From Nitrospirota bacterium (GTDB lineage Bacteria > Nitrospirota > UBA9217): a DNA stretch of 64,000 nucleotides. Below the pieces are notes generated by a model. The model was not told the origin of the DNA. It did no database searches and saw only the letters and a program-made list of their open reading frames with translations. The stretch is taken from positions 1 to 64,000 of the forward strand of contig JAOUEV010000002.1 in assembly GCA_029858565.1 (NCBI GenBank). The letters are read 5' to 3'. Position 1 is the stretch's first letter, and every line of letters starts with the position of its first letter. Of this stretch, positions 1-64,000 are shown one piece after another. The translations under genes and the position numbers were made by a program.

Positions 1-367
1 GGCCGCTCAGCATCCTGTTGCTGAGCCTCTCCTTTCCTGTCGCGGCCATGATAAGCGCGGCGAAGAGGGGCGACAGGGAGATGAACAGGGCCGAGTGGGA
101 TGCCGATGAATAGTGCAGGCCGTACATGAACAGGATGTTGTAAAGCGTGATGCCGATGAGGCCGAGGCGGACGAGCGGCAGCCGGTCTCCGCGGCTGATC
201 GGCACGAAGTTGCCGGTCAGGACCGCGACCAGAAGCAGGAAGATCCCGGCGGACAGGAACCGGGCGATCGTGAAGCTCAGCGGCAGGAATTCCGCCAGAC
301 TGTACTTTACGATCGCGAAGTTCATGCCCCATACCAGGGCGACGAAGAGGAGACGGAAATCAAGCAT
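1..367 (-). CDS. EamA/DMT family transporter (5' part; runs off window start)
   Basis: Manual translation from ATG at 367: MLDFRLLFVALVWGMNFAIVKYSLAEFLPLSFTIARF...GLHYSSASHSALFISLSPLFAALI. This is the typical EamA WG.NF...P....RF pattern. Not in the ORF track because it is truncated. Confidence 0.85.
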   Translation of the reverse strand, partial: MLDFRLLFVALVWGMNFAIVKYSLAEFLPLSFTIARFLSAGIFLLLVAVLTGNFVPISRGDRLPLVRLGLIGITLYNILFMYGLHYSSASHSALFISLSPLFAALIMAATGKERLSNRMLSG

Positions 368-477
368 AGTGCGGAGTGCGGAGTGCGAAGTGCGAAATAA
401 GAATTACATCTCCCTCTCCCTTAGGGAGAGGGCTGGGGTGTGGGTACTCCGCATTCCGCACTCCGCACTTCGCACTT
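368..477. repeat. Inverted heptamer arrays (AGTGCGG/AGTGCGA x4; ACTCCGC-type x4-5) enclosing a REP-like palindrome CCCTCTCCC-TTA-GGGAGAGGG
   Basis: Read directly: left arm 368-395, palindrome 412-432, right arm about 446-477. Confidence 0.85.
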
Positions 478-537
478 GCGAAACTACTTTACACGAATTG
501 CCTTGAATACTCAATTGTATTGTGCTATCAATAGGTT

Positions 538-1638
538 ATGCATGGTGTAAAACAGCAGATCAAGGATCTTGCGGCTGATATTCTTGCCGGGATCGTGGAC
601 GGCGTGGTGGTCATCGATGAGAACGGCGGTGTGGTCATATGGAACCGTACAGCCGAGGAGATGACCGGGATCGCGGCGGCGGACGCCATCGGAAAGACCT
701 CGCAGCTGGTCTTTGCGGAGAATCCCGCGGTGGTCGCCCAGATCAGCAAGACCCTTGAATCGGGGCGTTCCTATTCCGACTATGAGGCGGAGCTCTCGGT
801 CAAACATCGTCCTCCGGTACCGGTCGGTCTGGTGACCACGGTACTGCTGAGCAGGACCGGTTCACCGCTCGGCGTATTGCTTACGATCCGGGACCAGACC
901 GGCGTGCGGGACCTGAAGGACCGCATCCGCCGGGCCGACCGTCTCGCAGCCATCGGCCAGATCGCGGCGGGGATCGCCCATGAGATCAAAAACCCCCTTG
1001 TGGGGATCCGCGGGGCCGCCCAGCTGCTGCAGTCGGAGCTCAGGGACGAGGCAAAGGGCGGTCTGTCGGAGTACCTGGATGTCATTGTAAAGGAAGCGGA
1101 CCGTTTGAACCAGGTGCTCGAAGGGATACTGGACTTCACGCGCATGAAACCGCTCGATGTGAAGCCCTTCAATATCCACGCCATGCTGGACCGCGCGCTG
1201 GTGCTGAACGAGGGGACGGCGCGGCAGAACAACATCGTCCTTGCCCGGGAATACGATCCCAGCCTTCCGGAAGTGCTGGGGAGCCGGGATCAGCTGGTGC
1301 AGGTGTTCCTGAACATCATCAAGAATGCCGTGGAGGCCATGCCCGGCGGCGGCAAGCTCACGGTGGTGACCCGCATGTCGGACCTCTTCACGAGCGTCCA
1401 GGCGGACGACAAGAAGCACCGGCTCATGGTGGTCAAGGTCAGCGACACAGGCGCGGGGATCAAGCAGGAGGATCTCCAGAACATCTTCGCTCCCTTTTTC
1501 ACCACCAAGGACCGCGGCGTGGGACTGGGACTGGCACTGTCCTACCAGATCGTGCAGGAGCACCTGGGTACGATACGCGTGGAGAGCGGCGAGGGCGTGG
1601 GCACGACCTTCAGTGTTTACTTGCCGCTGGCGTTCTAA
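538..1638 (+). CDS. ntrB: PAS-domain sensor histidine kinase, NtrB/GlnL-like (cytoplasmic)
   Basis: PAS N-terminus, AHEIKNPL H-box, NAVEAM N-box, DTGAGI and FFTTK..GVGLGL boxes, no TM segment; upstream of an NtrC-like regulator. Confidence 0.75.
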   Translation: MHGVKQQIKDLAADILAGIVDGVVVIDENGGVVIWNRTAEEMTGIAAADAIGKTSQLVFAENPAVVAQISKTLESGRSYSDYEAELSVKHRPPVPVGLVTTVLLSRTGSPLGVLLTIRDQTGVRDLKDRIRRADRLAAIGQIAAGIAHEIKNPLVGIRGAAQLLQSELRDEAKGGLSEYLDVIVKEADRLNQVLEGILDFTRMKPLDVKPFNIHAMLDRALVLNEGTARQNNIVLAREYDPSLPEVLGSRDQLVQVFLNIIKNAVEAMPGGGKLTVVTRMSDLFTSVQADDKKHRLMVVKVSDTGAGIKQEDLQNIFAPFFTTKDRGVGLGLALSYQIVQEHLGTIRVESGEGVGTTFSVYLPLAF

Positions 1639-1672
1639 TGCAGAATGTGGAATGCGGAATACGGAATGGAAA
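1637..1672. repeat. Degenerate heptamer tandem (AATGCGG-type x5)
   Basis: aatgcag aatgtgg aatgcgg aatacgg aatggaa between the kinase stop and the regulator start. Confidence 0.7.
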
Positions 1673-1677
1673 GTATC

Positions 1678-3126
1678 ATGACAAATGAGCGAGTGCTGAT
1701 AGTCGATGACGACGAAAGCGTGCGCTGGGTCCTGAAAAAGGCCCTGGAAAAGGAAGGCATTGACGCGCTCCTTGCCCGGGATGGTCAGGAGGCCTTTGCC
1801 CGGCTGAGCGAGGAGGGCATCGCCCTGGTTCTCATGGACATCCGGATGCCGGGGATGTCCGGGCTCGAGGCGCTCGAACGGATCCGCACCGAGGGCAGGG
1901 ACGTGGCCGTGATCATCATGACCGCCCAGGCCACGATGCAGAACGCCATCGAGGCAATGCGGCGCGGCGCCTATGATTATATCACCAAGCCCTTTGACCT
2001 CGACGAGGTGAACATCCTGGTGAAGAAAGCGCTCGACGTCCGCAGGCTGTCCAAAGAGGTTGACACGCTGCGGGCGGAAGTGCGGGAGAAATATGAGGGC
2101 GGCCTGATCGGGAACACGCCGTCCATGCAGGAGATCTATAAGACCATCGGTAGGGTCGCCGAGAGCGATGCCACGGTCCTGATCCACGGCGAGAGCGGCA
2201 CGGGCAAGGAACTGGTGTCGAGGGCCATCCACTATCACAGCAGGCGCTCGGGACGTCCTTTTGTCGCGGTGAACTCGGCCGCGATCCCCTCGGAGTTGCT
2301 CGAGAGCGAGCTCTTCGGCCACGAGAAAGGTTCGTTCACCGGCGCGGTGGCGAGGAAAATAGGGAAGTTCGAGGCCGCGGCCGGGGGCACGCTGTTCCTT
2401 GACGAGATCGGGGACATGAGCATGCCGCTCCAGGGAAAACTGCTGCGGGTGCTGCAGGAAAAAGAGTTCGAGCGCGTCGGCGGCACCGAGCCCATCCGGA
2501 CCGATGTGCGGGTGATCGCCGCGACGCACCATACCCTTGAAAAGATGGTCCGGGGCAGCCGGTTCCGCGAGGACCTCTTCTACCGCCTGAACGTGATCCA
2601 GATCAATATTCCGCCGCTGCGGAAACGGAAGGATGACATCATCCCGCTTGCGGAACACTTTCTGCGGAAGCACCAGGCAGGCCGCGGCGGCGTCCGCAAG
2701 GCGCTGACGCCGGAGACCCAGAAGGTCCTGCGGGCCTACGACTGGCCGGGCAATGTGCGGGAGCTTGAGAACGCGGTGCAGCGCGCTGTCACGCTTTCCC
2801 AGGGCGACAAGATATTCCCCGACTCCCTGCCGCCCCAGATCTTCAAGCCCGGCCAGGGGGTTTCCATCTCCTTTGAGAACTTCCTTGAAGAAAAGCTTTC
2901 TGACCTTGTGGACCGCCTCGGCGGACTGGACCAGGGGGACATCTACGACATGGTCATCCAGCGGGTCGAAAAACCGCTGATCACACTGGTGCTCAGGAAG
3001 ACCGAGGGCAACCAGGTCCGAGCTGCAAGCCTGCTGGGCATCAACCGGAACACCCTCAGGAAGAAGATCAAGGAGCTGGGGATCAAGGGACCGTTCAATG
3101 GCGAGGAAGAGAACGAAGAAGAGTAG
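1678..3126 (+). CDS. ntrC: Sigma54-dependent response regulator, NtrC/GlnG-like
   Basis: Receiver domain (LIVDDD, DIRMP, KPF), GESGTGKE, ELFGHEKGSFTGA, DEIG, WPGNVRELEN, Fis-type HTH GNQVRAASLLGINRNTLRKK. Start taken at ATG 1678. Confidence 0.8.
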   Translation: MTNERVLIVDDDESVRWVLKKALEKEGIDALLARDGQEAFARLSEEGIALVLMDIRMPGMSGLEALERIRTEGRDVAVIIMTAQATMQNAIEAMRRGAYDYITKPFDLDEVNILVKKALDVRRLSKEVDTLRAEVREKYEGGLIGNTPSMQEIYKTIGRVAESDATVLIHGESGTGKELVSRAIHYHSRRSGRPFVAVNSAAIPSELLESELFGHEKGSFTGAVARKIGKFEAAAGGTLFLDEIGDMSMPLQGKLLRVLQEKEFERVGGTEPIRTDVRVIAATHHTLEKMVRGSRFREDLFYRLNVIQINIPPLRKRKDDIIPLAEHFLRKHQAGRGGVRKALTPETQKVLRAYDWPGNVRELENAVQRAVTLSQGDKIFPDSLPPQIFKPGQGVSISFENFLEEKLSDLVDRLGGLDQGDIYDMVIQRVEKPLITLVLRKTEGNQVRAASLLGINRNTLRKKIKELGIKGPFNGEEENEEE

Positions 3127-3214
3127 GTAAGGATCAGGAAAGCAGGACAAGGGCTAGTGAAGCAAAAGAAGGGCTAGAGCGGTAAGTGATAAGCAGTAAA
3201 AAGAACCATAAAAG

Positions 3215-3254
3215 CAAAACCCGCAGCGGATGGACCGCAGCGGGCTTTTCGTTT
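3215..3254. terminator. Probable bidirectional intrinsic terminator
   Basis: aaaacccgcagcgg-atgga-ccgcagcgggcttttc imperfect hairpin with A/T flanks, between convergent genes. Confidence 0.5.
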
Positions 3255-3273
3255 CATACAGGATTCTCCGGAG

Positions 3274-3897
3274 TCAGTCCAGCCGTTTCACCTTCATGTC
3301 CAGCGGATGTTTCTGCGGGCCCGAGCCGACCTTGACCGGCACGCCCACTGGCACCACGGCCATGAACTCTCCTTCCGGTTCTCCGAGAAACCGGAGCACA
3401 TCATCCTTGATCAGATAGAGGATCCCGAGCCAGACCGTGCCGAGGCCCAGGGAGGTTGCCGCAAGCAGAATGTTCTGCACTGCCGCGGCCGAGCTCTGGA
3501 TCTCCATGGTGCGGAAAAAGTCGTGGGCCATCTCCTTTTCCACCTGGAACAGGTCCGTGCCGTGGCGGATCAGGTCTCCGGTGTTCGCCACCGCTATTAC
3601 CACGGGAGCGGACAGGATGCTTTTGGCGCCCATGCGCAGGAGCGCAGCCGCCGGGCGGGGCAGGTCCGCTGACTTCGCGGTCACCAGCTGGGCAAGTTCG
3701 CTCTTTTTAGCGCCCCGCAGCACAATGAACCGCCAGGCCTGCTGATTATGGGCAGAGGGCGCCAGGTTCGCCGCCTGAAGCAGCGCCTGGACCTGCGCCT
3801 CCGGGACATCGTCCTTGGCAAAGGTCCTGACGCTCCTGCGGGCCCTGATCGTCCGCAGGGTGTCGTTCTGCGTGAATACCGAATCGTCGTGGATCAT
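3274..3897 (-). CDS. Nitroreductase family protein
   Basis: RRSVRTF, APSAHNQQAWRFIV, QNILLAATSLGLGTVW motifs. Confidence 0.9.
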   Translation of the reverse strand: MIHDDSVFTQNDTLRTIRARRSVRTFAKDDVPEAQVQALLQAANLAPSAHNQQAWRFIVLRGAKKSELAQLVTAKSADLPRPAAALLRMGAKSILSAPVVIAVANTGDLIRHGTDLFQVEKEMAHDFFRTMEIQSSAAAVQNILLAATSLGLGTVWLGILYLIKDDVLRFLGEPEGEFMAVVPVGVPVKVGSGPQKHPLDMKVKRLD

Positions 3898-3906
3898 GGA
3901 TATCCT

Positions 3907-4278
3907 CTATTTCTTCGTTGCCAGCGTTCGGAGATAGGAAATGATCCTCCAGATCTCATCGTCCTTCAGATTGCCGCTCCAACCCGGCATGCCGCCCTTG
4001 CGGCCTTTTGAGATGGTCTGGAAAACATCAGCGTCCGTACCGCCGTAGGTCCACTGGTCATCGGTCAGGTTCGGTCCTGCGATGCCCGTGGCGTCGCCTG
4101 CGTGACAATCCGTGCAATTGGCGTCGAAGAGCTTTTCGCCCGCTTTGATCGCCTCGGCATTTCCTGCAAAAGGATTCTTGGTGTTGTCCGCAGCGATCGC
4201 GATGGTAAAGGACAGGGAGATCAGCAACAATCCCGAAAGGAAGCAACAGCGAGGCAGGTCCTTAATTCCGGTTTTCAT
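3907..4278 (-). CDS. Monoheme c-type cytochrome (Cbb3-III-like domain), exported
   Basis: Signal peptide, CTDCH, GPNLTDDQW.YGG, GMPGW with distal Met. Confidence 0.85.
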   Translation of the reverse strand: MKTGIKDLPRCCFLSGLLLISLSFTIAIAADNTKNPFAGNAEAIKAGEKLFDANCTDCHAGDATGIAGPNLTDDQWTYGGTDADVFQTISKGRKGGMPGWSGNLKDDEIWRIISYLRTLATKK

Positions 4279-4400
4279 AATCTCCTCCTTGTGGGTAGGG
4301 TGTGGATAGCTCTTGTGGAAGATTACCTCACTGGCGGGAAAATGTAAATCCTCTTGTTCCAGGCAGGACGACAGCGTGAATGGTGCGGGGACGAGTGTTT

Positions 4401-4922
4401 CTAGCAGGCGCCGGCGGGAGTGCAGACCTTGTCGATCCTGAGCAGGACGACCTCGCCCATCTTTTCCGTGGATATGAGCATGTTAATGTCTCCGGACTTG
4501 CCCGGGCCGTCGTACTTAAGCGTGGCCGGGACCTCGATCTGGCTTTCTCCGGTCTCGAAGGTATGATAGACCGAGCGCCGGATGGCGCAGCCGGAACAGT
4601 GGACCGTACCGCCGCAGCCTTCGGGAAGGCGGGAGTAGGCGCATTCAAAGACCACGCCGCCGAGCTTCTTTATGACATCCTCGGGCTTCTTGTTCAGAAA
4701 GCTGTAGCCGAGAGCGTTCGCCGCTTCCACAGTGGCGTTATTGTCAACGACAAAGATCGGCGCGGGAAGCCGGTCGATAAAGGTCTGGAGCGGCACCCCC
4801 ATCTGGAACACCAAGAGCTCGGAACAGCTCGAACAGAGCGGAAGGCTGATCCGCCGGTCCGTGGACCTGCCGCTTTCGTTGGGGGACATCTCGTTATTGC
4901 ACCAGCTGCAATGGATCGTCAT
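4401..4922 (-). CDS. Cys-rich hypothetical protein (CxxC pairs plus PAS-like domain)
   Basis: CSWC...CSSC, then PAPIFVVDNNATVEAAN (PAS-like) and FEC...GCGGTVHCSGC. Confidence 0.65.
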   Translation of the reverse strand: MTIHCSWCNNEMSPNESGRSTDRRISLPLCSSCSELLVFQMGVPLQTFIDRLPAPIFVVDNNATVEAANALGYSFLNKKPEDVIKKLGGVVFECAYSRLPEGCGGTVHCSGCAIRRSVYHTFETGESQIEVPATLKYDGPGKSGDINMLISTEKMGEVVLLRIDKVCTPAGAC

Positions 4923-4930
4923 GCCGTCCT

Positions 4931-6139
4931 CTAGATCTTTTCCAGCGCCTGCTGGAGGTCCGTGATAAGGTCGTCAACGTCCTCGAGGCCCAGTGCCAGG
5001 CGGACAAGGTTGTCGGACATACCGATCTTCTTCCGGTAATCCTCGGGGTAGTCGAAGAAGGACATCATCCACATCTGGGTCACCAGGCTTTCGCTGCCTC
5101 CCAGGCTGGGGGTGATCAGGAACAGTTCGAGATTGTCGATGAACTTCCGGGTCTTGGCGTCATCGCCCTTGAGCAGGAACGTGACTACGCTGCCGAATCC
5201 CTTCATCTGCGCCTTTGCAATGGCGCGGTCCGGGTGGGAGTCCAGTCCTGGGTACCAGACCTTCTCGATCTTGGGATGCCCTTCGAGCATCTTCGCGACA
5301 GCCATGCCGGCCTCATTGTGGTGCTTCATCCGGAGACCGAAGGTCTTGAGCCCCCGCTCCAGCAGGAACGCGGTGAGCGGTCCGGGGGTGGCGCCGATCA
5401 TGCGCTGCATACGGTAAATATCGTTCACCAGCTTATCCGAGCCAAGGGCGACACCCGCCAGCAGGTCATTGTGGCCGCCGAGATATTTCGTTGCCGAGTG
5501 GATCACCACGTCCACGCCCAGGTCGAGCGGCCGGATGTTGTACGGTGTTGCCAAGGTGGCGTCGATGATGGTCATGACATTGTGCTTTTTCGCTACCTTC
5601 ACCACCGCGGGCAGGTCCAGGCAGCGGAGATACGGGTTCGTGGGCGACTCGGTGAAGATGATGTTCGTGTTCGGCTGGATCGCCTTTTCGATCGCCTCTG
5701 CCGTGGGGTCGGCCATGGAGACCTTGATGCCGAACTCGGCAAGAAGGTTCGCGGCGAAGTCCCGGGTCTGGCGGTAGCAGTCGCTGGTGAAGATGATGTG
5801 GCCGTCCCTGCGCATGAAGGTCATGATCGTCAGGATGACCGCGGCCATGCCGGTGGAGAACAGGACCGCGCGTTCGGCGCCCTCGACCGCGGCAAGCTTG
5901 CGCTCGCACTCGGTCTGGGTGGGATTCCCGTACCGGCCGTACTCGTGCTCGCGGATGACCCTGCCTTCGCTCTTGGCCTTCATGAAGTCGTAGACTTCCT
6001 GGGTATTGTTGAAGTAGTAGTTCGATGTATGGGCGATCGGCGTGGACACGGCGTAATGGGCGTGTTCCACGCGGTCGATGCCGTGGATGCCGAGGGTCGC
6101 GGCCTTCCAGTTCTTGGGGTTCGAGGGCTTCTTGGACAT
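4931..6139 (-). CDS. metB: Cystathionine gamma-synthase, plant-type (PLP trans-sulfuration enzyme)
   Basis: EYGRYGNPT, SDCYRQTR, FTESPTNPYLRC, HSATKYLGGHND, PSLGGSESL. Start at ATG 6139 after a purine-rich RBS. Confidence 0.8.
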   Translation of the reverse strand: MSKKPSNPKNWKAATLGIHGIDRVEHAHYAVSTPIAHTSNYYFNNTQEVYDFMKAKSEGRVIREHEYGRYGNPTQTECERKLAAVEGAERAVLFSTGMAAVILTIMTFMRRDGHIIFTSDCYRQTRDFAANLLAEFGIKVSMADPTAEAIEKAIQPNTNIIFTESPTNPYLRCLDLPAVVKVAKKHNVMTIIDATLATPYNIRPLDLGVDVVIHSATKYLGGHNDLLAGVALGSDKLVNDIYRMQRMIGATPGPLTAFLLERGLKTFGLRMKHHNEAGMAVAKMLEGHPKIEKVWYPGLDSHPDRAIAKAQMKGFGSVVTFLLKGDDAKTRKFIDNLELFLITPSLGGSESLVTQMWMMSFFDYPEDYRKKIGMSDNLVRLALGLEDVDDLITDLQQALEKI

Positions 6140-6231
6140 TCTTCCTTCTCCTTCTTCCAATCCTTCTTGCTGCGGATTGCTCCCTGATATATGGCGAATC
6201 AACGGCTATACGGCAAAGACAACTACGTTTT

Positions 6232-6318
6232 TTGCACGAAGGCACGAAGTCACGAAGGAATTCAATGACCGAACTGAGGATTTTGTTTTTCTTCGTGTGC
6301 TTCGTGGCTTCGTGCGAG
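6232..6318. repeat. Palindromic element with (CACGAAG)x3 terminal arrays, copy 1
   Basis: gcacgaaggcacgaagtcacgaag ... cttcgtgtgcttcgtggcttcgtgcgag; second copy at 51077-51182. Confidence 0.85.
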
Positions 6319-6363
6319 TGAATGGTTTAAGTCTTGTTTTGCTCCTACAGTATGGTCTGTACT

Positions 6364-7710
6364 TTACAGCTGTAACTCTTTCTTCTTCTTGAGCGATTCC
6401 GCGAGCGCCTTCTTGACCGCGTCCACCGTGGCCGGCAGCTCGATGGGCCTGTTCGCGTATTTTCCGGGGAAGTCGAGCTTTCCCTCATGGTACTGGACCT
6501 TGAAGTCCGTGAACTTGAGGCCGTGGGCCGTGGAGATGACCACGACCTTCTCGGTCTTGTCGATCTTGCCGGATTTGATCAGCTTCATCATCGCGGCAAG
6601 CGCAACGCCGGTGTGGGGGCAGTTGAACATGCCGGTCATATCGCCCAGCATGGCCGCGTCGGCCAGCTCCTGTTCCGTGGCGTCCATCACGATGCCGTCG
6701 AACTTTCGGAGGGTGCGGATCGCCTTTTCGATGCTGACCGGGTTGCCGATCTGGATCGCCGAGGCGAGGGTCTTCTGCGCCTGTACGGGCTCGAAACTCT
6801 CGAAGTTCTTCATGTAGGACCGGTAGAGCGGGTTGGCGCGCTCCGCCTGGGCCACGACAATACGCGGGAGTTTCGTGATGATCCCCAGGTCGCGCATCAT
6901 GAGCAGGCCGCTTCCCAATGCTGAAACGTTGCCGAGGTTCCCGCCGGGGATGATGATGACATCGGGCACTTCCCAGTCGAACTGCTGCACGATCTCGATG
7001 CCCACGGTCTTCTGGCCTTCGATCCTGAGCGAGTTCATGGAGTTCGCGAGATAGATGGTCTCGTCCTTGGTGATCTCCTGCACCACTTTCATGCAGCCGT
7101 CGAAATCCGTGTCCAGGGACAGCACCAGCGCGCCGTTGGCAATGGGCTGGACGAGCTGGGCGATGGATATCTTGCCCTTCGGGAGCAGGACGATGGACTG
7201 GATGCCGGCCGCGGCGCAGTAGGTTGCCAGTGCCGCTGATGTATCGCCGGTGGATGCGCAGGCAACAGCCTGGATCGGCGCGCCTTCGCTGATCATCTGC
7301 TTCACCTGGGATACGAGCACGGTCATGCCCAGGTCCTTGAAGGACCCGCTGTGGGAGTTGCCGCAGAGCTTGATCCAGAGACTGTCGAGCCCGATGATCT
7401 TGCCGAGCCGTTCGGCCCAGAAGAGGTTCGTGGCGCCTTCGTAGAGCGAGACGATATTGTCGTTCTCGATGTTCGGCAGGACCCATTCCTTCTTGCCCCA
7501 GATGCCGGAGCCGTAGGGCCATTCCGTGGACTTGTACCGGTCCTCGAACAGCTTCATCCAGGCCTTGGCGCTCCGGTGGGCAAGGGCCTGCATGTCGTGC
7601 CGCACTTCGAGCAGCGAGTTGCAGCCCGTGCACCGGTAGATGACCTTGTTCAGGGGATAGGTCTCGTTGCACTTCTCGTTGATGCACTGGAACCATGCGC
7701 GGTAGGACAT
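6364..7710 (-). CDS. thrC: Threonine synthase, plant-type
   Basis: [57 protein letters not shown]. Start at ATG 7710. Confidence 0.92.
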
Positions 7711-7937
7711 AGGATCGGATCTCCGTAAAGGTTCTCGGTGCATGCCGCGCCGCCTCCCCAGACAGCGCGGAAATGCCCGTAAAATCGTAGACAAGAACAA
7801 TACCACAGTGAACTGCCGGGACGCAATTTAAAAAAAGGGCCGCGGGGCCAATGTGAAGATGCGGGAAATCAGGCGGAATAACGGGATGGTCAGGCAGGGC
7901 TTTTCTTTTTCCCGGGCCTCCGGTATGATATCCCGTG

Positions 7938-9041
7938 ATGAAACAGGGGCAGAAGCCGTCATCGCCGGATATCAAAGCGCTCGCAGAAGCAGTGCAGCGG
8001 CTTTCTCATCTCCTGACAAGGGAACGGGAGCGGCTGCCCGACGCCTACCTCAACGACCATGAGCTTCGTCAGGCGTACCTTCAGTATTTTCTGCCGGTCA
8101 ATCGCGCCAAGATCATTGTGCCGCTTCAGGAACTATCCCTTCACCCCGCGGGGCTCCTGTCGGGCTGCATGCTGCGGGTGCTCGACATCGGCTCCGGCCC
8201 GGGCACGTCGATCCTCGGGATCCTCGACTTCTTTGAAAAGCGGGGAACACCTCCCATTCTTGAATTCACGGCAGTGGATGCGGTACCCGGGAATTTATCA
8301 GAAGCAGAACGATTGTTCAGGGCTGCCGCCGCGGGTTATGGGAGCAAGGCTTCGATCAAAACGATGGTCCGGTCGTTCGGCGAGGGATCGGGCCGCGTGG
8401 AAGGGACCTTTGACCTCATTGTCCTGTCCAATGTCCTGAATGAGCTCTTTCACGACAAGCCGGACCGGAACCAGCGACGTGCCGGGGTCCTGGCGGATCT
8501 GCTCAAGACTTCGCTGGCAGCAACCGGCTCTTGCATCATCATCGAGCCTTCGCTTCGCGAAACATCGCGGGACCTCCTTTCCCTCCGCGATGCTCTGGTC
8601 ATTGCGGGCTTTACCATCTATTCCCCCTGTCTGACGCAGGAACCCTGTCCCGCGCTGGTCAATCCCAGGGATTGGTGCCATGAGGACCGCCCCTGGGAAG
8701 CTCCGCAGCTCATCCGGGAGATCGACAGCCTCATCGGTTTGCGCAAGGATTCTCTGAAGTTCTCCTATCTGGTTGTCCGGCGGGATACCAGGGCAGTTGG
8801 GGGTCCTTTCCCCGAGGGAGCTTTTCGCGTGGTGAGCGAACCGCTGGTTACCAAGGGCAAAAGAGAACTGTTCCTCTGCGGGACGGGAGGCCGTAGGCAG
8901 GTCATGCGACAGGACAAGGATGCGTCGCCCGAGAACGCAGCCTTTACCGAACTGCTTCGCGGAGATGTCGTGCGGTTCAAAGGACTGGTGGATGAAGTAA
9001 AACGCTTGCGGGTGACAAAAGAGACCGTTGTCATCCTATGA
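7938..9041 (+). CDS. Rsm22/METTL17-family SAM-dependent methyltransferase
   Basis: AYLQYFLP, LDIGSGPGT, IIIEP, SPC.....CP......WCH, KFSYLV. Confidence 0.8.
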   Translation: MKQGQKPSSPDIKALAEAVQRLSHLLTRERERLPDAYLNDHELRQAYLQYFLPVNRAKIIVPLQELSLHPAGLLSGCMLRVLDIGSGPGTSILGILDFFEKRGTPPILEFTAVDAVPGNLSEAERLFRAAAAGYGSKASIKTMVRSFGEGSGRVEGTFDLIVLSNVLNELFHDKPDRNQRRAGVLADLLKTSLAATGSCIIIEPSLRETSRDLLSLRDALVIAGFTIYSPCLTQEPCPALVNPRDWCHEDRPWEAPQLIREIDSLIGLRKDSLKFSYLVVRRDTRAVGGPFPEGAFRVVSEPLVTKGKRELFLCGTGGRRQVMRQDKDASPENAAFTELLRGDVVRFKGLVDEVKRLRVTKETVVIL

Positions 9042-9054
9042 AGATATATAATCC

Positions 9055-9762
9055 ATGAACCTTATCCTGCTCTTTCCCGAAGACATCCTGGAGAACGGCC
9101 GCGCGCGGCTCGCGGGCTATCGTCTCAAACACGTGCTCGAGGTCCATCGCGCAGCGGTCGGCGACAGGCTCGTCGTGGGCATGGTGAACGGTGCCAGGGG
9201 AACGGGGACCGTGACCGCGATCAACAGGGAAGCGCTTGAACTGGACCTGCTGCTCAACGAGCAGCCGTCAGCTCCCCTGGCAATGACGGTCATATTGGCC
9301 CTGCCTCGGCCCAAGGTGATGCGCAGGGTCCTGTTCTCGCTTACGGTGTTGGGCGTCAAGAAGATCATTCTGATAAATTCCCAGCGCGTGGAAAAAAGCT
9401 ATTGGCAGACGCCGTTCCTGGGCGTGGATGCGGTGACGCGGCAGCTTGTCCTCGGTCTTGAGCAGGCCCGCGACACCGTGCTGCCCGACGTGCTGCTGCG
9501 CGAGCGGTTCAAGCCTTTTGTGGAGGACGAACTGCCGGAGATCCTCAGGGGAACCGCAGCGCTGCTCGCACATCCTTACACCGACCAGCCCTGCCCGCGC
9601 GGCATCAACCGGCCGGTCACGCTGGCTGTGGGGCCTGAGGGCGGTTTTATCCCCTACGAGGTCGGGAGGTTCCGGGAGATCGGGTTCACTCCGGTATCGC
9701 TTGGTGAACGCATTCTGAATGTGGAGAACGCGATACCTGCGCTCATCTCCACGCTGCAATGA
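9055..9762 (+). CDS. rsmE: 16S rRNA m3U1498 methyltransferase
   Basis: SPOUT motifs EQARDT, VGPEGGF, SLGERILNVENA. Confidence 0.9.
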   Translation: MNLILLFPEDILENGRARLAGYRLKHVLEVHRAAVGDRLVVGMVNGARGTGTVTAINREALELDLLLNEQPSAPLAMTVILALPRPKVMRRVLFSLTVLGVKKIILINSQRVEKSYWQTPFLGVDAVTRQLVLGLEQARDTVLPDVLLRERFKPFVEDELPEILRGTAALLAHPYTDQPCPRGINRPVTLAVGPEGGFIPYEVGRFREIGFTPVSLGERILNVENAIPALISTLQ

Positions 9763-9981
9763 CCATCTCCTGACCGGTGATCGCAGCACGGACGGCGGGA
9801 AGGTTCGTTGGGAAAGAGCGGTTTATTGACGGGGACCGCCGCAACGTATATTATAGAGCCGTCAACAGAGGCCGTATTCCCCTGTGCTGCAGGCCAGACC
9901 ATTATGCCGGGCAAGCGCGTGCCCTCGGATGTTGACGTCGTTCTGTCCGAACAGTAGCGGGGCCTCGGACGGCGGAACAGA

Positions 9982-10348
9982 ATGAAAAAAAAGATCATCA
10001 TCAGCATCTTTTCCCTACCTCGCCGTCACCGGCGGCGCCTATCTCTTTTTCGCGATCAGCCATAGTGCGGCACACTTGAACGACCTGATCCTTCTTCATC
10101 AGGTCGAGCTCATGCGGGAGAAACTGGCCCTCAATATCTATCAGATACGGAAGGACCTCTATTCACTCTCTACCGCATTCCCGGAAAGCGCGGATGTGAT
10201 GCGCGGCCGTGTGAGGAAGGCGGAAATAGCGATCAACGCGTGGTTTAACTGCCACCACACCACCCTCGTGAATGATCGTCTTTTCGATCTGCAGGCTCAA
10301 ATAGCCGACTACAGCAGGAGCGTGAAAGAGGCGATAGTATTGCGATGA
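9982..10348 (+). pseudogene. Frameshifted, truncated N-terminus of a membrane sensor histidine kinase with a degenerate heme motif
   Basis: MKKKIIISIFSL, frameshift, LAVTGGAYLFFAI...LHQVELMREKL...WFNCHH (looks like a CxxCH that lost its first Cys). No kinase domain follows. Confidence 0.55.
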
Positions 10349-10349
10349 G

Positions 10350-10970
10350 ATTCCGGGCAGTTCCGCGAAGCTGCCGCACAGACCACGATCATCGGCGAGT
10401 CGCTGATCGCCACGACGAACATGAACCTGGCCGATGCGGTAAAAGGGGGGACGTTCAGAAAAGACTTTTATTACCGTCTCAACAGCTTCCATCTTATCGT
10501 GCCGCCGCTCCGTGAACGGCGCGAGGACATACTGCCGCTGGTCCGTCACTTCCTGGCGCATTTTTCGAAGAAGTATAACAAGAAGAATCCCATAATCCTG
10601 TCCCAGGATGCCGAGAAGGCCATGGTTTCCTACGCCTGGCCGGGGAACATCCGGGAAATGAAGAACTGCGTGGAGCGGCTCATTGTGCTGGGGATCGAAG
10701 GAGAGATCCTCGCAAGCCATTTGCCGCATCACTGGGCGGCGGAGCGAAAGGTCAGGTCCTGCCTGAGAGACGGCAATTTGTACTGCCTGACGCAGGCATT
10801 TCCCTGGATGATCTGGAGCGGGATATCATCCTTCAGGCGCTGGACAAGACCGACGGCAACAAGGCGCAGGCCGCGAAGCTCCTGAACATCACCTACGACA
10901 CCCTTCGGTACCAGGTGAAGAAGTTCGGTCTGGAATGGAGGCGGGGACCGGCTGAAGGCAAGAAGGTAAA
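10350..10970 (+). pseudogene. Sigma54 activator remnant (AAA+ core deleted, frameshift before the HTH)
   Basis: TIIGES joined directly to IATTNMNL...FRKDFYYRLN...YAWPGNIREMKN. The HTH GNKAQAAKLLNITYDTLRYQVKKFGL is in another frame. Walker A and GAFTGA are absent. Confidence 0.8.
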
Positions 10971-11041
10971 TGACCCGGACGCGGCCGGACAGCATCGGAT
11001 CTTGAATCGCTGGTCCGAAACCGCAATAGTTACAATAAAAG

Positions 11042-11425
11042 CTACACACCACCCGCTGCCGAACTCTGTTTCCCCGAAATATCCCTGACCATAGCAAGGA
11101 CCTCATCGATTTCGAATGGTTTCGGAAGATAGCGGCATCCGCGGCTTTGCAGGAAGTTGATCTTGTTCTCGTCGAGGTAGACCGCGGTCATGATGATTAT
11201 CGCGGTGCAAGGCGAGTCCTTCTGAATGGTCTCCATCAGATCGAGCCCATTGGCATCAGGAAGGTTCACGTCAAGAAAGCGGATCCCATAGGGGCTAGCC
11301 GAAATTTCCCGAAGCGCTTCCCTCCCCGTGGTAACCGCGGTAACGTCAAATCCCGCGTGCTTGAGCGTCTTGGACGGCGAGTAGAGGATCAGCGTCTCAT
11401 CATCGACCAGTAATATTCTTGTCAT
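11042..11425 (-). CDS. Single-domain response regulator
   Basis: ILLVDDE, FLDVNLPD.NG, IIIMTA, KPF. Confidence 0.75.
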   Translation of the reverse strand: MTRILLVDDETLILYSPSKTLKHAGFDVTAVTTGREALREISASPYGIRFLDVNLPDANGLDLMETIQKDSPCTAIIIMTAVYLDENKINFLQSRGCRYLPKPFEIDEVLAMVRDISGKQSSAAGGV

Positions 11426-11463
11426 CAGATTCACCCAGCCGCGACTGTTGATTCCTGTTCAAT

Positions 11464-11481
11464 AAGCAAATCTTATACCTA
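11464..11481 (-). promoter_or_regulatory. Putative sigma54 (-24/-12) promoter
   Basis: Minus strand taGGtataagattTGCtt gives GG-N10-GC, about 40 nt upstream of the response regulator ATG. Confidence 0.5.
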
Positions 11482-11648
11482 GGCGATGATCGCACGTTCT
11501 TCGAATAGTGGCTTCCGCTCCGGTGCACTGCAGTGCACCAGTACGCATTTCCTCTGATGTCGCTGGTCTCCCGTGTTTTCCACCCTTCCCATGGATTCAG
11601 CAACGGAATCAATTGATAGCGCAGCGATAGGCAATTTCAACGATGTAA

Positions 11649-11930
11649 GTGCCGAGGTTCTATGGCAAGTCGAGCGCGACAGCCGGATGTGCCACTGCGT
11701 CCTGTCATGGTGCGGATCTTGGCGGTGTCGCCGGCAGCGGTCCGTCCTGTACCAAGTGTCATATGGGCGGGATCTACTCCGTGCATCCGACGGACTGGGC
11801 TGCTGATATTGCGCTGCATAAGACCTGCGTGGCATCCAAGGGCAGCAGTGAATGCGCCAATGCCGTCTGTCACGGCACAACGCTCACCAGCGTATCGCTC
11901 AGCGGCCCGAGCTGCTATGCCTGTCACTAG
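11649..11930 (+). pseudogene. C-terminal fragment of a CxxxxCH/CxxCH multiheme cytochrome c
   Basis: CATASCH, CTKCH, CANAVCH, CYACH. No signal peptide or RBS, and an in-frame stop lies immediately upstream. Confidence 0.7.
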
Positions 11931-12024
11931 CATACTGTGAAGCGGAACGGCGATTTGCACTGTGCAGCGATGAGGAGGCGTTTTCATGCGCCTCTTTATT
12001 TTTATTACAGAACCGGAGTCTTAT

Positions 12025-12906
12025 CTAGAGCGTGATCTCGGTGCCGATGCCGGCCTGGGTGAAGATCTCGAGCAGGAGCGCGTGGGGGATCCGGCCGTCG
12101 ATGATGTGGACCTTGACGCAGCCGGCTTCGAGCGCGTCAAAGCAGGATTTGGTCTTGGGAAGCATGCCGCCGCTCACGGTCCCGGCCTTGACCATGCTTT
12201 CCACCTTCTTCTTGTTCAGCGACGGGATGAGGTTCTTGTCCTTGTCCAGGATGCCCGCGGTGTCGGTCAGCAGGATGAGCTTCTCGGCCTTGAGCGCGCC
12301 TGCGACAGCGCCTGCCACGAGATCAGCGTTGATGTTGTAGGTCTCGCCTTTTCCGCCCACGCCCACCGGCGCGATCACGGGAATGAACCCGCCCTGGTCC
12401 AGCGCCTGCAGCGCGCCCGGCCGCACCTCGGTCACCTCGCCCACGAGCCCGATGTCGATGATCTCGGTCTCGCCGGTCTCCTCGGAGGTCTTGGTCATCT
12501 TGAGCTTCCGCGCCTGGACCAGGCCGCCGTCCTTGCCGGTGAGTCCCACGGCCTTGCCGCCGGCCTGGTTGATCAGGTTCACGATCTCCTTGTTCACCTT
12601 GCCGCCCAGCACCATCTCCACGATGTCCATGGTCTCTTCGTCCGTGACCCGCTGGCCCGAGACAAAGGTCGCCTTTTTGCCCATGCGCTCCATGGTCTTC
12701 CCGATCTGCGGGCCGCCGCCGTGAACGATCACCGGGTTGATCCCGATATACCGCAGCAGCACAACGTCCTGGGCAAAGGACTGCTTCAGGTTCTCGTCGA
12801 TCATGGCGTTGCCGCCGTACTTGATCACGAAGGTCTTGCCCCGAAAGGTCTGGATGTAGGGAAGGGCCTCGATAAGGGTCTTTGCTTTTTCGATCAGTTT
12901 TTCCAT
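12025..12906 (-). CDS. argB: Acetylglutamate kinase
   Basis: [35 protein letters not shown]. Confidence 0.96.
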
Positions 12907-12921
12907 GGAAACCTCAACACA

Positions 12922-14274
12922 TTATAAAATATATCTGCTCAGATCCTCGCTCTTCGCGATGTCCGCAAGCCGGTCCCGCACATAGGCCGCATTGATGACC
13001 ACCTTCACGCCTTTCTGTTCCGGGGCAGTGAAGGATATCTCGTCGAGCAGACGCTCCATGACCGTGTGGAGCCTGCGCGCGCCGATGTTCTCGGTCCGCT
13101 CGTTCACCTGCGCCGCAGTGGCCGCGACGGCCTCGATGCCGTCAGGGGTGAAGTCCAGGGTGACCTCTTCTGTCGCAAGCAGCGCGATGCTCTGCTTGAT
13201 CAGCGCGTTCTGCGGTTCCGTCAGGATGCGCACGAACTCCTCCTGGCCGAGTGAGTCAAGCTCCACGCGGATCGGGAAGCGGCCCTGGAGCTCCGGGATC
13301 AGGTCCGAGGGCTTGGCCACATGGAAAGCTCCGGCCGCGATGAACAGCACGTGATCGGTCCTGACCGGGCCGTACTTGGTGTTGACCGTCGAGCCCTCCA
13401 CGATCGGCAGCAGGTCTCGCTGGACGCCTTCCCGGGAGACGTCGGGACCCCGGCCGCCCTCGCGGCCCGCGATCTTGTCGATCTCGTCAAGGAACACGAT
13501 CCCTGATTGCTCGATCCGCTTGAGCGCCTCGCGCACCGCCTTGTCCATGTCGATGAGTTTTGTAGCTTCTTCCTGCACCAGGAACCGAAGGGCCTCGGGG
13601 ACCTTCAACTTTCGCTTCTTGGTCTTTTCGGGAAGGAACCCGCCGAGCATCTCCTTCAGGTTCATCTCGATCTCTTCCATGCCCACGTTCGAGATGATGC
13701 CGAAGGGCATCACTTTTTCCTTGGCGTCGATCTCCACGAGCCGCTCATCGAGCTTCCCGCTGCGCAGCTGCTGGCGGAGCTTTTCCCGCGTTCCGGTCTG
13801 CTGCTCATGGCGTTTCTGTTCGTCCTCGGGCGTTTCCTCGGCGCTCAGCGTCCGGATCGGCGGAAGGAGCAGGTCGAGCAAGCGCTCTTCGGCCAGTGCC
13901 GCGGCCTTTTCCTGCACCTCGGCCTGCATCTCGTCCTTGACCATGTTGATGCCGATCTCGGTCAGGTCCCGGATGATCGAGTCCACGTCGCGGCCCACGT
14001 AGCCCACTTCAGTGAACTTCGAGGCCTCGATCTTGAGGAACGGGGCGCTCACGAGCCGGGCGAGCCGGCGGGCGATCTCGGTCTTGCCCACGCCTGTCGG
14101 GCCGATCATGATGATGTTCTTCGGCATCACCTCGTCCCGCAGGTCATCGGCCAGACGCTGTCTGCGCCAGCGGTTCCGGAGGGCGATGGCAACGGCGCGC
14201 TTGGCCTTGTGCTGGCCGATGATGTACTTGTCCAGCTCTTCGACGATCTGGCGCGGTGTAAGGGTGTTGTTCAT
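12922..14274 (-). CDS. hslU: HslUV protease ATPase subunit
   Basis: [57 protein letters not shown]. Confidence 0.97.
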
Positions 14275-14816
14275 AGCAGTTCTTCCACCGTGATCTCCCT
14301 GTTCGTATAGATGCAGATGTCCGATGCGATCTTCATGGACTCCTCGACGATCCGGCGCGCGGCGAAATCGGTGTTCTCGACGAGCGCCCGGGCCGCGGCA
14401 AGGGCGTAGGGCCCGCCGGAGCCTATGGCGGCGATGCCGTTCTCCGGCTCGATAACGTCGCCGTTGCCTGACAGCACGAAGGTCCGTTCGTTGTCCGCAA
14501 CGATCATGAGCGCTTCGAGCCGCCGAAGCACTTTGTCGGTCCGCCAGTCCTTGGCAAGCTCGACCGCGGCGCGGGTAAGGTTGCCCCGATACTGCTCGAG
14601 CTTGGTCTCGAACTTCTCGAAGAGCGTGAAAGCGTCCGCTGTGGCGCCGGCGAATCCGGTCAGGATCCGGTCACCGTACATCTTGCGCACCTTGACGGCA
14701 TTATGCTTCATGACCGTGGCGCCCACGGTCACCTGGCCGTCGCCGCCGATGGCGGTCTTGTTGTTCCGCCTGACGCAGAGGATGGTGGTCGCGTGCATGG
14801 TGGTGATCTCGTTCAT
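14271..14816 (-). CDS. hslV: HslUV protease peptidase subunit
   Basis: [32 protein letters not shown]. Confidence 0.97.
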
Positions 14817-14899
14817 AGGAACTCCCGGGAAATGCCTGTCAGGTCTTATCTCGGTCTTGTGTTTTCCCGACCTACCCTTGATTTCTTGCGCTTCAGGTC

Positions 14900-15787
14900 T
14901 TATGCTTTGTTTTTCTTCGCTCTCGGATGCGCCTTGTCATAGGTCTCCATGAGCGAATCCAGGTTCAGATGGGTGTACCGCTGGGTCGTGGACAGGCTCG
15001 CGTGTCCCAGGAGTTCCTGGATCGACCTGAGGTCAGCTCCGGACTCCAGAAGGTGCGTCGCGTAACTGTGACGAAGCGTATGAGGGCTTGCCGTGTGCGA
15101 TAAACCCAGTTTTTTCCGATAGTTTCCTAAAATACGCTGAACGGTCCGGACTGTCAAGCGTTTTCCCGAAGGGTTGGTGAATACCGCTCCATCGCCGGTG
15201 GAAACAGCCTTTCCCGCGCAGTATGCGTCTATCGCATCAAGGGCCTTGTTGCCAACGGGAACGATCCGCTCCTTGCGGCCTTTCCCTCTGATGCGGACCA
15301 AGTGGCCATTGCGGTCTATATCCTCATGGTTCATGCCCACAAGTTCACTTACCCGGATGCCCGTGGAATAGAGCGTTTCCAGAACAGCGCGGTCCCGAAG
15401 CGCTTCGCGCTGGTCTTCCGAGGGAGCCTGCATAAGCCTGAACGCGTCGTCGACCGTCAGGACCGAGGGAAGCCGCTTGTCCTGCCGCGGCGTCGCGAGG
15501 AGCTTCGCGGGATTCCGGTCAAGGACTCCCTGACGGTTCAGATAGGAGAAAAAAGCGCGCACCGCGGAAAGCTTGCGGCTGATCGTGGACTTCCTGAGCT
15601 TGAGGTCCATCAGGTGGCCCAGGAACGAGCGCAGGTCCTGATGGGTGATGGCATCAACAGTGATCGTGCCGAAGAAGGACGCGAACTGGTCGAGGTCGGT
15701 GCTATAGCCCCGTTCGGTGTTGGCAGAGACGTTCCTCCCGTCCTTGAGATGCCGGAGAAACGCCGCGATATGCTCTTGCAGGGACAT
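14900..15787 (-). CDS. xerC: Tyrosine recombinase XerC
   Basis: [55 protein letters not shown]; upstream of hslV. Start trimmed to MSLQEH. Confidence 0.9.
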
Positions 15788-15840
15788 GCAATACTCTATC
15801 CCATCAAGAGCGGTTTTGCAAGGCAGGGAAGGCAGGAAGC

Positions 15841-18081
15841 TCAGGAGGTCGAACGCGCGGCGCCGGGGCCAGCCGATGAGAAGGCCTTTTTGACCATGAC
15901 GGCAAGGTCGACATTGGTAAAGGGCTTTTGCATGAAACCGAGCGCGCCCATGCGCAGCAGCTCGTCGATGCCCGCGAAGTTCTTGTTGCTGTAGCCCGAA
16001 TAGAGCAGTATCCGTACCGCGGGATCGATGTTCCTGAGCGCGTGGAACACCTCGGTGCCGCCCATCTTGGGCATGACCATGTCCAGGATCACGAGCTGGA
16101 TGTCGTCCTTCCTCTCCCGGTAAAGGTTGATCCCCACGGGACCGCTCTCGGAAAGAAGCACGGTATAGCCGAGCGGCGTCAGGATGTCCCTGCACAGTTC
16201 GCGCACATCAGCCTCATCATCGATCACCAGGATGGTGCCGGTACCCTTGAGGTCCTCGGGCGCGTTCAGGATCTCTCCGGCCGAGGTCTTTGTTACGGGC
16301 AAGTATACGTTGAATCGGGTGCCCTGCCCGGGTTCACTGTAGAGATTGATATAACCGCCGTGCTTGTTCACGACCGACTGCACGATATAGAGACCCAGTC
16401 CTGTTCCCTTGCCCACGTCCTTGGTCGTGTAGAAGGGATCGAAGATCCTGGTCTGGGTCTCCGTATCGATCCCGGCTCCGGCATCGGAAACGGAAAGCCG
16501 GATGAAGGGGTCCGGATCACCCGCCGCCTGGCCGTTCGCTGATGCGCCGATGACCGCTGTTTCGATGACCATCTTCCCGCCGTCAGGCATGGCGTCGCGT
16601 GCATTGACGGCCAGGTTGATGATGACCTGCTGGATCTGCGCCGGATCCCCGTTCGTGAGCGGCAGGTGCTCGTCAAGGTGGACCGCGATATCGATGTTCT
16701 TGGGCATGCTGCGGAGCAGCAGTTCCATGGAGCTGTTCACGAGCTCATTCACCTGCACCGGACGGGTCTGGAGCTTTTCCTTCCGGGTGATGGTCAATAT
16801 CTTTTTCCCGAACTCAGCGCCCCGTTTTGCCGCGTTATGGATGATCGAGGCGGGCTTGAACAGGGGGTCGCCTTCGCTCAGTGATTTCAGCAGGATGCTT
16901 GAGTAGCCGAGGATCGCGGTCAGAAGATTGTTGAAGTCGTGGGCCATGCCGCCGGCAAGGGTGCCCACAGCTTCAAGTTTCTGAGAACGGATCAAACGTT
17001 CTTCGAGCCGTTTTTTCTCGGTGACATCGATAAGGTAGCCGTCAAAGCCGGAGACCTGTCCTGATGCATCCGACCGGGGATAGAGCGAAAGCGAGACATG
17101 GAGCTCGGCACCGCCCCGGCCGACAGCGCGGTCCTCAATGTGCAGGCCCTTTTCCGCCGATGCCCTGCGCAGGCAGTCGGTGGCCGGGCGTTCACCGATA
17201 AGGATGTCGCATAATCCGGAAGCATCGCCGAAAAGGTCGCGAAAACGCCCGTTCCGTTCGACAATGGTCCCGTGCTCGTCGATGCGGAAGATCCCGTGCT
17301 CGACGCGTTCAAAGAGCGAACGTATCCGCTGGTCCGAATCGGTCAGCTGCTGTTCGCGGTCGCGGACCGTGACCAGGAGGTGACGGAATTCCCGGGAGAG
17401 GTCAGCGATCTCTCCCTCGCCAAGTGCTGCAGGCAGGGAGTGCGGGTCAAGATTTCCTTCCTGGAACAGGGCCACGGACCGATGCAGGGCCATGACGGGT
17501 TTTATGACCAGGCGTCCCATGAGGATGTTGATCAGGACGATCGCCGCAAAGGCGACGAGCGCGGTAACTGCGACATTGACCGTGATGATATTGCGTATGT
17601 CCTGTTTGATCGATGCCGACGATAGAAGAAGACGCACATAGCCGATGGGAAAGCCCGAGGTGTCACCGTCCGGCCGGAACAGAATGGGTTCGTAAAAATC
17701 ATATCCGCCCGTGACCGGAAAGGATATCGCATCGTTTGCAGACCGGTAATGGAGAAGCGCGCGGGGGTCGGGAGCATCCTGGAGCCGCTCGAAGGGATAT
17801 GCGTCGATGGGGTCCCAGACGTTCGAGAAAACCTGGATCTGCATCACATCAGGCGCCTGGATGATGGCCGCGGCCTTTTTGATGAGGTTCAGATCCTCCT
17901 TGAGGAGGCCTTCTTCGGCGGATTTCGCCAGCGCATAGGACAATGCTGATCCGCGGATCACCCGTCCCTGATACTTGCTGCGGTTATAGGTGGAGATGAA
18001 GAGGGCGGTGCTGATCGCGCTGACCGCAATGATGATCAGCGCGACGGTCAGCGAGACCTTGGCGTGGAGGGTCAGTCTCAT
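15841..18081 (-). CDS. Membrane hybrid sensor histidine kinase (TM-HAMP-PAS-HisKA-HATPase-REC)
   Basis: Two TM segments, AHDFNNLL, NARDAMP, PFYTTK..GKGTGLGL, C-terminal LVIDDE/LDMVMP receiver. Confidence 0.9.
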   Translation of the reverse strand: MRLTLHAKVSLTVALIIIAVSAISTALFISTYNRSKYQGRVIRGSALSYALAKSAEEGLLKEDLNLIKKAAAIIQAPDVMQIQVFSNVWDPIDAYPFERLQDAPDPRALLHYRSANDAISFPVTGGYDFYEPILFRPDGDTSGFPIGYVRLLLSSASIKQDIRNIITVNVAVTALVAFAAIVLINILMGRLVIKPVMALHRSVALFQEGNLDPHSLPAALGEGEIADLSREFRHLLVTVRDREQQLTDSDQRIRSLFERVEHGIFRIDEHGTIVERNGRFRDLFGDASGLCDILIGERPATDCLRRASAEKGLHIEDRAVGRGGAELHVSLSLYPRSDASGQVSGFDGYLIDVTEKKRLEERLIRSQKLEAVGTLAGGMAHDFNNLLTAILGYSSILLKSLSEGDPLFKPASIIHNAAKRGAEFGKKILTITRKEKLQTRPVQVNELVNSSMELLLRSMPKNIDIAVHLDEHLPLTNGDPAQIQQVIINLAVNARDAMPDGGKMVIETAVIGASANGQAAGDPDPFIRLSVSDAGAGIDTETQTRIFDPFYTTKDVGKGTGLGLYIVQSVVNKHGGYINLYSEPGQGTRFNVYLPVTKTSAGEILNAPEDLKGTGTILVIDDEADVRELCRDILTPLGYTVLLSESGPVGINLYRERKDDIQLVILDMVMPKMGGTEVFHALRNIDPAVRILLYSGYSNKNFAGIDELLRMGALGFMQKPFTNVDLAVMVKKAFSSAGPGAARSTS

Positions 18082-18950
18082 TTAGCGTCCCCAAGGGAGA
18101 CGATGTTCTTCGAGCTGATGAAACGCTGGCCATCGGCGCTGAGCGCGAATTCAACGAACTTCCTGACCTGCGGTTTCGGGTCCTTTGGCAGGAGCAGGAA
18201 CAAGGGACGCTTGAGCGGATAGGTGTTCCGGACGATGCTCCTTATCGAGGGTCTCACGCCGTCCACCTGAAGCATTTTAACCTTGCGGTGCTGGGCGCTG
18301 CTGAATCCGGTAGTGGCAAATCCTTCCGGCGTCCGTTCTATCATCTGCTCCACGATGCCGGTGGACGAAACAAAGGATGCGTGCGGCGTTTCGACAGGCT
18401 CCTTGCCGCCGAGCAGGAGCGTTCGCATGGAACCTTCGACACCGGAAAGGCCTTTGCGGGCGCGGGAAACAAATACTTTCATTCGCAGGTCCGGCCCGCC
18501 CATGTTTTTCCAGTTCGTGATGCTGCCGGCATAGATGGACCTCGCTTGGGCAAGGGAGATCGTCGAAGCGGTATTCGTCGGATGAACGATGAATACCAGC
18601 GCGTCCCAGGCAACCTGGACAAAGGTGATATCCGTTGGATCGTCAACTGCCCGGGGTCTGCACGCTGCCGCGAAGTCAACATTGCCGCTCCGGAGGTCCT
18701 CGATGCCCACAACGCTGCCGCCGCCGCGCACCAGTACCCTGGTCCCGGACCGGCGTTCGTACTCTTTCGCGAGGTCAGTCAGGTAGCCTACGTTGCTGAC
18801 CGAGCACCCGCTGCCGGTGATGACCGTGCGGGGATCTGCAAGCGCGATCGCTGCGGAGAGAACAAGGATGAGGACGATCGCCGTGAGTATCCCGACGAAA
18901 GAACCGGCGCGACCTCGCCTGGTGCAAGGGACGGGAGCTCTGGGCGGCAT
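18078..18950 (-). CDS. PstS-like periplasmic binding protein (PBP domain)
   Basis: Signal/TM segment, GGGSVVGI, VAWDALVFIVHPTN, ITNWK..GG, YPLKRPLFL; its stop overlaps the kinase start. Confidence 0.8.
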   Translation of the reverse strand: MPPRAPVPCTRRGRAGSFVGILTAIVLILVLSAAIALADPRTVITGSGCSVSNVGYLTDLAKEYERRSGTRVLVRGGGSVVGIEDLRSGNVDFAAACRPRAVDDPTDITFVQVAWDALVFIVHPTNTASTISLAQARSIYAGSITNWKNMGGPDLRMKVFVSRARKGLSGVEGSMRTLLLGGKEPVETPHASFVSSTGIVEQMIERTPEGFATTGFSSAQHRKVKMLQVDGVRPSIRSIVRNTYPLKRPLFLLLPKDPKPQVRKFVEFALSADGQRFISSKNIVSLGDAK

Positions 18951-19126
18951 GGGGTCTCCGACTGCTTCAGGTTGGACGTATAAGCACTGTCAGAATAGCA
19001 TGGTTGGTTCGCAGTGGCAAGGGGGGCGGTCAAAAATCAAGGCTAATTCGCGGAGCCGAGGGAATGCAATAAAATGCATTGCCGGCAGCTGCAGAGAAAC
19101 GCGCGAGAAAGGTCAGGTGTGCGCGA

Positions 19127-21418
19127 TCATGGCGCCGGGGAAGTATCGTTCCCCCCCTGTCCCTCGGGTTTCGGCTCTTCCTTGTACCCGCATTCCTTCT
19201 TGTAACAGGCGATATAGGGTCCGGTCTTCTTGGAGAACTTTTCCGTGAGAAAGGGAGCGCCGCACTGGGGGCAGGGACGGGGCACGGGCTTGTACCAAAC
19301 GGCGAACTTGCAGTCCGGATAGTTGGCGCAGGAGTAGAACATCTTGCCGAAGCGGGACCGGCGTTCGACGATCTTGCCGCCGTCCTCGGGGCAGAGCACG
19401 CCGGTGGACATACCCTGGGTATGGCTGCACTCGGGATATTTGGAGCAGGCAAGGAACTTCCCGAACCTGCCGCGCTTCACGACCATGCCGGAGCCGCACT
19501 TGGGGCAGAGCTCGTCGGTCGTTTCCTCGGGAGCTGCCTGGACCTCGCCGTTCTCAGTGCGGATGAAGGGCCTGGTGCTCTTGCACTCCGGATAGCCCGA
19601 GCAGGCAAGGAACTGTCCGTTCCTGCCCCATTTGACCACCATGGGCTTGCCGCACTTCTCGCAGGCGATGTCCGTGGGGACCTGCTCGGCCTTGAAATCC
19701 TTCATGTCGGCGAGGGCCGCGGCAAGGTCCTTGGCAAATGGCGTATAGAAGTCGCGGACCGCCGTCACCCATTGCATGGAGCCTTCCTCGATCTTGTCGA
19801 GATCTTCCTCCATCTGCGCGGTGAAAGTGACATCCAAGATGTTGGCAAAGTGCTGGATCAGGAGTTTGTTGATCAGTTCGCCGAGCTCCGTGGGCCGGAA
19901 CTTGTTCTCGACCTTGGCAGCGTAGTCCCGGTCCTGGATGGTCGAGATGATCGCGGCATAGGTGCTGGGCCTGCCGATGCCCTTTTCTTCGAGCGTTTTC
20001 ACGAGCAGCGCCTCGGAATAGCGCGGCGGCGGCTGGGTGAAGTGCTGTTTGGGATCGAGCTTCACAAGCTTGAGCGTCTCTCCCTCGTTGAGCGGCGGAA
20101 GCACGGCCTCGCCGCTCTCCTCGTCCTGTGCCTGCGGTTCCTCAGGCTTTTCCTCGATGTAGACCGCCATGAATCCCGGGAACTTGACCACCGAACCGGT
20201 GGCGCGGAAGACGTACCCTCCGGCGGTGATGTCCGCAGAGGTCTGGTCGATGACCGCGGGGTTCATCTGGCTGGCAACGAAACGGTTCCAGATGAGCTTG
20301 TAGAGCTTATACTGGTCCGCCTCGAGGTATTCTTTGACGGCGTCGGGTTCGCGCATCGCCGAGGTGGGCCGGATGGCCTCATGGGCTTCCTGGGCGCTCT
20401 TTCCGCTCTTGTACACCGGCGGGTCCGCGGGAAGATAGTCCTTGCCGTATTTCGACGCGATCAGCTCGCGGGCCTCGTCCTGCGCTTCCTTGCCCACGCG
20501 CGTCGCGTCGGTACGCATGTAGGTGATGAGACCGACCGCGCCTTCCTTGCCCAGGTCCACGCCTTCATAGAGCGATTGGGCAATGCCCATGGTGCGCTTT
20601 GCCGTGTACCCGAGCTTGCGGCCGGCTTCCTGCTGGAGCTTGCTGGTGGTGAAGGGGGGGACGGGATTCCTGCGCCGCTCTTTTTTCTCGACCCGCGTGA
20701 CCACATAGGGCTTGTTCTCCAGGGCCGCGAGGATCGCCTTGACCTCGTCGTTGTTCTTGACGCGGAGCTTTTCTTCGTCCTTCCTGAGCAGCTTTGCCTC
20801 GAACTGCGGCGGGACCGCTCCTTCCAGCAGCGCGGTGAGGGACCAGAACTCCTCGGGCTTGAACGCCCGGATCTCGTCCTCCCGTTCGCAGATCAGCCGC
20901 ACGGCAACGGACTGGACCCTGCCCGCGGAAAGCCCGCGGCGGACCTTTTTCCAGAGAATGGGGCTGATCTGATAGCCCACCAGCCGGTCGAGGATCCGGC
21001 GCGCCTGCTGGGCGTCAACCTTATGGACGTCGATCTTGCCGGGATGTTCTACGGCCTGCAGGATCGCTTTTTTGGTGATCTCGTTGAACAGGACACGGAA
21101 AACGGCGTCAGGATCGACGGACTTGGACACGACCTCGGCCACATGGGCCGCGATCGCCTCTCCCTCGCGGTCGGGGTCCGTCGCGATCAGTACTCGGTCG
21201 GCTTTCTTGGCCGCGGACTTGAGCTCGTTCACGACCTTTGCCTTGCCCTTGATCTGGATATAGGAGGGCTCGAAGTCCTTCTCGATGTCCACGCCCAGCT
21301 TGCTCTTGGGCAGGTCCATGATATGGCCGACCGACGCCTTGACCGTGTAATCCTTGCCCAGGTACTTGCCGATGGTCTTGGCCTTGGCAGGCGATTCAAC
21401 GATAACGAGTGATTTCAT
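19127..21418 (-). CDS. topA: DNA topoisomerase I
   Basis: LVIVESPAKAKTI, ATDPDREGEAI, SAGRVQS, LITYMRTD, GIGRPSTYA, C-terminal Zn ribbons. Confidence 0.98.
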   Translation of the reverse strand: MKSLVIVESPAKAKTIGKYLGKDYTVKASVGHIMDLPKSKLGVDIEKDFEPSYIQIKGKAKVVNELKSAAKKADRVLIATDPDREGEAIAAHVAEVVSKSVDPDAVFRVLFNEITKKAILQAVEHPGKIDVHKVDAQQARRILDRLVGYQISPILWKKVRRGLSAGRVQSVAVRLICEREDEIRAFKPEEFWSLTALLEGAVPPQFEAKLLRKDEEKLRVKNNDEVKAILAALENKPYVVTRVEKKERRRNPVPPFTTSKLQQEAGRKLGYTAKRTMGIAQSLYEGVDLGKEGAVGLITYMRTDATRVGKEAQDEARELIASKYGKDYLPADPPVYKSGKSAQEAHEAIRPTSAMREPDAVKEYLEADQYKLYKLIWNRFVASQMNPAVIDQTSADITAGGYVFRATGSVVKFPGFMAVYIEEKPEEPQAQDEESGEAVLPPLNEGETLKLVKLDPKQHFTQPPPRYSEALLVKTLEEKGIGRPSTYAAIISTIQDRDYAAKVENKFRPTELGELINKLLIQHFANILDVTFTAQMEEDLDKIEEGSMQWVTAVRDFYTPFAKDLAAALADMKDFKAEQVPTDIACEKCGKPMVVKWGRNGQFLACSGYPECKSTRPFIRTENGEVQAAPEETTDELCPKCGSGMVVKRGRFGKFLACSKYPECSHTQGMSTGVLCPEDGGKIVERRSRFGKMFYSCANYPDCKFAVWYKPVPRPCPQCGAPFLTEKFSKKTGPYIACYKKECGYKEEPKPEGQGGNDTSPAP

Positions 21419-21466
21419 AGGGGCATACCTTTTTTTCCGCAGAGCGAAGAATTGGCCGGCGGTGCA

Positions 21467-22474
21467 TTACCGTAGGTGGTCGGCCTTATGCTGTTCTTCC
21501 ACGTTGCTGTAAATGGACGAGGAGATCAACTGGATCGCCTCATTCAGGTTTTCGTAGCTCTTGCCCCGCGAGAGGACGCAGAGGATGTACGGATGGCGGG
21601 GAAAATAGACGATACCGCAATCGTGCAGTTCAGCGACGCCGTCTTGTCCTCCTTCGCCGAACTTATGCGCCACAGCGATATTGTCCGGAACTCCTGCAAC
21701 GATCCCTGCTTTGAAATCTCCCCTGGTCAGCAGGTCAAGGGCCTTTTCCGACAGTTCCCTGTTCAGATACGACGCATTATAGAGGATCCGGAGGAATGTT
21801 GCGAACTGTTTTGCCGATATCATCTGATCCGGGTTGTCGAGAGTGCTCATCTTGATCCCAAGATCGCTGTATACTCGATGGTAGATGCGAGGATCAATGA
21901 TCCCTTCCAGTTCGTTGAAAGCGTTGTTGTCGGAGTAGAGGATCATCCTTGAGACAAGCTCTTCCACGGTATAGGATGCGCCGCGACTGAGTGTTTTCGC
22001 GGGTTTTATCGCCTGCATGGCATTCAAGTCGTTCCTGCCATCATAGCGGACCTTATATTGCAGGAACCCCGGGGACCGCTCCTGCTGTTTGAACGCGGCG
22101 ATCAAAAGCGGCATTTTCAACAGGCTTACGGGACGGTAATTCTCAACATCGCCGACGGAGAACCAGAGGCCGTCGTTCAATTCTCGAAAATAGACAGATA
22201 TCGATTCTATTTTCAGCTCCTTGCGGGTCTGCTCCACGAAGTTCGTAACGGAGGTCTCGAACGGCTTCAGGGTCTTTTTGCGTATAGATGCTTTCGCGCT
22301 GTCGCATTCAAGGAGTGGATTGATGAGGGTAAACCCGCTTTCACGCGTTTCCGAGAACACGGTCGGATCGTCATCCTCGCCGAGGTGGCGGATATCGATC
22401 AGCCAGCCGAGCAGTAGGCCGAACGCCATGCAGACAAGGCCGAAAAGCGAGAGCTGATAGATTTTATTCTTCAT
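21467..22474 (-). CDS. Class A beta-lactamase-like serine hydrolase, membrane anchored
   Basis: N-terminal TM, INPLLEC, SVYFRELN, SLLK (SxxK), YSDN, VAHKFG, HDCGIVY..HPYILC. Confidence 0.8.
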   Translation of the reverse strand: MKNKIYQLSLFGLVCMAFGLLLGWLIDIRHLGEDDDPTVFSETRESGFTLINPLLECDSAKASIRKKTLKPFETSVTNFVEQTRKELKIESISVYFRELNDGLWFSVGDVENYRPVSLLKMPLLIAAFKQQERSPGFLQYKVRYDGRNDLNAMQAIKPAKTLSRGASYTVEELVSRMILYSDNNAFNELEGIIDPRIYHRVYSDLGIKMSTLDNPDQMISAKQFATFLRILYNASYLNRELSEKALDLLTRGDFKAGIVAGVPDNIAVAHKFGEGGQDGVAELHDCGIVYFPRHPYILCVLSRGKSYENLNEAIQLISSSIYSNVEEQHKADHLR

Positions 22475-22594
22475 GTCCTGGTTGCTGCATATAGGGTTTG
22501 GGACCAATATGCCGGGGTATCAGGCCGTGACGGGGGCGCCGCTGCCGCTGCGTTCCGCGTGGTCCGCGACCCCGTTCGAAGCCGGCTTCACAAC

Positions 22595-23068
22595 CTAATT
22601 CCACACCGTTCCCATGTTGTCCAGCGCCGTCGACGAAAGCTCATCGTGCTCCCCATTGTCCGTAAAGAGGCTGAGCGCTACCAGGGATTTCATCTCTCCC
22701 GCCTCGATCCGTCCCGATCGGAGGGACAGAGCCTTTTCGATGAGGTCCTCACGATGGCCGGTGGTGATGATGCCCAGCTGCGCGAGTTTCGTGACAAAAC
22801 CGAAGGCGTCGATGGTGAACCGGGCGCGCTCATGGGTGCTCATGGCGCGCATGCCCGCACCGGCAGGGGGAAGCGGATACTCCCGGGATTCGTCCGGCGT
22901 CGTTTCCGTGAGCGACTGCATGAAGGTGAGCGCGGCATCGGCCTCGTGCAGCCGGTACCCGCTGCTGACGAGCGACTCCATGATCCTTCCCTCATCGCTG
23001 AAGAGTTCCTGTTTGTTCTGTACCTGGTCCGCGATAAGCGATACCAGGTTCATGATCCGTTCGTCCAC
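22595..23068 (-). CDS. smg: Smg/DUF494 family protein
   Basis: Located between dprA and topA; L...GY...E...AL pattern and R.MS.HE. Confidence 0.75.
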   Translation of the reverse strand: MDERIMNLVSLIADQVQNKQELFSDEGRIMESLVSSGYRLHEADAALTFMQSLTETTPDESREYPLPPAGAGMRAMSTHERARFTIDAFGFVTKLAQLGIITTGHREDLIEKALSLRSGRIEAGEMKSLVALSLFTDNGEHDELSSTALDNMGTVWN

Positions 23069-23137
23069 TCTGGGCTCCTTGCTCGTTCCCTTGCGATGTC
23101 CAGGTCCGGAGGGCGGGGGAACCCCGCCGCGAACCGC

Positions 23138-24238
23138 TTATTCCGAATCCCGCACAAAATACTTTCCGGGAAGCTGTTTGACAAGACCTTTCAGCTCCAG
23201 GAGCGTCAGCATGCTCCCGGTCCTTGACGCATTACCGCCTGTTTCCGATGCAACCTGATCAATATGCTTTGCTTCCATGCCGAGCGCCAGGAAGGTCCTG
23301 CGTTCGTCCTCGCTCATCTCCGGGAGCGGCCGGGACCGGTCGGCTGCAGGAACTGCATCCGGTCTCCCGATCCGGGAAAGGATATCCCCGGCATGTTCGA
23401 CAAGGACCGCGCCTTTCTTGATCAGGCTGTTCGGACCGCGGCTGGTGGGCGAACCCACATTGCCCGGTACTGCAAAGAGCGTTCTGCCCTGTTTTACAGC
23501 ATAGTCGGCAGTGATGAGCGATCCGCTGTCCTCTGTTGCCTCGATGATCACGGTCCCGCGGGACAGACCGCTGATGATGCGGTTTCGCGCCGGAAAGTAG
23601 CCGCTCTCCGGAGGGGTTCCGAAGGGATTTTCGGTCACCACGGCGCCGGAAGCGGCAATGCGCTCCATGAGCTCCCGGTTCTCGGGAGGATAGGCCACGT
23701 CGATCCCGCATCCGAGCACTGCTATCGTCCTGCCTTTTGCTGCCAGGGCCCCCAGATGCGCCTGGGTATCGATGCCCCGTGCCATGCCTGATACGATGGT
23801 GATGCCTGCTCGGGCAAGCTCCCGGGCCATGCGGCCGGCAACGGTCGTACCGTAGGGCGTGGGAGTCCTGGTGCCCACGATGGCCAGCGCCTGATCGTCC
23901 GCTGCCGCGATGTTCCCCCGTATATAAAGGAAGACCGGCGAGTCGCTGGTCCCGCGCAATCCCGCGGGATAGGACGGATCATCATCGGTAACGACGGAAA
24001 CACCCGCTGCCCGCGCCATCTCCAGCTCGCGCTCGGCATGTTCGCGCCAGCTGTGGCCGGCGATGATACCGGCCAGCCGTTCGCTGACACCGGACTCCCG
24101 AAGGTCGCTTGCCGACGCGCCAAGGGCCGCCCGGGGCGAGCCGAATAGGCTGACCAGCTTCCGGAATGTCGTTCTGCCGACCCCGGGAACGCTGATCAAT
24201 CCGATCCAGGAGAGCGTCTTTTCTGGGTCCTCTGTCAT
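23138..24238 (-). CDS. dprA: DNA-processing protein DprA
   Basis: AIVGTR, IVSGMARGIDTQAH, FPARNRIISGLS, SGSLITA, FAVPG, C-terminal winged helix. Confidence 0.96.
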   Translation of the reverse strand: MTEDPEKTLSWIGLISVPGVGRTTFRKLVSLFGSPRAALGASASDLRESGVSERLAGIIAGHSWREHAERELEMARAAGVSVVTDDDPSYPAGLRGTSDSPVFLYIRGNIAAADDQALAIVGTRTPTPYGTTVAGRMARELARAGITIVSGMARGIDTQAHLGALAAKGRTIAVLGCGIDVAYPPENRELMERIAASGAVVTENPFGTPPESGYFPARNRIISGLSRGTVIIEATEDSGSLITADYAVKQGRTLFAVPGNVGSPTSRGPNSLIKKGAVLVEHAGDILSRIGRPDAVPAADRSRPLPEMSEDERRTFLALGMEAKHIDQVASETGGNASRTGSMLTLLELKGLVKQLPGKYFVRDSE

Positions 24239-24294
24239 GATGAACCGGGTTTGAGCGCTTAGGGATAGGAATTATACAGGAGCGGAAGGGAGAG

Positions 24295-24975
24295 TCAAGG
24301 CTTTTTTCTGATGCGGCTCCAGAGCGCGGGCAGGAGCGTGAACGCAGCGAGGATCCCGAGGGCGAGAAGCACGCGCGGGGAAAGGATGTCTCCGACGTTT
24401 TTCACCGATTCGAGCTGGTGGCCGGCAAAGGCGAATGCCGCTGTTCCGGGAATGATGCCGACCGCGGTGGTCCAGGTGAAGAGCCCGAGGGAGACGCGCG
24501 TCAGGCCCGAAAGAAAGTTCACGAGAAAAAAGGGGAACAAGGGGATGAGGCGGAGCGTGAGGAGGTACCGCCCGCCGTTCCGGTCCATCTCCGAATTGAA
24601 CCTGGCGAGCTGCGCCGCATAGCGTTCCTGGACGCGGGAGCCGATCAGGTACCTTGCCGAGAGGAAGGACAGGACTGCTCCGCAGGTGGCGCCGACAACA
24701 ACGCAGAGGACCGCGGGAACGGTCCCGAAGAGATAGCCTCCGGCAAGGGTCATGACCGCGCCTCCGGGGAGGGAAAAGGCCACGACCGCGATGTACACCA
24801 GGATGTAGACAATGAACGAGAGCGTCCGGTGACCCTCGACCCAGGACAGGAGCGCTTCGCGGTTTCGCTGAAGATTCTCCAGCGTCAGGGAATCAGCAAG
24901 GCCCGAGAAACGGAGTCCTGCGATCAGGGCGACGAACAGGACGAGGAGCGAGATCTTTTTTGCATGTGCGGTCAT
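24295..24975 (-). CDS. TVP38/TMEM64 (VTT/DedA-like) membrane protein
   Basis: SLPGGAVMTLAGGYLFG, GAT.GA..SF..ARY, LRLIPLFPFFLVN, GIIPGT. Confidence 0.9.
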   Translation of the reverse strand: MTAHAKKISLLVLFVALIAGLRFSGLADSLTLENLQRNREALLSWVEGHRTLSFIVYILVYIAVVAFSLPGGAVMTLAGGYLFGTVPAVLCVVVGATCGAVLSFLSARYLIGSRVQERYAAQLARFNSEMDRNGGRYLLTLRLIPLFPFFLVNFLSGLTRVSLGLFTWTTAVGIIPGTAAFAFAGHQLESVKNVGDILSPRVLLALGILAAFTLLPALWSRIRKKP

Positions 24976-25063
24976 AGGTACCCAGGATTCTGTCGAGGGA
25001 GCTGGAAGGTCTTTGCGTGTTTGCGCGAGCCCATGTTCAGATTTTGCTTATCTTAAGATCCTG

Positions 25064-26497
25064 CTACGATCTCTTTCCCAGGATCTTCGCCGCCAGCTTC
25101 ACGAACGGATTGTTCCGGAGGCGGTCGATATAGTATCGCTTCGCCGGCTGGCGCACCACATCGGTGTAGGTCGGGTAAATATGGATCATCTGGGCGATCG
25201 CGGAAAACGGCAGGTTCAGGTGCCGCAGCACCTGCGCTTCGTGAATGATATCACCGGCGCGCTCGCCGAGAATATGGGCGCCCAGCAGTTTGCCGTCCGG
25301 CGCGATAATATATTTGGCAAGACCCGCCTCGGTGCTGTCGGTCCTGCCCCGGTCCATTTCGCCGTATCCCATGCGGTAGACGCTGACCTTGTCGCCATAG
25401 CGCTCGCGGGCCTCCTCTTCGGTCATGCCCGCATGGGCCAGTTCCGGGTCGGTGAAGGTGCACCAGGCGACCAGGTCGTAGCTGACCTTCTTCTTAAAGG
25501 GCAGGAACATGTTCCTCGTGGCCGTGACCGCCTGGTACTCGGTCATGTGGCTGAACTGGTAGGGCCCGACCACGTCGCCGCAGGCAAAGATGTTCGGCGC
25601 AGTGGTGCGGAGATGGTGATCGGTCACCACGCCCTTGGGACCGTACTGGACGCCTGCTTTTTCCAGGTCCAGCCCCTCCACGTTGGGTTTTCGGCCCGAG
25701 GCTATGAGCAGCGCCGAGGCCTTGAGCTCCTCTTGCTGCTTTTGCCGGGTCTCCACGGTCAGAGCGATCTCCTGGCCGGCCCGGACAGCCTTGAGCGCCC
25801 GGGTGCTGGTCAGGATCTGCAGGCCTTCCGCCGCAAGCTGTTTAGCGAGCAGTTCCGCAAGCTCCCGGTCGTCGCGTGCCAGGATCCGGTCTCCCATCTC
25901 AACGACCGTGGTGGCGACCCCGAGCCGGTTGTACGCGGAAGCAAGCTCGATCCCGATGGGGCCGCCGCCCAGGACGATGAGGGACGGGGGAAGCGTCTCG
26001 ATCTCGAAGATGTTCTCATTGGTGAAGAACGGGACCGTGGAGAGACCTTCGAGGGGCGGTACGAATGCCGAGCTTCCTGTACAGAGCATGAAGTATCTTG
26101 ACGAGATCGTTCTTCCGCCAAGCTCGATGTGATGGGCATCGAGGAACCGGGGGGAACCGAAGAGCACGGTGATCCCGGCTTTTTCGAATACCGGGGCGGG
26201 ATGGCTGTCGTAGACCTTTTTGACCGCTCCGCGCACGTACTGCATCACGTTCCGCGCCGAAACGCTCCCGTTGTTCAGTTCCAGGCCGTAGGTATGCAGG
26301 TGCTTTGCCTGGTGGGCCGCGGCCGCGGCCTTGAGCAGGGCCTTGCTCGGGATGCAGCCTGCATTGGTGCATTCGCCGCCGAGACGGTTCTTCTCGATCA
26401 TGGCGACCTTTTTGCCGAAGCCCGCGGCGACCTTGGACGAGACGAACCCGCCTGCGCCGGCTCCGATGGCGATCATGTCGTAGTCATAGGACGGCAT
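25064..26497 (-). CDS. FAD-dependent pyridine nucleotide-disulfide oxidoreductase (MerA/LpdA-like)
   Basis: GAGAGG, GGECTNAGCIPSK redox disulfide, GGGPIGIE, ACGDV, FTDPE, HIYPTY. Lacks the MerA C-terminal Cys-Cys. Confidence 0.88.
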   Translation of the reverse strand: MPSYDYDMIAIGAGAGGFVSSKVAAGFGKKVAMIEKNRLGGECTNAGCIPSKALLKAAAAAHQAKHLHTYGLELNNGSVSARNVMQYVRGAVKKVYDSHPAPVFEKAGITVLFGSPRFLDAHHIELGGRTISSRYFMLCTGSSAFVPPLEGLSTVPFFTNENIFEIETLPPSLIVLGGGPIGIELASAYNRLGVATTVVEMGDRILARDDRELAELLAKQLAAEGLQILTSTRALKAVRAGQEIALTVETRQKQQEELKASALLIASGRKPNVEGLDLEKAGVQYGPKGVVTDHHLRTTAPNIFACGDVVGPYQFSHMTEYQAVTATRNMFLPFKKKVSYDLVAWCTFTDPELAHAGMTEEEARERYGDKVSVYRMGYGEMDRGRTDSTEAGLAKYIIAPDGKLLGAHILGERAGDIIHEAQVLRHLNLPFSAIAQMIHIYPTYTDVVRQPAKRYYIDRLRNNPFVKLAAKILGKRS

Positions 26498-26643
26498 AGT
26501 ACCTCCGCAGCAAATAAAACCGATGAGAATCCCTGTCCCGCGACGAGGCCAGGATGCAAAAGAATACGATCGAAGCGGTACTGCCCTTCTGTGTGTCTTC
26601 TCGGTGCAGTATGAGACCGGGTTGCTTCAGCTCACCTGAAGAA

Positions 26644-27333
26644 TTACAATTTATCCTTTTGTATTCTACCACAGATATCCCGGAGTATCGGCATGGTCCG
26701 CGATCTCTCGAAAGCCGTTCCCCTGCTCCGCTCGTACAGCTCCAGCAGGTCATCGATCCGGTCCACATCCTGCCACCGCGGCAGCAGATGCACCCTGTAT
26801 CCCGATCGGGCCAGTATCCGCATGGTCTGGTCGAACACCACGCTTGTGCTCCAGGGGATGCCGCGAAAGACCTCGGGCCGGAAGGGGGCCTTCCTGAGCC
26901 CGATGAGGTAGTAGCCGCCGTCGAGCGCCGGGCCGATGACCGCGTCATTTCGCTCCAGTGCGTCGAGGGCCTCGGCGAGAACAGCCGAAGGAAGATCGGG
27001 AAGGTCGCTGCCGATCAGGATCGCACGGGAGGCATTGGAGGAAAAGGCGGAGCGAAAAGCGTTCTCCATGCGTTCGCCCAGGTCAGCGCCCTGCTGGGGA
27101 TGGCAGCGGCGTTCCTTGCCGAGCCAGCGGACGACCATTTCCCGAGCATCAGGAGGGTCGTGAAAGACAACAACCTCCCGGCAGCTTGCATCAATGGTTT
27201 CCAGCATATCAAGGCAGAAACTGCGATAAAGTTCGAGCGTTGTCTCATTGCCCAGTACAGCGGCAAGACGCGTCTTCACCCTGCCCGGGACCGGGGCCTT
27301 GATAAAGAGCATGACCAATGATGGGCCGGACAT
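26644..27333 (-). CDS. TIGR04282/DUF2064-type glycosyltransferase-like protein (rSAM-associated transferase 1)
   Basis: KAPVPGRVKTRL, QQGADLGERM, IGSDLP, GPALDGGYYLIG, IPWST, DVD...DL. Confidence 0.88.
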   Translation of the reverse strand: MSGPSLVMLFIKAPVPGRVKTRLAAVLGNETTLELYRSFCLDMLETIDASCREVVVFHDPPDAREMVVRWLGKERRCHPQQGADLGERMENAFRSAFSSNASRAILIGSDLPDLPSAVLAEALDALERNDAVIGPALDGGYYLIGLRKAPFRPEVFRGIPWSTSVVFDQTMRILARSGYRVHLLPRWQDVDRIDDLLELYERSRGTAFERSRTMPILRDICGRIQKDKL

Positions 27334-27465
27334 GAATGGGGGAACCGACATGGGATATGCCTTCACCTGCGATCCGGGCAATTCACAACCCCTTCCCCGG
27401 CAATGGACGCGGTCGGATGCCTGCGGGGCAGGGGATCGGGCTGTTTCACCGGTTCTTCCTTCATA

Positions 27466-28176
27466 TCAGCGGGTCACTTCGATGAACTCCATCCAGGACA
27501 CCGCGCGTTCGCCGGTGTTGTCCGAATCGTTCATGATGGCGATGCGTGCCCTGGCAGGGGGGGCTTTTTTGAACGCTTTCCGGTAATCGGCCAGGATGTC
27601 GATCTCCTCATCCACCCAGGTCCCCGCCTTTGCCGGTCCGGTCTCGAGAAGCACCATCATGGCCCGGTCCGTATACGGACTGATCACGAACCGGTCCGGG
27701 TCCTCCCTGCTGGCCCAGACGTAGCTCAGGCTGCTGTGGGGAGGGTACTCTCCGTACAGACTTTTCGCGAGTCCGTATTTGACGCTTTCACCGAATCCTG
27801 CCTTGTCAGGTTCATACTCGAACATGACGTACACGCGGAGAGGATAGTCGTCGCCCTGCTTTGACCGCACATCGGCTTTTGCATAGATATTGCGGACCTT
27901 CCAGCGCCACCGGACCCGGGGATGCTCGCTGACGAGAAAGGGTTCCCGGTAAACGATGGCCGATGCGGAGGCGTCGCTCTCTGTCCTGAGCACATGGCGG
28001 TCGCCATCCCGTTCGATCGTGTAGGTGGAATGGGACTTGATCTTGGGGAAGGTGAAGGGCTTCCAGCTGCCCAGGGAAGAGAAATCCTCGTGGAAGAGGA
28101 CGGCGTTGTCATCGGCAGACGCGGGGAACGCGATCATGACGATCGCTGCCAGGCAGAGAAGGAACCGGGATCTCAT
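27466..28176 (-). CDS. DUF3047 family exported protein
   Basis: Signal peptide, SASA, WRWKV, DDYPLRVYV.F, YVWAS, ADYRKAF, IAIMNDSDNTG. Confidence 0.85.
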   Translation of the reverse strand: MRSRFLLCLAAIVMIAFPASADDNAVLFHEDFSSLGSWKPFTFPKIKSHSTYTIERDGDRHVLRTESDASASAIVYREPFLVSEHPRVRWRWKVRNIYAKADVRSKQGDDYPLRVYVMFEYEPDKAGFGESVKYGLAKSLYGEYPPHSSLSYVWASREDPDRFVISPYTDRAMMVLLETGPAKAGTWVDEEIDILADYRKAFKKAPPARARIAIMNDSDNTGERAVSWMEFIEVTR

Positions 28177-28197
28177 GATGGACCCTCCCGAAGGATG

Positions 28198-29181
28198 TCA
28201 TGCTGTGGCGCCGGTGCAGGTGGAGCCGTGGCCGGCGGTGCAGCCGTAGCAGTGGTCCCCTACCTGGATCGTTCTGCTCGCAAGGGACTCATAGGAAAAG
28301 GACCGAATATGGCCAGACGCTGCGGGTTCCACGGTCATGCCGAGGATCTGGTTGAAATCGCAGTCGTACAGCCTGCCGTCCCATCCCACGCTTACCAGAG
28401 TGCGGCACATGACGCCTTCGAGCGTGGCGGGATTAAAGGAACCGGAGAGCAGATCGTGATATTTGTCCAGGTCGTTGGAGCGCACCAGCCGGTCGCGGAA
28501 CCGTCCGACCGGCATGTTGGTGATGGCATAGAGCGAGGTAAAGGAGATCCCGTAGGTATCGCGCAGGACGCGGCGGTAGTCCTGTTCCAATGCAGCCTGA
28601 TGAGGGGGGAGAAAGGGCCCCGCAGGGTTATATACAAGGTGCAGAGGATGATCCGCCTGCGAGCCGTAGCCCAGGCTGTTCAGCCTGCGAAGAGAGTCAA
28701 TGCATCGGGAGAACGTGCCGCTTCCGCGCATCCGGTCAACATTGTCCTGCTGATAGCAGGGGAGCGATGCGATGAGCTCGACCTCCTGCGCCCGGTAAAG
28801 GACCGGCAGATCTTCCATCCCCGGTTCGTGCAGGACCGCGAGATTGGTGCGGACGATGATCCGCTTGCCGAGCTTCCGTGCCGCACTGACGAGCCTCCGG
28901 AACTGGGGATTGAGTTCCGGAGCTCCGCCGGTGATGTCGAGCGTCGCAATGGGATATCGGGCAAGGGTGTCGAGGACCGCATCGATAGTAGCGCTGTCCA
29001 TGATCTCCCGTCGTTCGGGGCCTGCTTCGACATGGCAGTGCGAGCACGAAAGGTTGCAGCGGTATCCCACATTCACCTGCAGGGTCATGATGCCCTGGGC
29101 CGTGAGCGGCTGATTGCTCACCGAGAGGACCCGTTGACGAAAGGAAGCCCGGAGAGGGGGCTGTTGTCTAAGCGTGATCAT
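28198..29181 (-). CDS. arsS: ArsS-family radical SAM / Cys-rich domain protein (TIGR04167-type)
   Basis: LQVNVGYRCNLSCSHCH, LDITGGAPELNP, ASLPCY, YNP.G..LPP, MCR..VSVGWDG.LYDCDFNQ, HCYGCTAG.GS.C.G. The terminal Cys is TGC, not Sec. Confidence 0.9.
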   Translation of the reverse strand: MITLRQQPPLRASFRQRVLSVSNQPLTAQGIMTLQVNVGYRCNLSCSHCHVEAGPERREIMDSATIDAVLDTLARYPIATLDITGGAPELNPQFRRLVSAARKLGKRIIVRTNLAVLHEPGMEDLPVLYRAQEVELIASLPCYQQDNVDRMRGSGTFSRCIDSLRRLNSLGYGSQADHPLHLVYNPAGPFLPPHQAALEQDYRRVLRDTYGISFTSLYAITNMPVGRFRDRLVRSNDLDKYHDLLSGSFNPATLEGVMCRTLVSVGWDGRLYDCDFNQILGMTVEPAASGHIRSFSYESLASRTIQVGDHCYGCTAGHGSTCTGATA

Positions 29182-29289
29182 GGCACCTATGCTCCTGCAG
29201 GGGATCGGAAACCTGTCCGGCAGAACCGTTCTTCGTCTGCACTATACCACAGTCCGCTCGGTGGCCGCCACCTCGGGAGGCCGCGGCGT

Positions 29290-29982
29290 TCACCGGTAGA
29301 ACCGTGCCAGCCGTTCCGGCGGTGTCCCGAGGCAGTACAGCAGCTGCAGCAGCCAGTTGCGCGCGGTCGCGTAGAGCACGCCTTCCCGTTCCCATCTGCG
29401 CGGCGAGGTCATGACCTTCGCGGGAAGGATGCTGACCCGGTCCCCCCGTTTGCGGATGCGGGTCATGAGTTCCACGTCCTCCATGATCGCCATGTCGCCG
29501 TAGCCGCCGATGCGCCGGAAGTACGATTTCTTGATGAAAATGGACTGGTCGCCGAAGGGTACGCGGGTGATCCGTGTCCTGCAGGCAGCGTAGCGCTCGG
29601 TGATGCGGAAGATGCGCCGGTCCGAGAGTATGCCGAGATCAAAGGCGCCGCCGACAAAGCGTTCGCCGCTCATGGCTGCGGCGATCAGTTCGAAAGCGTT
29701 CCAGGGAAGGAACGTGTCTGCATGCTGGAACAGCAGGATGTCGCCGGTGGCCAGGGCCGCGCCTGCATTCATCTGTTGTGCCCTGCCCGGCGCGGAGACC
29801 GCGGTCAGAACGCGGGCATGATCGATTGCAGCGATCGTGCTCTTACCGGGGTCGCCGTCGACAACGATGATCTCCGGATCGATGTCAGCTGCCAGGGCGC
29901 GCAGATGGCCGATGAGCTTGTTGATGCTCTCGGCCTCGCGAAGGACCGGGATGATGACCGAGATGCTAGCGGGGGTGCTTAT
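29290..29982 (-). CDS. TIGR04283-type GT2 glycosyltransferase (rSAM-associated transferase 2); apparent ATA start
   Basis: The frame extends upstream of the track ORF through ISVIIPVLRE...IIVVDG...GRAQQMNAGA, then QHADT, FGDQ, MEDVEL, TSPRRW. AGGAG lies 7 nt before ATA at 29982. Confidence 0.85.
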   Translation of the reverse strand: MSTPASISVIIPVLREAESINKLIGHLRALAADIDPEIIVVDGDPGKSTIAAIDHARVLTAVSAPGRAQQMNAGAALATGDILLFQHADTFLPWNAFELIAAAMSGERFVGGAFDLGILSDRRIFRITERYAACRTRITRVPFGDQSIFIKKSYFRRIGGYGDMAIMEDVELMTRIRKRGDRVSILPAKVMTSPRRWEREGVLYATARNWLLQLLYCLGTPPERLARFYR

Positions 29983-30433
29983 GGTTCTGCTCCTGGTGCA
30001 GGCGTTCCCAGATCATGCGGATCGTTTCAACGCGCTTCCGGTTGACGCCCAGATCGGAATATCCGAGCCGGGACGCTGATCGCACATGGATGACCTGCTC
30101 CCGGGTATCGATAAGGAACTCGAGATCATCAACGAACCGGAGCAGGAGGCTGGTGCACTCTGCGTGAAGATAGCCGCCGGATTCCGTCACGATCTTCGTG
30201 CGCTTCAGCAGGGCAAGGACCGCATGCAGGTCAGCCATCGCTTCAGCCGCAGTGCCGGAGAACCGGAGCGGTTCGATGGCATGGTCCTGGTCAGTGCTCT
30301 GGCTGGAAACGCAGTTGGGCGACGCGGGGCAGGGCGGGAGCCTGCCATCAAGAGGACCGGTGCGGGATGGGCGTGCTCCGGAACAGCCGGACAGGATGAT
30401 CCCGGTGAACAGCATCAGGGAAAGGACCTTCAT
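29966..30433 (-). CDS. DUF1499 family lipoprotein
   Basis: Lipobox LSGC, CPASPNCVSSQ, FVDDLEF, RSASRLGYSDLGVNRKR. Confidence 0.9.
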   Translation of the reverse strand: MKVLSLMLFTGIILSGCSGARPSRTGPLDGRLPPCPASPNCVSSQSTDQDHAIEPLRFSGTAAEAMADLHAVLALLKRTKIVTESGGYLHAECTSLLLRFVDDLEFLIDTREQVIHVRSASRLGYSDLGVNRKRVETIRMIWERLHQEQNHKHPR

Positions 30434-30456
30434 GGTCGATCAGCCACCTCGTGCGT

Positions 30457-31092
30457 CTACTTGTTCGCAGACGGGCAGATATCGCTCAGAACGCAGGCGT
30501 CATGCTTCGGCTTCCGGGCCTGGCACACGGCCCGGCCATGGTAGATGAGGAGATGGGACAGTGCCCCCCAGGATCTCCGCGGCGTCGCCGCCAGGAGATC
30601 CTGCTCGACCTTGACCGGATCATCATGGCGGGTCAGGCCCAGGAGCTTCGCGAGCCGCTTCACATGGGTATCCACGGCAATACCTTCGTCCTTGCCAAAG
30701 GCGTCGTGCAGTACGATGTTCGCCGTCTTGCGCGCCACCCCGGGCAGGGTGACGAGTTCCTCCATGGTCTGCGGGACCTTGCCGCCGAAAGTATCCCGGA
30801 TCATGGCCGCGGTCCGCTGGATGCTCTTTGCCTTGTTGTTGAAGAAATTGACCGAACGGATGTCCTGGGCGAGCTTTTCCGGCGGCGTATTCGCAAAGGC
30901 CTCGATCGTCCGGTATTTCTTAAAGAGTCCCGGCGTGACCTTGTTCACCTGTACGTCCGTGGTCTGCGCCGACAGGATGGTCGCCACGAGGAGCTCGAAG
31001 GGGGTCGTGAAATCGAGCGCGGTGCGGGGCTTGCCGTCATAGGCCTTTTTCAGCCGCTGGAGAATGATCCTGATCTTCTCTGGACGGTCCAT
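30457..31092 (-). CDS. nth: Endonuclease III
   Basis: LVATILSAQTTD, LPGVARKTAN, AVDTHV, C..RKP...C.L...CP. One FCL cysteine appears to be replaced by His. Confidence 0.95.
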   Translation of the reverse strand: MDRPEKIRIILQRLKKAYDGKPRTALDFTTPFELLVATILSAQTTDVQVNKVTPGLFKKYRTIEAFANTPPEKLAQDIRSVNFFNNKAKSIQRTAAMIRDTFGGKVPQTMEELVTLPGVARKTANIVLHDAFGKDEGIAVDTHVKRLAKLLGLTRHDDPVKVEQDLLAATPRRSWGALSHLLIYHGRAVCQARKPKHDACVLSDICPSANK

Positions 31093-31107
31093 GGGTCCTC
31101 CCCGCGC

Positions 31108-31893
31108 TCAATACTTGTGACAGTTCATGCAGAGGTCCATGGTCGACCGTGCTTCAAAACGAAAGAGCTTGCGGAAGTCGGAGCTGTGCGGAAAATGGCA
31201 GCTGGCGCAGGAGAACGGCCTCCCCTCGCGCAGAGGGTCGTCGGGCGGGAAGATATCCTTGCCGATCCGGTCCTTCCGGACCTGGCCCAGAGGATGTCCC
31301 GATTGGGTGAATCCCGCGATGGCGTGGGGACGTTTCGTGACCTGGTCGTGGCACTCGGTGCAGAGCTCGAACATCGGCTTGAGCAGCATCGCCATGTTAT
31401 CCGATGAATGGGGATCATGACAGGAGAAGCACATGCCTCCGGCGACCGGGACGTGGCTATTTTTCAGGGAGAAGCCTGCTTTGCTGTGGCACTTTTCGCA
31501 CTGATCCGGGACCTCGGCGCTCAGGAGCTTCGGCTTGGCGGAGGCGTGGGGATTGTGGCATGCGGTACAGCCTAAGGCCAGGGCGGGATGGACGTTTTTC
31601 CGCGTGAAAAGGGTCTTGTCGTGGCAGCCGTAGCAGAGATCGGGCTGAGGCGCCAGGAGCCCCCGCGGGGTCGTTGTCTTGTGCGGAATGGTCGCGTCCG
31701 CGATTCCCGAATGGCAGGAGGAGCATCCCATCTGGACCGCGCCATGGACCACCGGCCGGTTCTTGAGGATCGCTTCATGGCATTTGAGGCAATCAGCATC
31801 CTGGGCGCCTGAATATGCCGCTGAAAAACAGGAAGCAAGGACCAGAACAGTGATGCACAAGGGACGCCTCAGGAATGGACTGGACCAGGACAT
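31108..31893 (-). CDS. Periplasmic multiheme cytochrome c (9 CxxCH)
   Basis: Signal peptide; CLKCH, CSSCH, CYGCH, CTACH, CEKCH, CFSCH, CTECH, CASCH, CMNCH. Confidence 0.92.
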   Translation of the reverse strand: MSWSSPFLRRPLCITVLVLASCFSAAYSGAQDADCLKCHEAILKNRPVVHGAVQMGCSSCHSGIADATIPHKTTTPRGLLAPQPDLCYGCHDKTLFTRKNVHPALALGCTACHNPHASAKPKLLSAEVPDQCEKCHSKAGFSLKNSHVPVAGGMCFSCHDPHSSDNMAMLLKPMFELCTECHDQVTKRPHAIAGFTQSGHPLGQVRKDRIGKDIFPPDDPLREGRPFSCASCHFPHSSDFRKLFRFEARSTMDLCMNCHKY

Positions 31894-32024
31894 AAGCGGC
31901 CTCCGGTGCCGGGGAACAGGAATTCGAAAGAATACGGCTGATTGTAACCTATTTTGATGCCGGCCGCAACTCCGTTCCCGCTGCGACAGGTCCGGGGAGG
32001 GACCCTGCCCGGGCTGTTTTTTGT

Positions 32025-32053
32025 TTGACAGCCCCCGATGTCTACCTTAATAT
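32025..32053 (+). promoter_or_regulatory. Sigma70-type promoter
   Basis: TTGACA-17 nt-TAATAT. Confidence 0.7.
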
Positions 32054-32060
32054 TCATTTC

Positions 32061-32381
32061 GTGACCGACCCCACGCGGAACAATAATGATGAAGACTGGG
32101 CCTTCGGGGACGTTTGGAAGCAGGGTTCTCCCGATGACACGGGAACCGGTGAACCGGTCCGCTTTATGGAGGTCCTGCGAGGGGACACGGGCAGGGGCTT
32201 CGATGATTCCCTGATGCTGGACATGGTGGGATATCTCGGCTCCCTTGGCATCCGCGCCACCTATGACTCCTTCTCGCTCGGCATGGAGCCGGCGGCGATC
32301 AACACCTATGTACTGAAGGTCGAGGAAGGGAAGGAAGAAGAAGCGGTCAGGCTGCTGAAAGAAAAAAGCAATATGGGGTAA
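32061..32381 (+). CDS. Acidic hypothetical protein (DUF2007-like C-terminus)
   Basis: GTG 7 nt after the -10 box; YLGSLGI.A...YVLKVEEGKEEEAVRLL. Confidence 0.6.
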   Translation: MTDPTRNNNDEDWAFGDVWKQGSPDDTGTGEPVRFMEVLRGDTGRGFDDSLMLDMVGYLGSLGIRATYDSFSLGMEPAAINTYVLKVEEGKEEEAVRLLKEKSNMG

Positions 32382-32465
32382 GCTGTAAGGGGTAAGGGGT
32401 GGACAACAAGGAGCACACTGAAAACCTGCGTAATCCTTGATCCTATTTTTTATCATGGAGGCATC

Positions 32466-32939
32466 ATGTCTGAAGAAAAGGAATTATCTGCGCTCGAAGG
32501 CGACCTGGAGCAGTATAAGTCGAAGATCTCCCAGGTGAACAAGGCGACGCTCACCTGGGACAAGGATCTCATCTTCATCGGCCGGACGAACCGGGGGTAT
32601 GAGATCGAGTTCGATGCCGCCCAGCAGTGGGGCTGCTCTCCCACCGAGAGCCTGCTGCTCTCGGTCGCGGGATGCATGGGCATCGACATGGTCTCGTTCC
32701 TCAAGAAGATGAAGTGCGAGATCAAGACGTACAAGATGGACATCATGGGCGAACGGAACCCCACGCCGCCGCAGTATTACACCTCCATCGAGATGGTCAT
32801 CTCGGTCACGGGCTCGGGGTTGACGGCCAAAAAGCTCGAGCGGGCCGCGGCCCTGTCCCATGAAAAGTACTGCTCGGTCTACCATACCTTGCGCAAGGAC
32901 ATCAACGTGAAGGTGGATTACACGTTCGAGAACACCTGA
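32466..32939 (+). CDS. OsmC family protein
   Basis: SPTESLLLSVAGCMGIDMV and EKYCSVYHTL (two conserved Cys); GGAGG RBS. Confidence 0.9.
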   Translation: MSEEKELSALEGDLEQYKSKISQVNKATLTWDKDLIFIGRTNRGYEIEFDAAQQWGCSPTESLLLSVAGCMGIDMVSFLKKMKCEIKTYKMDIMGERNPTPPQYYTSIEMVISVTGSGLTAKKLERAAALSHEKYCSVYHTLRKDINVKVDYTFENT

Positions 32940-32940
32940 C

Positions 32941-34068
32941 GTGGCCACTGTCCGCCTTCTAAAGAACGGCGCCGAGGTCTTTCCGGCGATGCTCAACGCG
33001 ATCGATGAGGCCCGCGCGTCGATCGTGCTGGAAATGTACATTTTCTCCGATGATGGGACCGGGCGCGAGGTGCGATCGCACCTTTCCCGCGCAGCTGCCA
33101 GAGGCGTGGAGGTGCGGGTCCTTGTGGACGCCGTCGGTTCCTGGGCCCTTTCCGAGGGATTCTGGGATGAACTGACCGGCGCGGGCGGCCAGGTGAAAGC
33201 TTTCCGCCCCATGTCCAGCGGCCTCTTTGTGTTCCGCAATCACCGCAAGCTGCTGCTGGTCGACGACCGGCTCGCGTTCATCGGCGGATTGAACATATCG
33301 GACGAGTATTATGCCGGCCGGGACGGCGAGGCACCATGGCGGGACAATGCCCTGGAAATCACCGGCTACGAGCTGGTGCGACTCCGCCGGTCCTTCAGCA
33401 GGATGTGGCTCCGCGCAGATCTTCCGGTGAGCACGACGCGGCTTATCATGCGCCGGTCCTACGGCTTGCGGCCGCGGCCCGGCCAGCGGATCCGCTTCCT
33501 GGAGAGCGGCCCCGAGGACCCGCTGCACTCTGTTCGCAAGGGATATCGGCAGATCATCGGGGACGCTACGGGGTCCATCGACCTGGCCATGGGATACTTC
33601 TTTCCCCACGGCAGGCTGCTCCGGGCGCTCAAACGCGCCGCGCGTCACGGTATCCGCGTACGGGTGCTTCTGACGCAGCGCAGCGATGTGCCGCTGGCCC
33701 GGTGGGCCGCGCGGGGGCTCTACGGGAAGATGCTGCGGGCGGGCATCGAGATCTGGGAATACCGGCCGGCCATGCTGCACGCCAAACTGGCGATCATCGA
33801 CGACACGGTGATCACCGGTTCCGCGAACCTCGACATCCGCAGCGGCCGGATCAATTATGAGCTGGTGACCGTGGTACGGAACGAGGCCCTTGCAGGCCAG
33901 GCGCGCGCTGATTTCGAGGCCGATCTGCTGGAGTCCGACCGGATCGAGATAACTGCATGGAGGGAGCGCCCTCCCGGCCAGCGCTTCAAGGAATGGATCA
34001 GCGCCTGGATCGTGGCGCGGCTTGATATTTTTTTCGCCCGCGCGGAGATGGCGCGGTTGATGAGATGA
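32941..34068 (+). CDS. Cardiolipin synthase ClsB-like phospholipase D
   Basis: Two HKD motifs: RNHRKLLLVD and LHAKLAIIDD. Confidence 0.88.
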   Translation: MATVRLLKNGAEVFPAMLNAIDEARASIVLEMYIFSDDGTGREVRSHLSRAAARGVEVRVLVDAVGSWALSEGFWDELTGAGGQVKAFRPMSSGLFVFRNHRKLLLVDDRLAFIGGLNISDEYYAGRDGEAPWRDNALEITGYELVRLRRSFSRMWLRADLPVSTTRLIMRRSYGLRPRPGQRIRFLESGPEDPLHSVRKGYRQIIGDATGSIDLAMGYFFPHGRLLRALKRAARHGIRVRVLLTQRSDVPLARWAARGLYGKMLRAGIEIWEYRPAMLHAKLAIIDDTVITGSANLDIRSGRINYELVTVVRNEALAGQARADFEADLLESDRIEITAWRERPPGQRFKEWISAWIVARLDIFFARAEMARLMR

Positions 34069-34072
34069 TACA

Positions 34073-34106
34073 ATTGCGGATTTCGGATTGTAGATTGCGG
34101 ATTGTA
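34073..34106. repeat. Heptamer tandem (ATTGCGG-type x5)
   Basis: attgcgg atttcgg attgtag attgcgg attgta just before the rubrerythrin RBS. Confidence 0.7.
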
Positions 34107-34118
34107 TAGGAGGATAAC

Positions 34119-34691
34119 TTGAAAGTAAAAGGTACCAAGACCGAGAAGAACCTGCTTGCTGCTTTTGCCGGAGAATCGCAGGCGCGGAACCGATACACCT
34201 TCTTTGCGAGCACCGCGAAGAAAGAAGGCTTTGAGCAGATCGCGGCGATATTCCTTGAGACCGCTGAGAACGAGAAGGAACATGCCAAGCGGTTCTTCAA
34301 GTTCCTTGAAGGCGGCATGGCGGAGATCACCGCGACCTTCCCCGCGGGCAGGATCGGCACCACTGCGGAGAACCTGGAAGCTTCGGCCGCGGGCGAACAC
34401 GAGGAGTGGAAGGACCTCTATCCGGGATTTGCCAGAGTGGCCGAGTCGGAAGGGTTTCCCGAGATCGCGACCGCCTTCCGGTACATCGCCTCGGTCGAGG
34501 TGGAGCATGAGAAGCGCTATCGCAAGCTGCTCGAGAATCTGCGGCAAGGGAAGGTTTTCAAGAAGGACGCGTCAGCATCCTGGAAGTGCCGGAATTGCGG
34601 GTATCACATGAACGGGCAGGAACCGCCCGACGTCTGCCCCTCCTGCCTCCATCCAAAGGATTATTTCGAGCTGAATGCGGAGAACTATTGA
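34119..34691 (+). CDS. rbr: Rubrerythrin
   Basis: [45 protein letters not shown]...CPSCLHP; TTG start with GGAGGA RBS. Confidence 0.96.
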
Positions 34692-34778
34692 TGCCCTTTC
34701 GGTGCGGCGGAAGATTTCCCTCTTGCAATGAACATGCGCTTCTCCCTATAATGCCCCATTGGGATTTAAGGAGGTTGT

Positions 34779-35117
34779 ATGGCGATGACGGTAGAAATGG
34801 AATATAAGGTCAAAGAGGCGCCTGTCTGCCCCCACTGCAAGGGTACGATGGAAAAGATGGATTCGCGCCACCTGGACTGGGGGACCACGTTCCTCTGGGT
34901 CTGCTTCAACAATAACTGCACCTTCTTCATGAAGGGCTGGAAGCACATGATGGACACCTATGGCCAGCTGGTCTCGTACCGGTACATGGTCACGCCTGAC
35001 AACGGCACCCAGGGTGTGGTCCCGGCTTTCAGCCATGAGTATCTCCAGACGCACGGGAAGACCAGGAACAGGTTCATGGAGTCCGATGTCCCGGTGGATG
35101 GAGGGGACGAAGAGTAA
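34779..35117 (+). CDS. Hypothetical Zn-ribbon protein
   Basis: AAGGAGG RBS; CPHC...CFNNNC..F..GW..M......SYRY. Confidence 0.75.
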   Translation: MAMTVEMEYKVKEAPVCPHCKGTMEKMDSRHLDWGTTFLWVCFNNNCTFFMKGWKHMMDTYGQLVSYRYMVTPDNGTQGVVPAFSHEYLQTHGKTRNRFMESDVPVDGGDEE

Positions 35118-35146
35118 CTCGGTCGTTCGGCGTGAACAGCAATGAC

Positions 35147-35186
35147 GAAGCCCCTGGTGGACCAATCCCGCCAGGGGCTTTTTTTC
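35147..35186 (+). terminator. Intrinsic terminator
   Basis: aagcccctggtgg-loop-ccgccaggggctt followed by a T-run. Confidence 0.75.
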
Positions 35187-35312
35187 ACGATGAGGTGTTG
35201 CACCGGTGTGTTGCCGGAAGCGATGATGCGTGCCTGTCAGCTCGCCGGTGACAGGGGGAAAAGAGTATCGATACGCTTCTTTCTGTGTCTCAGCTGTTTG
35301 CGGCGTGGAGCT

Positions 35313-38006
35313 TTACTCGCCGGAGCTTTTGTCTGCCGCTGCCACCTGCACTGCGCAGACCTTCAGCTCGGGGATCTTGACCGTTGGGTCGAGTGCGTCG
35401 TTGGTGATCACGTTCGCCGCTGCCTCGGCGTAATGCATGGGGATGAAGATCGTGCCGGGCGGCACCATAGCCGAGATCCTGGCTGAGATCTCGATCACCC
35501 CGCGTTTCGAACGGACCTTCACTTTCCCGCCGTCCCTGATCTCCAGACGCACTGCATCCGCCTCGTTGATCTCCGCATAGGCCTTGCCGGCACGCTTCTC
35601 GATCGGCTCCACCCGCCGGGTCATGGAACCGGAGTGGTACTGATAGAGGTTCCTGCCCGTTGTCAGCACAAAGGGATATTCGTCGCTTGTTACCTCGGCG
35701 GGCTCCCGGTACTCCACCGGCACGAAGGGCACCCTGCCTTTGGGGAACCCGTCCTTGTACAGGAACTCGGTTCCGGGGTGATCGGGCGCTGGGCAGGGCC
35801 AGGCAATGCCCCGGGATTTGATGCGTTCATAGGATATCCCTGACAGAGCCGGCCAGAGCCTGCGGAATTCCTCGAACACCAGCTCGGGAGACCGGTACTC
35901 CATGGGGTATCCGAGATGGCGCGACAGGGCCATGATGATCGACAGGTCGTCCCAGGCGTCTCCCGGCGGATTCACCGCTTTGCGCACGCGCTGGACCCTC
36001 CGGTCGGTATTCGTGAAGGTGCCTTCCTTTTCATAGGAGCAGGCGGCAGGCAGGACCACGTGCGCGTATTTCGCGGTCTCGGTCATGAAGATGTCCTGCA
36101 CCACCAGGAACTCAAGATCCTGAAGCGCCTTGATCGTGTGGTGCTGGTTGGGGTCGGTCAGGACCGGGTTCTCGCCCATGATATAGAGCGCCTTGAGCCT
36201 GCCGTCGGCCGCGGCATTGATCATCTCGGTGGTGGTGAGGCCGGGCTTCGGCGGAAGCGTCACGCCCCAGGCTTCCTCGAACTTTTTCCGCACCGCGGGA
36301 TCATCCACCTTCTGGTATCCCGGGAATACGTTGGGCGCGCAGGCGGCGTCCGATGCCCCCTGTACATTGTTCTGGCCCCGGAGCGGGTTCACGCCGGTGT
36401 GGGGTCTGCCGATATTGCCGGTGAGGGTAGCCAGGTTCGCGATGGCCTTCACGTTGTCGGTGCCGCAGGTATGCTGGGTAATGCCCATGGTGTAGAAGAT
36501 CCCGGCCGTGCGCGACGCGCCGTAGATCCTTGCCGCACGGATGATGTCGTCCTTTGCAACGCCGGTGATGCGGCTGACCCGTTCCGGCGTGAAGTCCCGG
36601 ACCGCGTCCTTCCATGCCTCATAGCCTTCGGTCTTGTCCCGGATGAAATCGTCGTTGCGCAGCCCCTCGTCGGAGATCACCTTCGCCATGCCGTTCAGGA
36701 GCGCCACGTCCGTGCCCGGCCGGAGCGGCAGGTACAGCTCGCTGAACTTCGTCATGGGAACCCGGCGCGGGTCGGCAACGATGATCTTCGCGCCTTTCCG
36801 GAACGCCTTGATCATGCGGTTCGCGATGACCGGGTGGGTCTCCTTGGTGTTCGAGCCGATGATGAACAGGACCTCCATGCCCTCGATCTCACGGATCGAG
36901 TTCGTCATGGCTCCTGAACCGAAGATGGCGGCCAGACCGGCCACCGTGGGGGAGTGTCAGAGCCGCGCGCAGTGGTCCACGTTGTTCGTGCCGACCCCCG
37001 CGCGCAGCAGCTTCTGGAACAGGTAGTTCTCTTCGTTCGTGCACCGTGCCGAGGAAAGTCCGCCGATCGCGTCCGGCCCGCGCTCCTCCCGGATCTTTTT
37101 GAGCCAGGCAGAAACATACTCAAGCGCAGCGGTCCAGGAGGTCTCTTCGAAATTGCCGCTGGCCCGCCGGATGAGCGGTTTGGTAAGGCGCTCGGGGCTC
37201 TTCACAAAGGGATAGCCGAACCTTCCCTTGACGCACAGGAGCCCCTCGTTCCAGGCCCAGGGTTTCGATGATATCCTGATGATCTCGTTGTTCCTGGCGT
37301 GGACCGTGATGTTGCAGCCTGTTCCGCAGTAGGGGCAGACCGTCTCGGTCTCCCTGACGCCTTCGTACCGGCCTTTTCCTTTCCAGAGTTTTCCCGTGAG
37401 AGCGCCGGTGGGACAGACCGAGACGCACTGTCCGCAGAATTCGCAGTCAAGGTCGTCCTCAAAAGGGGTGGTGATCTTTGCCTTGAACCCGCGGTATCCG
37501 AAGTCAATGGCCTCCACGCCCTGCACTTCGTCGCAGATCTTGACGCACCGGCCGCAGAGAATGCATTTCTCCAGGTCGCGCTCGATAAAGGGGTTCCCGT
37601 CGCGCTTGGAATAGATCCTGCGCTCGCCGGGATAGCGTTCTCCCTTCACCCCATAGGTGTAGGCAAGTTCCTGGAGCTGGCAGCTGCCGGTCGCCTGGCA
37701 GGTCATGCAGTCGTTGGGATGGTCGGACAATATCAGCTCCAGCACGAACCTGCGGTGCTCTTCGAGCCGGGGGGTCATGGTCGTCACTTCCATGCCCTCG
37801 GTCACCGGCGTGGTGCACGACGCGATCGGACGGGGCAGGCCCTTTACCTCGACCACGCAGAGCCTGCAGCCGCCGAAGGGCGTGAGCTGGGGATGGCGGC
37901 AGAGGTTCGGGATCGCGATGCCATGGCGGTTCGCCGCCTCCATCACCGTGAGGTTGTCCGGGACGGTAAGTGCTTTCCCGTTTATGGTTATGGTCACCAT
38001 TGCCAT
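35313..38006 (-). CDS. fdhF: Selenocysteine formate dehydrogenase alpha subunit (Mo/W-bisPGD; N-terminal Fe-S domains); UGA at 36957-36959
   Basis: Two track ORFs join in frame as DHCARL-UGA-HSPTVAGL. Also present: 2Fe-2S domain, HPNDC..C, CILCGRC, CPYCGTGC, LRGQNNVQG. Length 898 codons. Confidence 0.93.
36927..36945 (-). promoter_or_regulatory. Bacterial SECIS element of fdh
   Basis: GGTGGCC-GGTCT-GGCCGCC hairpin starting 11 nt after UGA; resembles the E. coli fdhF SECIS in spacing and apical GGUC sequence. Confidence 0.8.
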
Positions 38007-38011
38007 AGGAT

Positions 38012-39790
38012 CTACTCCCGCTCCACCGCGCCGAACTTGCACACATCGAAACAGGCGCCGCAGCGCACACACTTTGCCGGGTCGATCTTGTGGGGTTTCT
38101 TCTTTTCCCCCGAGACCGCGCCTGAGGGGCAGGCCTTGAGGCAGGAGCCGCAGGCCTTGCATTTCGCCGCGTCGATGGAATAGGTCAGCAGCCCCTTGCA
38201 GACCTTGGCCGGGCACTTCCGGTCCCGGATATGAGCGTCGTACTCGTCACGGAAGTACTTGATCGTTGAAAGCACCGGATTCGGAGCGGTCTGACCCAGG
38301 CCGCAGAGCGACAGGGACTTGATGCCGCCGGACAGCTCCTCGAGCAGTTCGATATCGTTCGGGCTGCCCTTGCCCGAGGTGATCCGCTCCAGGGTTTCGA
38401 GCAGACGCTTGGTTCCCACGCGGCAGGGCACGCATTTGCCGCAGGACTCGGCCTGGGTGAACTGGACGAAGTACTTGGCAACGTTCACCATGCAGTCATC
38501 GGCATCGAGCACGATCATGCCGCCGGACCCGACGATGGACCCGGCCTTGGCAAGGGCCTCATAGTCCATGGTGATGTCCATCATGCTTGCCGGAATGCAG
38601 CCGCCCGAAGGCCCGCCGGTCTGGACCGCCTTGAAGGGCTTGCCGCTTTCGATGCCGCCGCCGATCTCCTCGATGATCTCCCGGAGCGTGATGCCCATGG
38701 GGACCTCGATCAGACCGGGATTCTTGATCTTGCCGGTGAGCGCGAAGACCTTGGTGCCTCTGGACCGTTCGGTCCCGAATCCCGCATACCACCCGCATCC
38801 GTTCCTGATGATGTGGGGGATGTTCGCAAGGGTCTCGACGTTATTGATCACCGTGGGTTTCTGCCACAGTCCTTTGTTCACCGGGAAGGGCGGTTTGGGC
38901 CGGGGCATTCCCCGCTGACCCTCGATGGAGGCAATGAGCGCGGTCTCCTCGCCGCAGACGAATGCGCCCGCGCCGAGCTTGATCTTGATATCGAAATCGA
39001 ACTTCGAACGGAAGATCCCTTTTCCCAGGTATCCCCGGGAGCGCGCCTGGTCCAGGGCCATCCTGAGCCGCTCGACCGCAAGGGGATATTCGGCCCGGAT
39101 GTACACATAGCCGTGGCCGGCCTGGATGGCGTAGGCGCCGATGATCATGCCTTCGATCACGGCGTGGGGGCTGCCCTCGATCACCGCCCGGTCCATGAAC
39201 GCGCCGGGATCGCCCTCGTCGGCGTTGCAGATGATGTACTTGACGTCGCTCTTCGCTTTTCTGCCGAGCTCCCATTTGAGCCCGGTCGGGAATCCAGCGC
39301 CTCCCCGGCCCCGAAGGCCGGACATCTTGATCTCCTCGATAATCTCTTCAGGGGTGCGGGACGCAAGCACATCCCGGGCGGCCTCGTAGCCTTTTACCGA
39401 TTCATAGGCATCAATGCTCTCGGGATCGATCCTTCCGCAGTCCGCGAGCACGACCTTCACCTGTTTCCTGTAGAACGAATCATAGGCCGCGTCAACAAGC
39501 CAATCCTTCACGACCTTGCCGCCGATGAGGTGCTCCTGCACGATGCGGGCGACCATGTCGGGCTTCACATACTGATACACGGTCTTGGTCCCGTCCCGAT
39601 GCACCTCCACCAGCACGTCCCGGGCGCAGAGGCCGAGACAGCCGACCTGATGGGAAGAGCAGTTCTCCAGCACCTTCGCGGCGACCTGTGTCCGTCCCAG
39701 CTCCGCATTGAAGGCGTCGAGGACCTGCTTGCCGCCGGCGGCGATCCCCGCCGGGCCCATGCAGACGCGTATGATCATGTGGGGATTCAA
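38012..39790 (-). CDS. NuoF/HydB-like FMN/NAD-binding beta subunit with C-terminal 2x[4Fe-4S]
   Basis: LRGRGGAGFPTG, CNADEGDPGAFMDR, GAFVCGEET, GGPSGG, ESCGKCVPCR, CKACGSC...CVRCGAC. Confidence 0.92.
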   Translation of the reverse strand: MNPHMIIRVCMGPAGIAAGGKQVLDAFNAELGRTQVAAKVLENCSSHQVGCLGLCARDVLVEVHRDGTKTVYQYVKPDMVARIVQEHLIGGKVVKDWLVDAAYDSFYRKQVKVVLADCGRIDPESIDAYESVKGYEAARDVLASRTPEEIIEEIKMSGLRGRGGAGFPTGLKWELGRKAKSDVKYIICNADEGDPGAFMDRAVIEGSPHAVIEGMIIGAYAIQAGHGYVYIRAEYPLAVERLRMALDQARSRGYLGKGIFRSKFDFDIKIKLGAGAFVCGEETALIASIEGQRGMPRPKPPFPVNKGLWQKPTVINNVETLANIPHIIRNGCGWYAGFGTERSRGTKVFALTGKIKNPGLIEVPMGITLREIIEEIGGGIESGKPFKAVQTGGPSGGCIPASMMDITMDYEALAKAGSIVGSGGMIVLDADDCMVNVAKYFVQFTQAESCGKCVPCRVGTKRLLETLERITSGKGSPNDIELLEELSGGIKSLSLCGLGQTAPNPVLSTIKYFRDEYDAHIRDRKCPAKVCKGLLTYSIDAAKCKACGSCLKACPSGAVSGEKKKPHKIDPAKCVRCGACFDVCKFGAVERE

Positions 39791-40248
39791 ATCTTTTTCC
39801 TCAGGTTCTTGATCTCCCGGATGGCTATATCGGTGGTGGCCTTGCCGTGGACCGCGCCGTCCACGAGCACGACGGGCGCGAAACTGCAGAAGCCGAGACA
39901 GGCGACCTTGTCGAGCGTTATCAGGCCGTCATCAGTGGTGTCCTGTTCGCCCGCGAGGTGCAGCTCGCGTTGGATGCCGCTGATGATGCGGTCCGCGCCC
40001 CGCACATGGCAGGCCGTACCGCAGCAGGCCGTCACCTTGTGCCTGCCCACGGGCTTGAGGCGGAACTGGGCGTAGAAGGTGGCGACGCCGTAGAAGCGGC
40101 TCGCTGCTATGCCGAGCTCGCGGGAGAAAAGCATTACCGCATCCCGGGGAATGTAACCAAAGGCTTCCTGGGTGTCCTGGAGAAGGGAGATGATGTTGCC
40201 GCCGGTCTCCCGGTGGCGTTCGATGAGTTCGCGCAGTCTTGATTCCAT
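39787..40248 (-). CDS. NuoE/HydC-like [2Fe-2S] gamma subunit
   Basis: GVATFYAQF, CCGTACHVRG, ACLGFCSFAP. Confidence 0.92.
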   Translation of the reverse strand: MESRLRELIERHRETGGNIISLLQDTQEAFGYIPRDAVMLFSRELGIAASRFYGVATFYAQFRLKPVGRHKVTACCGTACHVRGADRIISGIQRELHLAGEQDTTDDGLITLDKVACLGFCSFAPVVLVDGAVHGKATTDIAIREIKNLRKKI

Positions 40249-40486
40249 AAGAATTATTTATGTGACGATTAATAGTACCATGGCTGGAGTAAATACAAAA
40301 GAAAAAGTCACTTATTTACACATGTTCGCTGTTTTGAATATATATTCCGAGACAGCATAACTTATGTAGCCGCAGTTTTACCCAGCGTCTTCCTGCGAGG
40401 CATGTTGATGGGGGCGCTGCTGCCGGAATGGTGTATTATCGACCCTTTCCATTTGACCGTCATGGTCATACAGGTTATGATTTCGA

Positions 40487-42178
40487 ATGAACGGATGGCA
40501 TGGAAAAATGCTGGTCGTGGACCTGTCAGCGCGAGCGGTTCATGATCAGCCGATCGCGCAGGAAACACTCGCCGCCTGGCTCGGCGGCAGGGGGCTTGGC
40601 GATCACCTGATGGCTGATCGCATCACCCTGGACCCCTTTGACGAGGAGATGCCGCTCTTGTTCAGCGTGGGTCCGCTCTGCGGCACCGCGGCCCCCACGT
40701 CGTCGCGCATGTCCGTGGTCTCCCGCTCTCCGCTCACGGGCACCATCTTCGACTCTTCCGTGGGCGGTCATCTGCCGCTCAAGCTCAAGCAGGCCGGGTA
40801 CGATTCGGTGATGATCATTGGCAAGGCAAGTTCACCGGTCTATCTCGCGATAACCGATGACGCGGCGGAGATCAGGGATGCAGCCCATCTCTGGGGCAAG
40901 GGCACCGGCGAAACGATCTCGGCGCTTGAAAAGGATGGCGAGGTCGCCTGCATCGGTCCGGCAGGGGAAAGGCTCGCGCTGATCTCGAACATCATGATCG
41001 GCACGGGCAATTCCGTGGGCCGCGGCGGCATGGGCGCTGTCATGGGCTCCAAGAACCTCAAAGCGATCGTGGTAAAGGGCTCGAAGAAACCGTCGATAGC
41101 CGACGAGGGCATGTTCAAGAAGGCCTATGACGATGTGCTGCGGCTGCTGAAGGCGTCGCCCGTGGTCATGGGCGAACTGGGCCTTGCCGAGTACGGCACC
41201 GCGGCGCTCGTGGATATCGTGGACGAGCGCAGGATGACGCCGACCGAGAACTTCCGGAAGACCTATTTCCCTGCTGCCCATGCCTATTCCGGCCCGAGCC
41301 TCAGGAAGCTCTACGGTTCGAAAAAAGAAGGCTGCGCCATCTGTCCGATCCAGTGCAAGAAGGTCACGTCCTGCGGCAGGCCCATGCCTGAGTTCGAGAC
41401 CCTGTCGCACTTCGGCGCCTTGAACGGAAATGACGATCCCGAGTCCATTGTGAAGGCAAACCTGCTGTGCAACAATCTGGGACTGGACACCATATCGACA
41501 GCATCGACCATTGCCGCCTACGGCGAGTCCCGGGGCAGGTTCCTGGGCCCTGACGAGATCCTGGAGATGGTCAGGAAGATCGCTTATCGCGAGGGCGACG
41601 GGGACAAACTTGCGGAAGGTTCGAAGCGTTACTGCGAGTCCATATCCCACCCGGAATTTTCCATGACCGTGAAGGGCCTGGAGCTTCCTGCGTACGATCC
41701 TCGCGGCTCCTACGGCATGGCCCTGGCCTATGGCACCTCGAACCGCGGGGCCTGCCATTTGCGTGCCTATCCCATCAGTCAGGAGATCCTGCGAAAGCCT
41801 GTTGCGACCGACCGGTTCAGCTTCGACGGCAAGGCCCGGCTGATCAAGGTCTGCGAGGACACGAACGCGGTCATTGATTCGCTCGCGGTCTGCAAATTCG
41901 CCTTCCTTGGCGCGTCGGTCGAGGAATACGCGCAGCTGCTTGCTGCTGCCACGGGCAGGGAATACACCGGCCAGGAGCTTCTCAAGATCGGCGAACGCAT
42001 TATCGAGCGCGAGCGGCAGTATAACAGTATGAACGGGTTCTCGGAAAAGGACGATCTTCTTCCGGAGCGGTTCTTCACTGATGCGGGGAGCTCGGGCGAA
42101 GGCATCGATGTCCCGGCGATCGATAAGAAGCGTTATCAGGAGGAGATGGAGAAGTATTATAGGATCAGAAGGCAGTAG
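40487..42178 (+). CDS. aor: Aldehyde:ferredoxin oxidoreductase family (W-pterin) protein
   Basis: LGGRGLG, SPLTG, GRGGMGAVMGSKNLKAI, C..CPIQC, PEFET, GLDTIS, YDPRG, NRGACH, LPERF. Confidence 0.9.
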   Translation: MNGWHGKMLVVDLSARAVHDQPIAQETLAAWLGGRGLGDHLMADRITLDPFDEEMPLLFSVGPLCGTAAPTSSRMSVVSRSPLTGTIFDSSVGGHLPLKLKQAGYDSVMIIGKASSPVYLAITDDAAEIRDAAHLWGKGTGETISALEKDGEVACIGPAGERLALISNIMIGTGNSVGRGGMGAVMGSKNLKAIVVKGSKKPSIADEGMFKKAYDDVLRLLKASPVVMGELGLAEYGTAALVDIVDERRMTPTENFRKTYFPAAHAYSGPSLRKLYGSKKEGCAICPIQCKKVTSCGRPMPEFETLSHFGALNGNDDPESIVKANLLCNNLGLDTISTASTIAAYGESRGRFLGPDEILEMVRKIAYREGDGDKLAEGSKRYCESISHPEFSMTVKGLELPAYDPRGSYGMALAYGTSNRGACHLRAYPISQEILRKPVATDRFSFDGKARLIKVCEDTNAVIDSLAVCKFAFLGASVEEYAQLLAAATGREYTGQELLKIGERIIERERQYNSMNGFSEKDDLLPERFFTDAGSSGEGIDVPAIDKKRYQEEMEKYYRIRRQ

Positions 42179-42231
42179 CCAGTAGCCGGTAGCCAGAACA
42201 CCTGGAAGCCAGAGGCTTCAGCCTGCGGGGT

Positions 42232-42444
42232 TCATGACCCCCACGTGGTGGTCCACTTGAGAAAGAGCAGGACCCAGGGCGTAAGATGCAGGAACAGGTC
42301 GAACCAGTCGATGGGCCGCTTGAGCGTGCCGTTCTTGAGCATCACCAGCTTTTCCCAGAGATGGGGCGGGGCAAAGGGCGCGAGGCCGAGGGTCAGACAG
42401 AGGAACACGAACATGGCCCAGGGTTGTTCCGCAATGTAGTGCAT
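42232..42444 (-). CDS. Small conserved membrane protein
   Basis: GGAGG RBS and upstream TATAAT; LGLAPFAPPHLWEKL...LKRPIDWFDLFLH. Confidence 0.75.
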   Translation of the reverse strand: MHYIAEQPWAMFVFLCLTLGLAPFAPPHLWEKLVMLKNGTLKRPIDWFDLFLHLTPWVLLFLKWTTTWGS

Positions 42445-42539
42445 GATGGCCTCCGTTAAGCTATTATACCGCGCCGGCGGAAAACCGGGAAAGGAAAAAC
42501 CTGTTCGCGCGAGACGATCTTGACTTGAGGGTTCACAGT

Positions 42540-42977
42540 ATGAGCGAAAATACCGAAAAAGCACTTGCCACATTTCTCGACGGTTTCTCCTGAGCACAGG
42601 CGATCCTGTCCGTGTACGGGGAGCGGTCCGGTCTGGACCGTGAAACAGCATTGCGCATTGCCGGAGCTTTCGGCGCCGGACTGGCCAGGACCGGACAGAC
42701 CTGCGGGGCAGTCACCGGTGCGCTTATGGTCATCGGGCTGCATCACGCCAAATTGAAGAAAGGCGATGACGACGGCCGCGAGCGCGCCTATGCTCTTGCC
42801 CAGGAGTTCATGGACGCGTTCAAGGCACGGAACCGGTCGCTGGTCTGCAACGAGCTTCTGGGCGTTGATGTGAGCATGGTCGAGGGAATGAAGGCGGTCC
42901 GCGAAAAGGACCTGTTCAGGACGGTCTGTCCCAAATTCGTCAGGGACGCAGGGGAAGTGCTGGAAGAGCTTGTCTGA
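42540..42977 (+). CDS. C-GCAxxG-C-C family redox selenoprotein; UGA at 42591-42593
   Basis: MSENTEKALATFLDGFS-UGA-AQAIL, with UGA at the conserved F..G..CAQA Cys position, continues in frame into AFGAG...TCGAVTG...VCNEL...CPKFV. GAGG RBS before ATG 42540. Confidence 0.88.
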
Positions 42978-42988
42978 TCGTTGCGGCC

Positions 42989-43633
42989 TTACCCCCCGTT
43001 TTTTGAAAGCCTTTCAAAATCTTTGCCCAATTCACTCCAGTCCTGTTCCTGCAGGTTCATGATCCGTTCCTTGATGCGTTTTACCGCTTTGGCAACATCC
43101 TTTTCTTTTTCCAGTTCATAGAACGAACGAACCGCGGCAAAGGCCCGGTCAGTATAGTCCGGTATCGGCACCAGCACGTCGTCACGCCGGGAATAATAGG
43201 GGTCTTCACCGGGCGCGCAGGCCGCGGCGAAGACATTATATTGCCGGCAGGCAATAGGCCTGACCGCATGGACCGAGCAGGCGCGGTCCACCAGGAAGGG
43301 GCAGGGGTCGTTCCTGCGATGGTCACTGCATCGGCGGAGCACAGTTGAGCGCGCGGCTTTGTCAAGCTTCTCGAATATATACCACCGCAGTCCGGGCAGC
43401 TCATGGGGGTAGAGCGGAATATCTGGCTGATGGCAGCAGACATCGCAGCCCGGTGAACAAGCGAGTTTTTGCTTTCGCTTTTTCTCCCGGTCCCGGACAG
43501 CCACAGCGACACCTGTGTCAATGATGGCATAGCTGTCGAGCAGGGCCGGCAGCCATGAAAGGCGCTGTTCGTCCCCGGGGAAGTGCTGCCTCCGGGAGAG
43601 GCCGGATGATGATTTGCCGGAAGGTGTTTTCAT
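42989..43633 (-). CDS. YkgJ family cysteine-cluster protein
   Basis: ACSPGCDVCC, CPFL...CSVH.VRP.ACR. Confidence 0.85.
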   Translation of the reverse strand: MKTPSGKSSSGLSRRQHFPGDEQRLSWLPALLDSYAIIDTGVAVAVRDREKKRKQKLACSPGCDVCCHQPDIPLYPHELPGLRWYIFEKLDKAARSTVLRRCSDHRRNDPCPFLVDRACSVHAVRPIACRQYNVFAAACAPGEDPYYSRRDDVLVPIPDYTDRAFAAVRSFYELEKEKDVAKAVKRIKERIMNLQEQDWSELGKDFERLSKNGG

Positions 43634-43855
43634 AGGACAGTGTTTGAGCTTGCTTGCTCGCTCCTGAACAATAACATGGCTGTTTGAAAAAGACAACGGG
43701 GTGAAACTTTTGATGTATGATCGGGGCAGATATGGTCAGCAGTGCAACGCCGTATTGCTCCTCCTAACCGTTGAGAGACAGAAAAACCCTTCAAAAGCTC
43801 TCAGGCCGGAGTGGGTTGCGCAGCGGTGCTATACTTAAAATAACAGGAGGCGAAT

Positions 43856-44275
43856 ATGATGGAATTGATCCTTGGTATAGGAGTAGGCGCCTTTGTCATC
43901 TATTCGGGATTCAATATCGCCTATCTCGTCAGCATGAGGAGGACGAGCGAACGATTGGGCGAGCTCGTACGGAATTCCGAGGGAAACTTGAACAGGACCC
44001 TGGAGGGGCTTGCGAGCACGCTGGAGAATCTGCGCACGATCAGCGGCAATGTCAGCGACGTGACTGAGGATGTCCGGCAGATATCGCAGACCGTCGCGAA
44101 TGTGGAGCGGGTCATGCGTGAGTCTCTTGTTCAGATGCAGGAACGCTTCGGTGACGCAGCCGAGGCGAATATTGCCGGACTGAGGGCCGGCATCACCACG
44201 GGAGTGGCAGCACTGGTAAGGAATCTCCAGGAAGAAAGGAGGGATGATCATGAAAGAGGAACTGGTAAAACGTGA
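43856..44275 (+). CDS. DUF948/YoxC-like membrane-anchored coiled-coil protein
   Basis: AGGAGG RBS, N-terminal TM plus coiled coil; paired with a YtxH gene. Confidence 0.7.
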   Translation: MMELILGIGVGAFVIYSGFNIAYLVSMRRTSERLGELVRNSEGNLNRTLEGLASTLENLRTISGNVSDVTEDVRQISQTVANVERVMRESLVQMQERFGDAAEANIAGLRAGITTGVAALVRNLQEERRDDHERGTGKT

Positions 44276-44531
44276 ACGCTCGATCTGGGTCCCCTTCCTC
44301 ATCGGCAGTGCGGTAGGGGCGGGCGTGGCGCTGCTGCTTGCGCCCAAGTCCGGGAAGGAGCTCCGCAAGGATATCAAGGACATCGCGGGCTCGACCCGGG
44401 ACAGGATCTCGACGACCGTTGAAAAGGGCAGGGAAATATATGATGAGAGCCTGACCGCGGTCAAGGATGCAGTCGAAGCAGGGAAGATGGCATACATTCA
44501 GGAGCGGGAGAAACATCTGAAAGCCGCATGA
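44250..44531 (+). CDS. YtxH domain protein
   Basis: FLIGSAVGAGVALLLAPKSGKELRKDI. Confidence 0.9.
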   Translation: MKEELVKRERSIWVPFLIGSAVGAGVALLLAPKSGKELRKDIKDIAGSTRDRISTTVEKGREIYDESLTAVKDAVEAGKMAYIQEREKHLKAA

Positions 44532-44607
44532 ATGATGCTGAGAGCGCGTTGGGCAGCGAGCGACGCGCTCTTTCTGTGTCCCGGCACCGGTCAGGCACCG
44601 GGCCATC

Positions 44608-46083
44608 CTAGATCCGCAGCAGCGTTGGATCGGTGTGGGGGATGAACACGGCTCCCCGGAACTCCTTCATGAACTCCGGGTCATCATGCATGTGCTTGTA
44701 GGTGATCCGCTCGATGAGAGCGCTGGCGCGTTCGGCCAGCGACGCGTCCTCGAGCAGCATGCGGCAGCCTGCGAGGGATGTGTTGCCCAGTGCCTGCACC
44801 TGTTCAGCGGGCCAGGCGGGAACCATGCCGATCGCGGCCGCTTTTTTGACATTGATGCCGGTCCCGAGCGCGCCGGAAACGTATACCCGCGCAATATGGC
44901 CGAAGGATACGCCGACGGAGCGCGTGAGCGTCAGGAGCAGTGTGAACATGGCTGCCTTGGACCGCAGGAAGTTCTGTATCTCCCCCTGAGTGATCTTGAG
45001 CGGGCTTCCGCCGCCGCAGGACAGGGTCAAGGTCCGCTCGCCATCCGCCACGGATACCTGCTCGCCGTCCCGCAGAACGCCGGTCTGATCGATCATGCCT
45101 GCCTGGTACAATTCGTAAACAAGACTGATCATGCCCGAACCGCAGATGCCTTCCGGTTCCGCATTGTCAAAGGTACTGCAGGTGACCGCTCCTCCGGAGA
45201 TCGTCAGGTCGTAGATGATGCCCGTTGTCGCCCGTTTCCCGATCCGCGATATCCCTTCCTCCAGCGCCGGTCCGGCGGCTCCCGCGCCGACGATCATCCA
45301 GTCACTGTTCCCGATCACGATCTCGGCGTTGGTGCCTACGTCGACGAGCAGTTGTATGTCCGTTGAGCGGTCCATGTCCGCCGCGATGATGCCTGCGGTG
45401 ATGTCCCCGCCCACGTAGCTTCCGGCGTTCGGAAAAGCGTAGATAACGCCTTCCGGGCAGATCCTGATCCCGAGGTTAGAGGCGGTCCGGAAGCCCGGAT
45501 CACGCACCACCGGGGTGAATGGGGCGACCGGTATCGTGGCCACATCGAGCCCGAGGAAAAAATGGGTCATGATCGTGTTGCCCCCAACGACCAGCGCGTG
45601 TATGTCCTCGGTGTTGATCCCGGCCATGCGGCAGAGGCCGGAGACCAGTTCATTGACGCCGTTCTTCAGGACACGGTAGACCTCTTCGCCGTTCCCGGTC
45701 ATGGTGTGGTGGAGCCGGGTAAGGACATCGCTTCCAAAATCTATCTGGGGATTCTCGACGGTTCTCGCTGCCACGTCCTTTGCCGCGAGGTTGTCATAGA
45801 GAAGACCCGCGAGGTTCGTGGTGCCGATATCGAGCGCCACGGAATAGGAGCGCTCCCGGCCGATGTCGATCAGCCGCGGGACCCCGAATGCGCTGCTGAT
45901 GATGCAGGAGAACGGCCGCCCGCGCTTTATGACCGCGGCCGACTTCCGCAGGACCGCAAGGGGTATGTGCAGACCGGGGAGTCCCAGGCTTTCCCGCAGC
46001 CGCTGGTCATGGGCACGGCGGTCGGAATCCGTGGCCCGGGGAAGCGAGATCGATTGGGAATATATAAGGGGCTGCGTAGGCAT
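44608..46083 (-). CDS. ASKHA-type ATPase, RACo/DUF4445 family, lacking the N-terminal [2Fe-2S] domain
   Basis: LDIGTTN, NPQ..FGSDVLTR, SYVGGDI, DVGTNAE, AAGPALE, GICGSG, GNTSLAG. Confidence 0.85.
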   Translation of the reverse strand: MPTQPLIYSQSISLPRATDSDRRAHDQRLRESLGLPGLHIPLAVLRKSAAVIKRGRPFSCIISSAFGVPRLIDIGRERSYSVALDIGTTNLAGLLYDNLAAKDVAARTVENPQIDFGSDVLTRLHHTMTGNGEEVYRVLKNGVNELVSGLCRMAGINTEDIHALVVGGNTIMTHFFLGLDVATIPVAPFTPVVRDPGFRTASNLGIRICPEGVIYAFPNAGSYVGGDITAGIIAADMDRSTDIQLLVDVGTNAEIVIGNSDWMIVGAGAAGPALEEGISRIGKRATTGIIYDLTISGGAVTCSTFDNAEPEGICGSGMISLVYELYQAGMIDQTGVLRDGEQVSVADGERTLTLSCGGGSPLKITQGEIQNFLRSKAAMFTLLLTLTRSVGVSFGHIARVYVSGALGTGINVKKAAAIGMVPAWPAEQVQALGNTSLAGCRMLLEDASLAERASALIERITYKHMHDDPEFMKEFRGAVFIPHTDPTLLRI

Positions 46084-46148
46084 AGGTCTCTGCGGTAGTG
46101 AACAATACCATGGGCAGGTCGGAATGGCAAGGAGATGAGACGGGGACT

Positions 46149-47741
46149 CTAGTCTTTAAAGCAGAAAGGGTCCTTTTCGGAGAAAATATCAAGACCGCTG
46201 CTTTTGGCTACGGCAAGGCAGCCCCCGCAGGCGATGCGGACGTCGCATCCACTGCAGGACGAAGGTCCGAGACGGTATCTCTGTGCAGCATCGGAGTCAT
46301 AGATCTCGCCGAGTGTTCGTTCGCGGATGTTCCCGATCGGTGACGGCAGCTTCCTGCAGGCATGCACCTCGCCGTCGGCAAGAAGGGTCACGAAGTTAAA
46401 GGCCGCTCCGCAGCCGTAGCCCGTGCATCCGCCAAAGAGGTCCATTCCCCGTTCGCGCAGGAGGACATTGATCAGGTTGTCCTTTGTGCCCATGACCGGA
46501 TTGGTCTCCGCCGCGGTGAGGTACTCTTCCAGGAAGCGGCGGTACCCGTTCCGTTCCGTCATGGCCAGGTTCGCGCCTTCTCCAAAGAGCGCCAGCCGGT
46601 TGAAATGGAAGGCATCGGTCCGGTCCCGGAGCGCCTCGGCAAGCGGGAGGACCTGGTCCCGGTTCCCGCTGGTGAGCGTCAGCATGACCATGGAGGAGAC
46701 CTTGAGCTCCTTCAGGAGATCGAGAAAATCCATGATGCGGTCGAAGTGGCCTGCGCCGCGGATGCCGTCATTGTGTTCCCGCAGCCCTTCGAGGCTCACC
46801 TGGAAGAACGAAGGCATGGCGATCGACAGGATCTCCTCAAGGCGCCGGCGGGGCGCGGGATTGCCCAGTATGGCCAGTCCGAAGTTGCGGTCCGCGGCGG
46901 CCCGGTAGATCTCCAGAAAATTCGGATGGAGAAGGGGATTGCCGCCGGTGAAGGAGACCGCGCCCTGAACATTCCGTGACCTGCAGAAGGCCCGCAGATC
47001 ATCGAGCACCCGCAGCGCGTTGTCGAGCGCGAGCGGAGAGCGGTCGCTCCGGTCGTAGCAATGCTTGCAGTGGAGATCGCAGACCTGGGTGATGTGCCAC
47101 TGGAGCGTGAACGACGGCGTGGACAGGAACTCGGCGTCACCGTCCCTCCGGCTGGTGAACACCGAGGGGTCTCTCCGGAGCAGTGACTGCGGGGCCAGGA
47201 CAAAGCCCTGCCGAACGGCCCGCTCGATCGCTCCGTCAACAGCGCCGATCGGAAGGCCCCCTTCGGCGGCGACCGCCTCGGACGGGATCTCCTCAAGGAC
47301 CATCTTAAGCACCAGCAGGTCCTCGTTCGTTGCCTGCCGGGCCCGCGGTCTGCCGGAGCGGGGATCGAACCAGAGCAGCAGCCGTTCCGGGGTCTCTTCA
47401 GGAGAAGCCGCGGCGCTCTCCGGGTTGGGTTCGAGAAAGCCGGCAAGACCGGACCAGCCCAGGCTGGGAACAGCCACCGTGGGATTGGCAGTGAGCCGGT
47501 CAACGTTGACCGGGATGCTGTCCGCCCGCTCGCTCAGGAGCGCATAGGCCCGTTCAAGCCGGATGAGCTCCGCAAGGTAGTCAGGGTCGGCGCCGGAGCC
47601 GGAGTCCCTGACAGCGGACAGGAGGGCATCGGGATCAGCGCTGCCCGCGCAGCGGTTGAGGGCCTGTTTCCATCTCGCGGGGCCGATGATGCGCTGTGTG
47701 GCGGCGTAGGCGGTCGGGCCCATGTGTTTGTTCGGGGTCAT
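46149..47741 (-). CDS. sbtM: Selenobiotic-family radical SAM/SPASM peptide maturase (SbtM, TIGR04082-type)
   Basis: FTLQWHITQVCDLHCKHCYDRS, FTGGNP, QVSLEG, GGCTGYGCGAAFNF, ACRK, C..C.....CGGC, DPFC; adjacent to the SbtA precursor. Confidence 0.88.
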   Translation of the reverse strand: MTPNKHMGPTAYAATQRIIGPARWKQALNRCAGSADPDALLSAVRDSGSGADPDYLAELIRLERAYALLSERADSIPVNVDRLTANPTVAVPSLGWSGLAGFLEPNPESAAASPEETPERLLLWFDPRSGRPRARQATNEDLLVLKMVLEEIPSEAVAAEGGLPIGAVDGAIERAVRQGFVLAPQSLLRRDPSVFTSRRDGDAEFLSTPSFTLQWHITQVCDLHCKHCYDRSDRSPLALDNALRVLDDLRAFCRSRNVQGAVSFTGGNPLLHPNFLEIYRAAADRNFGLAILGNPAPRRRLEEILSIAMPSFFQVSLEGLREHNDGIRGAGHFDRIMDFLDLLKELKVSSMVMLTLTSGNRDQVLPLAEALRDRTDAFHFNRLALFGEGANLAMTERNGYRRFLEEYLTAAETNPVMGTKDNLINVLLRERGMDLFGGCTGYGCGAAFNFVTLLADGEVHACRKLPSPIGNIRERTLGEIYDSDAAQRYRLGPSSCSGCDVRIACGGCLAVAKSSGLDIFSEKDPFCFKD

Positions 47742-47753
47742 AGGGTCCTGAAA

Positions 47754-47782
47754 ATTATAATCCCGGGCAGGATATTTGTCCA
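47754..47782 (-). promoter_or_regulatory. Putative internal sigma70 promoter for sbtM, overlapping an inverted repeat
   Basis: Minus strand TGGACA-17 nt-TATAAT, then an AGGA RBS and ATG 47741; overlaps atcccgggca...tgcccgggat. Confidence 0.55.
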
Positions 47783-47856
47783 TGCCCGGGATCATCAAAA
47801 GGGTGCTCTGTTACGTGTCTGGTGGTGTCTTCTGCTCGTTTGATAGTGCGACCGCA

Positions 47857-48051
47857 CTATTTCTTGGTGCCGCCTCAGCTGCCGCCGGGCGCCTTTTCGC
47901 CGCCTCAGCCGCTCTTGGCAGGGGCATGCTGAGCGTCACCTTTTTTACCGCCTCAACCTGAAGCGCAGCCGCCAGCCATGAGGCTGGTGCCCGCCAGGAG
48001 ACCGGCAACGCCGAGCCCCGCCAGGAACTTTTTCAGATCCTGTGCGTCCAT
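47857..48051 (-). CDS. sbtA: SbtA-family RiPP precursor, 64 aa with three putative selenocysteines
   Basis: AAGGAGGT RBS; MDAQDLKKFLAGLGVAGLLAGTSLMAGGCASG-U-GGKKGDAQHAPAKSG-U-GGEKAPGGS-U-GGTKK-TAG. In-frame TGA at 47953-55, 47905-07 and 47875-77. Confidence 0.88.
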
Positions 48052-48118
48052 AGGACACCTCCTTTCCCCTAGGGTGCTGAATCTACCTGCCCCGATGTGC
48101 AGGATGCTCGATAGAAAA

Positions 48119-48147
48119 AGGATATCAGCATGCGCCTGCGGAGTCAA
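48119..48147 (-). promoter_or_regulatory. Putative sigma70 promoter of sbtA
   Basis: Minus strand TTGACT-17 nt-TATCCT with a TG extended -10. Confidence 0.55.
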
Positions 48148-48207
48148 GGAAGGTATTTCCCGACGGCCCCGCTCCCGCGGATCGCGGCGATGAGGTATAA
48201 TGAAGAC

Positions 48208-48846
48208 ATGAAAACTCTTATAACCATAGGAATGCTCGGGCTTGCGCTGGGAGGTATGACCATGGCTTTCGCTGATGACAGGACCAAGGCCGCAGGCGCT
48301 CCTGCGGTGAAGCTTGAAAAAGCGACCGTTGCGGGCGGATGCTTCTGGTGCATGGAGCCGCCGTTCGACAAGTTGAAAGGCGTGATATCGACCACCTCGG
48401 GATACACGGGTGGCAGCACAAAGGACCCGAAGTATGAGGAAGTGTCAGCGGGAATGACAGGCCATGCCGAAGCAGTGGAGATCCTGTTCGATCCCGGCCG
48501 GATAACCTACGGGGAGATCCTCGATGTGTTCTGGCGGAACATCGATCCGACGGTGAAGAACCGTCAGTTCGTGGATTCGGGAAGCCAGTACCGGACCGCC
48601 ATCTTCTATCACAATGAAGAACAGCGGCGGATCGCCGAGGACTCGAAAAAACAGCTGGCAGCATCGGAAAAATTCCAGGGGAAGACCATTGTAACGGAGA
48701 TCGTTCCCGCGGGCACTTTCTATCCTGCCGAGGAATATCACCAGGACTATTACAAAAAGAGTCCGACGCGATACAAGTTCTATCGCTTTAATTCCGGCCG
48801 CGATCTGTACCTTGACAGGATCTGGGGCAAGGACCGCGAAAAGTGA
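48208..48846 (+). CDS. msrA: Peptide methionine sulfoxide reductase MsrA with signal peptide
   Basis: AGGCFWCME, SGYTGG, TGHAEAV, QYRTAIFY, FYPAEEYHQDYY. Confidence 0.95.
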   Translation: MKTLITIGMLGLALGGMTMAFADDRTKAAGAPAVKLEKATVAGGCFWCMEPPFDKLKGVISTTSGYTGGSTKDPKYEEVSAGMTGHAEAVEILFDPGRITYGEILDVFWRNIDPTVKNRQFVDSGSQYRTAIFYHNEEQRRIAEDSKKQLAASEKFQGKTIVTEIVPAGTFYPAEEYHQDYYKKSPTRYKFYRFNSGRDLYLDRIWGKDREK

Positions 48847-48911
48847 GTCCGGCAGGAACGGGTGGCATCGTCTTGACGAAGAGGTCCGCAGTTCACTATA
48901 CTTCTTCCATC

Positions 48912-49439
48912 ATGGGAAAACGGTTGGCGATCGTTCTTGCCCTCGTAGGGATACTGCCCGCTCTTGTTGGCGACGCTATTGCTGCGGCCGACGACCGGAG
49001 GGTGGATGACATGTTCTGCGAGGGCAGTATGAGACTCTCTCTGCTCCTGGGGGGTGGACGGGCCTTTGACCAGGATTACCGTGTATACGGTATAGGCGTT
49101 GGATATTATTTCATCGACGGGCTGGAGGCGGGCCTTGAGGCCGAGACCTGGCAGGGCGCTCACCCGGGGATCAGGCGGGTCAGTCCTCAGGCCATGTACG
49201 TATTCCCCCTCGGTTCCCAGGTACGACCGTATCTTGGCGCATTCTATCGAAGAACATTTGTCCAGGACTACAAGAACCTCAGCGACGCCGGCGGCAGGGC
49301 AGGGATTCTGTTCCCTGTGGGCAGGTCTGCGTACCTGGGAGTGGGGGGTGTATACGAACAGCACATTGCCTGCGACCGTATTGTGTATGAATCCTGTTCA
49401 GAATCCTATCCCGAACTCACTATAGCCATTATCTTTTAA
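48912..49439 (+). CDS. Exported hypothetical protein, probable small outer-membrane beta-barrel
   Basis: Signal peptide, alternating Gly/aromatic strands, C-terminal Phe. Confidence 0.65.
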   Translation: MGKRLAIVLALVGILPALVGDAIAAADDRRVDDMFCEGSMRLSLLLGGGRAFDQDYRVYGIGVGYYFIDGLEAGLEAETWQGAHPGIRRVSPQAMYVFPLGSQVRPYLGAFYRRTFVQDYKNLSDAGGRAGILFPVGRSAYLGVGGVYEQHIACDRIVYESCSESYPELTIAIIF

Positions 49440-49722
49440 GCAGTTCCGCTTGCCGCAGTTCAAATTATCATGATAAAACAAAGCGCTTCACGGTTTTATC
49501 CATGAGCACTCCTGCTCCAAGGCCCTGAAGGTTCAGTCCAGAACACCGGGTTGTCTCATGGGGATAAATAGTAGTAGCGTACATGCAGTTTAAAGGTGTA
49601 TAATATTAGTTCTAAGGGCTGTAACATAGTAATTTCAATGAGTTCTAAAAACAGCCTCTTGAGCAGTTCCAGCGGGTGCAATATTAATCCGAAATGTTTT
49701 CATGTAGTTACAAGGAGGGCCT

Positions 49723-50121
49723 ATGCAGGAGACCTATTCGGCAGGTTCGTCAATCGTTTCCCAGTGCACAAAATGCAAGATCAGCCTCGACCATACGGTC
49801 GTTGCCATGGCCGGTGAAGTGGTCGCCAAGGTCAAATGCAGGACCTGCGGCAGTACGCATAAATTCCGTGATCCAGCAGCGGTCAAAAAGCCGCGTGTGA
49901 GCCGCAAGAAGTCAACCGAACCGCCCGCCTCAGCGCTGTGGCAGGCATGCCTTGCCCAAGCCCGGGGTAAAGAGCTGGTCTATGCCATGACCGGACGGTA
50001 CCGCGTGGGCGACATCCTCATCCACGACAAGTTCGGCAAGGGCGTGGTCCGGAAACTGGCCATGAACAAATGCCACGTGGTGTTCGAGGACAAGGAACGA
50101 CTCATGGCGTCTGCGAACTGA
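49723..50121 (+). CDS. Hypothetical Zn-ribbon protein
   Basis: AAGGAGG RBS; CTKC, VKCRTC, YRVGD.L.H.KFG.GVV. Confidence 0.8.
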   Translation: MQETYSAGSSIVSQCTKCKISLDHTVVAMAGEVVAKVKCRTCGSTHKFRDPAAVKKPRVSRKKSTEPPASALWQACLAQARGKELVYAMTGRYRVGDILIHDKFGKGVVRKLAMNKCHVVFEDKERLMASAN

Positions 50122-50160
50122 TCGGGAAACGATCCCGGACATTCTCTGTTCATCCAATTT

Positions 50161-50191
50161 AAAAAGCCTGATCTCATGATCGGGCTTTTTT
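50161..50191. terminator. Bidirectional intrinsic terminator
   Basis: aaaaagcctgatc-tcat-gatcgggcttttt. Confidence 0.75.
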
Positions 50192-50226
50192 ATTATTCGC
50201 GGTCATCTCGATAAGGCCGGATCATC

Positions 50227-50289
50227 ATGCTGCTCTACGTTGCCACCATCTGTCTAAGCGCGTTCCTGCTGTTCCAGGTCCAGCTGATG
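50227..50289 (+). pseudogene. N-terminal remnant of a fused MFS/spermidine synthase-like gene
   Basis: MLLYVATICLSAFLLFQVQL resembles that family's typical start (recalled as TIFLSAFLLFxVQP), then runs into the antisense strand of the ABC ATPase. Confidence 0.5.
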
Positions 50290-50291
50290 TC

Positions 50292-51050
50292 CTATTTCGC
50301 CAGGACCCTGCGCAGGAATGTTCGTGTCCGTTCCTGGCCCGGAGACGTGAAGATGCTCTCGGGTGGACCTTGCTCAACGATCTCCCCTTTGTCAAAGACA
50401 ACGACCTCGTGCGCGATTTCCCGTGCAAAGCCCATCTCATGGGTTGAAATGAGCGTTGTCATCCCTTCCTGGTACACCAGGTCCCTGATCACCGCCAGCA
50501 CATCCCCCACGGTCTCCGGATCGAGCGACGCCGTCGGCTCGTCAAAGAGCATTGCCTGGGGACGCATGGCCAGAGCCCGGGCAATGGCAACGCGCTGCTG
50601 TTCCCCGCCCGAGAGCGTTGCCGGCCGTGCCAGTGCTTTGCTCTCCAGATTGATCCTCCTGAGGAACGACAACGCGTCCTTTTCCGCGGTTCCGCGGTCA
50701 ATGCCGAGCACCCTCACCGGCGCTTCGACCACGTTCTCCAGCACGGTCATATGCGGGAAAAGATTGAACTGCTGAAAGACCATCCCGACCTTGAGCCGCA
50801 CCTGACGTATCGCCTCGGCGTCCTCCCGCGACGGCCGGCTGCGGTTCAGCGAATGGAGCGCGATCTCCGCCACATCGATCTCGCCCTGCTCAAAGTGCTC
50901 GAGCCCGTTGATGCACCGGAGAAGCGTGCTCTTGCCGCTGCCCGACGGCCCGATCAGCACGATCACTTCGCCTTTTTTCACCTCAAGGTCGATGCCCTGG
51001 AAGAGCTTGTGGTTGCCGAAGGATTTATAGAGGTTTCGGATCTTGATCAT
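50292..51050 (-). CDS. Polar amino acid ABC transporter ATP-binding protein (GlnQ-like)
   Basis: GPSGSGKSTLLRCIN, MVFQQFNLFPH, LSGGEQQRVAIARAL, FDEPT, THEMGFA. Confidence 0.95.
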   Translation of the reverse strand: MIKIRNLYKSFGNHKLFQGIDLEVKKGEVIVLIGPSGSGKSTLLRCINGLEHFEQGEIDVAEIALHSLNRSRPSREDAEAIRQVRLKVGMVFQQFNLFPHMTVLENVVEAPVRVLGIDRGTAEKDALSFLRRINLESKALARPATLSGGEQQRVAIARALAMRPQAMLFDEPTASLDPETVGDVLAVIRDLVYQEGMTTLISTHEMGFAREIAHEVVVFDKGEIVEQGPPESIFTSPGQERTRTFLRRVLAK

Positions 51051-51076
51051 AATATCTTATCTACTTCCACATCGTC

Positions 51077-51182
51077 CTCGCGCGAAGCCACGAAGCCACG
51101 AAGAACAGCGTTTAAACTCGATTCTGCCTGGATGTGAATTTGTCATTTGCTTTCCTTCGTGCGCTTCGTGACTTCGTGCGAG
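51077..51182. repeat. Palindromic element with (CACGAAG)x3 terminal arrays, copy 2
   Basis: ctcgcgcgaagccacgaagccacgaag ... cttcgtgcgcttcgtgacttcgtgcgag. Confidence 0.85.
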
Positions 51183-51224
51183 AATAGGGTTTGTGAACCT
51201 GTTCTGATTGCTTATCTGCAATTT

Positions 51225-52712
51225 CTATTTGTGTCCCTTGAGCTTTCTTTCCAATCTCCTCGCCATGATCGACAGCGGCCAGCTCATGCCGAAATAGAGC
51301 AATGCCACCACCAGCCCCAGCTCGAAGTACCGGAGCGTGGTGGCTGCAAGGATGCTGTAGGTCTTGGTCAGCTCCACCATGGCTATCACCGAAACTATCG
51401 AAGAATCCTTAAAGAGCGCGATGAAGTCGTTGGTAACGGCCGGAAGGCTGATGCGGAAGGCCTGCGGCAGGATGATGCGCCGGAGCGCAAGGAGCCGCGG
51501 CATGCCGAGCGACAGGGCGGCCTCCATCTGGCCTTTGGGCACTGCCTCGATGCCTCCGCGGTAGACTTCTGCCTCATAGGCCGCGTAGTTCATGCCCAGG
51601 CCGATGATGGCTGCCGCGAACGGCGAAAGCACGATCCCGATGTTCGGCAGGCCGTAATAGATAATGAAGAGCTGGATCAGGAGCGGCGTGCCGCGATAGA
51701 CCTCGATATAAACGGCTGAGGCTGCGCTCAATGCCCCTGGTCCGTACATGCGCAGGAATGCCAGGCAGATGCCGAGGCCTATGGCCAATGCCATGGAAAT
51801 GATTGACAGGACCACGGTCATTCCCGCGCCTTTGAGCAGGGACGGCAGGAACGTCGAGAGCGGAGCTTCGTCGCTGTCGGTCCTGAGCTTTGACGCGGTG
51901 TCTGTGGCAGCAGCGGTCTCGAACAGCTTTGTCTGGGTCTTGTCCCAGAGGTCCCACTTGTCATAGATGTTCTTGAGCTCGCCGGTTCGCAGGAGCTTGT
52001 CAATGACCTTGTCGATCGCCTGCTTCAGCTCACGGTCGTCTTTTCTTATCGCGATGCCGTAGAACCCTTCGCCCTCAGGCGGGCCGACGTACTTGAGCCG
52101 CTTGTCCGGTTTTGCATAATAAGCGGTGATGGGGGTGTCCAGGAATGCCGCGTCTATCCTTCCGAGAGCCAGATCGTCGTAAGGCCAGACAGCTGAGTAG
52201 GACTTGAGGGTCACTCCGCCTATCTTCCTGAGCAGGGAATCGGCCATTGCGCCTGCAAGGGTGCCTACGGTCATTCCTTTCAGGTCAGCGATGGAATTGA
52301 TCCTGGTCTCGTCCTTTCGCACCACCAGCTGGAGCGTATATACATAGTAGGGCCGGGACATGAGCACGCGCTTCTGGCGCTCGGGGATGATCTCCAGCCC
52401 GTTCATGGCAATGTCGTAATTGCCCCGCTCAAGGCCAGGCACCAGGCTGTCCCACTCCGTCTGGACCACCTGCGCCCTGACACCGAGCTCCCGGGCGATG
52501 GCCTCGGCGATATCAGCCTCGAATCCGAGCAAACGGGAAGGGTCTTTTGGATCAGGGAAAGCCAGCGGCGCGCCGCCGGCAATATCGCAGCCCCAGAGCA
52601 GCACGCCGCGCTGCTTGATCGTGTCGAGTGTGGAGGGTGCGGCATTGGCTGATGCCGCGGCCAGCAGGAAGAAGAAAAGGGCCAGGACCGTTCTCAGAAG
52701 CCGGGAAGGCAT
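51225..52712 (-). CDS. Fused amino acid ABC transporter substrate-binding protein/permease
   Basis: SBP_bac_3 domain (GFEADIA, WDSLVPGL), then RGTPLLIQL, YEAEVYRGGI.AVPKGQMEAA, FKDSS. Confidence 0.93.
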   Translation of the reverse strand: MPSRLLRTVLALFFFLLAAASANAAPSTLDTIKQRGVLLWGCDIAGGAPLAFPDPKDPSRLLGFEADIAEAIARELGVRAQVVQTEWDSLVPGLERGNYDIAMNGLEIIPERQKRVLMSRPYYVYTLQLVVRKDETRINSIADLKGMTVGTLAGAMADSLLRKIGGVTLKSYSAVWPYDDLALGRIDAAFLDTPITAYYAKPDKRLKYVGPPEGEGFYGIAIRKDDRELKQAIDKVIDKLLRTGELKNIYDKWDLWDKTQTKLFETAAATDTASKLRTDSDEAPLSTFLPSLLKGAGMTVVLSIISMALAIGLGICLAFLRMYGPGALSAASAVYIEVYRGTPLLIQLFIIYYGLPNIGIVLSPFAAAIIGLGMNYAAYEAEVYRGGIEAVPKGQMEAALSLGMPRLLALRRIILPQAFRISLPAVTNDFIALFKDSSIVSVIAMVELTKTYSILAATTLRYFELGLVVALLYFGMSWPLSIMARRLERKLKGHK

Positions 52713-52755
52713 GGAGAACAGTAGCATTGAGCGAAGAGGCTGTCAAGAGCGGACC

Positions 52756-52783
52756 TTGACAATTACTGCCATATGTATATAAT
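52756..52783 (+). promoter_or_regulatory. Near-consensus sigma70 promoter facing the cassette-like region
   Basis: TTGACA-16 nt-TATAAT, back to back with a minus-strand TTGACA-17-TACTGT (52746-52718). Confidence 0.55.
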
Positions 52784-53085
52784 CGGACTTGCTCCATCTA
52801 TGTCGCTGACATCCTTCCGCTATTCTACTACAACGAAGTACAAGATATACAGGATCGCGAGGTGTTGCATCGATTCGAGGATGATACTTTGGTGCCTGTT
52901 CGGGTCGGGTACCGTGATGCTGCGTGACGGGAAATGGCAAAGGCTGCGAAAGGTAAGTGGGATCCAGAGAAGCGTTTATGGTATATCCAATTCGGAAGAA
53001 TCAATAACACAGAGCTGGCAAAGTTTATCGTATCATAAACCACGCTCTCGGAAAAAGTTTATGATAGCAATAACCGGTTTATGAT

Positions 53086-53262
53086 ACAACAGGAACATTC
53101 AGCCCGGCTGCGATCAAAGAGGCCACCCGCGATGGAGCGCCACCGATTGACCTGGTTGACGGGGACCAACTTGCGGAGAAACTCAAGGAGCTTGGACTCG
53201 GCCTCAAGAAAGAAATGGTAGAAAAAGTCAGCATTGACAAGGATTGGTTTAGGAACCTATAA
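53086..53262 (+). pseudogene. mrr: C-terminal remnant of an Mrr restriction endonuclease
   Basis: TTGTFSPAAIKEATRDGAPPIDLVDGDQLAEKLKELGLG...DWFRNL*; the N-terminal part of the gene is missing. Confidence 0.75.
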
Positions 53263-53327
53263 AAAGTCTTGACGACTCAGCCTGGCCGGTGTATCTTCAA
53301 TGTAGATACATTGAGGGAGGCTGTGTT

Positions 53328-53570
53328 ATGAAAACACGTGTTCAGAAATGGGGCAATAGTCTTGCTTTGCGCATTCCAAAAGCATTTGCGGACGAAGTCG
53401 GTTTGCTGAAAGATTCTTCTGTTGAGGTATCTCTGACGAATGGGAATCTTGTCGTCGTGCCAATTGAAAAACCGGGCGTGACCTTGAAAAAACTATTGGC
53501 GCAGATTACCGAAAACAATATTCATCACGAGGTAGACAGCGGACCCGCGGTTGGGAATGAAACATGGTAG
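53328..53570 (+). CDS. mazE: MazE/AbrB-type antitoxin
   Basis: VQKWGNSLALRIPK...TLKKLLAQIT..N.H.EVD.G..VG.E.W; upstream TTGACG-17-TATCTT and the palindrome tgtatct...agataca. Confidence 0.92.
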   Translation: MKTRVQKWGNSLALRIPKAFADEVGLLKDSSVEVSLTNGNLVVVPIEKPGVTLKKLLAQITENNIHHEVDSGPAVGNETW

Positions 53571-53911
53571 ATCCCAAATCATATGTCCCCAAGCGGGGTG
53601 ACGTGGTTTGGATAACTTTAAACCCTCAAGCCGGGCACGAACAGGCGGGGCGAAGACCTGCTGTCGTTCTTTCGCCTCAACCGTACAATGAAAAGGTTGG
53701 CCTCGCCCTCCTCTGTCCCATCACAAATCAAATCAAAGGATATCCTTTTGAAGTTGTCATACCCCCCGACCTGAGCGTAACCGGAGCAATTCTTTCCGAT
53801 CAAGTGAAGAGTTTGGATTGGCGAACACGAAACGCGGAATTGATCGGCGTCTTGCCTCCCAAGACAATATCCGAAGTGCTGCAAAAAATCGGACTACTGC
53901 TTACACGGTAG
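53564..53911 (+). CDS. mazF: MazF endoribonuclease toxin
   Basis: YVPKRGDVVW...PQAGHEQAGRRPAVVLSP..YN...CPIT..KGYPFEV...DQVKSLDW. Confidence 0.93.
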   Translation: MVDPKSYVPKRGDVVWITLNPQAGHEQAGRRPAVVLSPQPYNEKVGLALLCPITNQIKGYPFEVVIPPDLSVTGAILSDQVKSLDWRTRNAELIGVLPPKTISEVLQKIGLLLTR

Positions 53912-53938
53912 TCCAGCATTCTCATAATACAAAGAATA

Positions 53939-53998
53939 TTTCAACCAGCGGCTCGACGCCAACACGGGCTGCGCCCGTGGGTCAGCCGCGCGTTAAAA
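53939..53998 (+). mobile_element. Integron attC-like recombination site
   Basis: TTTCAAC (R'') - CAGCGGCT[C]GAC - stem ACGGGC-TGC-GCCCGT - GTCAGCCGCGC - GTTAAAA (R'). One extrahelical base, 60 bp long; the next ATG follows 2 nt later. Confidence 0.78.
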
Positions 53999-54000
53999 CT

Positions 54001-54471
54001 ATGAGAGCCAAAATTACAACCATAATCGCAACGAATGAAAGGAAGATGTGGAACGAGATACAGAAAGTATCATCTCTCATGTATGTTGCATCTCCAATCC
54101 TGATTTTCAAATCTCGGAATGGAGAGGAACTGCCTGAAAAATGGGAAATTGAGAAGCGATACCAGTTCCGGATTTATGCATTGGGTTTCGTGCCACTTGG
54201 TGCTCACGATATTGTCGTGAAAAAAATCGATCCAGATAAAAAAGAATTATTCACGAATGAATCCGGTTTTTTGGCAAAAACGTGGGACCACTTTATTCGG
54301 ATTGAACACATTGATGCGAATACCATCAGGTATTCCGATGAAATTGAAATAAAAGCTGGCATCCTTACTATATTTATCTGGCTATTTGCACATGTTTTCT
54401 ATAGGCACCGCCAAAAAAGGTGGAAAGCATTGTTCGTCAATGCGATCTGCCGATCAACTCAAAAATCCTGA
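54001..54471 (+). CDS. AT-rich cassette-type hypothetical protein (SRPBCC-like)
   Basis: Starts immediately after the attC site; WDHFIRIE....RYSDEIEI.AG.......FYRHRQKRW; low GC. Confidence 0.7.
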   Translation: MRAKITTIIATNERKMWNEIQKVSSLMYVASPILIFKSRNGEELPEKWEIEKRYQFRIYALGFVPLGAHDIVVKKIDPDKKELFTNESGFLAKTWDHFIRIEHIDANTIRYSDEIEIKAGILTIFIWLFAHVFYRHRQKRWKALFVNAICRSTQKS

Positions 54472-54666
54472 TCGAACGGCGAGACAGGTAGCTGTATTGC
54501 GCTGTCTCAAGGTATTCGGGAGCGATATCCCGGCTGATGACGCTGTAGGTTGCATCGAATTCCAGTGAGTCATGGGCGAGATCGATGAAGTTGAAGGTGT
54601 CTTTCATTGGCGAACTATAGGGGAAAGAGGCCGAATCGTCAACAGCGATAAACTAAATTCCCTCTG

Positions 54667-54710
54667 TTGACAAGTCCCGCTCATTCTGGCTATAATATGG
54701 CCAGAATGAG
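54667..54710 (+). promoter_or_regulatory. TA promoter with a palindromic operator
   Basis: TTGACA...TATAAT; CTCATTCTGGC-tataatatg-GCCAGAATGAG forms perfect 11-bp arms around the -10 box and covers the ATG. Confidence 0.75.
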
Positions 54711-54993
54711 ATACGAGATTGTATTATCCCCAGAGGCAAACGAGGATTTAAAACGATTGAACGCTCATGACCGCGCGACAGTGCAGGATTTAATGAAAGT
54801 CCATCTGCGCCATGAGCCTGCAAAAATCAGTAAAAGTCGGATAAAAAGGTTGCGCGGCCTGAATCGCCCGCAGTACAGACTGCGCATTGATGAATATCGC
54901 ATCTTTTATGACGTTAGTGAAGATAGGGTAGAAATACTCGCCATAATCACCAAATCCGCAGCCGCAAAATGGCTTGAAGAAGTAGGAGAATAA
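54706..54993 (+). CDS. RelE/ParE family toxin
   Basis: YEIVLSPEA.EDLKRL...IKRLRG...YRLRIDEYRIFYDV. Confidence 0.88.
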   Translation: MRYEIVLSPEANEDLKRLNAHDRATVQDLMKVHLRHEPAKISKSRIKRLRGLNRPQYRLRIDEYRIFYDVSEDRVEILAIITKSAAAKWLEEVGE

Positions 54994-54995
54994 CG

Positions 54996-55229
54996 ATGAA
55001 AAAGATAGCATTGTCTGAGGTGAAGGATGACCTTTCCCGGTATTTACGCGCCGCCGAGAAAGAGGAAATTGTGATCACGCGCCATGGCAAGCCTGCCGGG
55101 GTTCTGATAGGATTCGAGTCAGAAGAGGATTGGTTTGACTATCGCTTGGAGAATGACCCCCGTTTTCTGAGTCGGATTCAGCAGGCACGCAATAGTATCA
55201 AAGCCGGAAAAGGAATAAAGCTGGAGTAG
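54996..55229 (+). CDS. Phd/YefM family antitoxin (downstream of the toxin)
   Basis: IALSEVKDDLSRYLR.AEKEEIVITRHGKPAGVL. Confidence 0.9.
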   Translation: MKKIALSEVKDDLSRYLRAAEKEEIVITRHGKPAGVLIGFESEEDWFDYRLENDPRFLSRIQQARNSIKAGKGIKLE

Positions 55230-55374
55230 CCATAGACTCACCGATCCAACCACTTCTTTTGTTTCTTAACCGGAACTCTCCCGCAGCTTTCATCCCTGTT
55301 GCATTCCTTCCCGGTCATGGATTATAATCTGTCCGTTTGCAGAGGCCGGACCCTTCCGGCGAGGAGGAGTTGAT

Positions 55375-57270
55375 TTGGCAGCTACCTATACAGCAAAAGA
55401 CATCACGGTCCTGGAAGGACTGGAGCCGGTCCGCAAGCGGCCGGCAATGTATATCGGGTCCACGGACATCCGCGGGCTGCACCATCTCGTATGGGAAGTG
55501 CTCGACAACGCGGTTGACGAAGCATTGAACGGATTCTGCACGGCGATCACGCTGCGCATCGAGAAGGACGGCGGCGTGACCGTGACGGACAACGGCCGCG
55601 GCATCCCCGTGGACATCCATCCCAAGACCAAGCGTCCGGCGATCGAGACGATCCTCTGCACGCTCCACGCGGGCGGCAAGTTCGACCACACGGCCTACCG
55701 CTCCTCCGGCGGTCTGCACGGCGTGGGCGCGTCGGTGGTGAATGCCCTTGCCGAGGTCTTTATCGCACGGGTATGGCGCGACGGGTACGAGTGGACCCAG
55801 GAGTACACCCGCGGCAAGCCGAAGCATAATCTCAAGAAGGGCAAACCCACGAAGTCGCACGGTACGGAGATCTATTTCAAACCCGATACGGAGATCTTCT
55901 CCAAGACCCATTTCAACGCCAAGACCATCCTGGACGTGACCGAGAGCAAGGCTTTCCTGAACAAGGGCCTCAAGATCACCATCGAGAACGACCGGGACGG
56001 CGAGAAACCGGTCACCTTCAAGTACGACAACGGCATCCAGGACTATATCAAGCGAATTGTTTCTGCCACCACGGTGGTGAATGCCGAGCCTTTCTACTTC
56101 GAGAAAGAGGACGACTTCAAGATCGAGTGCGCCATGCACTGGACCCTGGCAACGGACATGGAGATCCATTCCTACGCCAACTCGATCAACACCTCCGACG
56201 GCGGCACCCATGAGCTCGCGGTGCGCGCCGGGCTGACCAAGGCGGTGCGGGCCTACGCGGAGCGCAAGAACCTGATCCCCAAGAACATCAAGACCATTGC
56301 TCCTGAGGACGTGTACGAAGGCCTCTACGGCATCGTGAGCGTGCTGGTCAAGAATCCCCAGTTCCAGGGCCAGACCAAGGAGAAGCTGAACAATCCCGAG
56401 ATCTCCTCGCCCATCGAGAACTCGGTCAAGAACGCCTGCGAGGCCTATCTGCTTGCCAACCCGACCATGTCCGACGCGGTGGTGAAGCGTGTGCTGCTGG
56501 CCTCAGAGGCGCGCATGGCGTCGCGGGCCGCCAAGGACAGCGTCACCCGGAAGCTGTCGTCGCTCAAGCTGAACCTTCCGGGCAAATTATCCGATTGCTC
56601 AACGAACAAGGTGGAGGACTCGGAGCTCTTTATTGTGGAAGGAGACTCCGCAGGCGGGTCCGCAAAGATGGCGCGCGACCGGAAGACCCAGGCGGTGCTG
56701 TCCTTGCGCGGCAAGATCCTGAACGTCGAGCACGTGGCGTCGCTTGAGAAGATCCAGTCGAACAACGAGATCAAGAACCTGTTGGCAACCTTCGGGTGCG
56801 GGTTGGGGGCCCATTTCGACCTGAACAAGCTCAGGTACAACCGCATCATCCTCATGACCGATGCGGACGTGGACGGCGCCCATATCAGCGTGCTGCTGCT
56901 TACCTTTATTTATCGGTACATGCCCGAGCTGATCAACAAGGGCCACGTATTCCTTGCCATGCCGCCGCTCTTCAGGATCGAGGTGGGCAAGGAGGTCATG
57001 TATGCCATGGATGACATGGAAAAGGAGAATATCCTGGCCAAGCTGAACAACCGAAAGTACGAGGTCGGTCGTTTCAAGGGACTGGGCGAAATGAATCCCG
57101 AGACGCTGAAGGAAACTACCATGAACCCCAAGACCCGCACGCTCATGAAGGTGCAGGTGCTGGACCACAAGGCCACCGGCGACGTGTTCGAGCGGCTCAT
57201 GGGCAAGGATCCCAAGGCCCGGTTCACCTTTATCCAGGAGCGGGCGGAGTACGCGGAACTGGATATCTAA
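55375..57270 (+). CDS. Type IIA topoisomerase B subunit (ParE/GyrB family)
   Basis: LEGLEPVRKRPAMYIG, DNAVDE, GRGIP, GGLHGVGASVVNAL, EGDSAGG, LRGKILN, MTDADVDG, RFKGLGEMNP; TTG start with GAGGAG RBS. Confidence 0.93.
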   Translation: MAATYTAKDITVLEGLEPVRKRPAMYIGSTDIRGLHHLVWEVLDNAVDEALNGFCTAITLRIEKDGGVTVTDNGRGIPVDIHPKTKRPAIETILCTLHAGGKFDHTAYRSSGGLHGVGASVVNALAEVFIARVWRDGYEWTQEYTRGKPKHNLKKGKPTKSHGTEIYFKPDTEIFSKTHFNAKTILDVTESKAFLNKGLKITIENDRDGEKPVTFKYDNGIQDYIKRIVSATTVVNAEPFYFEKEDDFKIECAMHWTLATDMEIHSYANSINTSDGGTHELAVRAGLTKAVRAYAERKNLIPKNIKTIAPEDVYEGLYGIVSVLVKNPQFQGQTKEKLNNPEISSPIENSVKNACEAYLLANPTMSDAVVKRVLLASEARMASRAAKDSVTRKLSSLKLNLPGKLSDCSTNKVEDSELFIVEGDSAGGSAKMARDRKTQAVLSLRGKILNVEHVASLEKIQSNNEIKNLLATFGCGLGAHFDLNKLRYNRIILMTDADVDGAHISVLLLTFIYRYMPELINKGHVFLAMPPLFRIEVGKEVMYAMDDMEKENILAKLNNRKYEVGRFKGLGEMNPETLKETTMNPKTRTLMKVQVLDHKATGDVFERLMGKDPKARFTFIQERAEYAELDI

Positions 57271-57311
57271 GTTAAAGCGACACGTTTTAAATGGAAGAGC
57301 AAGGGATATTG

Positions 57312-57348
57312 AAAAGCGGCAGATCACCTGATCTGCCACTTTTTTTTC
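57312..57348 (+). terminator. Intrinsic terminator
   Basis: aaaagcggcagatca-cc-tgatctgccac followed by a T-run. Confidence 0.8.
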
Positions 57349-57592
57349 AGATGCTCTATTGTCGAGGAAGAGGACGGAAAATCATTGTCTGCTTTTTTTC
57401 TAGTCCGCCGGTAATAAAGAGTAAGAGAGTTCATTTCTGGGCGTATAATTCATGCAATTTTAAGTTATCCACAGGAAAATATGTTATAACATGCGGTATT
57501 ATCTACAGCATATCTGGTTAAATTAAGAATGAATATAAATTAAAAAGTGTTAATACTTTGAGGAATATGTGAAAATTACCATATGGTTATGG

Positions 57593-57621
57593 TTGACAAA
57601 GATGGATAAAAGGAGTATTAT
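57593..57621 (+). promoter_or_regulatory. Sigma70 promoter of the pilus operon in an AT-rich region
   Basis: TTGACA-17 nt-TATTAT. Confidence 0.6.
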
Positions 57622-57782
57622 TTAAGTAATAAAATTACTATATACAATAAATATTGTTTGCGCAGATGGCATTTGCGTAAGGGTGATGTGTTGATAAAAC
57701 GCACCACCTTTGGTTAATATAGAAAAAACAGTGTTGCAAAGACGTGCAGTCGTTGTTATTCAGAAGAAGGAGGATATTAACA

Positions 57783-58235
57783 ATGAAGAGTTTCTACTTA
57801 GTTGTGGCGGCGGCTTTAATGGTTGTGATGGCGGGCGGGGCGTGGGCAACGGATACGTCGGACCTGATCGTGACCGCGAATGTTTCGGATACCTGCACTA
57901 CAATAACCGACGGAACACCAGTGGCAATCGCGCTGGATCCTATGGCTGGAGGCGCCGTGACCAACGGCGGTGTAGCAGTTCAACCTAACATCAAGTGCAC
58001 CATGGGATCGACCCATGCGGTCTCTTGCTCATCGTTGAATACAAATAATTTGAAGAACGGCGCCAACCTGATCCCCTATATGTACAACGCAGGTTCTGTG
58101 TGCGGAACGAACATAACCGGCAACGGTTCCACTCCAGTCAACCTGACCATGGGTATTGACATTGCCAATGGCGCATATAGCGATTCTCCGGCTGGAGCGT
58201 ATAGCGACACGATCACGATAACCGTCACCTATTAA
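57783..58235 (+). CDS. Csu/spore coat U-domain pilin subunit 1
   Basis: AAGGAGG RBS, signal peptide, V.ANV...C, KCT.G, AGAYSDTITITVTY. Confidence 0.85.
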   Translation: MKSFYLVVAAALMVVMAGGAWATDTSDLIVTANVSDTCTTITDGTPVAIALDPMAGGAVTNGGVAVQPNIKCTMGSTHAVSCSSLNTNNLKNGANLIPYMYNAGSVCGTNITGNGSTPVNLTMGIDIANGAYSDSPAGAYSDTITITVTY

Positions 58236-58294
58236 GAGCGTTCCTGATGCACAAATGAGGTGATGACCCACTTTAGCGTTCGAGAGTTTCTTTT

Positions 58295-58768
58295 ATGAAA
58301 AGATTGCAACAATATACAGCTGTCGCCATCGCGGTAGTAATATTGCTGGGAGGCGGAGCGCAGGCTGCGACCTTGACCCCGGCGGTGACCGCGACCGGAA
58401 CGGTGCTCGATACCTGTTCGTCTGCCGTGGGCGGCAGCATAACTTTCACGATCGATCCGTCGTTGGCCGGTCCTATAACGGCGGCGACGAATGCCGGCGG
58501 GAATACGGCGCCAACGGTCAAGTGCACGAAAAATCAGGTCCACGCCGTAACCTGCGCGTCAGCAACAGGAAACAAATTGACGATCGGCAACGACGGTGTG
58601 ACGGATCCTATCATCTATACGATCACCGGCTGCCCGGCGGGCATCACCGGGCAGGGCTTCGGGACCGCCACTCCCATCGACTTCGGGCTCTCGGTGGATG
58701 CCGCAGCGTATCAGAATGCGCTCGCGGGCGCCCATGTGGATACGATAACGGTCACCATAACGTACTGA
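58295..58768 (+). CDS. Csu/SCPU pilin subunit 2
   Basis: Signal peptide, GTVLDTC, VKCT, AG.HVDTITVTITY. Confidence 0.82.
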   Translation: MKRLQQYTAVAIAVVILLGGGAQAATLTPAVTATGTVLDTCSSAVGGSITFTIDPSLAGPITAATNAGGNTAPTVKCTKNQVHAVTCASATGNKLTIGNDGVTDPIIYTITGCPAGITGQGFGTATPIDFGLSVDAAAYQNALAGAHVDTITVTITY

Positions 58769-58823
58769 TCAAAGAGCAGGATGTCAGCCTGCTGGAAGGA
58801 ACCCGTCGGGGGGGGGCGTTGAC

Positions 58824-59354
58824 GTGAAGAAGGTTCTGATCATAGCAGCCGCGGGGCTTCTTGGAAGCCTGATGGGAAACGCATGGGCGGCAACGCCGTC
58901 CGGCTTTTCGTCAACGAACATAACCCTGAGCGCTCAGGTGGATATCGCATGCCAGGAAGCGCAGAAGGGGACGTTCCCTGCCCCGCTCATCATTGACACC
59001 CAGTCCGCGGTCGAACAGGTCTTTCCGGCAAGTGTCGATGAAAAGATCGCGTGCACAAGCGGCACCGTATTCACGGTCAGGGTAACGAGCGCGAACGGCA
59101 GCGCTGTGAACCAGACCTGCACCTCCAGCGGGGTGAACTCCATGGCTCTGAAATCTCTGGGATCGCCAGCTGATGTGATAGCGTATACGTTCCTGTGTGC
59201 CGGCGATACCGATGGGCTCGGTCACTTTACCGGTGCAGGTTTCGGCATACCCAAGGCCATCGGCATGAGCATCAAAGTGGCTTCCGCTGATGCGCAGGCT
59301 GCCGTGGCGCACGCAGATTATGCTGACACGGTAACGATGACGATATTCTACTAG
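58824..59354 (+). CDS. Csu/SCPU pilin subunit 3
   Basis: Signal peptide, SAQVDIAC, IACTSG, YADTVTMTIFY. Confidence 0.8.
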   Translation: MKKVLIIAAAGLLGSLMGNAWAATPSGFSSTNITLSAQVDIACQEAQKGTFPAPLIIDTQSAVEQVFPASVDEKIACTSGTVFTVRVTSANGSAVNQTCTSSGVNSMALKSLGSPADVIAYTFLCAGDTDGLGHFTGAGFGIPKAIGMSIKVASADAQAAVAHADYADTVTMTIFY

Positions 59355-59440
59355 GATCGCCGGACCCACCGACAATCTGTGAACACGTGAACGCAGCATT
59401 TCGCATTGCATATGGCTGCGTTTTTTATTATACTCTCATT

Positions 59441-60628
59441 ATGCAGAACATCCTGCCGACAGCACGCGTTTCAATTCATCGCGTCGTTCTGCTCCTGCTG
59501 GTAATGACGATTGCGCTAGCGACCGAGTGCCGTGCCCTTACGATAACGCCGGCATCCGGGGCACTGTCGCCCGATGCCACCCAGTTTCTTCCCTATACCG
59601 CCACGACCACGCTGACAGCGGGCGGCGTACCGGCTACTCCGCCCTATACCTGGTCGGCAACGGGTCTTCCCGCAGGGCTCGTGCTGAGCACCTCGGGCGC
59701 GAATAACGAGATCTGCGTGATAACAGGCACTCCGACGGCCTCCGGTACCTTTGCCGCGATCACGATCACGGTGACCGACAGTAAAGCTCCGACCGCGAGG
59801 ACGGCATCGGGCACGTATACGCTTATCATCAATCCCTCTTGCCGGTTCGCAGGCACCAATACCGGTTCCATCGCATTCGGGAGCGCGGGCAGCATCGATC
59901 CGTCGACCTCACCGGGACCCATCATGAACACCGTGACCACGCAGGTCAATTTTCAGTGCGGCGCAGGACTTGGGTATACTGTTGCGGTCACGAACCCTCC
60001 CGGCGCTTTGCAAATGACCGGCGCCAATACGATCCCCTTTACCCTGGGAATCGCCTCGGGTACGAGCGCGTCGGACTCGACGCTGATCCCGCTGCTCGGT
60101 CCGAGCGCAGCTCCGGTAATCCCTGCATCGACGATCTCCAATTACGAAAACTTCGTGGTGGGGACATCCACCATCGGTCCGCTCACGGTCAACATCAGCT
60201 GGGCCGGGGCAGCGCCCGGTTCTCTGAATGCCACGGTGAATGTCGCTCCTGCTACCGTTGCCGATGTCTGCAGTACCCCCGTGAACGGATCGATCACCTT
60301 CACCATCAATCCTGTTGCTGCCGGGCCGCTTCTGCCGAATACAACGCTCGACGGCTCGTCTCCCACGGTAAAATGCACCAACGGCCAGAACCATGGGGTG
60401 TCTTGTACTTCGGCTCATGGCTACCAGCTGACGATCGGGAACGACGGGGTGACCGATCCCATCGCTTACACGATCACCGGTTGCCCCGCGACGGTTACGG
60501 GCAGCGGGTTCCTGACCGCGACGCCGATCAATTTCGGGCTTTCGCTTAACGCGACCGGCGCCGGAGGGTATCAGGATGCGGCGGCGGGGCCGCATGTCGA
60601 CACGATTACCGTTGAGGTCACCTATTAA
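59441..60628 (+). CDS. Putative tip adhesin: He_PIG/Ig-like domain plus pilin-like domains
   Basis: PYTWSATGLPAGL...ITGTPT.SGTF.ITITVTDS (putative Ig); C-terminal domain closely similar to pilin 2. Confidence 0.78.
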   Translation: MQNILPTARVSIHRVVLLLLVMTIALATECRALTITPASGALSPDATQFLPYTATTTLTAGGVPATPPYTWSATGLPAGLVLSTSGANNEICVITGTPTASGTFAAITITVTDSKAPTARTASGTYTLIINPSCRFAGTNTGSIAFGSAGSIDPSTSPGPIMNTVTTQVNFQCGAGLGYTVAVTNPPGALQMTGANTIPFTLGIASGTSASDSTLIPLLGPSAAPVIPASTISNYENFVVGTSTIGPLTVNISWAGAAPGSLNATVNVAPATVADVCSTPVNGSITFTINPVAAGPLLPNTTLDGSSPTVKCTNGQNHGVSCTSAHGYQLTIGNDGVTDPIAYTITGCPATVTGSGFLTATPINFGLSLNATGAGGYQDAAAGPHVDTITVEVTY

Positions 60629-60712
60629 GTGGGTCCTTCGCAGACTGCTCTGCTGATTGCGCGCACGAGCAGGAATTTAATGAGCGGAACATTGCTTAAA
60701 GGAGTATGCCGC

Positions 60713-61591
60713 ATGAGCACTCAGGCACAGGAACGAAGAACGATTTCCGCAGGACGCAAAGGTTCCTCCGCAGCGCAATGGGCGGTATCGGCAAGCATGG
60801 CGCCTTTCGCATTTCCTGCGCCGATACGTCAGATTGCGCTGCTGATGGTCCTCCTGTTCCTTTCCGTTCATACGGATTATGCGCGTGCTGCAGATTTTCA
60901 GATACAGCCGACGATGCTCGAACTGGGCGGCGGTGTTAAGAGCGGCGCGTTTTCCGTGATCAACAACGGCGATGAAAGCATCAATTTTCAGATTTCCGTC
61001 AAGGCCTGGAATCAAGATGTGAACGGCAAGGATGTATACGAGGATACGAAGGACATCATCTTCTTCCCGAAGATCATGACCACGGGTCCCCATGAACAAC
61101 GGGCAATTCGGATCGGATATAAGGCGCCCCTGTCGGTGAACGAGAAGACCTACCGGCTCTTTGTCGAAGAGATTCCGTCCCCTAAAAAAGAGGCGGACTC
61201 GAATGCCAAGAGCAAGATCAGTGCCGGTATCACAATTGCATTCCGATTCGCAACGCCTATCTTCGTAAAGCCGCTCAAACCGCAGGAGTCGGCGGTCGTC
61301 GAAAAGCTGGACATGACCCGGGGTGTGGTCAAGGCGATGATCAGGAATACGGGAAACGTTCATATCAAGCTGTCCAGTGTGCTGCTGCGGGGAAAGACAG
61401 CGGACGGAACCGTGCTGTTCTCAAAGGAAATAGCCGGCTGGTACATTCTGCAGGGCCTGTCGCTGCCCTATGAGGCGGCCATCCCGCTGGTAAACTGCAC
61501 GGACTTGGCAACGATCGAGGTGAGTGCCAAGCCCGAGAACCTTGCGATCAACAGGACTCTGAATGTCCAGAAAGATATGTGCGCAAAATAA
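60713..61591 (+). CDS. Fimbrial chaperone (PapD/CsuC-like)
   Basis: IQP..LEL, FFPKI, QRAIRIG, EKTYRLFVEEIP, PIFVKP, NTGNVH, WYILQG. The start position is uncertain. Confidence 0.85.
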   Translation: MSTQAQERRTISAGRKGSSAAQWAVSASMAPFAFPAPIRQIALLMVLLFLSVHTDYARAADFQIQPTMLELGGGVKSGAFSVINNGDESINFQISVKAWNQDVNGKDVYEDTKDIIFFPKIMTTGPHEQRAIRIGYKAPLSVNEKTYRLFVEEIPSPKKEADSNAKSKISAGITIAFRFATPIFVKPLKPQESAVVEKLDMTRGVVKAMIRNTGNVHIKLSSVLLRGKTADGTVLFSKEIAGWYILQGLSLPYEAAIPLVNCTDLATIEVSAKPENLAINRTLNVQKDMCAK

Positions 61592-61598
61592 CCGAGGT

Positions 61599-64000
61599 GT
61601 GCAGCTCCGGGCGTGTCGGGCACGGACCCCCCGGGGCATCTTGCTAGGCCTCCTGTCCTGTTCCGGCATTCTCCTGAGTGTTTTGTTCCTCGCTGTTCCT
61701 CTGGCAGGGGCCGGAGAAATACCTGCGGCAATGACCGGAACGGATCGGGCTTTGACCGGCAGTGGCGCCCTTCCTGACGGGAAAATAACCACCCCTGTCG
61801 TTATCAGCGTGATCGTCAATACGGTGCCAAAAGGCGATCTGTTCGCGGAATTGGACGATGAAGGAAAGGTATTCCTGCGAGCGGACGATTTCCGGGCACT
61901 GAACCTGAAGTTCAGCGACGCCCGTATCGTGCTGATCCATGGCGAGCAATACCTTCCTGCCGATGCGGTCCTCGAGGCCACGCCCGCATTCGACGACAAG
62001 AAACTTATCCTCTCGTTCATCGGCAAAACCACGGAAGCGCACAGAACCACTGCCGAGATCTTTCAGCTCCATGCCAAGCCGCAGAGTGTCTATTATCCCC
62101 GCGAAACGAGCGCATTTCTCAATTACGGCCTGACCTACGGAGAAACAAATCCGTTCGGATACACCTCCTTTTCGGCGACCAGCAAGGTCGGGGCGAGGAC
62201 CGGGGATACGTTCTTTGTTTCCGATTCGCTCTATTCGAAGACCGAGGTGGACCAGAAGTTCGTTCGTCTCCACAGCAGCGTCACCTACGAACACCGCAAT
62301 GACCTCCAGTGGCTTACGATGGGAGACCAGTTCGCGAGGTCCGGCGAACTTGGCAGCTCCGTGAACCTGGGCGGGATCGGATTTTCCAAGGTCTACAAGA
62401 TCGACCCCTATTTTATCACCCAGCCGGTATTTGGTCTTCAGGGATCAGTCATCTATCCTACCCAGGCAGAGATATATCTGGACGGCATCCTGGTGGGCCG
62501 GCAGCAGATCGCGCCTGGAACGTTCGATCTGAAGAACATCTACTCCTACACCGGAAGCCACCAGGTCGAGGTCGTGCTCAAGGACCCTTTTGGCAAGGAA
62601 CAGCGGATCACCTCTCCGGTATACTTCAACACGTTCATGCTCCGCCAGGGACTGCACGAATACAGTTACAATATCGGCTATGTGCGGGAACAATATGGTA
62701 TGGAGAGCAACGAATACGGCGAGCCTGCGTTCATAGCGTTCCACCGATACGGTGTCACGAACGCCCTGAACATCGGCGCGCAGGCGGAAGGATCCAATGG
62801 GGTCTATAACGGCGGCATCTCCACCTCGTTCCTCCTTTCCCGGATCGGAGCCTTCTCGCTGTCGTACGCGGCAAGCACCGCGAGCGGGGAAAAAGGATCG
62901 GCAGCCTCATTCCAGCATACCTACCAGTTCGGGACCTTCAGCACGAACCTGCGGGCACGCAGCTTCTCGCGGAACTACGCTACCGTCGCCGCTCCTGCAA
63001 GCACCGCACAGGAACAGACGAAACAGGAATCCGGCGCCGGGGCCGGTTTCCTGCTGCTGCCTGTCGGAAGCATCTCTCTGAACTACTCCGAACGGGAGAG
63101 CTATAGCGGCGACACAACACGGATTCTCTCCGCGCATTACAGCAGGACGCTTACCAGGATGGTAAGCTTGTTCGCCACGGCATCGGAGACACGGCAGGCG
63201 GAGCGGGTAAGGAGCTTTTTTGTCGGACTCAATTTCAACTTCGACAATCACCTGTATGGCGCGACCCAGTACACCAAGACGGGCGACATGAACATGCAGA
63301 CGGCCCAGATACAAAAGGATGTCCCGGTCGGGGAGGGGTTCGGCTATCGTGCGACAGCGAGCCGGACCGAGGTCAATGGGATGACGTCGAATTCACTAAA
63401 TCCTCATGCGCAGTATAACGGGCCGTACGGCATCTATTCCGTTGATGTGAATGCGCAGCGCTCTGCAGGGGGATCTCAGCAGATATACTCCGTGACCGCC
63501 GCAGGCGCACTGGTATATGCCGGAGGATTCTCCGGATTGTCCCGTCCGGTAAGTGACAGCTTCAGTATTGTTATGCTGGATAATGTGGCGGGTGCGACCG
63601 TGCTGAACAACAGCCAGGAGATCGGGACAACGGATGCTTCGGGCAAGGTAATCGTTCCGACAATTACCTCCTATGGCCAGAATATGATCACCGCGGATGT
63701 GCGGAACCTGCCTATGGAATACAGCATCTCGGGCATGAACAGGGCGCTATCCCCATCTCTCTGGAGCGGATCCTGTCTCGCTTTTGAGGCGGTCAAGATG
63801 CAGGCGGTCACCGGAAACCTTTTTGCTGTGAAGGACAGCCGAAGAACACCAATGGAATATGTTGAGATATCGATCAACGCCGCGGGAAGAACACTGACCT
63901 TCCCGACCGGCAAGAACGGTGAATTCTACATCGAGAATACCATTCCCAAGGATATGGCTGCGGGGGACGATCAGCAGAGCTGTTCGGCAATTGCCGAGCG
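61599..64000 (+). CDS. Fimbrial outer-membrane usher (CsuD-like), partial; runs off window end
   Basis: Manual translation: signal peptide, SVIVNTVPKGD, AFLNYG, LGSSVNLGGIGFSK, IDPYF, GTFDL, LRQGLHEYSY, HRYGVT. Confidence 0.85.
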   Translation, partial: MQLRACRARTPRGILLGLLSCSGILLSVLFLAVPLAGAGEIPAAMTGTDRALTGSGALPDGKITTPVVISVIVNTVPKGDLFAELDDEGKVFLRADDFRALNLKFSDARIVLIHGEQYLPADAVLEATPAFDDKKLILSFIGKTTEAHRTTAEIFQLHAKPQSVYYPRETSAFLNYGLTYGETNPFGYTSFSATSKVGARTGDTFFVSDSLYSKTEVDQKFVRLHSSVTYEHRNDLQWLTMGDQFARSGELGSSVNLGGIGFSKVYKIDPYFITQPVFGLQGSVIYPTQAEIYLDGILVGRQQIAPGTFDLKNIYSYTGSHQVEVVLKDPFGKEQRITSPVYFNTFMLRQGLHEYSYNIGYVREQYGMESNEYGEPAFIAFHRYGVTNALNIGAQAEGSNGVYNGGISTSFLLSRIGAFSLSYAASTASGEKGSAASFQHTYQFGTFSTNLRARSFSRNYATVAAPASTAQEQTKQESGAGAGFLLLPVGSISLNYSERESYSGDTTRILSAHYSRTLTRMVSLFATASETRQAERVRSFFVGLNFNFDNHLYGATQYTKTGDMNMQTAQIQKDVPVGEGFGYRATASRTEVNGMTSNSLNPHAQYNGPYGIYSVDVNAQRSAGGSQQIYSVTAAGALVYAGGFSGLSRPVSDSFSIVMLDNVAGATVLNNSQEIGTTDASGKVIVPTITSYGQNMITADVRNLPMEYSISGMNRALSPSLWSGSCLAFEAVKMQAVTGNLFAVKDSRRTPMEYVEISINAAGRTLTFPTGKNGEFYIENTIPKDMAAGDDQQSCSAIAE

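What the first reader, a model, noticed from the sequence alone, without database searches (positions are those of the whole stretch)
46149..48147. Hidden triple-selenocysteine RiPP precursor (SbtA) with its radical SAM/SPASM maturase
Seen: the ORF track stops at 47953, but the frame continues through three in-frame TGA codons, each in the same small-small-TGA-Gly-Gly context (SG-U-GG, SG-U-GG, GS-U-GG), and ends at TAG 47857. This gives a 64-aa peptide with an MDAQDLKKFLAGL leader, directly upstream of a rSAM/SPASM gene. Known: selenobiotic family peptides (TIGR04081) and their maturase (TIGR04082, SbtM) are linked to thio(seleno)oxazole formation. Inference: this member has three Sec-based core motifs plus one Cys, so it could yield a poly-selenoheterocycle peptide of unknown function. 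Standard gene callers would truncate or miss it.
Basis: partly seen in the sequence, partly recalled or inferred. Interest (0 to 1): 0.88.

Follow-up and report, generated by a model that had tools for sequence, protein, structure and literature searches.

The report
Triple-selenocysteine SbtA peptide and maturase
A small gene hidden behind three "stop" codons encodes a selenium-rich peptide of a known family next to the enzyme that modifies it; the gene is real, but three selenocysteines is normal for this family.

Summary
Confirmed. Window 47857-48051 (-) encodes a 64-aa SbtA precursor (TIGR04081, 43.1 bits, cut-off 30.5). It has three in-frame TGA codons in SGUGG, SGUGG and GSUGG contexts and ends at TAG. 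It lies directly upstream of SbtM (TIGR04082, 694 bits, cut-off 350). The genome has selA, selB, two selD genes and tRNA-Sec.

This is a new member of a known, biochemically studied family, not a new kind. Of 75 unique SbtA-like peptides next to SbtM genes, 29 have two core Sec and 24 have three. All-Cys variants align Cys to the Sec sites. Public gene calls truncate relatives at the first TGA.

Three further points:
- The "leader" is a signal peptide, and Cys29 sits in a lipobox-like motif. It is more likely a lipidation site than a fourth core residue.
- The SbtM N-terminal domain resembles, by fold only, partner proteins of thiooxazole-forming MNIO enzymes.
- Only the last UGA has the family's SECIS hairpin, which overlaps the stop codon. 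In this clade, 1 of 26 internal UGAs has such a hairpin, against 73 of 92 elsewhere. How UGA1 and UGA2 are decoded is unexplained.

Metatranscriptome contigs cover the whole gene.

The parts
47857..48051 (-). sbtA: 64-aa precursor MDAQ...GTKK, three in-frame TGA, stop TAG 47859-47857
   Evidence: Translation with TGA=U. TIGR04081 scores 43.1 bits against a cut-off of 30.5, over residues 1-26. It is the only leader-HMM hit in the whole genome.
48058..48062 (-). GGAGG ribosome-binding site, 6 nt before the ATG
   Evidence: Read from the sequence.
48119..48147 (-). promoter-like site upstream of sbtA (TTGACT-17-TATCCT, 9 of 12, TG extension)
   Evidence: Consensus scan only.
47968..48051 (-). signal-peptide-like leader, residues 1-28 (n-region with KK, uncharged h-region, LMAGG before Cys29)
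   Evidence: All 79 unique family peptides have this layout, and 50 of 79 have a lipobox-like motif.
47965..47967 (-). Cys29 codon (TGC), candidate lipidation (+1) Cys
   Evidence: The lipobox-like regex places Cys at position 29 in 39 of the 50 matching peptides. lgt and lspA are present.
47953..47955 (-). UGA1 (U33), context ASG-U-GGK
   Evidence: No family-type SECIS hairpin: model R1 scores 11.6 bits with the hairpin positions deleted.
47905..47907 (-). UGA2 (U49), context KSG-U-GGE
   Evidence: R1 scores 9.4 bits with the hairpin positions deleted. A relative has Cys (TGT) at this aligned site.
47875..47877 (-). UGA3 (U59), context GGS-U-GGT
   Evidence: Followed by the canonical SECIS.
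47843..47860 (-). SECIS hairpin AUAGUGC-GGUC-GCACUAU, whose 5' arm contains the TAG stop codon; the loop starts at position 25 counted from the U of UGA3
   Evidence: R1 scores 28.8 bits, E 3e-6. Predicted by alifold in both clade alignments, with one compensatory change in relatives. The family hairpin shows covariation in 6 of 7 pairs.
47932..47952 (-). proximal helix GGCG-N13-CGCU immediately after UGA1 (candidate non-canonical element)
   Evidence: 19 of 26 internal clade sites have such a helix, against a shuffle rate of 0.11. Tentative.
47888..47904 (-). proximal helix GGCG-N9-CGCC immediately after UGA2 (candidate non-canonical element)
   Evidence: Tentative.
47754..47782 (-). promoter-like site TGGACA-17-TATAAT (11 of 12) between sbtA and sbtM
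   Evidence: Consensus scan only.
46149..47741 (-). sbtM: radical SAM/SPASM thio(seleno)oxazole maturase (listed ORF reaches 47798; ATG 47741 is the likely start)
   Evidence: TIGR04082 scores 694.1 bits against a cut-off of 350. Pfam Radical_SAM and SPASM match. The fold is nearest CteB, anSME and SuiB.
47190..47708 (-). SbtM N-terminal substrate-recognition module (about 175 residues): helical subdomain plus RRE-like winged helix
   Evidence: AlphaFold model with pLDDT 85.9. VIA-align gives Z 12.0 to 3dee, Z 10.3 to a TglHI chain, and Z 5-8 to RRE domains. Foldseek gives E 1.8e-5 to 3dee.

Best explanation
This is a self-contained two-gene sbtA-sbtM cassette of a Nitrospirota-type anaerobe.

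Shown here:
- sbtA encodes a 64-aa precursor whose frame runs through three UGA codons.
- The genome has a complete Sec-insertion machinery.
- sbtM is a full-length radical SAM/SPASM enzyme of the SbtM equivalog family.

[quoted passage not shown] It converts the X-Cys/Sec unit into a 5-thio- or 5-seleno-oxazole (loss of 4 H).

Inferred:
- All three UGAs are read as Sec, and each [G/S]-U unit becomes a selenooxazole.
- The precursor is recognised through SbtM's N-terminal domain, a helical subdomain plus an RRE-like part.
- The leader doubles as a Sec-type lipoprotein signal peptide.
- After modification in the cytoplasm, the peptide would be exported, lipidated on Cys29 and cut by signal peptidase II.
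- That would leave a 36-residue membrane-anchored peptide (C-ASG-U-GG...GS-U-GGTKK) with three selenium heterocycles.
- By analogy with the thiooxazole bufferins, it would be a metal-binding or redox peptide of the cell envelope.

My odds: identity of the genes 0.95; all three UGAs decoded as Sec 0.8; export and lipidation 0.55.
For: Family and sequence features:
- Both HMMs score above their cut-offs.
- The CxxxCxxC motif and eight C-terminal Cys are invariant in 8 SbtM sequences.
- The SPASM fold is nearest CteB, anSME and SuiB.

Sec machinery: selA 604 bits, selB 389 bits, two selD genes each with one in-frame TGA, and tRNA-Sec on contig C73.

Comparative evidence:
- SbtA-like peptides were found in 78 of 90 SbtM loci.
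- There are 158 U and 32 C at core-motif sites, and 6 peptides mix both.
- In the 9-sequence clade alignment, the three U columns are conserved. One relative has Cys at site 2 and one has Glu at site 3.
- Third-position differences dominate after UGA1.

SECIS evidence:
- The family hairpin sits within +30 nt at 115 of 176 U sites, against 4 of 90 Cys sites.
- Loop starts fall 20-26 nt from the U of UGA at 120 of 127 sites.
- 6 of 7 pairs show compensatory changes.
- The window's UGA3 hairpin scores 28.8 bits. It resembles the hairpins after the TGAs of this genome's own selD genes.

Expression: RNA-library contigs from 4 runs of 2 studies cover 47835-48068 with 1-9 differences, and none of the listed differences falls in a TGA codon.

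Export:
- All 79 unique peptides have a K/R n-region and an uncharged h-region of at least 12 residues. 50 of 79 have a lipobox-like motif.
- lgt and lspA are present.
- No neighbour gene family occurs in more than 8 of 80 loci, so there is no dedicated protease or exporter.

Literature:
- Chemistry of the homologue: PMC9204691 (passages) and PMC11002830 (passages).
- Bufferin precedent for a signal-peptide RiPP with thiooxazoles: bioRxiv 10.1101/2024.03.18.585515 (passages).
Against: Against decoding of UGA1 and UGA2:
- They have no family-type SECIS hairpin. The covariance model matches them only through the linear 5' part, at 11.6 and 9.4 bits with 13-15 hairpin positions deleted.
- In the clade, 1 of 26 internal UGA sites has a SECIS-like hairpin of at least 5 bp. 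That is below the shuffle rate of 0.17.
- Folding energy downstream of these sites is not better than shuffles: mean z -0.47, against -1.70 for internal sites elsewhere.
- Textbook bacterial Sec insertion needs the hairpin close to the UGA.

Against export and lipidation:
- The lipobox here is LMAGG-C, with Ala at -3 rather than Leu.
- It was tested only with a regex recalled from PROSITE, not with a trained predictor.
- 29 of 79 family peptides have no lipobox.
- For bufferins, the signal peptide was dispensable for modification. A signal peptide that also serves as the recognition leader is therefore not established.

Other limits:
- No activity, mass or selenium data exist for this organism.
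- The N-terminal domain similarity is fold-only: none of 8 members hit a related Pfam family at E up to 10.
- The RNA contigs come from near-identical relatives and cannot show translation.
Confidence: 0.75

Rival explanations
1. UGA1 and UGA2 are decoded with the help of short non-canonical local structures: a GC-rich 4-bp helix starting right after the UGA and closing an A-rich loop of 9-15 nt. The clade's SelB would accept these structures, or they would slow termination.
For: - 19 of 26 internal clade sites have such a helix, against a shuffle rate of 0.11.
- The printed helices include AGCG/CGCU (3), GGCG/CGCC (7), GGUG/CGCC (1) and GGCG/CGCU (2). The outer pair therefore changes A-U to G-C to G-U without an A-C mismatch.
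- The 5' spacer after all three window UGAs fits the family consensus UGA-RGCGG-N-AAAAA.
Against: - The sequences are close relatives.
- The arms are fixed by Gly/Ser and Ala/Pro codons, so the enrichment may reflect coding alone.
- The same helix criterion is met at 16 of 17 last sites, which also have the canonical hairpin.
- Folding energies are not better than shuffles.
- No G-containing apical loop lies at the family's distance.
Confidence: 0.3
2. The single terminal hairpin (47843-47860) recruits SelB for all three UGAs, acting over about 47 and 95 nt. This is outside the distance window of textbook bacterial SECIS elements.
For: - It is the only full SECIS match in the gene.
- It is invariant across the clade.
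- Elsewhere in the family, one hairpin follows two UGAs 9-18 nt apart: hairpins at +31 and +13 in L051, L054 and L056, and similar cases in L079 and L086.
- Three peptides keep the terminal hairpin although the adjacent site is no longer UGA, while an upstream UGA remains (L034, L042, L046).
Against: - An all-Cys peptide (L044, no UGA) also keeps the hairpin. Its retention therefore does not prove use by upstream UGAs.
- Loop starts lie 20-26 nt from the UGA at 120 of 127 hairpin-bearing sites, which argues for a tight distance rule in this family.
- Published bacterial models place the element immediately downstream of the UGA (PMC13188914, passages).
Confidence: 0.2
3. Translation mostly stops at UGA1 or UGA2 in this clade. 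The full-length tri-Sec peptide would then be a minor or selenium-dependent product, or the internal UGAs would be read by near-cognate tRNAs (Cys or Trp) rather than as Sec.
For: Internal sites lack canonical SECIS hairpins.
Against: - The frame, the TGA codons and the peptide sequence between them are conserved in 9 clade sequences with a coding-type substitution pattern.
- All spacings between UGAs are multiples of three by alignment.
- One relative carries Cys exactly at site 2.
- A product ending at UGA1 would have no core at all.
Confidence: 0.1
4. The N-terminal 28 residues are only a RiPP leader or a membrane anchor, and Cys29 is a fourth modified core residue. The peptide is not a lipoprotein.
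For: - TIGR04081 is described as a RiPP precursor leader model.
- The lipobox is atypical at position -3.
- 29 of 79 family members lack it.
Against: - Cys29 is followed by A-S, not by the [SGTN]-G that follows the great majority of core Sec/Cys sites.
- It sits at the end of the h-region at a fixed position: 29 in 39 of the 50 lipobox-bearing peptides.
- No dedicated protease or exporter is conserved nearby.
Confidence: 0.2

Closest known systems
SbtA/SbtM thio(seleno)oxazole RiPP system (Haft & Basu 2011; Lewis et al. 2021, Geobacter-type enzyme WP_083768621)
   Same: - Same two families by curated HMMs.
- Same gene order, with the precursor directly upstream of the maturase.
- Sec sits in a small-residue/Gly context.
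- A SECIS lies after a UGA.
- The literature already expects at least two SeCys per precursor (PMC9204691).
   Different: [quoted passage not shown] Many of the 80 best loci are labelled Nitrospirota, Nitrospiraceae or Thermodesulfovibrionales.
- The published motif is GGUG, with Gly before Sec. Here the contexts are SG-U-GG twice and GS-U-GG once, so Ser precedes the third Sec.
- Only the last UGA has the family hairpin.
- I could not read Lewis 2021 or Haft & Basu 2011 (not held). They or their supplements may already describe some of this.
Bufferins (BufA with the MNIO BufB and the DUF2063 partner BufC)
   Same: - Cys is converted to 5-thiooxazole.
- The precursor carries an N-terminal Sec-type signal peptide.
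- There is no dedicated exporter.
- The product is a periplasmic metal-binding peptide.
- The SbtM N-terminal domain has its best fold match to 3dee (Z 12.0, 157 residues aligned, rmsd 3.8; Foldseek E 1.8e-5) and to a chain of TglHI (Z 10.3). That 3dee represents DUF2063 is recalled, not tested.
   Different: - The oxidant chemistry differs: an oxygen-independent radical SAM/SPASM enzyme instead of an O2-dependent multinuclear iron enzyme.
- The recognition module is fused to the enzyme, not a separate protein.
- There is no sequence-level match to the family: 0 of 8 members at E up to 10.
- The core is a short, low-complexity, Sec-containing peptide rather than a folded 60-70-residue Cys protein.
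- Metal binding has not been tested for SbtA.
SPASM radical SAM peptide maturases CteB, SuiB, anSME
   Same: The overall fold of the catalytic core and the SPASM domain matches (Foldseek E 1e-10 to 1e-9). CteB also appears among the RRE-type matches to the N-terminal domain (Z 4.8).
   Different: - They make thioether or carbon-carbon links, or formylglycine, not oxazoles.
- Sequence identity is 15-18%.
- The SbtM N-terminal module has an extra helical subdomain.
Multi-Sec mRNAs served by a 3'-UTR SECIS in archaea and eukaryotes
   Same: Several UGAs lie upstream of one hairpin, which here lies at or beyond the stop codon.
   Different: - Those systems use other SECIS folds and factors.
- In bacteria the element is described as lying immediately downstream of the UGA (PMC13188914).
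- Whether the window's hairpin acts at a distance is untested.

Membership tests
SbtM (TIGR04082) | Full-length match to the equivalog HMM above its curated cut-off | tested here: met
   694.1 bits against a cut-off of 350, covering model positions 2-516 of 516. It is the only match above cut-off in the genome.
SbtM (TIGR04082) | Radical SAM CxxxCxxC motif and a C-terminal SPASM Cys-rich domain | tested here: met
   The sequence contains CDLHCKHC. C210, C214, C217 and eight C-terminal Cys are invariant in 8 sequences. PF04055, PF13186 and TIGR04085 match.
SbtM (TIGR04082) | Converts Cys/Sec of SbtA into a thio(seleno)oxazole | not testable with these tools
   Known only for a homologue in vitro (PMC9204691 and PMC11002830, passages).
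SbtA (TIGR04081) | Leader matches the HMM above cut-off, and the gene lies next to sbtM | tested here: met
   43.1 bits against a cut-off of 30.5, over residues 1-26. The stop codon lies 115 nt upstream of the sbtM ATG at 47741.
SbtA (TIGR04081) | Core with Sec or Cys in a small-residue/Gly motif | tested here: met
   The contexts are SGUGG, SGUGG and GSUGG. The commonest family contexts are SxSG, GxGG and GxSG.
Bacterial selenoprotein gene | selA, selB, selD and tRNA-Sec present in the genome | tested here: met
Bacterial selenoprotein gene | Cys in homologues at the position of the UGA | tested here: met
   32 Cys against 158 Sec at core sites; 7 peptides have no core Sec; one clade relative has Cys at site 2.
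Bacterial selenoprotein gene | SECIS hairpin shortly downstream of each UGA | tested here: inconclusive
   UGA3 meets it (28.8 bits). UGA1 and UGA2 have no family-type hairpin, only short proximal helices.
Bacterial lipoprotein | Signal peptide ending in a lipobox with an invariant Cys | tested here: inconclusive
   LMAGG-C29 fits a permissive regex recalled from PROSITE PS51257, as do 50 of 79 family peptides. No trained predictor was available, and Ala at -3 is atypical.
Bacterial lipoprotein | lgt and lspA present | tested here: met
   Both lie on contig C66 and score above cut-off.
DUF2063/TglI-type partner proteins of MNIO enzymes | Sequence match to the family | tested here: not met
   0 of 8 SbtM N-terminal domains match such a Pfam family at E up to 10. 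A profile search against PDB sequences found nothing relevant.
DUF2063/TglI-type partner proteins of MNIO enzymes | Two-subdomain fold (helical part plus RRE-like winged helix) | tested here: met
   Z 12.0 to 3dee (157 aligned, rmsd 3.8) and Z 10.3 to 8hci_C (166 aligned). Single RRE domains score Z 5-8 over residues 70-175 only. Foldseek E 1.8e-5, TM 0.63. The model has pLDDT 85.9 from an 8-sequence alignment.

The most novel reading that the evidence does not exclude
In this Nitrospirota clade, one SECIS hairpin overlapping the stop codon would direct selenocysteine insertion at every UGA of the small mRNA. That includes codons about 47 and 95 nt upstream, well outside the 20-26 nt seen in the rest of the family. 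Alternatively, the internal UGAs would use a new minimal SECIS type (a 4-bp helix abutting the UGA). Either would be a bacterial Sec-decoding mode not in the textbook model.
Probability: 0.25. Interest if true: 0.8.

Novelty: new member of a known kind. Interest (0 to 1): 0.45.

Why it matters
SbtA/SbtM is the only radical-SAM RiPP system reported to act on selenocysteine. According to the passages read, its fully formed natural product and its biological role are not known.

This window adds little to the chemistry, but the survey around it gives three testable leads.
- The precursor looks like an exported, often lipid-anchored peptide. This says where to look for the product: membrane or envelope fractions, with the leader removed by signal peptidase.
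- The maturase carries a recognition module of the same fold as the partners of oxygen-dependent thiooxazole-forming enzymes. This suggests an anaerobic counterpart of the bufferin-type metallophores.
- A clade with conserved internal UGAs but only one SECIS hairpin is a natural test case for the distance rule of bacterial Sec insertion.

The case also shows that standard annotation loses the whole core of these peptides.

Tried and rejected
Rfam search. Searching 47700-48200 at E up to 10 gave only chance lncRNA or snoRNA rows, all far below their gathering scores, and no SECIS family.

Whole-region fold. Folding 47790-47965 gave z -1.41, which is not remarkable.

Neighbouring genes as cluster members.
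- The RACo-like gene is next to sbtM in 6 of 80 loci and MsrA in 7 of 80, all close relatives.
- De novo clustering found no neighbour family in more than 8 of 80 loci.
- I therefore dropped them from the system.

Terminal hairpin as a terminator. No terminator-like site was found and no U-run follows the hairpin.

Retention of the terminal hairpin as proof of long-range action. I rejected it as decisive, because an all-Cys peptide (L044) keeps the hairpin too.

RNA coverage. sbtM has almost no cover in the four RNA runs. By the tool's own caveats this says nothing about relative expression, and I draw no conclusion from it.

Habitat.

Pfam on the peptide. There was no hit in the local copy, although the public database lists PF27804 for relatives.

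Not run. Complex prediction was not used: a precursor-maturase pair is a textbook pair, and a pass would not change my odds.

Caveats on my own counts.
- The 'clade' of 12 loci used was drawn up after one search had shown where the hairpin-less sites lie. It coincides with the loci closest to the window by SbtM identity and leader type. The contrast is still partly circular, and the sequences are close kin.
- Alignment A3 was built from 67 of 107 sites pre-selected for having a hairpin. Its percentage of paired cells is therefore inflated, and only the compensatory changes carry weight.
- Peptides longer than 130 aa (read-through artefacts) and shorter than 40 aa were dropped before the counts.
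- 12 of 90 loci gave no SbtA-like hit. Several of them have under 400 nt upstream of sbtM.
Full report
**The observation.** On the minus strand, an ATG at 48051 follows a GGAGG ribosome site. It opens a frame that passes TGA codons at 47955-47953, 47907-47905 and 47877-47875 and ends at TAG 47859-47857. The table-11 ORF list ends at 47953. The next gene downstream (46149-47798, likely start ATG 47741) is a radical SAM/SPASM protein.

**Family assignment.**
- The peptide's first 26 residues match TIGR04081 (SbtA precursor) at 43.1 bits, cut-off 30.5.
- The enzyme matches TIGR04082 (SbtM) over its whole length at 694.1 bits, cut-off 350. The next best radical SAM family scores 145 bits, below its own cut-off.
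- Pfam sees Radical_SAM and SPASM.
- In an 8-sequence alignment, the CxxxCxxC cysteines and eight C-terminal cysteines are invariant.
- The predicted fold is closest to CteB, anSME and SuiB.
- It is the only SbtM and the only SbtA leader in the genome.

**Can the organism read UGA as Sec?** The genome (100% complete by markers) has all the parts:
- selA and selB lie side by side on one contig.
- There are two selD genes, each with one in-frame TGA.
- tRNA-Sec (anticodon tca) is present.
- After the selD TGAs, hairpins start at +13 with loops AGGUC and GGC.

**Comparative evidence.**
- SbtM is above cut-off in 10 of 41 related genomes, counting the window's own. Within its own family it is in 7 of 24.
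- A scan of one genome per species found 256 relatives. The 80 best are labelled mostly Nitrospirota or Nitrospiraceae and Desulfobacterota groups.
- Reading TGA through, a leader HMM found SbtA-like peptides in 78 of 90 loci, 89 hits in all.
- Among 75 unique peptides of 40-130 residues, the number of core-motif Sec is 0 in 7, 1 in 11, 2 in 29, 3 in 24, 4 in 3 and 5 in 1. There are 158 Sec and 32 Cys core sites, and 6 peptides mix both.
- The window's tri-Sec layout is therefore the second most common class.
- In the alignment of 9 close relatives, the three U columns are conserved. One peptide has Cys at the second site and one has Glu at the third. After the first U, codon positions 1/2/3 differ 299/189/444 times in 1123 codon pairs, a coding pattern.
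- In the public protein collection, 14 relatives were found. Seven are 35-36 aa long, and 12 cover only 47-50% of the query, that is, the leader up to the first TGA. Some are named 'radical SAM modification target selenobiotic family peptide'.

**What is already known.**
[quoted passage not shown] It says Sec sits in a GGUG motif, and that the pair seems limited to Geobacter and Desulfobacteria.
- It also reports that SbtM removes four hydrogens from a Gly-Cys or Gly-Sec unit to give a thio(seleno)oxazole. The fully formed products and functions of such systems are described as not known (PMC9204691, passages; also PMC11002830, passages).
- The primary papers (Lewis et al. 2021; Haft and Basu 2011) are not held, and I did not see their supplements.
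- On this basis the finding is a new member of a known kind.

**The leader is a signal peptide.**
- All 79 unique peptides have a K/R-containing n-region and an uncharged stretch of at least 12 residues.
- 50 of 79 then have a lipobox-like motif, tested with a regex recalled from PROSITE. The Cys is at position 29 in 39 of them, as in the window (LMAGG-C29).
- Most of the other 29 end the h-region with small residues, such as AWA-A, AQA-A or IAA-E.
- lgt and lspA are present.
- No protease, exporter or other gene is conserved next to the pair. The window's RACo-like gene and msrA accompany sbtM in only 6 and 7 of 80 loci, and the best de novo neighbour family occurs in 8 of 80.
- I infer that general secretion and signal peptidase take the place of a dedicated exporter and leader protease. 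I also infer that Cys29 is the lipidation site rather than a fourth core residue.
- The precedent is the bufferins: thiooxazole RiPPs with Sec signal peptides that bind copper in the periplasm (bioRxiv 10.1101/2024.03.18.585515, passages).

**The maturase's N-terminal domain.**
- Residues 1-175 are predicted with confidence (pLDDT 85.9). They form a helical subdomain followed by a beta-beta-alpha-alpha-alpha unit.
- Against about 48,000 solved chains, the best matches are 3dee (Z 12.0, 157 residues, rmsd 3.8) and a chain of the TglHI holoenzyme (Z 10.3, 166 residues).
- Classical RiPP recognition elements follow at Z 5-8 on residues 70-175 only: MibB, TbtB, lasso B1 proteins, NisB, MccB, CteB and PqqD.
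- Foldseek agrees for 3dee (E 1.8e-5, TM 0.63).
- From memory, 3dee is the structural representative of DUF2063. The bufferin paper names that family as the partner of the thiooxazole-forming iron enzyme, with an RRE-related C-terminal part.
- There is no sequence-level match.
- So the anaerobic and the oxygen-dependent routes to thiooxazoles may share a recognition module. This is a fold-level lead, not a shown homology.

**SECIS elements.**
- Across the family, a hairpin of the type GGUGC-AGGU(A/G)-GCACC follows the UGA. With a narrow pattern it is found within +30 nt at 115 of 176 Sec sites, against 4 of 90 Cys sites.
- Loops are mostly AGGUA, AGGUG, GGUC and GGU. They start 20-26 nt from the U of UGA at 120 of 127 sites.
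- In a 67-sequence alignment, 6 of 7 pairs show compensatory changes: 86 double changes against 26 in shuffles. The sites were pre-selected for a hairpin.
- The window's UGA3 has this element: AUAGUGC-GGUC-GCACUAU at 47860-47843, with the TAG stop inside its 5' arm. It scores 28.8 bits, E 3e-6, with a model built from other clades.
- UGA1 and UGA2 match the model only through the linear spacer (UGA-GGCGG-N-AAAAA). The hairpin is deleted, and the scores are 11.6 and 9.4 bits.
- This holds for the whole clade of closest relatives, as the table shows.

| Site class | Sites with a SECIS-like hairpin of at least 5 bp |
|---|---|
| Clade, last UGA | 17 of 17 |
| Clade, internal UGA | 1 of 26 (shuffle rate 0.17) |
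| Other clades, internal UGA | 73 of 92 |
| Other clades, last UGA | 40 of 41 |

- Downstream folding energies agree: mean z -0.47 for clade internal sites, against -1.70 for internal sites elsewhere.
- What the internal sites do have is a GC-rich 4-bp helix starting right after the UGA, in 19 of 26 against a shuffle rate of 0.11. The outer pair varies A-U, G-C or G-U. The same criterion is met at 16 of 17 last sites, and the arms are Gly/Ser and Ala/Pro codons, so this is tentative.
- Elsewhere in the family, one hairpin sometimes follows two UGAs 9-18 nt apart.
- Three peptides keep the terminal hairpin after losing the adjacent UGA. So does one all-Cys peptide, which weakens that argument. 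Four of six all-Cys peptides have no terminal hairpin, and a fifth has only an unrelated one.
- I conclude that the internal UGAs are translated, on the strength of the conservation. How SelB is recruited there is unexplained.

**Expression.** Four metatranscriptome runs from two studies contain contigs of about 200-260 nt that cover 47835-48068. That span is the whole sbtA with its hairpin. The contigs show 1-9 differences, and none of the listed differences lies in a TGA codon; one turns the Gly after U59 into Ser. They come from near-identical relatives, since their flanks diverge, and they show RNA presence at most. A promoter-like site lies upstream of sbtA, and a stronger one (11 of 12) lies between sbtA and sbtM.

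**Verdict.**
- Novelty: new member of a known kind.
- The survey adds three leads that I did not find in the papers I could read (searches; key primary papers not seen). These are the signal-peptide or lipoprotein nature of the leader, the DUF2063/TglI-like fold of the recognition domain, and a clade whose internal Sec codons lack the family's SECIS.

Noticed in passing
window 44608-46083 (-): An ASKHA protein resembling the middle and C-terminal domains of the corrinoid reductive activator RACo/AcsV (341 bits, cut-off 800; profile positions 145-629 of 632). It therefore lacks the N-terminal part. It lies 65 nt downstream of sbtM and is syntenic only in close relatives (6 of 80 loci).
   Followed up: partly
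window 48130-48846 (+): MsrA (TIGR00401, 201 bits, cut-off 108), divergent from sbtA. The domain starts at residue 63, after a hydrophobic N-terminal stretch, so it may be an exported form. It is syntenic in 7 of 80 loci only.
   Followed up: partly
G000 contigs C3:2376-3290 and C14:90529-91446 (L015, L016): There are two selD genes, each with one in-frame TGA (GAGU-ACK and TCGU-AAK contexts). Hairpins follow at +13.
   Followed up: partly
window 47754-47782 (-): A near-consensus promoter-like site (TGGACA-17-TATAAT, 11 of 12) ends only 13 nt before the sbtM ATG at 47741. No Shine-Dalgarno sequence lies in between, so sbtM may be read from a nearly leaderless transcript of its own.
   Followed up: no
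L023, L031-L036 (relatives): Close relatives carry two tandem sbtA genes before sbtM. One is the lipobox type with three Sec, like the window's. The other is a longer type without Cys and with two Sec, whose leader ends in IAA-E or MAA-E. The window's genome has only the first.
   Followed up: partly
L027, L028 (same phylum, another family): These are short SbtM homologues: open frames of 354-359 aa that match only model positions 195-516, yet score about 530 bits. They lack the N-terminal recognition domain, and no SbtA-like leader was found in these loci.
   Followed up: no
L051, L054, L056, L079, L086: Pairs of UGA codons only 9-18 nt apart are followed by a single SECIS hairpin. One hairpin appears to serve two Sec codons at different distances.
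   Followed up: partly
L044 (peptide at frame +2, position 941): An all-Cys SbtA paralogue keeps the stop-codon-overlapping hairpin AUAGUGCA-GUU-UGCACUAU although it has no UGA. The hairpin may have a second role, or the Sec-to-Cys change may be recent.
   Followed up: no
window 47842-47860 and 48068: RNA-library contigs of relatives match the window only between about 47835 and 48068, and then diverge (loose ends at 47842 and 48068). The sbtA unit is more conserved than its flanks.
   Followed up: no
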